Below the pieces are notes generated by a model. The model had not been told where the DNA came from. It searched no databases and saw nothing but the letters and a program-made list of their open reading frames with translations. This document shows positions 1-64,000 of a DNA stretch of 64,000 bases, piece after piece. This DNA is from Octopus vulgaris (lineage: Eukaryota). Position numbers and translations under genes: made by a program. The stretch covers positions 111,290,001-111,354,000 of the forward strand of contig OX597820.1 in NCBI GenBank assembly GCA_951406725.2. The letters are read 5' to 3'. Position 1 is the first letter of the stretch. The number at the start of each line of letters is the position of its first letter.

Positions 1-74
1 AAGTAAAATATATAGACTATGTGTATGTGTGTGTTTGTGTCTGTCTGTCCGTGCGTGTGTGTGTGAGTGCGTAT

Positions 75-1260
75 GAAACCCTGCGCTCATCAGGGGCAGC
101 CGTTATGGAATGAAATATGGTGACTATTCCCTATTGTTGGGGGATGCGTAGGTACATCCGGTTGCTGTGAAAAAGATGATGAAACGAATCGAGCAAGGGA
201 TTGAATTAAGAGTTATGTCCCTTGGTACTCAAACATCGTCTCTGAGGGTGGTGTTGTTGCAAATCGGCAAGAGTTTTCTAGAAAAGAGTTATATCTTTAA
301 AGTTGGTGTTCTTGTGGAAATGGAATGTGTATAGTGGTACTATATGTATAGCTTTTACGGTGTACGGGACATAGTTGGGAGACTGGTAATTATAGTCAGG
401 TATTATAAAATGTACTTCCTTTCGTTTGGGCAAGGATAAAAATTTCACTTCTGCCATTCAGGTAAATGCCTTGGTGTTGGGTGGTCTTTAAAATCGCTCT
501 TTCACCAGCCAAACATAATTTGCACTTCCTATTGTTATTGAAGAACGCTTTACATTTCTCTAGAATCTTCCTCTTAATGCTGTACTTAGTGGTACTTTCT
601 TTCAATCACCATAAGTGCTTGGCCAGGGTTGTATAGTTACGTCACTCTGGGGTTTTGAAGGCGGACTTGTGGTTGTTTTAATAGGTTCTTAAGGGGCCTT
701 CAGTTTCTCCCACATACTTTCGCACATTTGGTTGCCCATTTAGTCTTATTACTGTTACCTCTGCCTCGTATACGACGGTCTCCGTGGTACAGTGGCCGTT
801 CAGTGGACATGTTGTATTACTACTACATGAGCACACCACACCTGTCTCAGGTGTGGACCTACCAACTAAAATCTTTTTTACATTGGTGCACAGCTAAAGG
901 AAATTCTCAGGGTGTGCCTATTAAATATTTTGTTGAACCTATTTGTACGGAGAATTGCTTGTCTACTAAGTTAAGAAAAATGTTACTTACTCGGATTTTA
1001 ACACTTAAAGAGAAGGGTGATGTGAACCACAGCAATTTTCAGTGGCGCTTTCTCTTGGCGTGCCACTAATTCTATTCTTGAAACCACTGGCGGCCAGAGC
1101 TTAATTGTAGTACGGGGCGGCAGCATCAAAAATGTCTTTGCTTGAAGATAGGTTGGAGATTCTTCTACTAATGCCCTTTACTAGGTTCATGAATGAGAGG
1201 AACCTGTGTTGATATATGACAGCTTATTATTTGGCTTCCTAAAGGGTCTATAGGCACCGG
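75..1260 (-). mobile_element. Decayed Penelope-like element, 3' part (RT thumb, linker, GIY-YIG endonuclease)
   Basis: Minus strand, across stops and frameshifts: GAYRPFRKPNNKLSYINTGSSH, ISRRISNLSSSKDIFDAAAPYYN*AL, FNKIFNRHTLRISFSC, KYVGETEGP..NNHKSAF..TTLAKHLW, IKRKILEKC..CKLCL..LNGRSE. These are typical PLE C-terminal motifs. A truncated CTGATGA hammerhead start lies near 85-92 (-). Confidence 0.8.
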
Positions 1261-1267
1261 ACTATAG

Positions 1268-1500
1268 CCTCCTTGATGTGAACCTGAACTTGCAACCCGG
1301 TGCCTATAGAGCTTTTAGGAAGCCAAATGAGAAGTTATAATATGTTAATACAGTTTCCTATCATCCAGCCATACTTTTCAAGAACCTGGTACAGGATGTC
1401 AGTAAAAGAATCTTTAACATATCTTCAAGCAAAGATATTTTTTTATGCTGTCACCCCGTACTACAATGAAGCTGAGAAAACAGGTATTCTGATTGCGTCC
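1268..1500 (+). mobile_element. Second, inverted Penelope-like RT-thumb fragment
   Basis: LLDVNLNLQPGAYRAFRKPNEKL*YVNTVSYHPAI..SKRIFNISSSKDIF..VTPYYNEA; homologous to the minus-strand copy ending at 1260. Confidence 0.75.
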
Positions 1501-1709
1501 GCATACAGGAATTCATCTATATTTGTTTGAACAGACGGCTATGTGAAGATGTTGAAGCCTATGGTCAATCCTTGGCTGGAAAGTTGCTGCTGGAAGACTA
1601 TATAAGTGGCAGAAGAATTCGTCTCCATACCATACCTCTGAAAAGAGTTAGAAGTGGTTGTCAGAGAATTTCTAGGAATTCACCAGCCCCTGCTTATAGC
1701 CTTCTAATT

Positions 1710-1990
1710 CTTTCAATTGTAACCCCATGAATTACTATGTGTGGGGCGCAGTTGAGAAAGACACCAACCGCTCTGCCTGCAACACCAAGGCCGAGCTGGT
1801 TGCCATGATCAAGAGGTGTTCGAAGATCTTCCAGAGTACAGTGAGGAACGCATGCACCAAGGTCCGAAGCCGTCTTGAGGCAGTGGTGGTAGCTGAGGTC
1901 GTCTACTTTGAGTAAAGTGTTATCTTCTAGCTATAGTCTAGCTGATATTTTTTCATCTTTTAAAAATACTTTTATTTTTGGATGGAATAT
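1710..1990 (+). mobile_element. Tc1/mariner-superfamily transposase C-terminal remnant
   Basis: NCNPMNYYVWGAVEK..NTKAEL..VRNAC..RSRLEAVV.AE.VYFE matches the SPDxNPxDYxxWG and C-terminal signature. Confidence 0.7.
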
Positions 1991-2699
1991 TGTGTTTACT
2001 TTTCTTTTTCTGCGAATATCTACAGTATAGCTGAGTTGGGATTCGAAACCGAATCAACATTGTCAAGTAAATGTTCAACTTATTCTTTTCGCCTTTCTGC
2101 ACTCAGACCTTCTCCAGTCATAGAAAAGATCAGAATAGATATAGAGAAGAAATTCTATTGTTCTCAGTTGACTTACTTTAATTAGCAACATTATAAAAAC
2201 ACAAGCAAAAAGCTATCTTCCCCTTTTGGTAACTCGGCGCCAACCAAGTGTATTCGACAGGCCTCTAGTTAAAGAATAATGCACGAGAATAGACTTACTC
2301 TCTTTCTAATTATAAAGGCACTATCATTCTTTCATTCTCTCTAGCAACACAGAGATGAAACTAATTTCCACACAGAATGAACTATGGAACCAGAGTATAT
2401 TTGACTGCAACAAACAAATAGCATGTGTACACAAGCAGCTCGCCGCAGTAATGTATTTCTTATATATTGTAATGACTAATATTAAAATCTATTTAATAAA
2501 TGACCACATTAATAATCAAATAATATTGTTCCTTCAATCATTTCTCCTCTGCATTATGGCATTAAAACTTAGTTGTCGTTACTTATCTTTTGACGCGTGT
2601 CGCTTTATCTCCTCTAGATTTATTGGTAACTCTCTTACAATATTCCACATTATGTGTTTAATTTCCCCTTCGGCTCTTAGGGCTTCTATTACCTGGATA

Positions 2700-3250
2700 G
2701 GCCGTCAGCATGTCCTAGCTTTTTTTCAAAGGTAAATATTTCATTGCGTGGTCGTAGTTTAGTAGTACGGTGCCCCATCGCTGCAACCTGTTTGATGTAT
2801 GTACTGGGATTCCTTTCTTGGATCGATGAATCATTAACAATGGGTGATGGTCTGTTTGTAGTCTAAACCGTCTACCAAGTATAAACCTATGTAACTTTTT
2901 TTATACCAAATATAATCGTCAATGCCTCTTTTTCAATTTTGCCATAATTTTTCTCTGACAAAAGCGTCCTTGAATCGTGAGCTAGGGCCTTTTGGCTGCC
3001 GTCTTCACATTTGTGCAGGAGTACGGTACCTACCCCGTACTCATTAGCATATGTTGCCAGTATCGTTTCCAACTTCGGATCGAAATGTGTAAGCGACAAG
3101 TCTGGAGTTAACATGCATTTTAGTTCCTCAAATGCCATCTGGCATTTTTCCGACCAAAACCATTTTACATACTTGTTTAACAGCTCGTTTACAGGAATCT
3201 TGTGTTATGCATGTTCGGTATATATATATTTGTAGTAGTTTACCAAGCCT
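2700..3250 (-). mobile_element. Ty3/Gypsy pol fragment (RT connection, RNase H)
   Basis: ORF 2887-3138: AFEELK..LTHFDPKLETILAT.A.EYGVGTVLLH..SRTL..EKNYGKIEKEALTIIFGIKK. Confidence 0.85.
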
Positions 3251-3256
3251 AAAAGT

Positions 3257-3451
3257 GACTTTGGAACGTCTACCTTGACGGTAACTCGAACTCGTATATA
3301 TCACGTAACTGACACGGACTCCAATTGAGAACTCGTACAACGACTCTACTACTACTACTGACTTTCTACAACGACTGACTGTCTGACTTTATAGTCGCTG
3401 CTTCATACCACTTTGTCACGTGGGAAAGGGAGTACCATTTTTACTACAACA
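3257..3451 (-). mobile_element. Partial Gypsy LTR (minus copy of 14480-14750)
   Basis: Reverse complement begins TGTTGTAGT and matches the LTR-like block at 14480; it abuts Gypsy pol sequence. Confidence 0.6.
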
Positions 3452-3632
3452 ACGATCCAATATGATCGTGTAATTTACTTGTCATTCTGAACCACTATCT
3501 CTGAGGCTGTCCCATACCAAGTTTTTGCTCCATCCAATCCATACTTGCCACACATCTCCCAATGAATCATTCTAGCAGCATTATCGTGTCCTCCTTCCTA
3601 CTCTGTTTGAGCAGTCATTCACTTTGTGCCAT

Positions 3633-3840
3633 GGCGGCAAACTGTCAGACTCATTAGCGCGTCAGACAAAATACTTAACTGTATTTCTTTCGGCTCTTAA
3701 CATTCTGAATTCAAATTCCACCGAGTCAGTTTTGCCTTTCATCCTTTCGAGATCGATGAAATAAAGTATCAATCAAGTACTGAAATCGATGTACTCGACT
3801 TTCTCCTTTCACTCAAAATTGCGTACTTTTTGCCAAAATT
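3633..3840 (+). mobile_element. tRNA-derived SINE (same family as 40369-40602)
   Basis: B-box-like (g/a)ttcaaattcc followed by gcctttcatcctttcg..gat.aaa.taa.gta central domain. Confidence 0.7.
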
Positions 3841-5125
3841 AAAAAAACTTATTATTATCATTATTGTTGTTGTTACTATTGCTGTATGTTGAAGCGAACG
3901 TACGCCTGTGACAGAGCTTAATGAAAATGTTATCTTAACTGGATTACCTGATGGAAATGTTTTTTGCTCGCTTTACTAAAAGAAGATATTCGGGTTGTCT
4001 GAGATTCCTCTCTATTACTCGGGTAAAAGACAGTTTTTGTCTCTAAATATTTTAAACTGTTAATATACTTTGAACAAGTAACTATTTGTATGGTTATTCG
4101 TGATGCAAAATGAGCTCCGAAGTAGCAAGAAGAGATACTTGCTACAATGGCGATATCTGTAGCTTCAATAACTTCAGCTAACATGCCTTCAATTTATTTT
4201 CAAAAGGGACAGAATTCAAAATGAGATACAGAAACTCAGACAATGCAAACAATCAAATTTAGTTTCTAATTTAAAAACTTATTACACAAACGACGACAGC
4301 AACACCACCAACAACAATAACTAAATTTCATAATTTTTAAATACTGTGGGTCAAAAGCAAAGACCCGATCTGAATCAGGTCAAGAAAAAGACGGAATGGA
4401 CGAGGTGTGAGAAAAAGCTGATATCTTTTTGCCCAATGGGCAAAGGAAAGATCATATACACCATAAGCCTTGGCTGATATTTTGCAGTAGTGTACTTCAT
4501 TAATTGGAACTAAGCAAATGAAAGCACGTCCCTGGTCTTTAACACCAAGAATCAAACCAGGAGACAAGTTAAGCTAGTATAGCACAAACCTGCCTGCAAA
4601 CTGGTTCCATAGTACATGGATCTCAGGAATGTACAGCCAAAGACATGGACCCTTGGCATACTATCATTTGTGCAACAATATGGACATACAATGAGCAGGA
4701 AATGTCCAGCAACAAATATAGTTGGTTGAAATCAGTGTGAAGATCCAGGTTGTGATGAACCTCAAAGACTACAAGGCTATCCAGAAACTATACCTCCTTT
4801 AGGGAGGAAAAGGAGTCAATCATGATGGTGATGTAGGGCAGAAGGTGCAGCTACTACACGCGTATGGTAGTAAAGACGCCAATTCTTCCTACCCAGAATG
4901 CAGTTCTATGGAATCCTTTCCTTGCTCCCATCTTATAAGCTAGTCTTCTTGCTAAAAGCCTGACTTCATATTGTTATCATTTTGGCGAGGCGCAGAGATT
5001 TGTCCCTGGACTGCTAAAGGTCACATTCTCTCCACATTTAATTATAACAGCACTCTGTATAAATTCACAACAATTCTGTGTGCATCTTTATTCATCTAGG
5101 TTCTACTGTTACTATCAGATTATGC

Positions 5126-5165
5126 TTTACTGATGAGGTACATTAACACCGAAACATGTATGGAT
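5126..5165 (+). ncRNA. Minimal type I hammerhead ribozyme motif
   Basis: CTGATGA-GGT-acattaac-ACC-GAAA-catg-TA: intact core, 3-bp stem II, palindromic stem III, weak stem I. Confidence 0.6.
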
Positions 5166-5539
5166 TGTCTCCATACTATTAAAGATCAAACTTACTTCCT
5201 GCTTCATTCCATTTTTAAGCAAAATCTGGGTGCTGTCTCTCCTATTTTTTAACAGAATTAGTCATTTACATAATAATTATTCTCATCACTATGGATGTAA
5301 TTTTAATGAATTCTAATAAAATATATTGCCTTACGAAACCAAAATATGTCAACATTCACTTAATTTATTAAAGATTATGGTAAAGGTAACAAGAACCCAT
5401 TGGGTGTTTTCTCCACTCATACTCCTATCGAGATATAGTGATATGCATACTATATTTAAAAAGTTAACCATCTTTAGTGAAAAGAAACGGATTTGGAAAA
5501 TTTTTCAGTTTCGGTGTGCCTAAAGTTGACGCGTACGTC

Positions 5540-6200
5540 GTTTTTATTTATACCTTGCAGGTTGAAAGGCCTTTACTTAAGGTTGTATCATTTTGATGCA
5601 TTTTTATTTGAAGTTTCTTAAGTGTTCTTACAAAAAGGTATCCAACTCTAACTAAGCCGCAATAGTGCAAACAATGGGAGGTAAGGCAAAGATGCCGTGG
5701 CGTAACTATAGACACAAAGGTTAGGGCCACTCGTAGCTGTGGGATTCCGAAACAGATGAATACTGGATTTTTAGTGACACCATCTCAAGTATTTCTATGT
5801 CTCCTGTGCACTTATATTAGATAGTTGTTGACCTAAGTTGAATTCATCTACCCTTTTGATAAGGCTTATATTTGTTCTGCTAAGTTTCTACCAAACCTCC
5901 TCTCCAGACTAGCCTAGTGCAATGGTGGGGAGCTAAGTTGGTTACCAACGATCCAGGCGTGTAAGATTCCTTTTACTAGATTTTATGATAGCGTAGCATT
6001 CAGGGTAGCTTAACAATGAAGTAGTTGCATAGTCGATTGGAATGAACCTTCACCACTTAATCATGTTATCAAACCAAGAAGTCTGAGACAGTAAGTCAAA
6101 CTCTTGCAGAATTTCGAGCTTTAATTCTAATTTGGTCGCTATTTGCCAAATTTCCAATTTTGAGACAATTTGGAGAGAATAGGGGTTAGGATCTAAAGAA
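5540..6200 (-). mobile_element. Highly decayed RT fragment, probably Penelope-like
   Basis: Faint resemblance to the Y.LPKIHK..RPIVS..SP region near 5920-6000 (-); many stops. Confidence 0.3.
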
Positions 6201-6628
6201 ATATCCGTTATACACAAGAGCCTTGTTTCAGGGTGGGGCACCAGGGGACAAGTCCCCCCACTTTTTCAGGAATGAAGAACAAACCATCATTTGTCCCCTT
6301 ACTTTTTCCCAATTAAAAAACAAAAAAATCCCACTAACAAGTCCTACATATGTATAATACATATTTTCACATGTTTATTTATGTGCATATATTTATATGA
6401 ATATATATAAACCTTAAGTTGCCATCGGTATTGAATTTATTTCGTTCGATATTTACATTCATTTGCTAAAAAGTAAAAAAGATGAATTCGTCAATAATCT
6501 GAATGAGAACATTTTTATATGTATTTGTCTCACTAAGTAAATATAGATAAATAAACATACATTGTTTATCGACTGGAAATGCAAATAATTTTATTTTCTA
6601 CTCTTGAATTTCAGCTGCTTCTGTTTTT

Positions 6629-6690
6629 TCGTAGTATATAATATCCTCAGTTGTTAACATCGTAGTATATAATATCCTCAGTTGTTAACA
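6629..6690 (+). repeat. Perfect 31-bp tandem duplication
   Basis: tcgtagtatataatatcctcagttgttaaca occurs twice. Confidence 0.95.
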
Positions 6691-6799
6691 TCTAAGATAA
6701 CATTTTTCAAGTGAGCTTTTCTGTACATGCAATATATGATATTCTCCTGCAGGCTACCTCTAAGATGAATGACAAAGAGCTCATCTTCGGCCGGGGATT

Positions 6800-8951
6800 T
6801 AAATAAGCATGTCGGGCGGCAGCCCAGTATTTTCTATGGTATACATGGGGACCATGGAATTGGTTCATGAAACGAAGAAGGAACAAGGCGACTGGAGTTC
6901 TGTGATGCAAATAACCTTTTGATCTTCAACACCAACTTCAGGAAGCCAGCCAGCCACCTGATAACCTACCAATCAGGTGACTGTACTAACCAGATCGATT
7001 ACATTCTCACCAGGCAGTGAGATGCATGGTTGCTTTTAAATACAAAGACCCTCTCTGGTGAAGAATGCATCCCCTGCATAGACTAGCCATTGGTAATTTT
7101 AGACTCCAGGCCAAAAGGATGCCAAGAAGCAGACCAATCTGGAAAAAAAAAGAATTTGGAAGCTTAAGGACCCTTCAAGTGCTCAGAGATTTAGGGACAT
7201 CCTAATTGAGAAATTTGATGAAAGCGAGGAGGATTTACAAACTTACGACATAGACGGAAACTGGGAATTCCTACGGGACAGCTTGCTGAGTGCCACAGAC
7301 CAAATCTGTGGGTGGTGTAAAGTTCCAACCAGACCTAGGGTAACGTGGTGGTGGAACGATGCGGTAGACAAGGCTATTAGAACAAAGAAACAGACCTAGA
7401 AAGACTGGAAGAGTGTGGGCTGCAGGGAACTGTATCAGATAGTCAGAAGGGAAGCTAAAAGACAGGTATATCTAGCCAAGGGAGAAGACGAATAGAAGAT
7501 GACAGTACTTTTGTAGATAAAACAATTAAGGATATGAAGACAAAGAAAGACCCTGGTCCATCGGGAATCACCGCAGCGATGCTTAAAATATCTGGTGGTG
7601 TGGGTTATGGTCTAGTTACCTGTATTGTAAATCAGATGGTCCACGGAGGAGTTATACCCAATGACTGGTGTAGCAGCACCACAGTCAACTGCTACAAAGG
7701 TAAATGTGATGTCTTAGATAGAAATAATTACAGAGGTATCAAAGGATCGATGCTCAGTCCCCTCTTATTCATCATAGTCCTCCAGGCAATAACAGAGGAA
7801 TTTAATACAGGATGTCCCTGGGAGCTCCTCTATGCTGATGACCTTGTTCTTTCCTATAGCAAAATCACTACCAGAACTAGAGAAGTTCCAAGTACGGAAG
7901 CAAAGTCTAGAATCTAAGAACCTTAGAGTTAACCTAGCAGAAAACAAAGTCTTAGCAAGTAGGAAAGCAGACATATCACAAATCCCTTCAGGTAGATGGC
8001 CATGCTGGATCTATAGAAAAGGCATTGGTAGAAACTCTATAAGATGTACCCGGTGTAAGCTGTGGATACATAAGAGGTGCAGCAATATCAAAGGAAGGTT
8101 AACAGGGAAACGAATTTTTTGTATGTGGAAGACGCACAGGTACAATAAACGCTGAAAATGTGCAGAAAATAGACTCCATCAACTGCCAGTGGGACAAGCT
8201 AGAGGTAGTAAACAGCTTCTGTTATCTAAGTGACCGAGTTAGTGGTGGAGGTGGATGCTCTGAGAGTGTAACTGCTGGCAATAAGGAGCCTCTCCCTCAG
8301 AGTGAAAGGCAGATTGTATGATGCCTGTGTGCGAACAGCTATGCTACACGGCAGTGAAACATGGGCTGTGACAACCGAGGACATGCGTAGGCTTGAAAGA
8401 AATGAAGCCAGTATGCTTCGCTGGATGTGTAATGTCAGTGTGCATGTACGACAGAGTGTAAGCAACTTGAGAGAAAAGTTGGGCATAAGCGATATCAAAT
8501 GTGGTGGGCAAGAGAGACGATTGCGCTGGTATGGTTATGTGATGCGTATGGATGAGGACAGCTGTGTGAAGAAGTGCCGATCTCTAACTGTGGAGGGAAC
8601 CTGTGGTAAAGATAGACACAGAAAGACATGGGACGAGGTTGTGAAGCATGACCTTCGAACTTTGAGCTTCACAGAATCAATGATTTGTGACCAAAACCTT
8701 TGGCGATATACTGTGCTTGAGAAGACCTGTCAAGCTAAGTGAAATCATAGTCATGGTCGATGCTGGTGTCACGTAACTACGACCCGTCTCGGTGGCACGT
8801 AAAAGCGTTAGGAAGGGTATCTAACCGTAGAAAGCCGTGCCAAATCAGACTGAAGTCTGGTGCAGCCTTCCAGCCTTGCCAGCCCCGGTCAAACCGTCGA
8901 ACCTATCCCATATGGACAATGGACGTTAACTGATAATGATGATGATGATGA
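6800..8951 (+). mobile_element. Decayed RTE-clade LINE (APE, internally deleted RT, C-terminus, 3' UTR)
   Basis: APE motifs (NEEGTRRLEFCDA, NQIDYIL); RT motifs (GPSGIT, NYRGIK fused directly to GSMLSPLLFII, LLYADDLV); Cys-rich CxxC..HKRC; KGRLYDACVRTAMLHGSETW; RRLRWYG; (GAT)n tail. Confidence 0.9.
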
Positions 8952-8956
8952 TTGTG

Positions 8957-8958
<2 letters not shown>

Positions 8959-9022
<64 letters not shown>

Positions 9023-9034
9023 CATCATCATTAC

Positions 9035-9097
<63 letters not shown>

Positions 9098-9112
9098 CAT
9101 CATCATTACTAC

Positions 9113-9191
<79 letters not shown>
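8959..9191 (+). repeat. (TA)n plus long (ATT)n microsatellite
   Basis: Direct inspection. Confidence 0.95.
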
Positions 9192-9194
<3 letters not shown>

Positions 9195-9612
9195 TAGTTT
9201 TATTTTTATAGCGTGCTTTCACTTCACTACCGAGCGCAGCTCTGTGTGCCTTGGTATGCGCTGTGATTTGTTGTGATGCTCTGATGGTTATTGTATGGAA
9301 AGTGTTCTGCGTAGGATGTGTGCAGTGCCTAGTAGTGCAATTTTCTGTATGTTATATGTGTTTGTAAGTCCTGGTGTTTTTGTTATGTATTTGTCTGAAT
9401 ATTTTTTATCATGCCTAATGCACCTACTATGATTGGGATTATTTCTGTTTTTAGATTCCACATTCTGGTTACCTCTATTTCCAGGTCTTTGTATTTTAAA
9501 AAGTTTCTCCATTTCTTTTAGAGACACGTTGTCATCTGCCGGTATTGATACATCAATTAGAAAGCATTTTTTTCTTCATGATCTCTGACAACTATATCTG
9601 GTCTGTTGGCCT
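9192..9612 (-). mobile_element. 3' end of an RLE-type (R4/Dong-like) LINE inside a (TAA)n tract
   Basis: RPDIVVRD..KCFLID restriction-like endonuclease motif and IQKIALLGTAHILRRTL C-terminus; (TAA)n on both sides. Confidence 0.8.
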
Positions 9613-9615
9613 TAA

Positions 9616-9718
<103 letters not shown>

Positions 9719-9742
9719 ATTAATATTATTATTATTATTATT

Positions 9743-10296
9743 GAGTGAGAGAGCAGTTCATGCCATCAAAGTGACACTGGGGTAAAATATATGAAGCCCA
9801 ATATACCCATCATGACTACCCGTCTGATAAGGGTACACCAGGCACATGCATCACAACCATATGTGCGCGACATGGTGATCTCATATCAAGATAAACAGCA
9901 CATGACCTTGCAGGTGGGGCCCAGTTAGAATTTTCTTCAGGTTGAGTAGCCCATCCCGCTCAAACGGTCCCTGAATAAGGGTTGTTTAAGGATGTTGAAA
10001 GAACCACCCATGTTTCCAGGGGTGAACTACTCAAACCCCAAAGAATCCCTCTCAACACATGGCTATGATGCTCCCCCACTACTTCTGCTCGTGATCAGAG
10101 ATGCACATATCGTCAGCCACTAAGGGACATGCTCAACTGGTTAAGGTCAAACAACTGACAAGCAAATCTGTGGTATTGAGCAGAATATTTGCTGTAGCCC
10201 ATCTTTTATACCAAGACAAAACAATGTACATGATAACACTTCCAATCAGTTAAGATCAGAAGCCATGAGAGCCACTGCCTGGTACTGCATCAGGGC

Positions 10297-10298
<2 letters not shown>
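9743..10298 (-). mobile_element. About 555-bp non-coding element flanked by (TAA)n on both sides
   Basis: Complex sequence without an ORF, sharply bounded by ATT repeats. Orientation is inferred from the TAA tail. Confidence 0.55.
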
Positions 10299-10342
<44 letters not shown>

Positions 10343-10345
10343 GTG

Positions 10346-10389
<44 letters not shown>

Positions 10390-10805
10390 TTTTTCTTGTG
10401 ATTTTCTTGTAGGAAAGGACGGGAGAGACACCACCCCATTTGCCTTTTGATCAACAAAATTATTTAGTATTTTTCATATTTACCATATGCCCACAAACAC
10501 GTGGTTGACGTTTGCGATCAGTAAAATACCTGATTCTTCCCCGTCTTAACGATCCCGGATACAATAATGACTCATACACACACACACACTCGCACAAAGG
10601 CACGCACACACACACATTACACACACACACACATACGCACAAACGCACGCGCACACACACACACACAAACACAAACACAAACACAAACACACTCACAAAC
10701 AAGCGCGCGCGCACCTGGTGGCCAAGTGCTTGAGACAAGAAACTTCTAAGTCATTACACTTGCCACGTAAGTTCGAATCTCATCCATGTCGGTGATATTT
10801 TATAA

Positions 10806-11665
<860 letters not shown>

Positions 11666-11668
11666 ATA

Positions 11669-12160
11669 CGAGGCTCGGCTAAAGAATTCATTGGCTAATT
11701 AAGACACACTCATGGAATGTGACCAAATGAGGCTCATTTTTTTAACATAGTCCCCTTTGCAGTCCACACACTTCTTTCATTGGTGATGCAGTGCTTGAAT
11801 GCCATTGAAGAAGCTTTTATCCTGCTCATCAAAAAAGTCATCAACCGCAAATATGACGTCATCATCACTGTCATATTGATTCCCGGCCAAGTGTCTTTTC
11901 ATGTTGGGGAACACATGATAGTCAGACAGAACCAAATCAGGAGAATAGGGAGGGTGATCAAAGCCACACTCACTCACAGATGCTATTGAAACCAAGAACC
12001 TGTGTGCTTGAGTAATGTCTTGCTGAAACAAAAGCCTTTTCGTCAGTTTCCCAAGGCGTTTGGTTTTGATAGTCTTTTGTAAGCACCTCAGCAAGTTGGC
12101 ATAGTACACTCCATTGATGTGTAGCCCTTTTGAAAATAGTCAATAAACACATTGCCTTTT
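11669..12160 (-). mobile_element. Mariner transposon, 3' half (catalytic C-terminus and TIR)
   Basis: KGNVFIDYFQKG..INGVYYANLL..HPPYSPDLVLSDYHVFPNMK; TA|cgagg terminus at 11667-11673. Confidence 0.85.
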
Positions 12161-12237
12161 TAAATCCTTAACTCCTTAAAAATGTTTCAGCCCGAAGGCA
12201 GCGGCCATGCTGGGGCACCACCGTTGAATGAGCTACA

Positions 12238-12535
12238 CTAGTATGTGAAACCACCTCTGATACGTGGCACTTGATCAACAAGGGAGTTCGATGCCGCTGG
12301 CCGCATCTGTGATTCCTGCCGAGAGGTAGGTTCATCTGGAACCCCTGACAAGAAGTGATCCATTTTAGTTTTAAAGAAACCCACATCCACACCATGCAGG
12401 TCTCTCAGGCATTTAGGAAGGACATTGAAGAGCTGTGGTCTTCTGAAACCCAAGCTGTTGCAGTATCTGGTCCTGTATTTTGATGGTGATGTTGGGATCT
12501 TTGGCACCATGCAGTGGCGCCCCGTTCTGCTGTTG
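12238..12535 (-). mobile_element. CR1/L2-group LINE 3' fragment
   Basis: NSLGFR.PQLFNVLPKCLRDL..FKTKMDHFLSGVPDEP..AASNSL is a typical LINE ORF2 C-terminus. Confidence 0.65.
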
Positions 12536-12559
12536 AAATTTTTTTTCACAAGAAAATAA

Positions 12560-14290
12560 ACAATTCACGCGGACAACGTCGAAAAATTTTTCACGTGGAG
12601 AAATTAAAAACGCAACAGAGGAGTAACAAACATTGCTGTTGTACATGTTGTACGAAAAATCCGTAAAATTATGGAAAACTTGTTAGAAGGTCTAATTGAG
12701 TTGCAAAAATAGCAACAACAAGAACAACTAATGAAGTTGGTAACAAAACTGAAAAATACGTTTTCGGCAGTCCATGTAATAAAATTCAATAAATGAATTT
12801 AAATACGACCCGGAAGAAGGAATCACTTTCCAGGCATATTACCGAAGATTTGAAGAAATTTTCCAAAAACAACGCCAAAACTGGACGGACGAAATGAAAA
12901 CCCGTCTAATTCTGAGAAAACTGGCGACTTTATATTACCTAAAAAAGTTTCTGACATAAATTTCACGGACGCAATTGACATTTTGTGTAAGATGTTCAGT
13001 GAAAAACATTGTTGTTCAATACACGTTGGAAGTGTTTGAACACTGAAAAAAGCGATGACGAAGACTTTACACCATATGTGGGTACAGTGAACAGAGAGTG
13101 CGAGAGATTTAAGCGGGAAAAACTAATTCCAGACCCGTTCAAGTGCCTGATTTTTGCCCAGGGACTTACTGCTAAAAAGGACACAGAAATCAGAACAAAA
13201 ATTCTCGCAAAGTTGGAAATGAACCAGGATATAACTCTCCAGAAACTGTCAGAAGAGTGTGATATGATATTAATAGTAAGGCACAACACAGTAGAAATCC
13301 AACGCAGAGATTATTTACAGATAAAACCAGTGGGGAAGAGTCGGAAAATGGATAAAATGTTTCACAAAAAATACGATATGCAACAGGAGATAAACCCATG
13401 TGTGACATGCGGTGGTAAGCACCTGAGAAAAGAGTGTCCGTTCAAAAGAGCAAAGTGGGAACACAGGAAACATTAAATCGCACTGCAGAACTAAGATGAC
13501 GAAAAACTGGACCAAACGAGAAAAATGTCATCAGAGAAAAAAGTGTGTACAGCGTACAGAAAATTCATCAAGGTGGGAATCGAAAGCACTAAAGTCAATA
13601 TGAAAAAACATGGCAACAAATCGGTATGCCGAAATTATTTAAATCAAATTAAGTAGCATATGGTGTTACAGGAACGAAATTATATTTCATTGGCGAATGT
13701 ATTTGCAATGTAACTTTTCTAGGTGAAACGCAAAGGACAATCATTTATGTGTTTTAAAAAATCACTAGACCTATTTGGCACAGAAAGCATGGAGTTATTT
13801 AAAATGTGGGATACCTCCATTAGTGTTCTCTGTGAAAATGTAGTCAGCACGGGTAAAAGTTCGAATGAAGTTAAACAACAGAGACAAAAAAATTTTTTAA
13901 TTGTTTCCCAATGTTTTTTTTTGTTTTTGTTTTGTTTTTTGTTGTTTTTTTTTAAGGATTAAGCTGTTACACTAAAACAAAAGCGAGGATCGTGGTAAAA
14001 GAAAAAGCAACCCCTTTTTCTATGCCCAAATGGAAGGTGCCGTTTGTGGCGTTGGATCAGGTCAATAAAGAGCTAAAAAGTCTAGATATAATTAAAAAAG
14101 TCGACCATTCAGACTGGGCAGCTCCGGCGGTTTATGTAAAGAATAATTATTAAGCTGAAAAAAAAACGCTAAAGAGGAAAGAGGAGTGAATAAAGGCAAA
14201 TAAAATTACTTGTTTCCCAAAGAAAAAAAACAGTAAATAAAAGGAGCGATGTTGCAGTGAAAATGGTACTCTCATTCGCAGGTGACGCTA
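12560..14290 (+). mobile_element. Decayed Ty3/Gypsy internal region (gag, protease remnant, RT start) with PPT and truncated 3' LTR
   Basis: FKYDPEEGITFQAYYRRFE, LFNTRWKCLN, FKCLIFAQGL..IRTKIL, knuckle CVTCGGKHLRKEC, VDHSDWAAPAVYVKK. Purine tract aaaaggagcga precedes TGTTGCAGTG at ~14250. Confidence 0.85.
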
Positions 14291-14479
14291 ACGATTCTGA
14301 CATTTTGTCACCATGGCACAAAATGAATGAATGCCCAAACAGAATAGGAAGGCGGACGCGACAATGTTGCTAGAATGATTCAGTGGAGATATGTGGCAAG
14401 TTTGGATTGGATGGAGCAAAATCTTGGTATGGGCCAGCCTCGGAGAGAGTAGTTCAGAATGATCATATTGGATCATAAT

Positions 14480-14571
14480 TGTTGTAGTGAAAATGGTACT
14501 CCCCTTCCCACGTGACAAAGTGGTATGAAGCAGCGACTATAAAGTCAGACAGTCAGTCGTTGTAGAAAGTC

Positions 14572-14660
<89 letters not shown>

Positions 14661-14824
14661 AGTCGTTGCACAAGTTCTCAGTTGGAGTCAGTGTCAGTTA
14701 CATGATATATAAGAGTTCAAGTTACCGTCAAGGTAGGCGCTTCAAAGTAATTGTCTTGCGGAGCTATCAGCGATAGCACGATAGACGAGTCAAAGGTAAC
14801 AAGACGCGGAATACCGCCTCAACA
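14480..14824 (+). mobile_element. Gypsy LTR with expanded (AGT)n, followed by a degenerate PBS
   Basis: TGTTG...CAACA ends, then tagtgacgac (resembles tggcgacgag); 5' end shared with 14250 and with 3451 (-). Confidence 0.6.
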
Positions 14825-14894
14825 TAATAGTGACGACAAGAATATCACAGCGCCGACAATAGCATACAAGTGGACGAAGATCCACATTACAAAA

Positions 14895-15605
14895 GTTTTG
14901 CATCGCAAAAAAACTGAGGCCATCACCTGGACCTGGCCCTCTTTGGAGCAGGTGAGGAGGGGTGTTTCCACTGCATGGATTACCTCTTTCTCTCTAGCTC
15001 AAAGTGATCAACCCAACATTCATCTTGTCTTAGGAAACGTTCAATGAAACCAGCTGGATTTGCCTGAAACAGTGACAGATTCTTCCGTCATGTGATCAGG
15101 CTGGTGCGTTTTTGATCAGGTGTCAGAGGATGTGGCACCCACTGAGCAGAAACCTTTGTCATGCAAACTTCATCGTATAGAATATTCTCAAGTTTTTCAC
15201 GGGATATGCCAATAGCATTGGCTATTTGATTTATAGTCAAACACCTGTCATCCATCACCATGTGATGAACATGATCAATGTTTTCCTCGGTGGTGGAAGT
15301 TACAGGACGTCCAGACCGCTTCAAGACCCTCCCTTCCCCTCCTGAATTCAGCCACTCACTCTTGCTCTGTTGATAAAGTTGGAGCGTCATCCTCTAATGT
15401 AGCAACCATGTCAGTATGAATGTCCTTGGGGACTAAACCCTTTTTTCTGTAAGTACTCGAGAACACCACGACGCCAAATTTTGTCACTTTTCAAAAGAAG
15501 TCGCTACTAGTTATTTTTGAAGTCTTCTTTGAACAGTCAGTTTACTTCGAACGAAACAATGCAGAAGGGTTGAAATTAATGCATGCAAGATTTCACAGCT
15601 TTGCC
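14895..15605 (-). mobile_element. Mariner transposon, 5' half (HTH, WVPH linker, first catalytic D)
   Basis: RSGRPVTSTTEENIDHV..DDRCLTINQIA..KVSAQWVPHPLT.DQKR, QDECWV, SMQWKH..SP, VMASVF.DAK. Confidence 0.85.
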
Positions 15606-15880
15606 TTAATTCAATTTTTTTTTTTTTTGAGAGCGGTCCATTTGACCAAATGTCAACGGACAATGACACTACATTGTCAAACAAAATCATTAAGAGTGTT
15701 GAAGAAAATGTTGTATAACTGCTTAAAGGCCGAATGTAAATTGTGATGTAGAAAGGTCATCACAAAACAATTAAGGCCAGAGATGACAGTAATGTGTCTC
15801 GCCATTCAAGGTAGTTTTCTGGTTTAAAATGTCGTCCAAATCAGAACAGATGGACTGCGTCAGTACTGCAAAGAAGTATA

Positions 15881-17013
15881 TCTCTCTATATATAAACGGC
15901 AGTTTGTCTGTCTGTGTGCCTGTGTGTCTGTCAGATTGTACCCTCACTCTGACCACGGCTTTCAACCGATTCTGATGAAACTTGACACACACATAGCCCA
16001 ATGTCATAATTCAAAATTAACGCAGCGAGAATTTTGAAAAGTTCCCCCAGTTCTGAAAAAATTGATAAATTCGACATGGGGTTGAGAATCTAAGCTTTTT
16101 ATATGCAACACATTTTCTGTTGTAGTTTTCGCAACTTGCAATCGATTTTCACTAAACTCATGGTAAAGCTTAATGTTACCCTAAGAAACTTAATTCTGAC
16201 GTTAGTTTTCCATGCAATACCTTACCATCAGAAAAAATCGATAAAATCATGCCATTTTGGGAAATCGCGTTCATATTCAAGATGACATATTTTCGACAAT
16301 TGGCAGGAATTTTTTTTTTAATTCACAGCGAGCATCATGTCTGCTCCAAGGAGCTATATGGCCCTTTTTATTCCAATAGGATACTTTATTACTGGAAAAA
16401 ACCCGGTTAATTAAATCATATGTGGCACACATAGCAAACCGATTTGTGTATTAAACACAAACCACAGACTGTCTAGGGGACGCAACTCGACCTTTTTAAC
16501 TCTCGGAATAAGTATCCCAAAATGTATAAAAATGTACAAAAACGGCAAAAAAGCGGGCAGCAATGTGAGTGACAACAACGAAAAAGTCGAAAGTGACCAA
16601 ACTGAACAAACGAATGGAAAAGGTTTTTTGGTGCACACGACAAAAGCGGTTTATAATAAACCAAGAGTTTGCAAGTAGGACCCTTAGGGTACGTCAAAAA
16701 TTTAAGGTAAAACGTTTGGGGTGGTAGTTATAAAGAAAGTTTAAACAAAAAAGTATTCGAATAACTTGCGGCTGCAGCAGCTATTAGCAGAAGTGGCGAT
16801 GTTGGGGGTAAAGTCTCGAATGTAATTTCTTCCTGGTAGGAACTGGTTGGGTTGAATTATCGATAGCTGTTTGATAGTTATTTGGGAGTGAAGAGAAGAC
16901 ATTGCAACCTACACATGCGCCTTCGTTCCCTAGAGGGAAAGGACTAGATTGGGATTAGTCGTTGCATACTAGGGGCTCTTACATACCCGGGCAACGCCGG
17001 GCTATGCTGCTAG
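15881..17013 (+). mobile_element. Non-autonomous Helitron
   Basis: A|TC..TATATATAAA 5' end, (GTCT)-like repeats, 3' hairpin cccgggcaacgccggg, CTAG|T end, no TSD. Confidence 0.85.
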
Positions 17014-17879
17014 TTTAAGTATAAGCATTGGCATCCACAAACTATGTCGGTATCTTCGGAAGAAATGGATGTTCCTCGAACATTCTGCCTGTAAATGGAG
17101 TTCCCCATCACATCCTACATGTACGATTGATGGTTAAGCTAGTTCATCTAATGATTAAATAAACAATGAAAGACAAGTGTAGGGAGTTTAGATCGAAGGT
17201 GACCATCTTTTTGGTTACATGACAATATAGCGAAATAACAGTGCAAATATGACTCAGTTCTATTGCTATTGTTATTAGTCGGTAGTGATCTTTAAGATCA
17301 GGGAATATTTGATGTAAAATAGACGTACGATTAATTAGAGAGAGAACAAAATGGATGGCTGAAGGAGCGAAACGATGCGTTTATTATCTGTCATCTCAGC
17401 ACAACAAGATTATCACAGTTTGGGAGAACCTGTACAAGAGTTTTCCTAACCCAAGGCTTATAGGTTTCCTGTTGTTTATGTGCATATACGTATTTCAGTG
17501 AAAGTGCTTATACAAAAGCAGTTGACAAGCAGTGTCAAATGTATAAAAGATTTTTACAACAGAAGAGAAACAGGTGGCGAAGCTTTTGTTTACCTCAACC
17601 ATGATACATCAAACGGTATAAAATATAACAAGTGCTGAAAATATAAATTCATTTAATGTAGCTGGAACGTGCTATGTAATTGGCTCTCTATCGTATATAG
17701 CGGTTAGTTTTTTTGATTTACGAGGACAAGAATAACCACATCAAAAGATTCCATACTTTTAACATACATATCTAAAAATGTTTGTATTTCTGTAGATAAA
17801 TATAAACTTTTGTTTCATTTATTCGGTAAAATGTATAACTTATCGTTGTAATCTAAATAATTTCGGTTTAAAAAAAATT

Positions 17880-17993
17880 ATATATATATAAACATATATA
17901 TGTGTATATATATATGCACACACACACAAAAACATGTATGCATATGTATTATATATATAATATACATATATATATATTGAGAGAGAGAGAAAC

Positions 17994-18052
<59 letters not shown>

Positions 18053-18229
18053 TATGTGCATGTGTATATGTGTATATATCTATATACGTATACATTATAT
18101 CGAAAGATAGATTAAAAACATAGAGACACATACACAAATACACACACGTAGGTCGTTCTATCCGTGTAGTTTATTGCATTTTTTTACTTTGTGCTTTATA
18201 TATCTATGTGTGTGTGTGTGTCTGTGTGT

Positions 18230-18278
<49 letters not shown>

Positions 18279-18433
18279 CATCTGTGTGTGTGTCTGTGTG
18301 TCTGTGAACAAAAACACCATCCCGGGCAGTTTTCTGCTAATCAGTGTGATAAGGTTAGGGATATACATTGCGTGTACGCATATATATATGTGTGTGTGTG
18401 TGTGTGTGTACGAATATGTATATATGTATATGT

Positions 18434-18493
<60 letters not shown>

Positions 18494-18565
18494 ATATTAT
18501 GATAATATATATGTGTGTAAATATTTGATCTCATTTATATAGTTATACATATTCGTATATACGTA

Positions 18566-18624
<59 letters not shown>
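17880..18624. repeat. Compound (TA)n/(TG)n/(CT)n microsatellite block
   Basis: Direct inspection. Confidence 0.9.
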
Positions 18625-18627
<3 letters not shown>

Positions 18628-20199
18628 GATATAAGTGTGTGGGGAGGAAGTGTCGTGATAAAACCTGTAAACACGCTACTCATCAATAGTTGTATATCTA
18701 TATTTCACTTTGTTTTCTTTATCCAAAACAGTCGACATTTTATGTCCCTCAAAATATTTTTCTCTACACCAATATGTAACCTTCTCAACTGGGATATATT
18801 TCTCAGATGAATGCTTTGTTAGTTTACAACTGATTTTACTGTTGTTCTATAACAATAGCGGTAGGCATACGCGCTGAGGATGTTTTTATTTGTTTATTTT
18901 GCTTCCTTTTGTTGTTGTTAACATCAGAACATATGTGTAGGTCCGCGCGTGTGTATTGGTTGACTTTAGTTGTTTTTGAACTTCTTTATCTTCATTTCAG
19001 TGTCAATATGTTGGTAGGTTTTCGGCACGCAGGCGTTGTTACTCCACTCGTTCTTCCTACTGTGTTATTGGTAGTCTGCCTCCTGAATTTAATTTCTGCA
19101 GTCTTAAAACAGATTACAGAAGCTACACAAACACATAGAGCAGACTATTCCTACATGCTTGATCTGAAGAATGAGTAGGGTAACAAAGTCCCTTACTAAT
19201 GGCAATTATACTCAAAATAAGTAACATAATTAACTAGCGATTTAAATTTTGTCTATATTTTTTTATAAAAGTTGTTACTTAGTACATTCTTTGTTGTTCT
19301 ATTGTATTTTCCACACTTGTATAGTGGAAATTGCTCGGAATTCGACCGCCTATTTCCTGCACATCATTCTAAATATACTGATTATGTATTTGTTGTCGGT
19401 GAACTGTAATCCGTTTTTCCCAAATAACATACATGATTGACCGAGTCTCCCCACATCCACTGCAGAGTATGATATGAATTAAGATTTCAATTGAGCTCGT
19501 AAGATTGTTTTTATTTTAAAATTCTGCACTTATTTAAAATCTAACTCCGAGCCTTCATATAAATTAATAAAAATTCTACAATTTGCATTATTTTACTGTT
19601 GGCCGTGATACAATGATGATAAGTAATCGAACATTTAAGCTTATTTTGTGGTTTTTGCCGGATTTTTTCTTTTCTTTTTCCTTTTTTATTTATTTATTTA
19701 TTTTGCTGGGGTGGCGGTCTTCTAATTTTTTTGATTTTCATCGTGTTAAATTTTTATGAATCATATTAAAATCCTCAAAATTTATAAACTTTTATGTTAA
19801 GTAAAATGTTTGTTTTTCTTCTGTTATGGTTTTTAAACCACGGATAACAATTACTCATACTCTTTCGTTACCTTTCTCTTTCTCTCCCTCTCCCTTCCCC
19901 TCTCTCTGTCCCTCTCCCTCTTCCATTGTCATTTAGTAGTAGTGGATACCATCTTTCAATCAAAATTCCGATTTGATACGTTGGTACATATTCTTTAAGC
20001 TAAATTGAGCGAATGTTGAATCCCGTGCGTGTTATATAAGATCATATTGTACGATTTATATTTTCATCTCGCGTAGCGACGCCTATAATCTTAAAATTCT
20101 TTCTGAGTTACTGCTTCATATTTAAGCTAAGATCTACAAGACTTCCAGCCTTTTCCATCTTGTACAATTTGTCCTTACATTCGGTTGTTTGTCTTTTCT

Positions 20200-20480
20200 C
20201 TGATGATTTTTGTGAAAAGTTTAGCTGGGTTGTTATGGGCTCTGTGATGACCGACTATACAAACTTATTTGTAGGCTATATTAAAGTTACTCCAGAACTG
20301 TGTGACAGATATGTTGATAACTGCATTAGTGTCACTTCCCTCAACAGATATCAATCAAACTTTCACCTCGTACTCCAACATTTTTCACCGTGCACTGGAA
20401 TTCAGTTCCAGTGTCTGCCACCCTTTCTAGATATCCCAAAGGACATTCCTGACCACTACGCCAATTCTTTTCTCTAGGAA
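20200..20480 (+). mobile_element. Decayed Penelope-like RT core fragment
   Basis: VVMGS..DYTNLFVGY..RYVDNCI and PFLDI resemble GxAMG..SYANLFMG..RYIDD..FLD. Confidence 0.6.
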
Positions 20481-20899
20481 GAAAGAGTTGCGTGTAGTAG
20501 TTGGTGCAGTACCTGTGAGTGGAGACAACTTAATTGGCGAGAGGGAAAGAGACGAATGGTTTGTAATTCCTTGGGGAGAAATCATATGAAACTAACCAAC
20601 TTTGAAAAAACAGAGGTTGCAGCAGTGGAAAAGCAGAAAAGGCAGCGAGAGGACGCACTATGTCTATTGGCCAATGTCTGAAGTGTCTGAACGAGCGATT
20701 TCATGTTAATCAATCGAGTGGTTTCTCTTTAGATGCAGTCTAGGATTCATGTATGTGCTTAGCAACAGAACAGTTCAAGATGTAGGAGCAGTGCACTATT
20801 GTGAGTCTCACTGGAACTTTCTATGGTATCAGTAGTTGTTATTGGGGGGAAGGTGAAATATCATATGACCCGGATGATGCAATACAATTTCTGTAGTTT

Positions 20900-21530
20900 T
20901 TGTTCTGTTGCTTGCTTTTTGTATGCAAGCCAACGGGGCTCACTCTGAAAGCTCTTAATTTTTTCATACTGAATGTACCGGCCGTTCGGTTGTTGGGCGA
21001 AGACCATCCTCGGTGATGGTGAGGCCTAACATCCGAGAGTGCAGTGGAGTGCCACAATGTTTTCTTGATATGTGCAGTGACTGTACCCTTTCGTTTGTAA
21101 AGATAACTAAGTTATCACGGCACTAAGAGTGGATGCACTTGAGGATTCTGTTCGCAGAATTAGTAGAGATTTGGTGTAAGAACTCAAGGTTAACATCACG
21201 TGGTTTGAAGCTTGGTTGTAAATGCTTAAGGAAGAATGAAGAGTGGTATTATCTACTTAATAAGGGGCGTTGCTGACGACAGTGAGCAGGAGCATGAGGG
21301 TGGGATATAAAACTGAACCTCAGGTACATCAGAGTTGAAAGAGAGAAGTCTATCAGCAGACGCCGTATTAATGAGATTTGAGAGAAAGCACTCTTTCTGA
21401 AAGACGAGAGTGGTATGAAGTCAATTGGCAAGCAATTTGTACAGAATACTCGCATTCTCAAGACAATGGGAAGGTTTGTGAATGCTGAAAGCAACAAAGC
21501 ATCTTTAACCAGATTTATCGTGGGAATGAG
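20900..21530 (-). mobile_element. Decayed Penelope-like C-terminal fragment
   Basis: Remnants resembling IPxSQFLRLRRICS (~21400-21520) and the GIY-YIG tail (~20930-21010). Confidence 0.45.
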
Positions 21531-21659
21531 TGGCGAGTGACGGTAGGAGAGCAGGTCTCCGGTAGACCTGGTTTTGCGAAAGATGTATTAATCGTCATGA
21601 GTGGGAGGGGATGGATTCAAGGTGTGGGGAAAATTTGTTGTTAATGGCTGGCTACATCA

Positions 21660-22806
21660 CTACTAAGATTACTGTAATGAATATCTGGACAGTTGCGGTG
21701 GTCAGATATAGTGCGTCCATCCTCAAATGGACTAAGGAGGAAATATCAATACTGGATAGAAGGGCAAGAAAGTTGATGACGCTACATGGGGCGCTACACC
21801 CCAAAGCAAACGTAAACAGACTGTATATGAAAAGAAAGAATGGTGGCAGAACGCTTCATCACTATTTGATAAATAGTGATGAAGACCTGCTGCATTATAC
21901 CGCGAAAGATATGAATGTAAATGTAGATGAAATGATGGGCAAGGAAGAGTTTAACCAAAGAGCTGAGGAGAAGAGAAAAGAAGACCTTGAAATGAGAATG
22001 CATGGACAGTTTGAAAGGAATACACAAGACGTTAAGGATAATACAGCATCGTGGGTATAGCATAAGCGAGGTTATCAGAAGCGTACCATCAAAAGCCTTA
22101 TCATTGCTGCACAAGACCAGGCTCTCGCTACCAATTCAGTGAAGTATAACATCTATAAAACTTCTGATACCCAGAAATGCAGACTCCAGAAAGAGTGTGG
22201 AAAATGTGACCCACTTGGTAAGTGGATGACAAAAAAAATACAAGCGCCGCCACGATAAAGTAGTATGTGTATCTTCAATGGCTCTTATGCCGTAGATACC
22301 AATATGAAGTAACAGAGAACTAGTATGAGCATGTACCAAGTAAAGTTATGCAGGAGGATGGAAAGGAAAAGATACTCTGGGATTATGATTTTCAGAGGAT
22401 CGTGTAATCGAACACCGTCTGCCGGATATTGTCATACTAAATAAGAGAGACTAATACTGCCAGATCATTGATGTAGCCATACCAAATGACATGAATGTTG
22501 TGAGTAAAGAGGTTGAAAAAATCACCAAGTACTCCGAATTGAAAGTGGAAATGGTAAGACTGTATGGAATGCGAGAGGGTAATGTAAAAGTGATACTAGT
22601 GGTGATCGGAGGGCTGGGCTCAAACCCATTGAACTTCAAAACTGCTTAAGGCAACTGGAAATCCTATGCATGATTGATGTCTTGCAAAAAGCAGTCTTAT
22701 TGGGCACAGCGCACATCTTAAGGAAAGTATTATGTGTCTGAGGTCCTTGTTGTGACTTGACAGATGACTAAAGACTCCGGTGCATTTTTACCTACACTGT
22801 GTTACG
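21660..22806 (+). mobile_element. 5'-truncated RLE-type LINE (R4/Dong/Hero-like) with (GAA)n(CAA)n tail
   Basis: NIWTVAVVRYSA.ILKWT..LDRRARKLMT..LHPKANVNRLYMKR..GGR; AAQDQAL.TN; ENVTHLVSG..YKRRHD; ILWDY; HRLPDIV..IIDVAIP; LQKAVLLGTAHILRKVL. Confidence 0.88.
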
Positions 22807-22807
22807 A

Positions 22808-22927
22808 AGGAGGAGGAAGAAGAAGAAGAAGAAGAAGAAGAAGAAGAAGAAGAAGAAGAAGAAGAAGAAGAAGAAGAAGAAGAAGAAGAAGAAGAAGAAG
22901 AAGAAGAAGAAGAAGAAGAAGAAGAAG

Positions 22928-22969
<42 letters not shown>
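22808..22969 (+). repeat. (GAA)n-(CAA)n microsatellite
   Basis: Direct inspection. Confidence 0.95.
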
Positions 22970-23193
22970 AGCGACGACGACGAGGATTTCTTTTATTGAC
23001 TACAAGAAATCAAGACATCAAAAGATGAAATAGCTAGTGGATATTTGCTCCTTCGAAGCAATGCCACTAATGATTTTCGTCGGTTATTGATATATTTCTG
23101 AGTTTTTTAACACTATACGACTATTATAAAAGCTGCTTTCTCGAGATGAAAACCGTAGTTTATCGGACTTTCACTGATGCATATGCTTTACAT

Positions 23194-23233
<40 letters not shown>

Positions 23234-24101
23234 TATAACGCCACTAGGTCTTCACATAAATGAATAAAAACACATTGACTAAATATTATCTGTTCCCTAA
23301 TGTTCACAGCATTAATTCTCATATGATGTCCTTTTACTTTATCTGTTATATACTTAATTAGTTCTAATGAATTCTTGTTGCCTGCAGCGGAACTGAACAA
23401 ATATGGAGTGGAAGTAAACGATATTTCCAGAGCAATTGTTATGTCTTGCATAAAAACATTTGCTGCTGGTTTCGTCAGTCAGCTATCTCTCTACTTATCA
23501 GTCAATCTGTTCCTCTCTCTCTTTCTCTCTCTCACTCCCTCTCTTTCTCCCTCTCACTCACTCCCTTCCTCTCTCTTTCTTTCTCTCTCTCCCTCTCGCT
23601 CTCCTTATTTTTTTCTCTCTCTCTCTCTCTAACTCACTATCTATCACTTTTTCTGTCTCTCTCGTAATTGGATGTGTTAGTTTAAATAAATACATACATG
23701 CATACATACATTCATACATACATACATACATACATACATACATACATACATACATACATACATACATACATACATACATACATGCATGCATACAGACGGA
23801 CGGACGGAAAGATGGATGGATGGACGAATGGATGGATACATAGATACATAGATGGTGAATATCATCATGCTTCACAAAGAATATTAAGTTGAATTCAATG
23901 ATGCATAATGCATTCGCAATTTCATCGATATAAAGAAATAATAGTTTTTGCGTCGATTTTTTCTTTCTCTCTCTCTCTCCTTCTATCCATCTCTCTCTCT
24001 CTCTCTCTCTCTCTCACTATGTATCTATCTGCCTCACTCTAAGGATGTGCGAGTCATTGCACGTATTTGTGCATATCTATATTAATGTGTGTGCGTGTGT
24101 G

Positions 24102-24190
<89 letters not shown>

Positions 24191-24219
24191 GGATAGATAA
24201 GTATATCTATCGATCACAG

Positions 24220-25560
24220 GAAAATAAATTGGGCCTTATTACCCGATTTTCTACAGACATTGGGATGAAATTTGGTGAGTCCAAATGTTCATTTTTAACA
24301 ATAAAACGTGGAAAAGTTGTGCTCTTCTCTGAGAACCTAAGAATGAATGGCTTTATAATACAACCTCTACAGTCAGGGGACAATCATAGGTATCTTGGAC
24401 AAGATGAGAATGTCTGATATGACGGACCGAAATAAGGAGATTACCAGGAATGAAATATTTCAGGAGAATAGGAAGAATATGGTCATCAGAACTCTCAGCT
24501 TGCAGCATGCATATTGCCCTATACCTATTTTTGAATCGGTCTGTAACGGGTAAGATTTTTGTTAGTAAACAATATTATGAAATGTCGGAGTCAGTAGTTG
24601 TAACGAAGAAAAATTTGTTGTTATAACTGCATACTGTAGGATGTGAAAGATGGACAATGCATGAAGTTTTAAGAAAGAATTTATTTACCATTACGTTACA
24701 ATACCTTGCCTCGACAGGCAGGTTATGATAAATCCAAAAGCATGCGAAGTAAAGTTTGTGTTTGTGTTCTCTTCATTGTTTAGTAGTAACTGCAGAGAGA
24801 GATAGAATGATGTATGAGAACAGAATTAGAGTTAGTGAGAGTCGTAGAGTGTTGTCTCACAGCTGCTGACAGTAAGCTTCATTTCTCCCTCTGACCAAAG
24901 TTCAAGCTGGTCAGCCAGACTTCGTCGTCACCGAAGTGACTAACTGATTTTTGCTTGGGGTGTGCTTATATAACAATCCAGAAGGATAGATATATCATAG
25001 ATATATCATTGAGAACAATAGATTTAGTTGGTGGTCTTGTTATCTCTATTCTAGCTTTTGGTGAAGTAGAAGAGGTTAGAAAGGGTCAAGTGGTGAAGAC
25101 ATTATTTCGGCCTAGCTAAAGGCATCTGAAAAATGTAAAACTGCTGTCAGAGAAAAACCATTATTCCACCATGGGAAAAGTTCTGTTGCAGTGTTAATTT
25201 AAATTTGTGTATGGTGGATCGAATCCACTTCATGCATGCAAGATCCACTATAGGTCACTACAACAACTCAATAAGATAAATATTCGAACTCGTAAGATGC
25301 TCAGTGTTACAGGAAACTTCAACATCAGTGGAGATGTAGACAGGCTATACTTCCTACGCAAGGATTGTGGCCGTGGTCTCAAATCTGTATAGATATCATA
25401 TGAATGAAACAATGCCTGCAGCGGAGGAAAGGGATCAGTAACTATCTCGCCCAAGTTTGTGATCTTGAAATCAACAACATAATTAGGATAGCTAATAAAC
25501 TTGAGGAGAGGTTTGAAATAAGAGCTGATATAGATCTCTCCCCAAGGAGCATTGGTAAAA
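24220..25560 (+). mobile_element. RLE-type LINE RT/thumb fragment, interrupted by an insertion
   Basis: FSTDIGMKFGESKC..YLGQDEN, then after the insertion RTRKMLSVTGNF...DVDRLY..RKDCGRGLKS. Confidence 0.75.
24542..25172 (-). mobile_element. Probable solo LTR inserted in the LINE
   Basis: Non-coding block interrupting LINE homology; TGTAAC ends at 24542 and ~24599; minus-strand TATA (~24965) and AATAAA (~24682). Confidence 0.4.
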
Positions 25561-26900
25561 CACGGGCCATTATCCTGATGGATGCCTTTTTGGTAGTGAA
25601 TACTGACTCAATTTGCTCCTTATCACTCCTAAGGGGAAGCTGGTGTACTGTGTCTTGGTCGGGTGTTCAAGAGCAATCACTCGTGGTTGTGGAACTTTGG
25701 CTAACTGTAAACCCTTGATAATCTACCCATGCGGTATACTATCATATGCCTTCTGGTAGTCCAACTACACTACGGTTAAGTTCCTGCGATTTTTTTCTTT
25801 GCTTTTTCTTGGATCATTTTCTAAATTGATAGATGATGTATACCACCTCACATCTTTCCTCCAGCATGCTCAGGTGTTATAATGTTTGTGGCAGATAGAT
25901 GTACCCAATATATAAAATGTAGATGATGTTCTGGCGGGCTATTGGGCGGTAATTTTTAGCAGGGGTGGTTTGGCTAATTGTGGGGATTAGGAAAGTATTT
26001 GGAGTTTATAATCATTGAAGCAGTTTTTGTGTGCCCCTGATGCTTTCTCTATGCAATTGTATGAGATCTCGCCGATAAAAGGGGAAATTCTTCAGCCAGT
26101 AACCTGTCATGAGGTCTGGGCCTGATGATTTCTTGTTTGACATTTTCGGTAGAACCGTCTCCAGTATTTCACCGTTTATTTCATATTGCTTTTGCTGGAC
26201 ATTCCTGCAATAGTCCTGCTCCAGTTCTTTTAGCCATACAGCTTGTTTGTTGAACTGGTCATTTGTTTCTCGTTCAAATTTCCTGTAACCCTTAACCTGA
26301 TCTCTTGTGGAGATGCCTTTTACAGAGATTGAGCCTTTCGTATTGAAGCTGTGATAAACTGCCTTGGGATTCCTGGCAAATAATTTATTGAGCATTTTCT
26401 GCTTATATGTTATAGTATTTCAGTTTTTCAGCTGTGAGTGGTTGTTTCAGCTGGTACAGTTTTTAATCCTGTATCACGAAATAGCCTCTAGAGTTGTTCT
26501 GTTTTTTTTTTGTTTTTGTTTTTTTTTTCTGAGGTCTTCCTGATGTCGTGTGAAGTTGTTCTCTGTGTTACATATCATAACTACAACAATCTGTGAGATA
26601 CTTTTTCGCAAGAGTAAAATTTTTATTTTTTAAATTACGCGCAAATACTGGTTCGGGCTTTCTGTTTGAATCTCGATTGCTGGCTTCAGCTCTTTGCGAT
26701 ACGCTAGTAATGTAATAGCTTAGACATATGTCAAAAGCTTAAATAGTTTCGTAAGTTGTTTTCATACTTCTAGATTGTGTCAATTTCAGGTTTTTTCCTG
26801 TTTCGTTAACAACTCTAATTCTAATTTACTGGGTTCTATACTTGTACTGGTGCTGTACGGCCGGTCATTCAAATTAAGATTGTGGACTTGTTGAAACATA
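25560..26900 (-). mobile_element. RLE-type LINE upstream RT region in opposite orientation
   Basis: ORF 26012-26395 NKLF..NPKAVY..GPDLMTGYWLKNF; NYRPIA, LDYQKAYDS and GIHQD remnants further downstream on the minus strand. Confidence 0.75.
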
Positions 26901-27765
26901 TCATTCTAGACCGCTTGTAAGATGCCCGCAAGTTTTTGGTGTTCTGTTTGTACAGCATAGGATTTCAGCTAAATGGTTGATGTGTTGTTTACTGCTAGAT
27001 TTAGCTGACCGTTCTGTCTATCCATCAGTGGAAATGAGATGATTATCTTCAATGGCTGGCTTTATAGTGTCAGCGTGCTTTGAATCAGGCATATCCTTTA
27101 GATGTATCAATTTACATCAGATACGTTTTGCTGGTTCATTTCAGTGTTTGTGGGGAAAATCTGATTCTGGGTGTTTGGGGTTCAATAATTTTTTTTAAAC
27201 CGAACTTCTGGAGATCAGATTGTATATGTACTTCGTATAATTCTTTGTTAAGATTGTAGGTTCATTGTCCGCAGTGGTTGTAGTCACGGTTTGATCAAAG
27301 AAAACTTGTATGTTTAGCCAAGATTTTGTCTATTCACTGATATTTGTATTTATTTTTCAAAATAGAAAATAATCTTTAAAAGTTTCAACAAAGTTTTGTC
27401 AGAATTAAATTTAAAGTTGTTCACAGCTTTGGGTAATCTTCCCTTTCGGGTTGTTTTTAATTCTACATTGTATTTAGACGTACATATTAAGCTTTTGTTC
27501 TTTTTTTGTCTTTTACGAGAAATGTTTTGAAACGTTACTTGATTATCGTTACAGTGCTGTGTTTACATAAATATGTTAAGATGTATGTATCATTTATATA
27601 GATATGCTGCAATATATGTAATATTTAAAACACTTATGTAGAAATATTCGTATGCAATTTTACCGCACTCTGTAGCTCAACGTTTTCAGTATTTGGTATC
27701 TTGACTTCATGTGAGCAGTAATTACACACGTCTGAGTATTTAACTGACCATAATGGTCGCCGTAT

Positions 27766-29105
27766 ATAGGGAAAGGTAGGGCAAGTTGAGCTTGTTTTTA
27801 AGTTAGGTACGTTAGGACTGAAATTACTGATGAGCTTGCAGAAATGAGTATCTTACCTTCAAATTTAATCCTTGAGCTACATTTGTAGCTAGTTCTAACT
27901 TTCTGTTCTCACACTGAAAGTTACTGTGACCTTTGAAAAGATGAATGCCAAATGGTTTAACTTTCCCCACCTTTGGAGTAAGTTGATCCAACCTCTGGGG
28001 TAAGTTGTGCCATACAAGGATAAGGTGATCAATGCCCCAAATAAAGATAACTAAGGTACAAAACCACTATTCTATCTGGAAAATATATTTAATGTTGTAA
28101 CTACAACACTGAACGAAATGGTTACCTTGTGCTCATAGTTATAATAGTCAGTTAAAAACAAATAGAGTCATAGGAAAATCAAGATAGTAACAGTGGTAAG
28201 AAAAGTCAACTCAATTCAGCTTCCACAGTTTCAAGTCACAATTTATCAAAAAGTGTCCCAAATACACCCAGAAATGTCAACAATCAGATTATGGTAACTA
28301 AGGCACAATATCCTGCTCATCAATACCAGCTTCATCATTTGGATAGGAAAACAGATGTGAGAAATGATTTCATTTAAGCTGTCACACTGACAAGTCATAG
28401 TTTGACCCAGCTGACCAGAACAACGGGCAGACATGCTAACAGTTTTAGGCTATGGCAGTTTATGCACGACGTCTTCCATTTCAAAACTTGCTCCATCCTT
28501 TGGATTTGGAACAAACACTGGGTTGTCAGCTTCAACTTGCCCAGAAAATTTTTACAGAAAGACATTCGAACTGAAATTCCTCTCCATTGAGTACATCAGC
28601 CTAATGTACTACACAAATCGTGCTTTGCTAGCACATTTGACAACCGCAAAGTTACCTACAAGGATATCCATGTCACTATCCATATCTGATTTGTCATTAT
28701 ACTCAACTTCTGATTCATCATTTTCCACATTGGAACTAGGGGTTTTGGAGCTTGGGGACATGCCTTTTCCCCTTTAGATTTGAAGAAACACCTCTTTGGC
28801 TTCTTGGCAGATGCATTCCGTTTGCCATTTTCAGATAGGACTGCAAGCTCCTGGCGTTCTGTGGTGTCAGTTACAATCTTTGTGCTGGTCAATAATTGAA
28901 TGTACTCTCCCTTTCTATCAATACACTTAGTCCTGCCGGACTTTATCGCAACCATCAGACAACACACGTTATTCTTGGGGATGAGGAACAGTATCAGAAT
29001 GGCATTTTTCAGATTTGGCTCATCGTGAATATATCGGGGCAAATAAGTTGGACTATAGCTCAACTTGTCCCGTAAGGTCTGGCTCACCTTACCCCAGTCT
29101 GAACT
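27766..29105 (-). mobile_element. Probable non-autonomous DNA transposon (pogo-like) with subterminal repeats
   Basis: Repeated ggg(c/t)aagttg motifs at 27780-28010, inverted at 29058-29095; decayed coding-like acidic/basic segment on the minus strand. Confidence 0.4.
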
Positions 29106-29708
29106 TCATGAGGTGTCTACTCATACACACATAAGCTATGCATCTATTGTTTGAAAGGATATGGCGAGCGTGTGTATCCCATACCTGGGCTGACAACTGC
29201 CATCTGATATCTATATCATATCTATGTTGCATATGGAATAAAATATTCTTGACCGTTTCACACATCTTTTACTTTTATGGCTAAATTTGATCAAAACAGT
29301 TTTATTCAAATTATAAGTTTAAATTTATGTTGGCATTTTTGTAAAATTATAATACAATTTAGCTCTGAAATAATCTGAAAAACAAAGAAAAATCATTTAA
29401 CAAATATATAACAAATATCTAACACACATTGAAAAGTTGTAATTTTACCACGTTGGCGGGATACCTACCTACCAATTGTCTTATTTCTCAATGTTTTTGC
29501 TATCTTTACTCATCAGATGTTTTAGACAATTTAGTATATATGTGTTAGAGATTATATGATTAATACCGTAAAATAGGATATTTAATTGTGGGGGTGTATG
29601 CAAGGGGTACGGGTGGGGGTCACATAACCCTAATTTTCATAATCTTATTTAAAATACTATTTGAAATCCTGTGCATACTGTAGAATTAAGGTTGTATTTC
29701 GACTCCAC

Positions 29709-29797
<89 letters not shown>

Positions 29798-29964
29798 GTT
29801 TGTATACTGTCAATCTAACAAGAACGTGACAGTAGGGGGTACACCACCGTTGTATAGCCCTAGGAGGCATCGAACGCCTCCTGACAGCTTCGACACATTT
29901 TTTCCCTGTGTCCTTATATACATATACGAAGGGGAGACAAACACCCCCAAACGCCAGAACTGCA

Positions 29965-30010
29965 TCTAGGGACACCGTGTTTCAGGATCATTGTCCGTCA
30001 TCGGCCTAGA
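29965..30010 (-). ncRNA. Minimal type I hammerhead ribozyme (inverted copy)
   Basis: tctagg-CCGATGA-cgga-caatga-tcct-GAAA-cacggtg-TC-cctaga. Confidence 0.7.
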
Positions 30011-30352
30011 GTAGCAGACACCGGTCGGCTGGTGATATTTGTCTGGACTTCGTATCTGTATATATGTAAACTCAGTGAAGTCTATTCACTGATTATCTAT
30101 CGCCCCACCACCGTACAGGTCTCTACGAGAGATTTAGAAATTCAATATTTCTTATTTTGATAATCAGTGAATAGACTTCACTGAGCTTACATATATACAG
30201 ATACGAAGTCCAGACAAATATCACCAGCCGACCTTTTTTTTTTTGGAGTCGTTATTCTGGTGTGTTGGTTTCGAGTGCGTCATTGTGAAGAGGTTGTGAG
30301 TTCGAGTTCGTTGCTGGAGGACGTGGTGAATTTTATTTGGAGATTTTTGAAA

Positions 30353-31426
30353 ATGCAAGACCAGACGTATGCGAGAGCAGCAGGCAGAGGCGTGGTTGCG
30401 AGTGAACTAGAAATGGAAGAAGTGGTAGTCGAGAAGAAGACTTTAGAAAAATATTTCGACAGTTTGAAGAGGGAGGGTGACTGCGTGAGAATCACACCGT
30501 CCAAAGAAGAAGAAAATAACGCGGAGAAACGTATGATAACATACAGGACATGGTGTGTGGCGTCAAGAAAAATAGAAGTAGCAGAGACGGAAGAAATAGA
30601 GAAATGCCTGAAAGGAATTGAGGGTGAACCTACCTTTTTCAACAGAGGAAGGAAATATGCCACAGTGGTGGTACACTTTAAAAATGAAAATGAAGCAAGA
30701 AAGAATGCGACAAAAATTCTGAAATCCGAAAGTTGGACTTTATTACCTAGCTACTGCGGAAAGAGGGCAGTCAGAATAAGAATTGGTAGGATTTCGCCCG
30801 AACTTAACATGGAGAGGATATTAGCGGCAGTAGTTTTCAACTGCAAGGAAAGTGTGGAGGTGGTGAAGGTGGAAAAGTCAACAGAAGTTAAGTGGTGGGG
30901 ATATGCGGTACAGGTTCTGGCACATATAACGGTGCCAGACCTATACAACATCCCGGAGGAGTTGGTCTTCCCTGATGAGACACGGCTTAGAGTCGTGGTA
31001 GAGGGAAGACCTCCAGTTTGTTATAATTGCAAATTAAGAGGCCACATGAAGGATGTGTGCCCGCTGGAGAAAACGATAACACCGGAGGCTGTAACAAAGA
31101 AGTGGAAAGATACGTGTGTGGAGGAGGGAGAAGTGCAGGAGGAAATGAAAGCAGTGGAGGCGCAAACGGAGGAGCAGCTAATTGAGGATGTGGAAGAAGA
31201 ACGTGCAAGTGCAGAGGATGGAAGAACAGAAGATAGGAAGAGAACAAGGGTGGAATCACCACCGAAAGTTCTAAAAAAGAAAAAAAGAAAAAGCAAGATA
31301 ACAGAAGAAAAAGAAGAGAGAACGTGCAAAGAAAAGGACGAACAGACAAAGACAGAGGTAAACCTAGAATGGAGAAAAAAAGTGAGAGAACAGTTGGATG
31401 CTTGTAAAAAGGGAAAAGACCTGTAG
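30353..31426 (+). CDS. LINE ORF1-like protein with CCHC zinc knuckle (about 357 aa from the first ATG)
   Basis: Uninterrupted ORF MQDQTYARAA...; CYNCKLRGHMKDVC; collinear similarity with ORF1 at 46211-47050; acidic then basic tail. Confidence 0.85.
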   Translation: MQDQTYARAAGRGVVASELEMEEVVVEKKTLEKYFDSLKREGDCVRITPSKEEENNAEKRMITYRTWCVASRKIEVAETEEIEKCLKGIEGEPTFFNRGRKYATVVVHFKNENEARKNATKILKSESWTLLPSYCGKRAVRIRIGRISPELNMERILAAVVFNCKESVEVVKVEKSTEVKWWGYAVQVLAHITVPDLYNIPEELVFPDETRLRVVVEGRPPVCYNCKLRGHMKDVCPLEKTITPEAVTKKWKDTCVEEGEVQEEMKAVEAQTEEQLIEDVEEERASAEDGRTEDRKRTRVESPPKVLKKKKRKSKITEEKEERTCKEKDEQTKTEVNLEWRKKVREQLDACKKGKDL

Positions 31427-31713
31427 GAAAATACCTGAAAGTATTCGTGTTGTACGTGAAAGACACAGAAGTGGAAAAAAGACTTGCAGATAGGAAAGGA
31501 TTGATTAGGGTTAAATTACACCCAAAACTGCATGATGACGATGTGAAAGGGGTAGTTGTAGATAAAGGAACATTTATTAAATTGAAAAGTATGTTTGATC
31601 AGGTTTATTTAACGTATTGTGTATGTTATGACAATTTGCCAAATGTGATAGACCAGATGGAATTAACAAAGTACATTACGGACGAACGTCCAACAGAACT
31701 GGAATTTATGTAA
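31408..31713 (+). CDS. -1 frame continuation of ORF1 (C-terminal domain)
   Basis: Frame is open from 31408 (KGKRPVGKYLKVFVLYVKD...) to TAA at 31713 and overlaps the end of the main ORF. Confidence 0.55.
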   Translation, partial: KGKRPVGKYLKVFVLYVKDTEVEKRLADRKGLIRVKLHPKLHDDDVKGVVVDKGTFIKLKSMFDQVYLTYCVCYDNLPNVIDQMELTKYITDERPTELEFM

Positions 31714-31998
31714 TTGTAAAATTGTAACATTGTAAATTGTAAAATGTAAAATTGTATTTTGAACTGGAATATATGTAATTGTAAAATTGTAAAATGTAAA
31801 ATTGTATTTTAAACGGAACTGCGAGTTGGGGGGTTCGTAAGCCGTTCCATCTAACTCATTATACATAATTCATCTTTATTTCATATTTTATTTTTTACTT
31901 TATGTACCCCATGTCCCGTCTTGTAATGTCCCCTCTGCATTCGGGCCATCGTGCCCATAATAAAGATATAATATCACCAGCCGACCGGTGTCTGCTAC

Positions 31999-32044
31999 TC
32001 TAGGCCGATGAAGGACAATGATCCTGAAACACGGTGTCCCTAGA
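31999..32044 (+). ncRNA. Minimal type I hammerhead ribozyme
   Basis: tctagg-CCGATGA-agga-caatga-tcct-GAAA-cacggtg-TC-cctaga: 6-bp stem I, 4-bp stem II, GUC site, U4C core variant. Confidence 0.75.
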
Positions 32045-32274
32045 TGCAGTTCTGGCGGTTGGGGGTGTTTGTCTCCCCTTCGTATATGTATATAAGGACA
32101 CAGGGAAAAAATGTGTCGAAGCTGTCAGGAGGCGTTCGATACCTCCTAGGGCTATACAACGGTGGTGTACCCCCTACTGTCACGTTCTTGTTAGATTGAC
32201 AGTATACAACCATTCTATCGCCCCACCACCGTACAGGTCTCCACGAGAGATTTAGAAATTCAATATTTCTTTAT

Positions 32275-32445
32275 GAAAATAAACAAAAGACGAAGGCAGG
32301 TGGAGTACAAACAATTAATTGTATTAGTATGGCGCTCAGGAATATAAATAAAACAAATCTTTTACGTTTCGAGCCTACGCTCTTCGACAGAAAGATACAC
32401 AGAAAAGAAACACAGAAAGAAACAAGGAGAGAAAAAAAATGCGTA
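32275..32445 (-). mobile_element. Short dispersed PLE-type repeat with hammerhead-like motif (family also at 42795, 59538, 59790, 63850)
   Basis: cttt-CTGTCGA-a-gagc-gtag-gctc-GAAA-cg-TA-aaag at 32359-32394 (-). Confidence 0.65.
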
Positions 32446-32464
32446 TTTATATATATATATATAT

Positions 32465-32890
32465 GAAAAGCCAGGGAACTCCGTCAGATCACAAATATGT
32501 AGGACGTACCTCTTTAAGAATACCATATGCACCAATGATAACTGCATGGTATGTAGGATTAGCCCTGGCATTAACTGTAGAACTCGAAATGTAGTTTACA
32601 GCATAAGATGCATAGAAGGTACTTGTAAAGACATGGACATGACATACATAGGGGAGACATCTGGGAGCATTGCAGAACGACTAAATGAACATCTAAGACA
32701 ATATGACGACAGAAAACAGTCCTCCATACTCTACTAACATGCCAAAGACCACCATGGAAGTAACTTAGGTCAACTTGATATCTGCATCTTATCCAGGCAC
32801 CCAAAAGACCCAACACTCAGACAAATACGGGAGTACGTCCTTAAAAATGAAACCTCCCCAATACTAAATAGGAAATATACATAGTAGATA
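32465..32890 (+). mobile_element. Penelope-like GIY-YIG endonuclease fragment
   Basis: CRTRNVVYSIRC..C...YIGETSGSIAERLNEH...LRQIRE...PILN. Confidence 0.85.
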
Positions 32891-33457
32891 CCATACCTCC
32901 ATTCCCACAGTTTACATAGGTAGAGTAGAATAGTTAGTGGACCGTAAGGTAGATAAATGTATGTATGTGTGAGATTGTGTATGCACTTTTTTTTATGTAA
33001 GCATATAGATATGAAAATAAGCACATCAACATACAGACAGATACGTACATAGGTTACAAGAACAGACAAGCACACATACGCAAATGGAGACTGAAACACA
33101 TGACCATATATATATACACACTTTACTCCACACAATGACACATATGGAGACACGGATCCACACATATAGAGATGCACATCCATACATACAAACATGGTAC
33201 ATAGCTGCATAACACACACACATACAGGCATGCACACACAAGGAGACAGAGGTGCAAACATATACAAACACATGCTCACACACACATACATAGAAAATAC
33301 ACAAGCACAGTCATGCAAGCACATAAATACACAGGATACATACATTATACACATACATACATATATACATATGCATACACATACATATATACATACATAC
33401 ACATGCAAACACATACGTACATACGTACATGCATGCATGTATAGGCACACACACACG

Positions 33458-33502
<45 letters not shown>

Positions 33503-33664
33503 ACCCACAGACATGCACACAAACAAAAGGGAACGCAGTGTAAATAACGGACAGAGTCAAGATTATTGAAAAGGTTGCAAGACGCAACGAAATTTTTAGG
33601 AAAATAAAAATAAGAAAAAAAGTGAAAATGTTACCGGTGAGTGTACTTACTTGTACTTGTGGTG

Positions 33665-34070
33665 ACATTCACCCTGGGCGGGTTGAGTCGGTTCTTCTAG
33701 CACCCTCGAGTCATCTCGAACCATGGCAGCCCATGCACGACGGCCCTACGCCAGTTCACTGGAGATAGCGAGCCAGTCACGGTTCCATTGGCGCAGGCCG
33801 ACCACCTGCGGACTCGTGAGCACGAAGAGGTCCTCCTTGATCGTCGTAACCTAGGTCTTCAGCTGCCCGCCCGCGCGTTTCCGCCAGTTGGGAAGTGGAG
33901 TTGGGAGAAGGACATTACGGCTCAGTTCAACCACCGGACGCCTACATGCATAGCCAAACCACCGCAAGCGCCGTTGAAGAAGGACGGATGGAAGGGGCCG
34001 CAGGGATAGGCGAAGTCGGAGATTGACGGTGGGAACACGATCCACCCGACGGTGGATCGACCGGTGAGTG
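33665..34070 (-). mobile_element. RTE-clade LINE 3' fragment
   Basis: LLQRRLRWFGYACRRP..WRKRAGGQLKT*VTTIKEDL. Confidence 0.75.
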
Positions 34071-34089
34071 TGTTACATTATAAGGCACT

Positions 34090-34797
34090 AAAAGAAAACG
34101 ACTCTCCCCAGACACAACAGAATATGCTTCAACACACAAACTAATATAAAGAATCTTGCAAACCAAATCCAAAAACGAAATATAATAAGCTTTAGCCAAG
34201 CTAGCAAGACATTGAGAAACACCGTGTTCTGCTGTCTGAAAATCAAGGTAGCTACCCGACAGCTCCACTTCATTAAAACATGCATCTCCTCCAAGCTATA
34301 CACAAAATCTATCAATTCAGCTGCCATGCGGTTAGGACTCACAGAATATCAAGAAAGAAAACTAAACATACGATGTTACAAAACATCAAAAAGAAAATAT
34401 ACACAGAAATCAACCAATACCAAAAACGAAAGAGAGTCCTGCTGCATGAACTAAAAAACACCACTACTCCACACGAAAGAGAGACATTCATGACAAACAT
34501 CCGACAAGAATACCACCGAGTTAAACATACCTGTAACAAACACTTCAACAATAAACTCAAGTGGATGAAACAGCAACAACAACAATCCCAGCATGGTAAG
34601 AATCAATACAGATACCCAAACAACATCGATGGGATTATCATGTCAGAATGTAAACTACCAGAGGATTTCGACGCCAGGACATCGGAAAACAATACCACCA
34701 TCAACAACAACAACAAATACACCTCTAGAATATATGGTGCAGTACAGCTAGATACAGATGAAATGCATGCATTAGAGTTACCACCAAAATTCGCTAT
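34090..34797 (+). mobile_element. Probable Penelope-like N-terminal region
   Basis: A/C-rich ORFs 34212-34810 ending IYGAVQLDTDEMHALELPPKFA, resembling the pre-RT L..G.KF motif. Confidence 0.5.
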
Positions 34798-34806
34798 ATA
34801 TATATA

Positions 34807-35966
34807 CTAGCTAAAGGTGACCCGCTCTACGCGCGGGTGTGGTTGTTACTTTCTGTTGCTTCCTTTCAGCACGTAAAAAGCACCATCCGAACGTGGCGGA
34901 TTGCAGCGCCGCCTTGACAGGCTTCTGTGCTGGTGACACGTAAAAAGCACCAACCGATCGTGGCCGCTGCCAGCCCCCCTGGCACCTGTGCCGGCGGCAC
35001 GAAAAAGCACCCACTACGCTCACAGAGTGGTTGGCGTTAGGAAGGGCATCCACCTGTAGAAACACTGCCAGATCAGACTGGAGTCTGGTGCAGCCTCCTG
35101 GCTTCCCAGACCCCGGTCAAACTGTCCAACCCGTGCTAGCACGGAAAACGGACGTTAAACGATGATGATGATGATGATTCTCCCTCTTTGTTTCTCTCTC
35201 CTTTCTCTCTCACTTTCCCACTCTCTTACTCTTCCTTTCTCTCGGACTCTCCCTCGCTTTCTCTTTCTATCTTTATCTATCTCTCTCCCATTTATAAACA
35301 ACAAAAGATCTTGAGTAAGTTGAGAAATAAAATATTTAGAAAGATCAATCATAAATATCAGGCAGTAATAACGGAAAGGTCTGCTTCAAGGCAGACAGCA
35401 AAACACTAACATTTAAAAGAGACAGACGAACTTGCGAGCTGAATAAAAATAATAAAATATTGACGGGATAGAATTTGAGGATAGTAGAGTCACCATGGCT
35501 GGCATTTCTTAACGACGGACAGCAACGTATTGACAGTTTAACGGCTGGCGTAAAATTTTGAACTTGATGTAAAAGAAAATCCCTAAACACCAAGTTTTGA
35601 ATTGATTCTTTCTCACGACAGTAGACTCACGATGGCAAGCATTCAAAACTTCTTCATCATGGACGGCAACACATTGACGTTTAAAAGGCTGGCGTAAATT
35701 TTTTAGCTTGATGTAACAGAGAATTGCTAAACACCCGCTCCTTTAAATTTTAATCCCCTTCAAGTCCCATTTAGACCCCTTTTCACATTTTGGTTAATAT
35801 AACCCGATTTCATTCGGGTCTACTGGGGCCAGATTTTATAAGATGAGGAATTTTGTCCTAGAGGTCACGCCTTTCATTTGAGGAAAAAATAGTTGTCATG
35901 CAAACTTGCCAGCACTTTTAACATAGGTGTGCATATTTTCAGCTCAACCGACCACATAATGCACAC

Positions 35967-36048
<82 letters not shown>

Positions 36049-36777
36049 AGTCTCTCTCATACGTGAGCGTTGACGCTGAATTCGACTGGTAAGCAGGTAA
36101 CCTTGTCTTTGTCGAAATAGTTGTGAGCTGCTGGAGTTATTTCTCTGACAGGTAATAGGAATTTCCATATCCTCCGAGGAAACGAACTGTTGACCCAGAC
36201 AATTAGAATTAATTTTAATAAAAGCATCAATTTAAGAAAAAATAATAAAGTAGTAAAAAATGAAAATTTAGCACGAAAAATTCGCAGGGTTCTAAATAAA
36301 TGTTAAAATGTAATAGATACGAAAAACCTATGTTATCACCAGAACACGAACGCTGGTTGGTGCGTTCTGTTTGTATTTGGTCGATCGGCGCGTTGACAGG
36401 TAGACAATAGAATGCGATTGCGATGGCGATGGAATATTTGTTTCTCACTATGAATGCAGACAGATACATAAGTGAAAGTTATGGGAAGGTAAGAAATAGA
36501 GAGAGTGAAAATGTGCTGGGAAGAGAGGAAATAGCGAGAGTGAGTTGAGGAAGACAGATACATTAAATAACGAGAATGGACTTGTCAAAGTTAAAGGGAA
36601 ATGGAGGAAATAGCGTGAGTGAGGAAGATGGCCCCTAGCAACCACACCTTTTCAGATAGGGATTTCTAAGGTAGCCCACGGGCATCGTCACCTCATTTTA
36701 CATGTCCCTGTAAATTTTGGAGCGAATCGGACGGGATGTAGTGGCATTGAAAGCGAGCCAAGCGGTAAAAACGCATT

Positions 36778-36790
<13 letters not shown>
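34807..36790 (-). mobile_element. Non-autonomous Helitron (minus strand) with a nested SINE
   Basis: Minus 3' end: cccgcgcgtagagcggg hairpin then CTAG|T at 34807. Minus 5' end: TATATATAAActgaa...ccgattcgctccaaaattt near 36790. Internal ~145-bp imperfect tandem repeat at 35490-35735. Confidence 0.7.
34868..35178 (+). mobile_element. SINE sharing its 3' tail with the RTE LINE
   Basis: ggcgttaggaagggcatcca..tagaaa...ggacgttaaacgatgatgat matches 8805-8950. Confidence 0.8.
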
Positions 36791-36856
<66 letters not shown>

Positions 36857-36878
36857 ATTTATATATATGTGTGTGTGC

Positions 36879-36909
<31 letters not shown>

Positions 36910-37379
36910 ATCAAAATATGCAACAAGGATATCCAAGGTAGTGTAGTACAATCGTTTCATGCTACTTCATTTTATTAAACAATGTAAGTATTACATCAGT
37001 TTTAAAATGTAGAGCAATCTTCAGCCACATATAGAATTTTTTTAATTTAATGGACAATGTACACTTTTATACTTGTTTCATTTGCCAACATTATAAAGAG
37101 GGTAGATATATAGATAGAGAGGTTAATTTCATCATTAGGAACATGGTAGTAGAAGGTCCTTCTTCATCTGTAGATTTTTATCACTGAGTTCACTTTGTTA
37201 TTTAGATTAATCAATGGAGAGGGGTTTTCTTGATTTGGTTCAATGGAGAAAAACAAGAATTCTTTTTCTATTTATAGATAGATGAAGGGGTATACAAATG
37301 TTGAAATCATAAATACATCTCCATTTTGAGGAATTTAAGTTAGGCATATTTGAATGTATCTTAGCTAAAGTTAGTAGGC

Positions 37380-37569
37380 CCTGGACCGGGCGACGCGTTG
37401 TGTTCTTGAGCAAAACACTTCATTTCACGTTGCTCCAGTCCACTCAGCTGGCAAAAAGGAGTAACGCTGCGATGGACTGGCGTCCCGGCCAGCTGGGGAA
37501 TACATACGCCATAGAAACTGGGAAACTGGGCCCATTAGCCTGGCTAGGCTTTAAAAGGGCGCGTTTATT
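37380..37569 (+). mobile_element. CORE-like SINE fragment
   Basis: gtgttcttgagcaa.acactt.atttcacgttgctccagt.cactcagctg is shared with 37915-38235 and 60420-60740. Confidence 0.65.
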
Positions 37570-37570
37570 T

Positions 37571-37642
<72 letters not shown>

Positions 37643-37820
37643 GAGTGTATTTTACCTTGTTAGCAATTAACACGGATAAATGAATGAATAGTTACCAGGG
37701 CAGCAAAAATCTCACAAGTAAAGATGTTGTAACTCCTTGTTTATAAGTATCAGTGGAATTTTTGAAACATATGTAGAAAGTAAAAATACTTGTTTAAACC
37801 TGCGTTAACTCCATTTTTTA

Positions 37821-37887
<67 letters not shown>

Positions 37888-37914
37888 AACGCGCCCTTTT
37901 ATATATGTAGTAAA

Positions 37915-38237
37915 GGCGCACATGGTTTATTAGTTACCATATTTAGTTCACGATCATAACGTCGTAAGTTCGATACACGTTAGTACGTTGGATCCTTGAG
38001 CAAGACACTTTACTTCACGTTAATTCCAGTCCATTTAGCTGCCTAAAATGAGCTGTTCCTAAAATTCAAAGGGTCAGCCTAGTCACATTCTGTATCACAC
38101 TGAATCTCATTGAGAATTACGATAAGGATACGCGTGTCAGTGGAGTGCTGAGCCACTTGCACGTTAATTTCGTGAGCAAGCTGTTCCATTAATCAGATCA
38201 GCTAGAACATTTGCTGTCTTAACCGACGGAGTGCCAG
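37915..38237 (+). mobile_element. tRNA-head CORE-like SINE
   Basis: A/B-box-like head (tggttta.tagtta...gttcgat), then ccttgagcaagacactt. Confidence 0.65.
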
Positions 38238-38253
38238 ATTACATACACGCATA

Positions 38254-39093
38254 CGTTGTCTGATTAATAAGTATCTCGACTGTTGCCATAGTAACGAAGC
38301 TAAAGCACACAGAGTAAAGCTGCTTGACACAGGCTGACCTTAAACTCCGCTGTGCATGTGCACTAAGTTTAAACGTTCTAGCTCACTTCTGCTGTTTACA
38401 GCAGTACTTGGAAGGAAGGTGTGTAGCGCGTGATTGCCGCATTGACCATGACAGATAATGTTGAGCAGAGAATCTACATAAAATTTTACCAAAAGCTTGA
38501 CGATATCTGCTCAGTGTCCTACGCAAAGTTTTCAAAAGTTTTTCATCATTCTTGACACAATCAAAAAGATCTTTTTGGTCAGCTGAAAGCAGTTTTGGCA
38601 CAAATCTTCAGTGATAATGGACTGAACTGAACCATAACTAATCTGCACATAACTCACAGATGGTGATTCGATGATTCCCTCTCACAGCTGCACACACATC
38701 TGTGATGTTTTTCTCAGTTTTGCTGGTTGCGGGTCTCCCAGAACATTCGTCAATATCGACATTTTTTCGGCCATCTTGGAGAAGTCTGAACCACTCGTAT
38801 ATTTGTGTGCGGCTCATACACTCCTCTCCATACACTTTTTGCAGCTTTGCGTAGGCCTCTGAACAGATATCGCCATAACAACTTTCTCTGGCATGGTCAA
38901 TGCGACGATCACACGCTACACTACACACATTCCTTTTAAGCACTGCTGTAAACAGCAGAAGTGAGCTGGAACGTTAAAACATAGTACGCATGCACAACAG
39001 AGTTCAAGATCAAGCTTTGCCAAGCGGCTTCACTCTGTATTCTTTAGCATCGTTACTATGGCAACTTCCCGGATACTTATTGATCAAACCTCG
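38254..39093 (-). mobile_element. Deleted mariner derivative with long (~250 bp) inverted arms and TA target
   Basis: TA-flanked inverted termini; internal HTH LQKVYGEECMSRTQIYEWFR..DECSGRP. Confidence 0.85.
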
Positions 39094-39765
39094 TACATGC
39101 CTGCATACATACATACATACATACATACATACATACATACATACATACAACCATGCATGATGGCCGCTTCCTCGTTCTCGAGTATAAGATAACGATGCCA
39201 GTACTTCAAGCGATGCCTATGCAGGAAGCTTTTTTAAGTGAGGTGAGGCCTTGCACATAACCAATCCCACACAACAATGACAGCCCCCAAAAGAAGAACT
39301 AGTTAGCTTTCATTGGCTGCTATCGTGTTGCAGGTTTTACATTAGAGTTTCCCTTCTCGTAGAGTGATGTCCAAACAAGGACTAGGGGTCACTCACTGCA
39401 CCATGTCTGTATTTTCATTATTGAAAACGTGCCAATCCTTTGCACAGCCACCGTGTTTTCTGCACCAAAGTCAACAGTTTGTCGATGATTGCTGCAGGGA
39501 CTACTGCTATCCATGAGAAATAGCAGGACCATGCTTGTGTACACAGTATTAAATGGCCACTGACAGTAATGAGTTCAAACATCGTTTGACAAGTTTTTTT
39601 TCATCCTACAGGATGTCCAATCAATCTCCTCACTAAGCAAGTTTAGGGGGGTTGCCAGTTTAGTCGCCGACGACCCAACTACGCAGCAGGTAGTACTGGA
39701 TTACATGATATTCGTAGCGCTTACAAGCGACCTGACATACATACATACATACATACATACATACA

Positions 39766-39799
<34 letters not shown>

Positions 39800-40368
39800 C
39801 ATGCGTATATGTGTATATACTTTTTTTTATTTACATTCATGATTTCACTGACACTTGACAGATTTTTCCAAGAATTTGTTATGATAGACTACCCGTATCT
39901 GCTGCGTTAGATTTGTGACCCTATTCAGGAATCGTTCAACAACATCCAGCAGTGACTACAACATCCAGCAGTGACTACAACACCCAGCAGTCGTCTAGTA
40001 GTCGTCCCGGGCTCATTAATAGGGACGAAATTTATGCAAGATTCACCATTCAGAGTTTCACATATTCACACTTTTGAGGTAAATTTTCCATATGGAATTG
40101 GAACATGATGTTTCATATATCGATTCCATTGGTTATATCAAGCTATACATGTGTTTGAGGGACGAGTTCCAATCTTGGTGACAAAACTCTCGATTTATAT
40201 ATGATACTGAAATTTTATTCTTCAGTAGAAATCCCCTCTGCATGCCGGCTTTGTCTTGTTGGGTGAGGGATAAACTCCCTACGTACGGTTGATATCCCTT
40301 TCTTGTCAATATACACTTTGAAATCTAGTCTTCATTTCAAAAAATCTCGCACAGGTATTGGTTGAGAA

Positions 40369-40602
40369 GGCGGCGAGCTGGCAGAAACGTTAGCACGCTG
40401 GGCGAAATGCGTAGCCGTATTTCGTCTGCCGTTACGTTCTGAGTTCAAATTCCGCCGAGGTCGACTTTGCCTTTCATCCTTTCGGGGTGGATACATTAAG
40501 TACCAGTTACGCACTGAGGTCGATGTAATCGACTTAATCCGTTTATCTGTCCTTGTTTGTCCTCTCTGTGTTTAGCCCCTTGTAGGTAGTAAAGAAATAG
40601 GT
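40369..40602 (+). mobile_element. tRNA-derived SINE
   Basis: gagctggcagaa...gagttcaaattcc boxes; gtcgactttgcctttcatcctttcggggt domain. Confidence 0.8.
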
Positions 40603-41306
40603 ATTGGTTTAAAAGATAGAAGACTGAATTTTCTTTTATACAAACCTAGGGAAAAGTTCCATTTGTTTAGTAAAAGGCATTGATTGGTGTAATTAGTATT
40701 TTTATCACACCACCCAACGTCTTGAACATACAAGATGCCTGTGTGTGCATTCACAAATTGTTTCCAATACTTACATGTAATCAAGTCATTTTAGTTACGT
40801 GGTGAAGAAGACAGAATATAAATAACTTGTATGCGTCTGATGAGACACCTGTTCGACTAAAGCAGACTTACAACTAATAAACAACAATAATAACAATATC
40901 AACGAATATTTCCTTATTTAATGTATATTTAACTTTTTACAGTACCATCTTTGAACAAGTTAGAATAATGGTAAGCTATTTACTGTACGTTACAGGTGAG
41001 AAGATCACTTGTCTCACAAGGGGATTATTCTATCCATTGAACTGATCTAATTAGAGTTTCATCTATCTCTATGATTAATTTGGAAGTGAAAAATCATGCT
41101 CATTTCTTTAATTTGCTCATCCAATTTTACTTCATCTTCTCCCCCCCTCTCTCTCCCTCTTTCTTTTCCCTCTTTCTTCTCTCTTTCCCCTCTCTCTCCT
41201 CTTTCTTTTCTCTCTCTCTCCTCTCTCTCTCACACCCTATACGGCTCTATATTGTGTTGAGTGCTACTTCCGTTTACTTATTTTGTCACTCGTACGAATA
41301 CATATA

Positions 41307-41353
<47 letters not shown>

Positions 41354-41428
41354 ATATAGGATCGGGATATATGTATGTATAAGTATATACACAAATATAC
41401 ATACAACTTATATCTTTTTAGTTACACG

Positions 41429-41479
<51 letters not shown>

Positions 41480-41617
41480 GCACGCACCTACCACTACTAC
41501 CACCACTACCGTCTTTGCGGCCTGGTACGCTTCTTCGTTGATCAACTCACCAGTAATGATGTCCGGGCCAGCATCCAGATACACAACTTTTTTATATTGC
41601 TCCAAAACTGGCATCTA

Positions 41618-41835
41618 CAATGGGGTGCTGTAAAGTTTCTGGCTTTGGGTAAAAGAAAATACAAGAGGATCAGTTAACTATGACGTTATTCAACATATTC
41701 CCTGCTCAGATTCACATACTTATTGCAGCGGTCCTTCAGTTTTTTTTAAGCCCTGTAAAAGAACGCGGGAGGTTGGGCTTCCATCCAGGCCTTTCGGGGC
41801 ACCCTTAAAACCAAGAACTTTTCAGTATCCCCTTT
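41618..41835. mobile_element. Mariner-derived MITE
   Basis: TA|caatggggtgctgtaaagtttctggcttt ... aaaaccaagaacttttcagtatcccctt|TA imperfect TIRs. Confidence 0.65.
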
Positions 41836-42061
41836 TATGTTGGCTAGACCATATTCACTAGATGTCAGATGTCAGTTATCTAAAAGAATTTCTATCCATT
41901 ACTCTACATTTAGGGATAGGAAAAACGTAACAGTAAAGGACTCGGTAAATTAATTTGGGACCTAAAAGACCGTAATGAACAATTTTATTTAGAATGGTTG
42001 ACTCTCTCAATCTCGATACCTTATAACAAAGGCAAGGAATTCTGTCTTCTCTGTAATTACT

Positions 42062-43193
42062 CTTTTACTCTTTTACTCTTTTACTTGTTTCAGTCATTTG
42101 ACTGCGGCCATGCTGGAGCACCGCCTTTAGTCGAGCAAATCGACCCCGGGACTTATTCTTTGTAAGCCCAGTACTTATTCTATCGGTCTCTTTTGCCGAA
42201 CCGCTAAGTGACGGGGACATAAACGCTAGGGGGACAAATACAGACACACACACACACATATATATACATATATACGACAGGCTTCTTTCAGTTTCCGTCT
42301 ACCAAATCCACTCACAAGGCATTGGTCAGCCCGGGGCTATAGCAGGAGACACTTGCCCAAGATGCCACGCAGTGGGACTGAACCCGGAACCATGTGGTTG
42401 GTTAGCAAGCTACTTACCACACAGCCACTCCTGCGCCTACAATTCTGAACTATTTTTCATTATTTTTTCTAAAAATCCCGTAGTAAACACGGTTATAGAG
42501 CGAGCCTACAGATGTAAACATTGGCAAAAACATACCTTTAGTTCATATAAGTAATCTCTATCATTATGTATAATTTGAACATTAACATGTTTTTCGGTCA
42601 TTTTCTGATGAACAACGCAGCAGTTTCCTACTACCAAATTCAATCGCAATCACACAGTCATTCTTACACTTAATGTGTGTATGTGCGTGTGTTTCTGTGT
42701 GTAAGTGTGTGTGTGTGTGTGTTTACAGTTGTTGTTAAATCGAGTATTGTGTCCCACTATGTTTCAAGGTTAGCAGTTCATCGAGCAAAGATTAGCTCCT
42801 ATACGCATTTTTTTCTCTCCTTGTTTCTCTCCTTGTTTTTTTCTGTGTATCTTTCTGTCGAATAGCGTAGGCTCGAAACGTAGAAGACTTTTTTTATTCC
42901 TGAGCGCTATACTAATACATTTGTTTGTTTGTACTCCACCTGCCTTCGCCTTTTGTTTATTTTCGTAAACTTTCCCTTTATATATATATATGCTTTTTTA
43001 TTTGTTTCAGCCATTTGACTGTGGCCATGCTAGAGCACTGCCTTTTAGTCGAACAAAACGACCCCAGGACTTATTCTTTGTAAGCCTAGTAATTATTTTA
43101 ATGGTCTCTATGCCGAACCGCTAAGTTACAGGGATCTAAACACACCAACATCGGTTGTCAAGCAAAGGTGGAGGGACAAACACAGACACACAA

Positions 43194-43283
<90 letters not shown>

Positions 43284-43805
43284 TCAACGGGCTTCTTTCA
43301 GTCTCTGTTTACCAAATCGAGTCATAAGGCTTTTGCCGGTCCGAGAAGACACTTGCCCTAAGTGTCACACAGTGGGACTGAACCCGGAACCATGTGGTTG
43401 GGAAACAAGCTTCTTACCACACAGCCACTCCTGCACCTATATATATATATATTCGTTTATTCTTTTATATGTTTCAGTCATTTTGACGGCGGCCACGCTG
43501 GAGCACCGCCTTTAGTCGAACAAATAAACCACGGGACTTATTCTTTGTAAGCCTAGTACTTATTCTATCGGTCTCTTTTGCCGAACTGCTAAGTTACGGG
43601 GACATAAACACACCAACATCGGTCTTCAAGCGATGGTGAGGGGACAAACACAGACACACAAACATACACACACACACAGAGTTTCAGTCTACCAAATCCA
43701 TTCACAAGGCTTTGGTCAGCCCGAAGCTATAGCAGAAGACACGTGCCCAAGGTGCCACGCAGTGGGACTGAACCCGGAACTATGTGGTTGGGAAGCAAGC
43801 TTCTT
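42062..43805 (-). mobile_element. Cluster of three same-orientation tRNA-derived SINEs (42062-42440, 43000-43440, 43460-43805)
   Basis: Three similar copies with ggttccgggttcagtcccac head, internal (TG)n and ...actgaaaca(aa) tail. Confidence 0.88.
42795..42978 (+). mobile_element. Short PLE-type repeat with hammerhead-like motif, ending in (TA)n
   Basis: ctttctgtcgaatagcgtaggctcgaaacgtagaag at 42851-42886; homologous to 32275-32445. Confidence 0.65.
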
Positions 43806-44221
43806 CTATATATGAGAGAGTTTGTGTGTGTATGTGTGTGTGTATGCGTGCGTGTGTGTGTGCGTATGTGTGCGTATACTCCTTATGCATTCCAAAACCG
43901 AGTTGCCGATTTTGACGTATGGGGTATCAAAAGATTCAGTAGGCTTTTGGCTACCAACTAAACTATATTTTCATTCACATATTTGCATTACAAAAATTTA
44001 ACATTGTCATTTTTCTTTTAGCTACATATCGTAAACGACATTCTATATCACTACCACAACGACGATAACGTCACATTTTCTATATGAGTGTGTTCGTGCG
44101 TTCGTTACCTACGTTAGGCCGATGACTGACAAGTATATGTGCGTGACAGTGTATGCGTCTGTCAGTATACATACATTTTTGTGATGACTGACACACACAG
44201 GGACAGAGACAGGCTTCAGGG

Positions 44222-44262
<41 letters not shown>

Positions 44263-45991
44263 TTAGTCTATGTATGTAACTTTCTCCCGCCCAACAGTGA
44301 AACGCGCCGACATTCAAAGTTTAGTTGTGGCCTGGACTTAAAACGGACAACAGCGTTTACTTCGAAGTACTACCAACATGAAGATTTGGCTGATTTAACA
44401 CCACTCACAATACTCGCAAATATATTTGAAAAAAAATGTTATTCTGGTTATTACAACAAATTCGGAAACTTGGCGAAGTAGAAAGCCTCAGCAGCTCTTT
44501 CAATATAATTACAGAAACCTTATTCCACTCCTTCTAACTAGTTTCAAGATAATTTTTAACAATCCTCCTAAGCTTTTTCGTCACTGTGAGTATCAATGTC
44601 GCACGAACTTTTTACTGCGTTAGTTAGTATTTATTCTACAGCCTATAACATTACACAGTTAAAGAATATATAGTAATGTCAAATTAATTTATATCTTGCT
44701 ACAAACATCCTTCAGCAAATATTTTAAATTAACCTTCACAACAACAATGTCTTCCTTTCTAAACACTTGGGTCAACGTTTGTTTCAAAATTGTCAAATAA
44801 ATTATTTTTGTATGAAAAATTGAATTATGCCTTCTGAATTTTCTTGGACTTTCACTTTCTTCACCGTGATATTCAATCGTGGATTTTATAACATTTAGTA
44901 CATGTTCCAAATAAATGTTGAATTTCTGTACTTTGTTACATTGGTGACGCATTGTAACTTTTGCTAAATTGGTGACTTTACATTTTTTATAGCATAACTA
45001 TGCTACAGAATGTATGTTTTGCGTCTATATTGACTACATTTCGTTTCGTTTGAACTTCGTATGTGTACATTTTACTGTTTCCAATATTATCAATTCTATG
45101 AGTGTGTTTCTGCGTTCCTTACGTCTATAGTAAACTATAGTAAAGAACATTTTACGCTGTTTTAATGAGCCCACATCTAATGAAGTAGCCACCCTTATGG
45201 CTGGTGATCCCCATGAAAGTCATGATATTCTCATTCGTGTTCGAGATATCAACCTTAAACGTGTTTCTCAGACTCACCCCTTTTATCATACTCTCCGGTA
45301 TCTTCTTATTCTGTGGAATGGACAAGATGGGTATCATTTCAATATTCCACGGATTGAACCTGCAACAGGATAGCCAATTACAAACTAAAAGGTGTCGTCA
45401 TCGAATGACTTCTATTCTTACCGACTGATGTTAAAACCAGAACAATCAAATCAATTACACAAGTCATTTATTTTCATTTATATAGTTTCTACGTTATCTC
45501 AACAACCAGCTATAGTTATTTCAAACATACTTCTCTACAACGACCAGGTATCATTAGAAAAGAAAAATAGTTTCACACTTTCAATTTCAATCAAAATTAC
45601 AAAGTGTTGCATTACGAGAGTGACGATGTGTGAATAATGAAAGTAATGTTTCTCAGAATTAGTCATATCTATATTATACTAAAGAAAGCTGCATATTATC
45701 TATCTACCAAATAAACTATATTTTTGACTCAACAACTCTTTTTACAACTAAAATAACCTCGGCAACAAGGTTGGGTCTCACAATTCATATTCGGACAATA
45801 TTTCCATTTGCTTCCAATGTTTCGCTTACGTCCGACGTTTCACGCATGCGTAGAATTCTACTCAGACAAACATTTATGAAAATATACACATAAATACTGT
45901 ATTAAAATAAACCACAACCAAAAAATTTCATTAAAAGGCATCCATTTTTCTATATGTTAGTAGGAAATACAGTCTCACACACACACACACA

Positions 45992-46061
<70 letters not shown>

Positions 46062-46210
46062 GGTCGTGTTATTCCGCAGTGAAAGATTGTTTTTGTGCTG
46101 AAAAGTTTGAAAATTTGCTGTTTTGGTCGTCGAGGCCACTTCTTTTCTGCTGTTGCAGCAGAGTTTTGCTGTTCTTTCCCCCTTGTTTCAAGGGGGAAGC
46201 GACGAAAAAC

Positions 46211-47395
46211 ATGAATTTGCCACCAATTTCTTCCGAGTCCGAGGAAAACGTTGAAAATTTGTTTGAAGGCATGAAGGCGAAAATATGGGAGGAGGAAGGT
46301 GAAAGTAAAGAGGCGTCTCACGCGCGCGTTACAAAAGCAGACGACAAGATGTCTAGCGAAGCTACTACACAACAGGAAAAGTCAAAAATAAATTTTGCGA
46401 GTGCAGCAACTCGCCCCTGTGATAATATAGTTATAAACAAGGAAGAATTAAAGAAGTACCAAAGTTTATTAAAAAAAGAAGGTGATAATGTGAAGTTGCT
46501 CCCTCCCAGTGAATTAATTTACGCGACGGAGAGAAAGACGGTAATATACAAAACATATAATATGAAAAATAGGAAAATTGACTTCGTGCCGAGGGAAGCC
46601 ATAGAAAAATGTTTGAGGCCGATATAGCAACAAACTAGTTATATAACGAGGGTTAGTCGCTTCGGCACTGTAGAGGTGCGTTTCCCTAGCGAAGAAAAAG
46701 CTAGGGAACATTCAACAAGAACGTTGAAGTCGGAACATGTAGTTCTCCTACCATTTTATTTAGGAAAGAGAACATCGAAAATAACGGTCACAGATATTCC
46801 TCCCGAAATAGATGTGGCCTTTGTCATAGCAGCGATTCTTTTAGGCAAAGAGGAAGAAATTGCCATTCTTCAGTCTAAGAGATGTCGCCACATGAACTGG
46901 TATGGACAATATTTAGAGCTTGTGATCCAAGCAAACCCCTCGGACTTGGAAAAATTGCCCAGTTCCCTCACCATTGGAGATAATACCAGCATCATGGTAA
47001 TAGTCGAGGGGAGAAAGCCCAGGTGTTATAAATGTGGCGAGAAAGGAAGCACGACGCCGAAAACAACAACTACACCGCTAGAAATAGCAGCCACGTCGCG
47101 CACCCCAATTGCCGAAGTTCAGCCGACAACGGGAGAAAACAACAACAATAACGACGACGACAACAACAACAACAACATCCAGGAGTGGGTCACCATAGAA
47201 CCTTCAAAAAGAAGACGGAAACGGAAAAACCCACCCTCTTCGGATACACAGGACTATGCTCCGAGATAGACAAGCACACCCACACCCACAAATACAGTCG
47301 CAAACACACACATAAGCCAAAAAACACACACACGCCTACCACAAGCACGCACACACCTACAAACACCCACGCTTCAAAAAGCACACACACACCCA

Positions 47396-47434
<39 letters not shown>

Positions 47435-47770
47435 CAACAATCGCCTAACATAAAAAAAAAGAAACACCTTCACGGCGATAAATAAAAATAATAAACTAAG
47501 AGAAAATATTATTTTAATGAAATCGGCGAAAAAAATATCGCAACAGATGTAAATAATACTATTTCTGAAAATGTCGAATTTTATACTATAGATAACTTTG
47601 ACTATTTTGAACTAAAAAAATATTTTGCGGAGGACGTCGGCCCGTTACAGATGAACTTTTCGAGCCATCTGGACAGGCAATTCGTGAAAAAAATGACCTC
47701 GCAAAACACAACACTCACAGACAGAAAAGAGAAGGGTGAAACTACACCCTCTCTTCCGTTAAAACAGTAA
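46211..47770 (+). pseudogene. LINE ORF1, disrupted
   Basis: In-frame stop at 46625-46627, zinc knuckle truncated after CYKCGEKG, frameshifts in a CA-rich low-complexity region. Confidence 0.8.
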
Positions 47771-47799
47771 GTTTTAAACTTTCGACTAATTTTTCACAT

Positions 47800-50700
47800 T
47801 CTCGTTTAAACTCGGGTGTATAAATATTCGCGGCCTGGGGTCGTATTGGAAGCAAGGCCACCTCCTTAACGACCTTAGGTCGCATCGTTTGGATGTAGTG
47901 GTAATTACCGAATCCAGACTGAGTGGGCTGCAGGCTTTTTCGCCCCTTCTAAACGGCTACGAGAAATACGTTTCTCCCTGTCGCCTGGAGGGGGCGGAGG
48001 AGTGGCAGTGCTGGTCAGGAAAAACCTGGATTTAGAGATTAGAACTGTCTTTATAGATCCGGAAGGCAGGATGGTCGTTTTGGATGTAACGCACAGCAAT
48101 GGTAAAGTGTTCAGGCTGGTCGCTGTCTATGCTCCCTGCGAAGGAAAAGCCGGGCAGAAAGATTACTTCAAAAGCCTAGAGAATTTTCTTGGCACGTCGA
48201 ACACGTTAGTATTGCTAGGTGACTTCAACATAATTTGCGATGCACGCGTAGATTATGTTGGCTCGAGAAAGAATAGGAGGGGATTACCTCACCTCAACGA
48301 TCTGCTAAGTCGTTTCGAATTGGCAGATCGATTCAGACTGGACAACCCAGACACTCCAGCGTGGACCTGGGCAAGAAACGACGGGTCGTCCAGATCTTAC
48401 ATAGATAGAATCATAACTAGAAGGAAAGATAAGAAAATACTTAGCTGTCCACAACACCATATCGTCAGCTACAGCGATCACAAATTAGTGACCTGTACGC
48501 TCGACATAGATAGCATGTGTAGACGAGGTACCGGTTACTGGAAGCTAAACAAGTCACTATCGGGCTGTGAAGCCTACAGGAATCGGATTAAACAATTAGT
48601 AATGAGGGCGTTAACCGGATCCATTATCAACAACAAATGGTGGTACGCCCTGAAAAGAGCCATCAAATTTGAGTCAATTAGGTTTAGCTAGTGCTAGAAA
48701 CAAAGTAGAAAAGGAACTAGTTAAGGCAATAGATGAGGCAATGAGGTCAGGCAGTGCATCGAAAGTGTTAGCGGCGAGGTTGGCACTCGACCAACATCTT
48801 AAAGCTAAACATGAAGGGTGCATTGTCAGGGCTAAGATCCGTGCAATGAGACAGGAAGGGATCAACGCAGCCGGATGGGCCCGGGTTGTAGAGGGCCAGC
48901 GTGGCAACAACTCAACCATTCGATCTTTGACGGGCCCAAATGGTCGATTAGTAAACGAACCCGAGGAGATGTGCAAGGTGTTTCACGATCATTTCGCCCA
49001 GCTATTCGTGAGGAGCGGCGGACTGGAGCGTGGGGAGAAGCTCGCAGACTTCCTAGCCGGTTCGCCGTGTCTGTCGAGGCCGGACGCGGAATCTTGTGAG
49101 GCGCCGATCACAGCCAAAGAAGTCGAGGATGTGTTGGCAGACTGCGGCAGGGACAAATCTCCGGGACTCGATGGTCTGCCTTACGAACTCTATAGTAGCA
49201 TGCCAGACTTGTTTGGGCACCTACTTGCATGCGTGTACACCAACTGGCAGCAGAACGGGAGAATTCCTAAGTCTGTGAGCAGAGGAATGGTAGCGCTGTT
49301 AAGAAAGGACCCAAACAATTGATAATTTTCGGCCCATCACTCTGCTTAACGCAGAGTTGAAGATTTTGGTCAAGGTCTTAGCAAAAAGGTTGGCGCGGGT
49401 CGTGGGTGAACTTGTTGGCCAGACGCAAACTTGCGCCATCCCTGGAAGGACCATCCACGACAATCACCACTTTCTACGCTATGCCTTAGAAAGGGTAAAT
49501 AGGATTCCTGGCAAGGGTGGGGCTATGGTCCACTTGGACCAATCGAAAGCGTTCGATAGGGTGGACCATCAGTATCTGGCGGCGGTCCTCACGGCGGCTG
49601 GCTTCGGCCCGACCTTCCGCGGATGGATCAACGCTTTATACAGCAACATCGAATCGGTAGTTCGGGTGAATGGTTTCTTTTCGGAGCCGTTCAGAATTGA
49701 ACGTTCGGTACGTCAAGGGTGTCCTCTCTCCCCGCTTCTCTATGTTTTGGCCCTCGAGCCGTTGCTGAGGAGGTTGGAAACTGTGAGAGGCACTCCGCAA
49801 GATCTAGGGTGCGGAAAGTCAGCTTCGGCGTATGCGGACGACATCACCGTCATCGTATCCCGAGTCGAGCACCTACAGTGGGTGGGTGAGGCCTTAAGGG
49901 ACTACGAAGCGGTGGCAGGAGCAAAAGTCAACCGGGATAAATCGGTCGGCTTGCAACTCGGCACCTGGAGGGGCAAGTCGATGTCTTCCGACAGCGTCGT
50001 AGGACGTTGGACGGAAGGACCGGTGAAAATGCTTGGAATCTGGTTAGGTCCAGATCTCCAGATAGAGAAGAACTGGAACGAGGTGGCGAGAAAGGTGGCG
50101 CTCCTAAATCAGTCATGGTCTGAGCGGAAGCTGTCCTTGAAAGGGAGGGCGGAAGCTGCAGAGATGTTTATCGCCTCTGTAATCACTTACCGCCTGACCG
50201 TCGTTCCTTGCCCCGATTCATGGCTGAACAAACTGGAACGCATGCTCTTTCGCTTTTTGTGAAGGGGCAGCAGACCTCTTGTAAGGCGCACTATTTGCTG
50301 CCAAAAGTCGCTGAAGGGTTGGTTAGGGATGCCGTGGCTAAAAATGCGCAGACATGCGCTCAGGCTTAGGCATCTCTGGCTTTACCTGGACGGTGAGCAG
50401 GTGTGGTCTCCGTTCGTCAAGCTGTTATTTCCACAATTCACATCGTTTACCAAACTGAACCCATGGATCAAGTGTAGACCGAGGTTGGGCGTGTGGCATG
50501 TAGAGTGCCATCAGGCACTCATGCTTCTCTCCCAGTCGGGCAACGCCGGTGGCGGGGGTACTACCTCGTTCTTCTATAGTGGGTTAGTAGAGTTTAAGTG
50601 TGACGACGTCCTGGGAGAAACCCTGGGCTTCGACGAAAATCAACTGGCCAGCCTGTTCCAAAGAACATTCGGTCCGGGGCCTATGGATAATTACCAAAAG

Positions 50701-51180
50701 TCCCTGGCCTGGCAATGTTACAGAGGAGCTTTACCGGTTCGAGATAAGCTCTTTAGACATGGGTGTTCACCTTCGCCGGTTTGTGCAAGATGTGAGAGGG
50801 ACAGTGAAACTATCCTGCACGCGATTGTGCAATGCCCCAAGGTGACTGAACTCTGGGCTTATGCCGAACACCTGCTGTCGCATTCGAGAAGAGTACAACT
50901 GTCGAGCGAATCTGTAATTAAGATAGTTCCGCCGACCTCCCTGAATAGGGAGGAGCGAGCCTGTTTTCTCTCGGTAGTTGCTATGGCGAAAGAAGTAGTA
51001 TGGACGAGAGTAAAAGGAATTGCAACAGGCATGTTCATCTCCAGTCTCGAGCTAATCGACTTTTTCGTTTTCCACATGAAACGGAAAATAAGGCTGGAGA
51101 AGAAATGCCTGTCGCAAAGTGTGTTTCGTAAAAGATGGAAGTCTATAGCAAGTATGTTGCGAGTGAAAGAACCTGTTTAA
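47800..51180 (+). pseudogene. LINE ORF2 (APE endonuclease, RT, Cys domain), disrupted
   Basis: CINIRGL, GVAVL, VYAP, GDFN, YIDRI, SDH, YWKLN; KSPGLDGL, NFRPITLLN, LDQSKAFDRV, VRQGCPLSP, YADD; CARC..E.ILH...C. Frameshifts near 47910-47940, 48690 and 49320; stop at 50260. Confidence 0.93.
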
Positions 51181-51407
51181 TCAAGAATGTGAAAAAGGAG
51201 AAAGCAAAGTCTTCAGTGTGAGTATGTGGTTTGTGGGGTCAACCGCGTCCTCCGCTTCATTTTTTTGTTATTCACTCATTCTCATTTAATTGTATATATT
51301 TTAATTGTTTGTTTATTCATACGTTTCGTCTCATTCGATACCCTGACCCCAACGTTTGTTTTGTCCCCTCTTTTTCTCAACCTTATGGTGAATAAAGAAA
51401 TACTCAC

Positions 51408-51446
<39 letters not shown>

Positions 51447-51651
51447 CTCTCACGCACAAAAGAGACATATGCATATGTATTTATGAACAAAGGTAAAGAA
51501 TACGCACTCCCGGTGTTTAGGGTTAGGTTTACGCCGAAAACGGGTAGTGTGCGTATTCTTTACCTCCACATACATGTAAAAAAATTCATACATCACAACA
51601 CACACCCTCACTCACTCTCTCTTTTCTCTCTCTCTCTCTCTCTCTCTCTCA

Positions 51652-51684
<33 letters not shown>

Positions 51685-53176
51685 CCATTTCATATACACG
51701 TATATCTTACACTTTCTCCTCTCACTTCAAAGCAAATGTCACCATTTCACTTTATCCTCTCTTTCAATTTCTGTTCTCTTCAAAGCTTACAGAAAATAAA
51801 ACAATTTTTTCGGAAATTAACGAACAATCATATGATCCCATATATGTCGAGTTGACAACTTTGCTTCTTCAAATGAAAGAATGCCATAAAATAACTTCCT
51901 TTGACACATATACACACACTCTAGGTAAAACTTCTGTGCGAATTTTATTATTTCTTGCAGTGTGCACGCGCAAATTTACAGCTCAAATCCAATTAAAATG
52001 ATCTTTTTCTATTGCATAATTTGTATTTATGATGAGCATATTTAAAAACCTCATCTTCGAGATAAACCTAAAAGGTAGTTTTCCCAGAAATTCTGTCCTT
52101 TATCACTTCTTTCTAGCATCTCCGCGATGATATTTCCGTTCCCTACCCCTTATTTTTCTTTTTCCTAAATTTCTTCCGATTCCTATGCTTGCGATATAGG
52201 AGATTACGATTTCACCCACAAAACACGTTCTCAATATTTTAATTTTCTCCCTCTCCCACCAAATTAATTTTTACTTTTTTCAAATTTTTATTCTTGATAA
52301 TCCATGGAGAAAAAACAAAGAGTACGAATTTTTAAGAATTTTACCCATCATCTCACCACTTTCAAAAAGCTACACACTCCCAATGTTTCACTTTTAGCTT
52401 TTTGAAAGCTGGTAGATGATGGCTGGGCGATGTGGAGGAAGGGGCATTGAGTGTTTCTTTAAGAAAACTTAAACTGTAAAAAATGTTTATACACACATAG
52501 TATATGTGTGTATATATACATATATGTATATTTCCCAGATTCGTAATCTCTGTATTTTTCTACGTAGATAACAAAAAAATTCGGAAAATGTTACAAATTA
52601 AGAAATTGCGGTGAGGATAGGGGGAAATTTAGATATCGAAAACGTGATTTCTTGACAAAATCGTATTAACCTCTTTCATACGATGGAACAATACATAGTC
52701 TCTGATCCTTCTTAAGAACAGAAAGCACTTTCATGCAAATTGTACCCTCACCCTTCACTATTAAACAAACAATAACTTCCATTATTCCATTAACTATATG
52801 TCAGCTGTGCCGATTCTGCCCGTAAGAAAGGAGCAAATAATACAATGTGCTTATAGGCCATAACACCCGGGCAACGCCGGGATGCATTGCTAATGTATAT
52901 GCGTAAGTTAATACACCAATGTGTATGGGTGTGCTTGTATGTATATGTGCATACATGTGTGTCTGAGTTTGTGTATGTCTATATATATATATATATGTGT
53001 GTGTGTATATATATCTATATGCGTGTGCGTGTACACACACACAATCAGAAAGAGCTACCATTTCTAGGCATTTTAATCGTGAATAAATGTGAAGGAAGAG
53101 AAACAGGTATCTACTATAAAACATCAGTACACATAAGTATACATATGAGTGTGTGTGCATATATATATATATATAT

Positions 53177-53227
<51 letters not shown>

Positions 53228-53599
53228 CAAGTACCTGTTACCCATTACTTTTATCAGGTTGAGACTAACTGACCATATTCAGGAATGTGACATACCTGAT
53301 GATTGGTCAGGGATCGAAGAGATCGATGACTATAAATATAGGTAACTGGCTGGATATATATACGGGTAGATAGGGGGTGTGTAGATAGTGTTCTGTTTTC
53401 TTTCTATATTTTCTTTTCAGATGTCTTTTATCGTGATATTATTCATTAACTATACAAATAAATAGATAATGTTACACAGCAACCCTCTCAAAACACCCGT
53501 CTACAAGTGGCTGATATGAATATAATGTTGCATTTCAAGAAAGAGAGAGAAAAACCATTAAAATCTTCCTCCAAAACCCAGAATGCTGCAACTTTACAG

Positions 53600-54172
53600 C
53601 TGTGCGCACGTCATCAGCTCTATTGCTGATCTCTCAACTGCTCGTACTCCCTCCATTTACTGCTCGCACCCCAGTTCGTTCTAGCATCGTTCTCGCTGAC
53701 CACTTGAACGACATCTCACAAAACCTGTCTCGTAAAAACCAGTGTGAGGGACCGGATTTTTCCATACGTCCTTCTCGTGTGTTTGCTGACGTCGACTGTA
53801 CGAGAAATCGGTGCAAAGCTTGTTGATATTAGACGGAGGAGATGGCTCTAAGTGTAACAGCATGGTCGACCTTCCGGCTCAGTTTTGCCACATTCACTGT
53901 TGTTCAAGGGTGTGGTGTGTGGTTACCCGTATCTAGCCCTGTCTGAGAACCCCACTTAAGGGTTACTGATTCTTTTTGTTTTTAAAAAAATACATATATT
54001 CTTCGTTATACACATCACACACTGGTCGTCTCACACATGCAAGTAGCTACATAGATTACACGCCAAGACAAACATATATATTTTGCTTATACACCCGAGT
54101 GGTTACTAGGCCGCCCACCCCACCGAAAACGGAAAGTAACAGTAGCAGCGGCGGTGACAAGGACGAGAGAAG
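53600..54172. promoter_or_regulatory. CpG-enriched promoter/5' UTR region of macroH2A, possibly bidirectional
   Basis: Repeat-free; CRE-like TGACGT at ~53608 (-) and 53787; ETS-like CCGGAAG at 53871-53877 (-); GC/GT box ccgcccacccc at ~54111. Confidence 0.45.
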
Positions 54173-54344
54173 ATGACTGCCCGAGGTATAAGGAAGAAAC
54201 AGAAGGCAGTGTCCCGTTCAGCCAAAGCAGGAGTGCTGTTTCCAGTCGGTCGGATGCAGCGCTATCTCAAGAAAGGCACGCATAACTTCCGAATAGGTGC
54301 AGGGGCGCCCGTATATATGGCAGCTGTTATAGAGTACCTGGCTG
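54173..54344 (+). CDS. macroH2A: Core histone macroH2A, first coding exon (172 nt, phase-1 donor)
   Basis: [57 protein letters not shown] carries macroH2A-type [19 protein letters not shown] and [12 protein letters not shown] residues; donor G|GTACGT at 54345. Confidence 0.92.
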
Positions 54345-54414
54345 GTACGTATGTAGGCAAGTCTACGTGTGTGTATGTCTATATAATCTATGTACAGTGA
54401 GTGTGTATATGACC

Positions 54415-54445
<31 letters not shown>

Positions 54446-57423
54446 TGTGTGTGTGTATGTAAATATATGTGGGTGGGTGTGTATGTATATATACATGTGT
54501 GTGTATGTAAGTATACATGTGACTATATATATGAATGTGTGTGTATATATATATGTATTTGTGTGTATGTATCTACATATGTATCAATATATATATATAT
54601 ATATAAATACAGACATGCACACAGATGTGTTTGTACATTCGGTAACTACTACGTCTTAATATAGATTGTCAGCATTAGCACTTTCTCATTTCTTCTTTCT
54701 TTCTCCCATACGTGTACATAACCAGGCACACACACATATCTACATACTCGCGCACACAATCTTCCTGTATGTGTGTGTATATATATATATATAATCTATC
54801 TGAAACATCGACCTCACATTTTCATTCATTAATTTTTTTCCCTCCCTTCTCACATCCTCTTCCGCCAATGTTTTCCTATTTTCGAATGGAGATAAATAAG
54901 ATGATGGAAAGCGGTTTAGTGATTGATGCACGACGATGGAATGGCATAGGAAAGACACACTAATTACAGCTTTGGACACAAATATACATACATATATACA
55001 AGAACATTCATACATAAATACATAACTACTTACGCCAATAGCTGCATATAGAGAATAAGGGAGGAAAATAAAGTAACGAGTAACAGCCTCTTTCACACGA
55101 ACACAAACACCAAACATTGACCATAGTAACTATTGACTTGATTCCTCTGGTATCGAATTATTTTTAAACTTCTTAATTAATAATGATCCATTCTCTCAAC
55201 AGCTTTTATTCGTTGTATCTCCTTCTTTCTTGCCTCGTGTCCTTTTGTGCCTTGAATATATCTTTTCATTACCTACTCAGACACACCCGTCTATCATCTA
55301 CCTCTCTCACATAAAAACAGACACACACTTATACGTACATGCATATGTACAATCACGTATACACGCACACATAAACGCACAAAGTACATATATATATACA
55401 AACTCATTCGTTTATACATAAATAAAAGTATACACACATACGGCTGAATACTTGTACAGTGTTATGTATATTCACATGAGTACAGCAATACACACAAACC
55501 TTGTGTGTGATATATACACTTGCAAACAGAAACACACACACTCACACACTCTGGAAGGAAATATAAAGAGTGTACTATCTATTGACATGACATTTAACAA
55601 ATCAACAACAGTCTCTTCTTATTCCTGTACACATCTTACAACATAGCATCATTCTTCACTTCTGAAGCAAAACAACACTGAGTTTTACTCTGACACAGAA
55701 CTACTTTGACATACAACACCACCACCACTGTTCTCTGACACATGACACATCATCCATCACTGCTTCTTTATCTGATGTATTATACTCTAACACTGTTAGA
55801 GTATAATGATACCACATGCCCCCTGTCTAGTTATGCAATACCTTAATCCACTCCTGATACACACAACAAAATTTGTTTTCTCTGGCCTCTAATAGAATCT
55901 GTATCTGCTCCTTGGGATGTGAAAAGACACTTTGGTTATTTGGATGACAGAAGAACCCATAGTCCTAATCATACTTGCCAGAAGAAGTAATGGTCTTAGA
56001 GCGTCTTTGATCATAAATCTTTCTTGACCACAACTATCCCACTTTTTCTCTGACCATCTGAAAATTCCATCTCCTTTAGCTGTACCACTCTTTGGGCACT
56101 CAATATATATCAAAGATCAAACTCTGTCACTGTACCATGACACTGTATGGTGTGTAGGTGTACTCTGTATGGTTTGCTAGTCTACTGTGAGTTTTGACAT
56201 GAGTTGGAAACTAAGTGATTTCATATTCTATCTCACTACTGGACACCTTGAGTGAATGTCTGCTGCTATTGCCCCATGTCAAGCACAGATTTGTGAATAA
56301 AATTTGGTGAAAGAGGAACCATATTGCAACCCATTGCAGGAACTGTACTTATACTTCTTTTGTAGATTTAATCTATAACTCAGTTTAGCTCCACTACCAC
56401 TTTGTATATCCAGTCTGTTGTAAGCATTCAATTACAAATCTCTATGTATAACTTGATCCCTTCAGTGTTGGAGGACTTGAAATGGATCATGTATATAGAG
56501 ACTTCTCTTCCATAATTTCATTAAGCTAGTACAAACAAAAAAAGAAATTTTCATTACAATGGGAAGATTCTAGAATGTGCTTACTGAGTTCTTTGTGATC
56601 TGACTGCATCACAGCATGCTGAATGAGAGAATCATGTCTGGTAAAATTAATCCAGTGACATGCAGGTTTTTTTGTTGTTATTTTTTGTCTTGGCTCAACT
56701 AAAGGATTGGGTTTTAACATTGAAAGAGTACAAAGAACTTAGCCACCTAAATAGACTTTGCTCTTTTTTGGTGTCATGTTGTATGTGTGAATAAATGCCT
56801 CCAAAGCCATGGGTACAGACATTACTATGTTATTAAGAAGTTCTCTTTACATCACAGACATTTGGTTTGGGGTTCAAATCCAGTGCATGGCACATCAGAC
56901 CTTTTTCTTCAGAAATATAGTCTTCAGTTGATCGGTGACTCATGAGTGGAATTTTGTTGATAGAAACTGTGTTGAAGTCCATCATATATGCATACATTAT
57001 TAAGTCCTGGTACAGCATGTTTGTGATTAAATTGTGCATAAATTAACATCTGCACATTTAATAAACATACATTTAGCCTCACATTCTAAATTGATCATGC
57101 TATTAAACAACTGATATCATTGTTGACAGGGAAGGAAAACATGTTAGCTGCTCATCCAGTGGGTTTACTTCCTCACATACATATAGAGAGAAATATTAAC
57201 CAACAATTACTATGACTAATGTTATGAAAAATTAGCTCTGTTTTTGCCATTCAAAAGGCCCTGCTGGCTGCACTGCAGTTTTGCCATGACTGTCATGTGG
57301 TTAGATGGATTAGGTTCACTGTGTAGTGCTAGGGTTTTATTTTATTTAGTGGCTTATGGTTACATGGTTGAGCATAATATAGCACTGGTGCACAGTGTCT
57401 TACATTCATATAAGTGTGTTATA

Positions 57424-58300
57424 CACGGTGTCCCGAAAGTCACAGATAGGTTTCAGTTTTTTAATAATTTCCGTAACTTTACAAATAGATGCATGAAATT
57501 TTGATACAATATAAAGGACATAGTGGAAATTAATATGCACAAGTCAAATTTTGCAACACTACTACATCTAATATGGAAAATGACATTGCTTAAATGGCAG
57601 CCATTTTCGGCTTCGCACACCCATGCTCTTTCCAAAACTTACACCATAACACCCTCAAGAGTTTCAGATCCCACTTCTCTGATTTTTCTATTGATGTCCT
57701 CCTTCAGTTGCACCAGGGTCTCTGGTTTGTTGATGTAAATCCATTCTTTCAGGTATCCCCACAAAAAAAAAAATCCAGGCTAGTCAAGTCTGGGGAACAG
57801 GAAAGCCATTCAAAGTAGACCTCACACATAGTTCCAGCAAGGTGGGGCAACTGCTCATACCCCAAGAGAAACAATGCAGTTGCTACAGCAGTACTTTGGA
57901 GAGAGAATAATTTCCTGTTAAGGCAATGTCAACTAGCTTTCACGTTCCCCAGACTTGACTAGCCTGGATTTTTTTCTTGTGGGGATACCAGAAAGAGAGG
58001 GTTTACATCAACAAACCAGAGACCCTGGTGCAACTGAAGAAGAACATCAATAGAGAAGTCAGAAGTGGGGTCTGAAACTCTTGGGGGTGTTATGGTGCAA
58101 GTTTCGGAAAGAGCACAGGTGTGCAAAGCTGAAAATGGCTGCCATTTAAGCAATGTTATTTTGTGATGTTGCAAAAATTGACTTGTGCATTTCAATTTCC
58201 ATTATGTCCTTTATATTGTATCAAAATTCCATGCCTTTATTTGTAGAGTTAAGGAGGTTATTAAAATTTGAAACCCATCAGTGACTTTTGGGACACCCTG
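57424..58300. mobile_element. Tc1/mariner fold-back derivative with ~360-bp inverted arms, TA target
   Basis: TA|cacggtgtcccgaaagtcac ... gtgacttttgggacaccctg|TA; arms hold the transposase C-terminus (RSPDLT.LDFFL.G..VYINKP.TLVQLK). Confidence 0.88.
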
Positions 58301-58394
58301 TATATATAGATTATCATTTTTTTTAATGTCCATATTCTCTGTTGGCATAGGTAGAATAGTTTGACAGGATCCAGTGGGTCCAAGAACGGCAGCA

Positions 58395-58772
58395 TGGATG
58401 TGTGGCTTAAAAGCTTGCTTCCCAACCATGTTGTCTTAAATTCAGTCCCATTGCACAGCACCTTAGGCAAATGTCTTCTTCTATAGCTCCATGATGACCA
58501 AAGCCTTGTGAGTGGATCTGGTAGGTAGAAACTGAAAAGTGCCCATCATTTGTGTGTGTGTGTGTATGTTTGTAGTGTGTTTGTACCCCACCACCACTTG
58601 ACAGCTGGTATTTGTTTGTTTACGTTCCCATAACTTAGCATTCTACAAAAGAGATTGGTGGAATAAGTACTAGGTTTAAAAAATTAAGTACTGGGATCAA
58701 TTCGTTTGACTAAACCCTTCAAGGCAATGACCAAAGATGGCTGTAATCCAATGACTGAAACAAGTAAAAGAT
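58395..58772 (+). mobile_element. tRNA-derived SINE
   Basis: Homologous to the 42062-43805 copies. Confidence 0.8.
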
Positions 58773-59043
58773 ATATGCATATATATAATTTGTTCATTCT
58801 TTCTATGGTCATTTTTTTCCATGCTTTCATGGATTGAATGGATATCCTCCTGGGGTATTTGTTTTACTGCCAGATGACCTTCATGCTACTAACCCTTACC
58901 TGTATTTCAAGTCAGAGATCCTTTACTCCACATGTTTTGGAAGCATGAAATGATCAGACAGGAGAAGCTGAAGACAACACACTGACTGTCACATAAGCAA
59001 TCACAGATGTAAATACACTCACTCATACACACACACATGCACG

Positions 59044-59088
<45 letters not shown>

Positions 59089-59125
59089 TTTATTATTAAA
59101 ACTGCAAAAGTATCATCTTGATCAC

Positions 59126-59167
59126 AACTGCCTGATGAACGAGACCGTGAAACTCTAAGTAGCAGTT
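59126..59167 (+). ncRNA. Canonical minimal type I hammerhead ribozyme
   Basis: aactgc-CTGATGA-acg-agac-cgt-GAAA-ct-cta-ag-TA-gcagtt: perfect core, 6-bp or longer stem I, GUA cleavage triplet. Confidence 0.85.
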
Positions 59168-59291
59168 TTATGTGATATTTTTATAGTTTTAATATTACTC
59201 CACATTACTCCAAAGCATATTACTCCACCTCCTGTATTTGACTACTATTTTTTACCGCCTTGTTTCACATTTATGTGCTTACTCAGGTGTC

Positions 59292-59336
<45 letters not shown>

Positions 59337-59503
59337 GGGACAACAAGAATGGATAGGTTTTAGTACACGTGTACTAAAAACCTATCCATTCTGTTGCTTC
59401 ATTCTCATAATCACCCCACATTACTGTATTGTTAAATCAGTAATCTAAGTTAGGTACCATATTCAAGTAAATTCATTTAAATTAACTTGAATCTTTATTG
59501 CTT

Positions 59504-59537
<34 letters not shown>

Positions 59538-59540
<3 letters not shown>

Positions 59541-59950
59541 AGAATTCACGAAAAAAACAAAAGACAAAGACAGGTGGTGTAGAAAACAAACAGATGTATT
59601 AGTATAACACTCAGGAATAGAAAAAAGTCTTTAACGCTTCGAGCCTACGCTCTTCCACAGAAAGGAACACAGAAAGAAACAAGGAGAGAAAAAAAATGTG
59701 TATGGTGGCTACCAATCTATCATATATATATATATATTTGTGTGTGTATGTATATAGGCACATGTTGGACCACTGAACTCTACCCAGGTTTTTTCATTCT
59801 CTCGCTATTCATATCTTCTTATTCCTTTCTGTCAATGAGTGTATCCTTGAAACATAAAAGACTTGTCCATTTTTCCTGAGCACCAAAAAAAACACTTGCT
59901 TGTTGTTCCTACACCTGTCTTTGTCTTTCGTTTTCCTATAAATTTGAACT
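59538..59950. mobile_element. Inverted pair of short PLE-type repeats (59538-59722 minus; ~59790-59950 plus)
   Basis: Both are homologous to 32275-32445; they are separated by (TA)n. Confidence 0.65.
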
Positions 59951-60419
59951 ATGTCTGTGTGAGAGAGAGATTATCATTGTCATGTGTATTATATTCTTGT
60001 TCATACAACCAAAGCATTCACAAAGTACATAAAGCAATCAAGACTCCATGAGTAGTGATATATTTATTTCTTTAATTAATAACTAGTTTACAAAATTATA
60101 AATGTTCCTACTTTTATGCTCTTCTCCAAAATAGTGACTGAAAATTAGTGTGGGTGTTAAAGAAGCAGCTCAGAAAGAAAATAAGGAAAGAATATCAAAT
60201 GGATGATGAAAAGAAAGAAAATATACTGGTGTTTTTTTAAGGAGTAGGAAAGGGAAAGTAACAGAAAACTAATATGGCAGAGAGCACTCTCTACCATCAT
60301 TTTCCCACCACTTTCTTCCTTCAAGTTGAGGGTGCTGGGATGTATGGCTATAGAGGCTAGGTACAGAATACTGATCTTTGATTTATGGGTGAATGTAGCC
60401 ATTTTAAAGTTAACATAAT

Positions 60420-60745
60420 GCATATGGCTCAATGGTTAGAGTGTCAGACTCACAATCATGAGGTACGGAGTGTGATTCCTGGACTAAGCTGCGTGTTGTG
60501 TTCTTGAGCAAGACACTTTATTTCACGTTGCTCCAGTTCACTCAGCTGTAGAAATGAGTTGCGATGTCACTGATGTCAAGCTGTATCAGCATTTGCCTTT
60601 CCCTTGGATAACATCAGTGGTGTAGAGAGGGTATGCATGGGCAGCTGCTGGTCTTCTATAATCAAACTTGCCTGGACTTCAACCTTTGAGGGTAACTTTC
60701 CAGGTGTAATACCATGGTTATTTATGACTGAAGGGGGTCCTTGCC
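60420..60745 (+). mobile_element. tRNA-head CORE-like SINE
   Basis: tggctcaatggttaga A-box and gtgttcttgagcaagacactt domain. Confidence 0.7.
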
Positions 60746-61893
60746 TCTTTTAATGCATACCTAAATGAGGAACAGATTTTTTCTTTTATTAAAAGTGGGC
60801 AATAAGTTACTCTTCATTATCATCATCCTTTAATGTCTGTTCTACATGCTGGCATGGATTGTATGGCTTGACCGGAGCTGGCCGACTGAAGAGCTGCCTG
60901 GACTCCATGTCTGTTTTGGCATGGTGTCTATAGCCATATACCCTTCCTAATGCTAACCACTTTACACAGCACCAGCATGGGTGCTTTCACATGGCACTGT
61001 CATGGGTGCCTTTTACGAGGCACCAGCACCCATGATCCTGCCAAATCAGGATTGCTCAGCTGGAGAAAAATGCAGGGAACATGTCTCTATGCAAGAAAAA
61101 TCATGATTTTACTTAGCTGGACATGTCTTCTCAAGCACAGCAAAACTGCCAGGAATCTTGGTCCATTGTGAGGCCCAACATCTACTGCCATAATTCTTTC
61201 TCCTATATTTACAAGGCCTGCAATTTTGGTGGAAGTGGGGATTGTCAATTACAACAATCCCAGTACTCAACTAGTATTATTTTATTGACCTCTAAAAGAT
61301 GAAAGGCAAAGTTGACCTCAACAGTATTTGAACTCTGAATGTAAAGAGATGGAAGTGTTTTATTCAAGGTGAAAGCTGTCAGTTATATTATCCAACAGAT
61401 TACTCCTAACTAAATACTTCTTTGGTACTTGTCTCACTTAGAAGATAACATTGGTATTACTACTCCCTGATACAAACTTATCATTGTTTTAATGGCCACT
61501 TTTCCATGCTTGCATAGACTGGATGGAGTTTTATTGAGGCAGATTTTCTACAGCCAGATGCCCTTGTTACTAACCCTTGCCTGTTTTCAAACAAAGTAAT
61601 ATTTCCCATGGCCAGACATGTTTGTGCAAAATATTAGAAATCAATGATTCTGTTGTATGAGAGTGACACTCATTTACCACAAGACAAGGAAACACACACA
61701 TATACATACACACATTTATATATATATATATATATTGTATGTATATGTTTATTAGTATTTAGCAGAAACAACAGCGTAACTCAAGGTCTGAGAGTTTCGT
61801 GCACTGCTACTTATCAAACTCTGCTACGTCTGCTAAATATTCATAAAAATATGCTCATATTTCTTTCCTGTTTACATTAACATCTCTCACACA

Positions 61894-61965
<72 letters not shown>

Positions 61966-62142
61966 CATACATACATATATATATACATACATACATATAT
62001 ATATATACATATATATATGCATACATACATATATATATATACACATATACATACACACACACAATATAATACACACATACACATACATACATACATATAT
62101 ATATATATACACATACATACACATGTACATACATATATGTAT

Positions 62143-62510
62143 GCAGGAGTGGCTGTGTGGTAAGTAGCTTGCTTACCAACCACATGGTTCTGGGTTCAGT
62201 CCCACTGCATGGCACCTTGGGCAAGTGTCTTCTACTGTAGCCTTGGGCCGACCAAGGCCTTGTAAGTGAATTTGGTATGTATATATATATGTATATGTTT
62301 GTGTGTCTGTGTTTGTCCCCCCAACATCGCTTGACAACCGATGCTGGTGTGTTTACGTCCCCGTCACTTAGCGGTTCAGCAAGAGAGACCGATAGAACAA
62401 CTACTAGGCTTAGAAAGAATAAGTCCTGGGGGCGATTTGCTCGAATAAAGGCGGTGCTCCAGCATTGCTACAGTCAAATGACTGAAACAAATAAAAGAAT
62501 GAAAGAATAT
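62143..62510 (+). mobile_element. tRNA-derived SINE
   Basis: gcaggagtggctgtgtggtaag..ggttcagtcccac head; reverse complement of the 42062-42440 copy. Confidence 0.85.
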
Positions 62511-62965
62511 ATCATCATCATCATCATCTTTTAACGTCTGCTTTCCATGCTAGCATGGGTTGGACGATTTGACTGAGGTCTGGCGAACTAGATAGCTGCA
62601 CCAGGCTCCAATCTGACCTGGCAGAGTTTCTACAGCTGGATTCCCTTCCTAATGCCAACCACTCCGTGAGTGTAGTGGCACGTTGCCACTGGCATGAGGG
62701 CCAGTCAGGGATACTGGCAGCGACCACGCTCAAATGGTACTTTTTATGTGCCACCTGCACAGGAGCCAGTCCAGCAGCACTGGCAATAAATGTTTTTTCA
62801 CGTGCCACTAGCACAAGTGCCAGTAAGGCACCACAGGTAACAATCATGCTCAAATGGTGCTTTTTATGTGCCATCAGCATTGATGCCAGCTTGTTGCTCT
62901 GGCAACGATCCTGCTCGTATGGTACTCTTAGCGCTCCACTAGCACAGATGCCAGTCATCAAATTT
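62511..62965 (-). mobile_element. RTE-tailed SINE
   Basis: Reverse complement of the 34868-35178 type with (GAT)n tail; a decayed relative lies at ~60815-61170. Confidence 0.75.
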
Positions 62966-62977
62966 GATTTCTATTTC

Positions 62978-63019
<42 letters not shown>

Positions 63020-63849
63020 ATACATATATATATATGTATACACATATATATATATTTATACATATATATATTTATACATGTATATATATATATATAGATA
63101 AACACACATACATGTATGGGTACAGGGTGTCACCAACAGTAAACATGAAATATGAAAATAATGAGTTGACTATGCAAACAACGATAGTAACAAATGGAAA
63201 ACAGGACGAGTAACATAAAGAACGACCCTTCATCAGTTTTCAGCTGTCTATTTACTCCTCATTTCGAGCATTGAATGACAACACATGCATATGCATACAT
63301 ACATACATATGTCCTTGCACCGGGGCCATCTGGACACCCGTTTTCACCATGAGCAGGGATTAATCTCCACTCTTCGCTCCTTTGCACCACATGGGCTCAA
63401 CTCTCCTCCTCTCTTCCTCTCACACCTACTTCCTCCCACCCACCTCTCCTCTCTTGCTCTGGTACCTACTTCCTCTCTTCACTCCTACCCACTTTCTCCC
63501 TTCCACCCTCTCCCTTCATCATCAACCCCTCCCTCGCTACCACATCCCTACACATTCCAACCCCACCATCACTATACATCCCATCCCTTAGACGCCCCCA
63601 CCCTTGCTTCCCTCACTCTTGCCCCCCCACACGCCAACAACACACACTACACACCACACCACCCCACAAACACTAGCACTGACCACTTCCCAGCACCTAC
63701 AACATCATCCATACACCTACACATGCACACGCACACACGTCAATGTCACCAGCTCCCTTCCACACACACGCTCTCGCATACACATGCACCTTTGTTTTGA
63801 GACCACTACTACTCCTAGCCCTCCTGTATGACCCCATTAGAGATCGCTA

Positions 63850-64000
63850 GCCACTAAACCTTTTTCTATTTTCTCTCCCTGTTTATTCCTGTGTTTCTGT
63901 CGAAGAGCATAGGCTCAAAATGTAAAAGACTTTCTCACTTCCTGAGCATTAAACTAATACATCTGTTTGTTGTTTACACACTCGTCTTCATCATTTTTTT
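63850..64000 (+). mobile_element. Short PLE-type repeat with degenerate hammerhead-like motif
   Basis: tttctgtcgaagagcataggctcaaaatgtaaaag at 63894-63928. Confidence 0.6.

Follow-up and report, generated by a model that had tools for sequence, protein, structure and literature searches.

How can a LINE-derived unit that encodes ORF1 but neither an endonuclease (EN) nor a reverse transcriptase (RT) be mobile, and whose enzyme would it use? This question is raised by a 1736-bp element in the window, the whole 64,000-nucleotide stretch of Octopus vulgaris DNA that was analysed. Our best explanation, to which we give a probability of roughly 0.8, is that the unit, itself frameshifted, belongs to a multicopy family of LINE-derived elements with ORF1 only, that this family occupies one fixed position immediately before the hammerhead motif in a Penelope-type repeat, and that it likely moves by means of the endonuclease and reverse transcriptase of LINE-P, an autonomous Tx1-type LINE family with insertions at the homologous site.

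The unit lies at 30234..31969 on the plus strand and belongs to subfamily A1 of the family; copies on many contigs have the same ends, and there is no EN or RT inside. The initial annotation had described an ORF1-only unit of 1.74 kb within a perfect 17-bp direct repeat, and both points held. The 17-mer occurs on the plus strand at 30217..30233 and 31970..31986 (chance mean 0.01) as the 5' and 3' copies of a target-site duplication (TSD). A 5' UTR with a T run at its start (30234..30352, plus strand) is followed by ORF1 (30353..31426, plus strand), which in this copy encodes 357 aa with an RNA-binding-type core and one CCHC knuckle (aa 223-236). ORF1 had been taken as intact. However, the window copy is frameshifted in the A-run at 31414-31417 and stops at 357 aa, and a second frame runs on past the frameshift to 31713. 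The full family ORF has 443-459 aa and is read through the frameshift point in 12 of the 30 fetched copies; its C-terminal domain of about 100 aa (31408..31713, plus strand) is out of frame in the window copy. The AATAAA signal that had been reported is present (31959-31964), after a GGGC/GCCC hairpin (31943-31956) in the tail, and the true 3' UTR (31714..31969, plus strand) measures ~256 nt.

The CCHC knuckle was confirmed: the Pfam zf-CCHC match is below the cut-off in the window copy (E 0.043), and eight of nine aligned members match, with a best E of 0.0017. In language-model features, the ORF1 core resembles CCHC and ZCCHC3-type RNA-binding clusters (0.90-0.93), which is a lead. Modelled with AlphaFold from its sequence without an alignment, the full protein gave no usable structure (pLDDT 35.7). 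For the C-terminal domain, a beta-alpha-beta-beta-alpha-beta fold is predicted confidently (pLDDT 88, pTM 0.81). A Foldseek search with this model found only weak ferredoxin-like folds and nothing at E<=0.001, and sequence searches of the PDB and the Atlas with the domain returned no usable match. Profile comparisons revealed no homology with the C-terminal ORF1 regions of LINE-P and of a further ORF1-only family, B (0.13% and 0.7%). By eye, the domain looks similar in pattern to these two regions, and for this reason we do not claim it as unique. That it might be a second RNA-binding module is a guess.

A search of its own 2.8-Gb genome with the unit revealed at least 63 matches, at least 46 of which span at least 1370 of the 1736 nt, itself included, both counts being lower bounds (best 39 of 252 candidates scored). 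Matches other than the unit itself are 67-97% identical. The unit is a multicopy element with fixed ends on many contigs, as had been anticipated, and its DNA is also present in sequencing runs of four organisms. The only named protein homologue of ORF1 is an uncharacterised Octopus bimaculoides protein, which contains the core and the C-terminal domain; 364 further, unnamed relatives were found at E<=0.001. With the O. bimaculoides protein as the query, the genome gave at least 206 matches (best 135 of 24485 candidates scored). No endonuclease was found downstream of the A-like ORF1 in any of the 30 top loci (41-79% core identity), nor in longer stretches at 16 of them, and copies that continue into an ORF2, which would have marked the unit as a one-off deletion, were looked for and found at none of the 30. 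At L163 and L164, RT pieces come after ORF1; these two loci were considered as autonomous parents and rejected, as they are 5'-truncated LINEs without EN that adjoin an ORF1-only copy.

In the ORF1 tree, 34 family rows group with the O. bimaculoides protein in a single clade (SH-aLRT 99), which is far from every autonomous LINE sampled; this tree and the element DNA tree described below are both quick trees. Values of dN/dS were computed by the Nei-Gojobori method from 24 natural ORFs, in pairs that are not independent. For the ORF1 core they are 0.37 among the six youngest and 0.09-0.19 in every other group comparison; for the C-terminal domain they are 0.17-0.48, apart from one young pair at 1.96. 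Between family ORFs, dS reaches ~2. ORF1 has been kept under purifying selection over these distances, in agreement with the long-lived lineage that the initial annotation proposed, and the fixed ends and TSDs enclose the ORF2-less unit across copies, in agreement with retrotransposition in that form. The family is an old ORF1-only LINE-derived lineage and no one-off deletion. It is of the same kind as HAL1, HeT-A and Ag-Sponge, with an ORF1p homologue lacking EN/RT, multiple copies, fixed ends and a selected ORF1. It is not HAL1 proper, a mammalian L1 derivative that is poly(A)-tailed and dispersed; the ORF1 relatives are octopus Tx1-type LINEs, and the element ends in AATAAAGATAT at a fixed target.

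A third copy of the 17-mer is found on the minus strand at 30023-30039 because the flank of the unit is an inverted repeat, in which 29800-30039 corresponds to 31970-32209 and 30023-30097 to 30159-30233, both at 99%. The 17-mer is therefore a fixed target inside a repeat and not an arbitrary TSD. The unit occupies one arm of this host repeat and the other is empty. The empty, inverted arm (29800..30097, minus strand) has its unoccupied target at 30023-30039, and the filled arm consists of a part upstream (30159..30233, plus strand) and a part downstream of the insertion (31970..32271, plus strand). A 58-nt 'tail' of the host at 30096..30153 (plus strand) is repeated at 32214-32271. Overall, the host is a non-coding monomer of ~365 nt in tandem and inverted copies. 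Its exact empty targets number at least 47 in the genome, and it is far commoner than the element, with a depth in sequence-run contigs tens of times higher, a ratio resembling that in DNA.

The host contains a minimal type I hammerhead motif at 32000..32043 (plus strand), with its core at 32005-32011 and predicted cleavage after 32038. It is the sole match to the hammerhead descriptor in the 64-kb window (0 of 6000 shuffles matched), and alignment showed that the core is conserved between host subfamilies. An Rfam scan of 28000-36500 detected no hammerhead at E<=1, only chance microRNA-hairpin matches below the gathering score. The strict descriptor matches 7 of 30 LINE-P flanks, 9 of 30 family flanks and none of 30 deep-relative flanks; other ribozyme-repeat assignments were made by BLAST to the host, by core alignment or by reading by eye. 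The minimal type I hammerhead, the tandem or inverted monomer and the tail together make up the architecture of Penelope pLTRs and non-LTR retrozymes, the monomers of which are ~150-400 nt in size. No RT or GIY-YIG (Penelope) ORF is linked to the host in 23 empty-site loci, so that a Penelope origin rests on this architecture, and we classify the host as a repeat of Penelope-pLTR/retrozyme type with a putative ribozyme. Read by eye, one degraded stretch of the window, 32500-32880, resembles a GIY-YIG motif and another, 34280-34810, the beginning of a Penelope ORF, the latter with no Pfam support. The host tail adjoins the end of another very abundant repeat at 32270-32410 in the window and at L047:6290-6450.

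Different TSDs had been expected in different copies of the family. Instead, all 19 sites of the closest subfamily share one position in the ribozyme repeat: every one of the 23 rows with 86-100% identity, which represent 19 distinct sites, meets the repeat there, 22 of them by BLAST and L018 in another host subfamily. The junction pattern gave 14 matches and its reversed control none. About 11 of 30 deeper relatives also adjoin a ribozyme repeat (9 by BLAST, 2 by eye). The junction ATC is located 25-32 nt upstream of the hammerhead core, and the perfect target duplication ranges from 7 to 19 nt between copies. The TSDs at L008, L016 and L018 match the local target variants, in L018 perfectly over 19 nt. 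A C at one distal position was observed in 11 of 12 5' junctions compared with 10 of 47 empty sites (Fisher p 1e-5), and in 4 of 13 3' junctions; the distal part of the 5' TSD copy is probably carried by the element. Target specificity, which the initial annotation missed, is the more interesting property of the family.

The same flanks in all close copies could mean that the element inserted only once or a few times in the ribozyme repeat and was then amplified by the Penelope machinery as a passenger, and the excess of the host over the element, with its 47 exact empty sites, would fit such a history. For SINEU-3, too, Kojima asked whether hitchhiking was involved (PMC4494074, available part). 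However, across 12 loci host identity does not correlate with element identity (Mantel r 0.12, p 0.26), and the filled arm in the window shares 98.6% identity with the empty arm of the same repeat and 99.1% with an empty host at another place, as opposed to at most 96.7% with any filled host. Near-identical elements reside in host subfamilies that are ~80% identical to each other, and their TSDs match the local sequence; tandem partners come from different subfamilies (88% v 96%); and an autonomous LINE, LINE-P, uses the same site. The passenger explanation is already largely refuted and is very improbable, and the element inserted independently after host integration. Its enzyme had been sought 16 kb away in the window, in the LINE family represented at 46059..51401 (plus strand). 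The ORF1 homology to this LINE was confirmed, at 33% over 137 aa (E 1e-29) and 35% over 85 aa (E 9e-14), and no autonomous ORF1 sampled is closer. The short end motifs said to be common to the two are present as well, and the family is young, with copies 95-98% alike. Pfam recognizes Exo_endo_phos, RVT_1 and zf-RVT domains in the window LINE, but this copy is itself broken, with a stop at ORF1 codon 139, a truncated ORF1 knuckle and ORF2 in pieces. Moreover, 25 of 25 3' junctions of its family are CT-repeat or CT-rich and none of the 25 contacts a ribozyme repeat, and the endonuclease mainly sets target choice (PMC4494074, available part). Because the family targets (CT)n, we consider it a very improbable helper, and we regard the copy in the window, a broken Tx1-type LINE in (CT)n, as a distant ORF1 relative.

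LINE-P represents a different EN-RT family, 57-72% identical to the window LINE in EN/RT. Among its 29 correctly oriented 3' junctions (29 of 30, L093 being left out for its orientation; best 40 of 2797 candidates scored), 22 run straight into ribozyme repeats, 11 in host subfamily b and 11 in other hammerhead-bearing subfamilies; four are at the 5' end of U2, one is in a tandem LINE and two are in other DNA. The U2 identity was confirmed in both junctions tested. In L054, one arm of a host carries LINE-P at the homologous ribozyme site, and its other arm carries two ORF1-only copies. At three loci, LINE-P2 and subfamily A3 occur in alternation and have an identical 3' junction and TSD, and in L045-L047 A1 copies run directly into LINE-P 5' ends. 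The youngest LINE-P copies are 99.1-99.8% alike. The tails of the element, LINE-P and others consist of TGTCC, a weak hairpin and AATAAA, with folds of -5 to -9 kcal/mol; the likeness between the element and LINE-P tails is short, and a 10-nt block is common to the element tail and the window LINE. The shared target and the interleaving suggest, indirectly, that the element is trans-mobilised by LINE-P ORF2p.

LINE-P ORF1 is only 25-28% identical to the element ORF1, below the 33-35% of the window LINE, and the helper therefore differs from the parent. An autonomous parent of the family was not found among the LINEs sampled. The fetched LINE-P copies include none with an unbroken full ORF2, the longest stop-free stretch being 1134 aa. 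The helper and parent group has the features of the Tx1 clade (APE endonuclease and RT in ORF2, a CCHC ORF1 and a sequence-specific target), and we apply the Tx1 label to LINE-P and the window LINE on the basis of domain layout and targets. Another candidate for the helper is an unsampled autonomous Tx1 subfamily, possibly extinct or else the true parent with an A-type ORF1, which would target the host subfamily of the window ('a') and of which LINE-P would be a relative. None of 18 matches showed a LINE-P 3' junction in subfamily 'a', and the searches scored the best 40 of 2797 and the best 135 of 24485 candidates, both of which speak for this possibility. However, none of 30 loci has an EN after its A-type ORF1, the subfamily 'a' site does contain LINE-P 5' ends (only two, both of degraded copies in one array), and LINE-P targets share the ATC...GACCGGTG signature. 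We regard an unsampled helper as unlikely and prefer LINE-P. Copies of LINE-P were also observed at the very 5' end of U2 snRNA genes (L088:2627-2820, L092:2626-2819, also L086 and L094); they are 99% identical to the copies in ribozyme repeats, as one young family with two target types.

With LINE-P as the helper, the element RNA would be packaged by its own ORF1p, and LINE-P ORF2p would recognise the 3' tail of the element (TGTCC...hairpin-TAATAAAGAT), nick the target at ATC and prime reverse transcription. At the second nick, a few target-like bases at the 5' end of the RNA would likely anneal. The target regenerated in this way could give rise to head-to-tail arrays, and the multicopy host repeat may offer the element a safe landing site. 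More speculatively, the host hammerhead, which has the same orientation and lies just 3' of the element, might trim read-through RNA ~70 nt past the element end.

Subfamily A2 comprises seven rows at 75-84% identity, none of which (0/7) touches the ribozyme repeat. It matches A1 up to the last ~35 nt and then has a different tail. This tail is also found in two further ORF1-only families, which lie in arrays with A2, as well as in an abundant short repeat and in one other autonomous LINE. In the DNA tree, rooted on deeper relatives with the A1-type tail, A2 nests inside A1, and the monophyly of A1 without A2 was rejected (p-AU 2.7e-7, from a quick tree that recombination between copies could bias). 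One subfamily thus appears to have swapped its last ~35 nt and changed its target, suggesting that the 3' end picks the helper and thereby the target. It is possible, at somewhat less than even odds in our judgement, that an old octopus radiation of ORF1-only Tx1 derivatives forms the top tier of a series of nested parasites (Penelope, ribozyme repeat, site-specific Tx1 and half-LINE), whose members would have kept their own ORF1, changed helpers, and picked helper and target by swapping only the last ~35 nt, as A2 may have done when it acquired the tail of a different LINE/SINE group and shifted to the sites used by that group.

Head-to-tail arrays at L049, L051, L056-L057 and L061 contain at least three more ORF1-only families (B, C and D) mixed with A2. 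The units of B, C and D are 1.7-2 kb in size with ORFs of 454-472 aa, and one array ends in an autonomous LINE. The outer flanks of A2/B arrays (L049:1050-1320, L057 and the 3' flank of L050) translate to ORF1-like motifs (KTIVYKVYN..., MEESTFEKCL...), and therefore these arrays seem to lie within the ORF1 of a further Tx1-type element. A short, abundant repeat that is SINE-like (L048, oriented 4019 and 4203; L053; L163) has the same tail as A2, B, C and the LINE at L052, which points to this Tx1-type LINE as its partner. At L052:5200-9330 and L068:235-1500, ORF1-only copies adjoin other, inverted Tx1-type elements with truncated ends.

The family bears on the open question of why some non-autonomous LINEs retain ORF1. 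The usual idea is that ORF1p multimerises with helper proteins (PMC5786205, available part); the ORF1 of the likely helper is only ~27% identical, which strains this idea and makes it testable. The family also provides a natural tail-swap experiment on how the 3' end selects ORF2p and thereby the target, and it extends the link between site specificity and repeated ORF2 loss from Drosophila to a Tx1-type lineage. LINE-P is a compact, very young, site-specific candidate helper family at ribozyme repeats and the U2 5' end. In the full-text literature searched, a scope outside which most subscription papers fall, we found no Tx1-derived ORF1-only family and none in a mollusc, no Tx1 element targeting a Penelope hammerhead, and no Tx1-derived ribozyme-site-specific ORF1-only LINE. 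The repeats of Octopus vulgaris annotated in 2026 include 80 families assigned to L1-Tx1, with no detail of this kind in the available part, and PMC9115989 does not mention Tx1. Novelty was judged against papers, and prior cataloguing of the family in Repbase or Dfam is possible. ORF1-only LINEs are a known kind, of which the Tx1-derived, ribozyme-site-specific family is a real new variant in the searched literature.

According to the available parts of the sources, non-autonomous LINEs that encode ORF1 only have been described for L1 (HAL1), Jockey (HeT-A) and CR1 (Ag-Sponge) (PMC5786205, PMC5753468, PMC3627910), and ORF1-only lineages are widespread at Drosophila telomeres (PMC13534243). Like mammalian HAL1, as described there, the element is non-autonomous, encodes ORF1p only, has long kept its ORF1 and presumably borrows ORF2p in trans (PMC5753468, PMC5786205, PMC3627910). 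Unlike HAL1, it is Tx1-type derived, resides in a mollusc and lacks a poly(A) tail, and it has a strict target inside another repeat, tandem arrays and no close autonomous parent found. With HeT-A and the telomeric Jockey elements (PMC13534243) and with Ag-Sponge (PMC5786205), again from the parts available, it shares ORF1-only lineages in head-to-tail arrays at a specialised site, autonomous partners, and ORF1-only lineages that give rise to further ORF1-only families. It differs from them in belonging to another LINE clade and in its target, a dispersed ribozyme repeat with a proposed sequence-specific nick and TSD instead of a chromosome end. The host resembles non-LTR retrozymes and Penelope pLTRs, as far as the accessible text of these papers describes them, in its short non-coding monomer, minimal hammerhead, tandem and inverted copies and terminal 'tail' (bioRxiv 10.64898/2026.07.22.740005, PMC8557442, PMC11167929). 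In contrast to these, its tail is 58 nt long instead of 30-40, no linked RT/GIY-YIG ORF was found, and it serves as a LINE target.

The closest parallels in targeting are Tx1 elements that use other transposons, such as Tx1L in Tx1D and SINEU with Tx1-Mar in Mariner-N4; other target-specific Tx1 elements include Keno in U2 snRNA and Kibi in (TC)n, and the window LINE, in (CT)n, behaves like Kibi (PMC4494074, available part). The octopus system shares with these a Tx1-type endonuclease aimed at another transposon and tandem insertions that sandwich a TSD, and, as for SINEU with Tx1-Mar, a non-autonomous passenger was identified through the shared target (PMC4494074, same part). Unlike in the target-specific Tx1 systems, the non-autonomous partner is protein-coding (ORF1-only), and the target is a hammerhead-bearing Penelope-type repeat, with LINE-P also present at the very 5' end of U2 genes.
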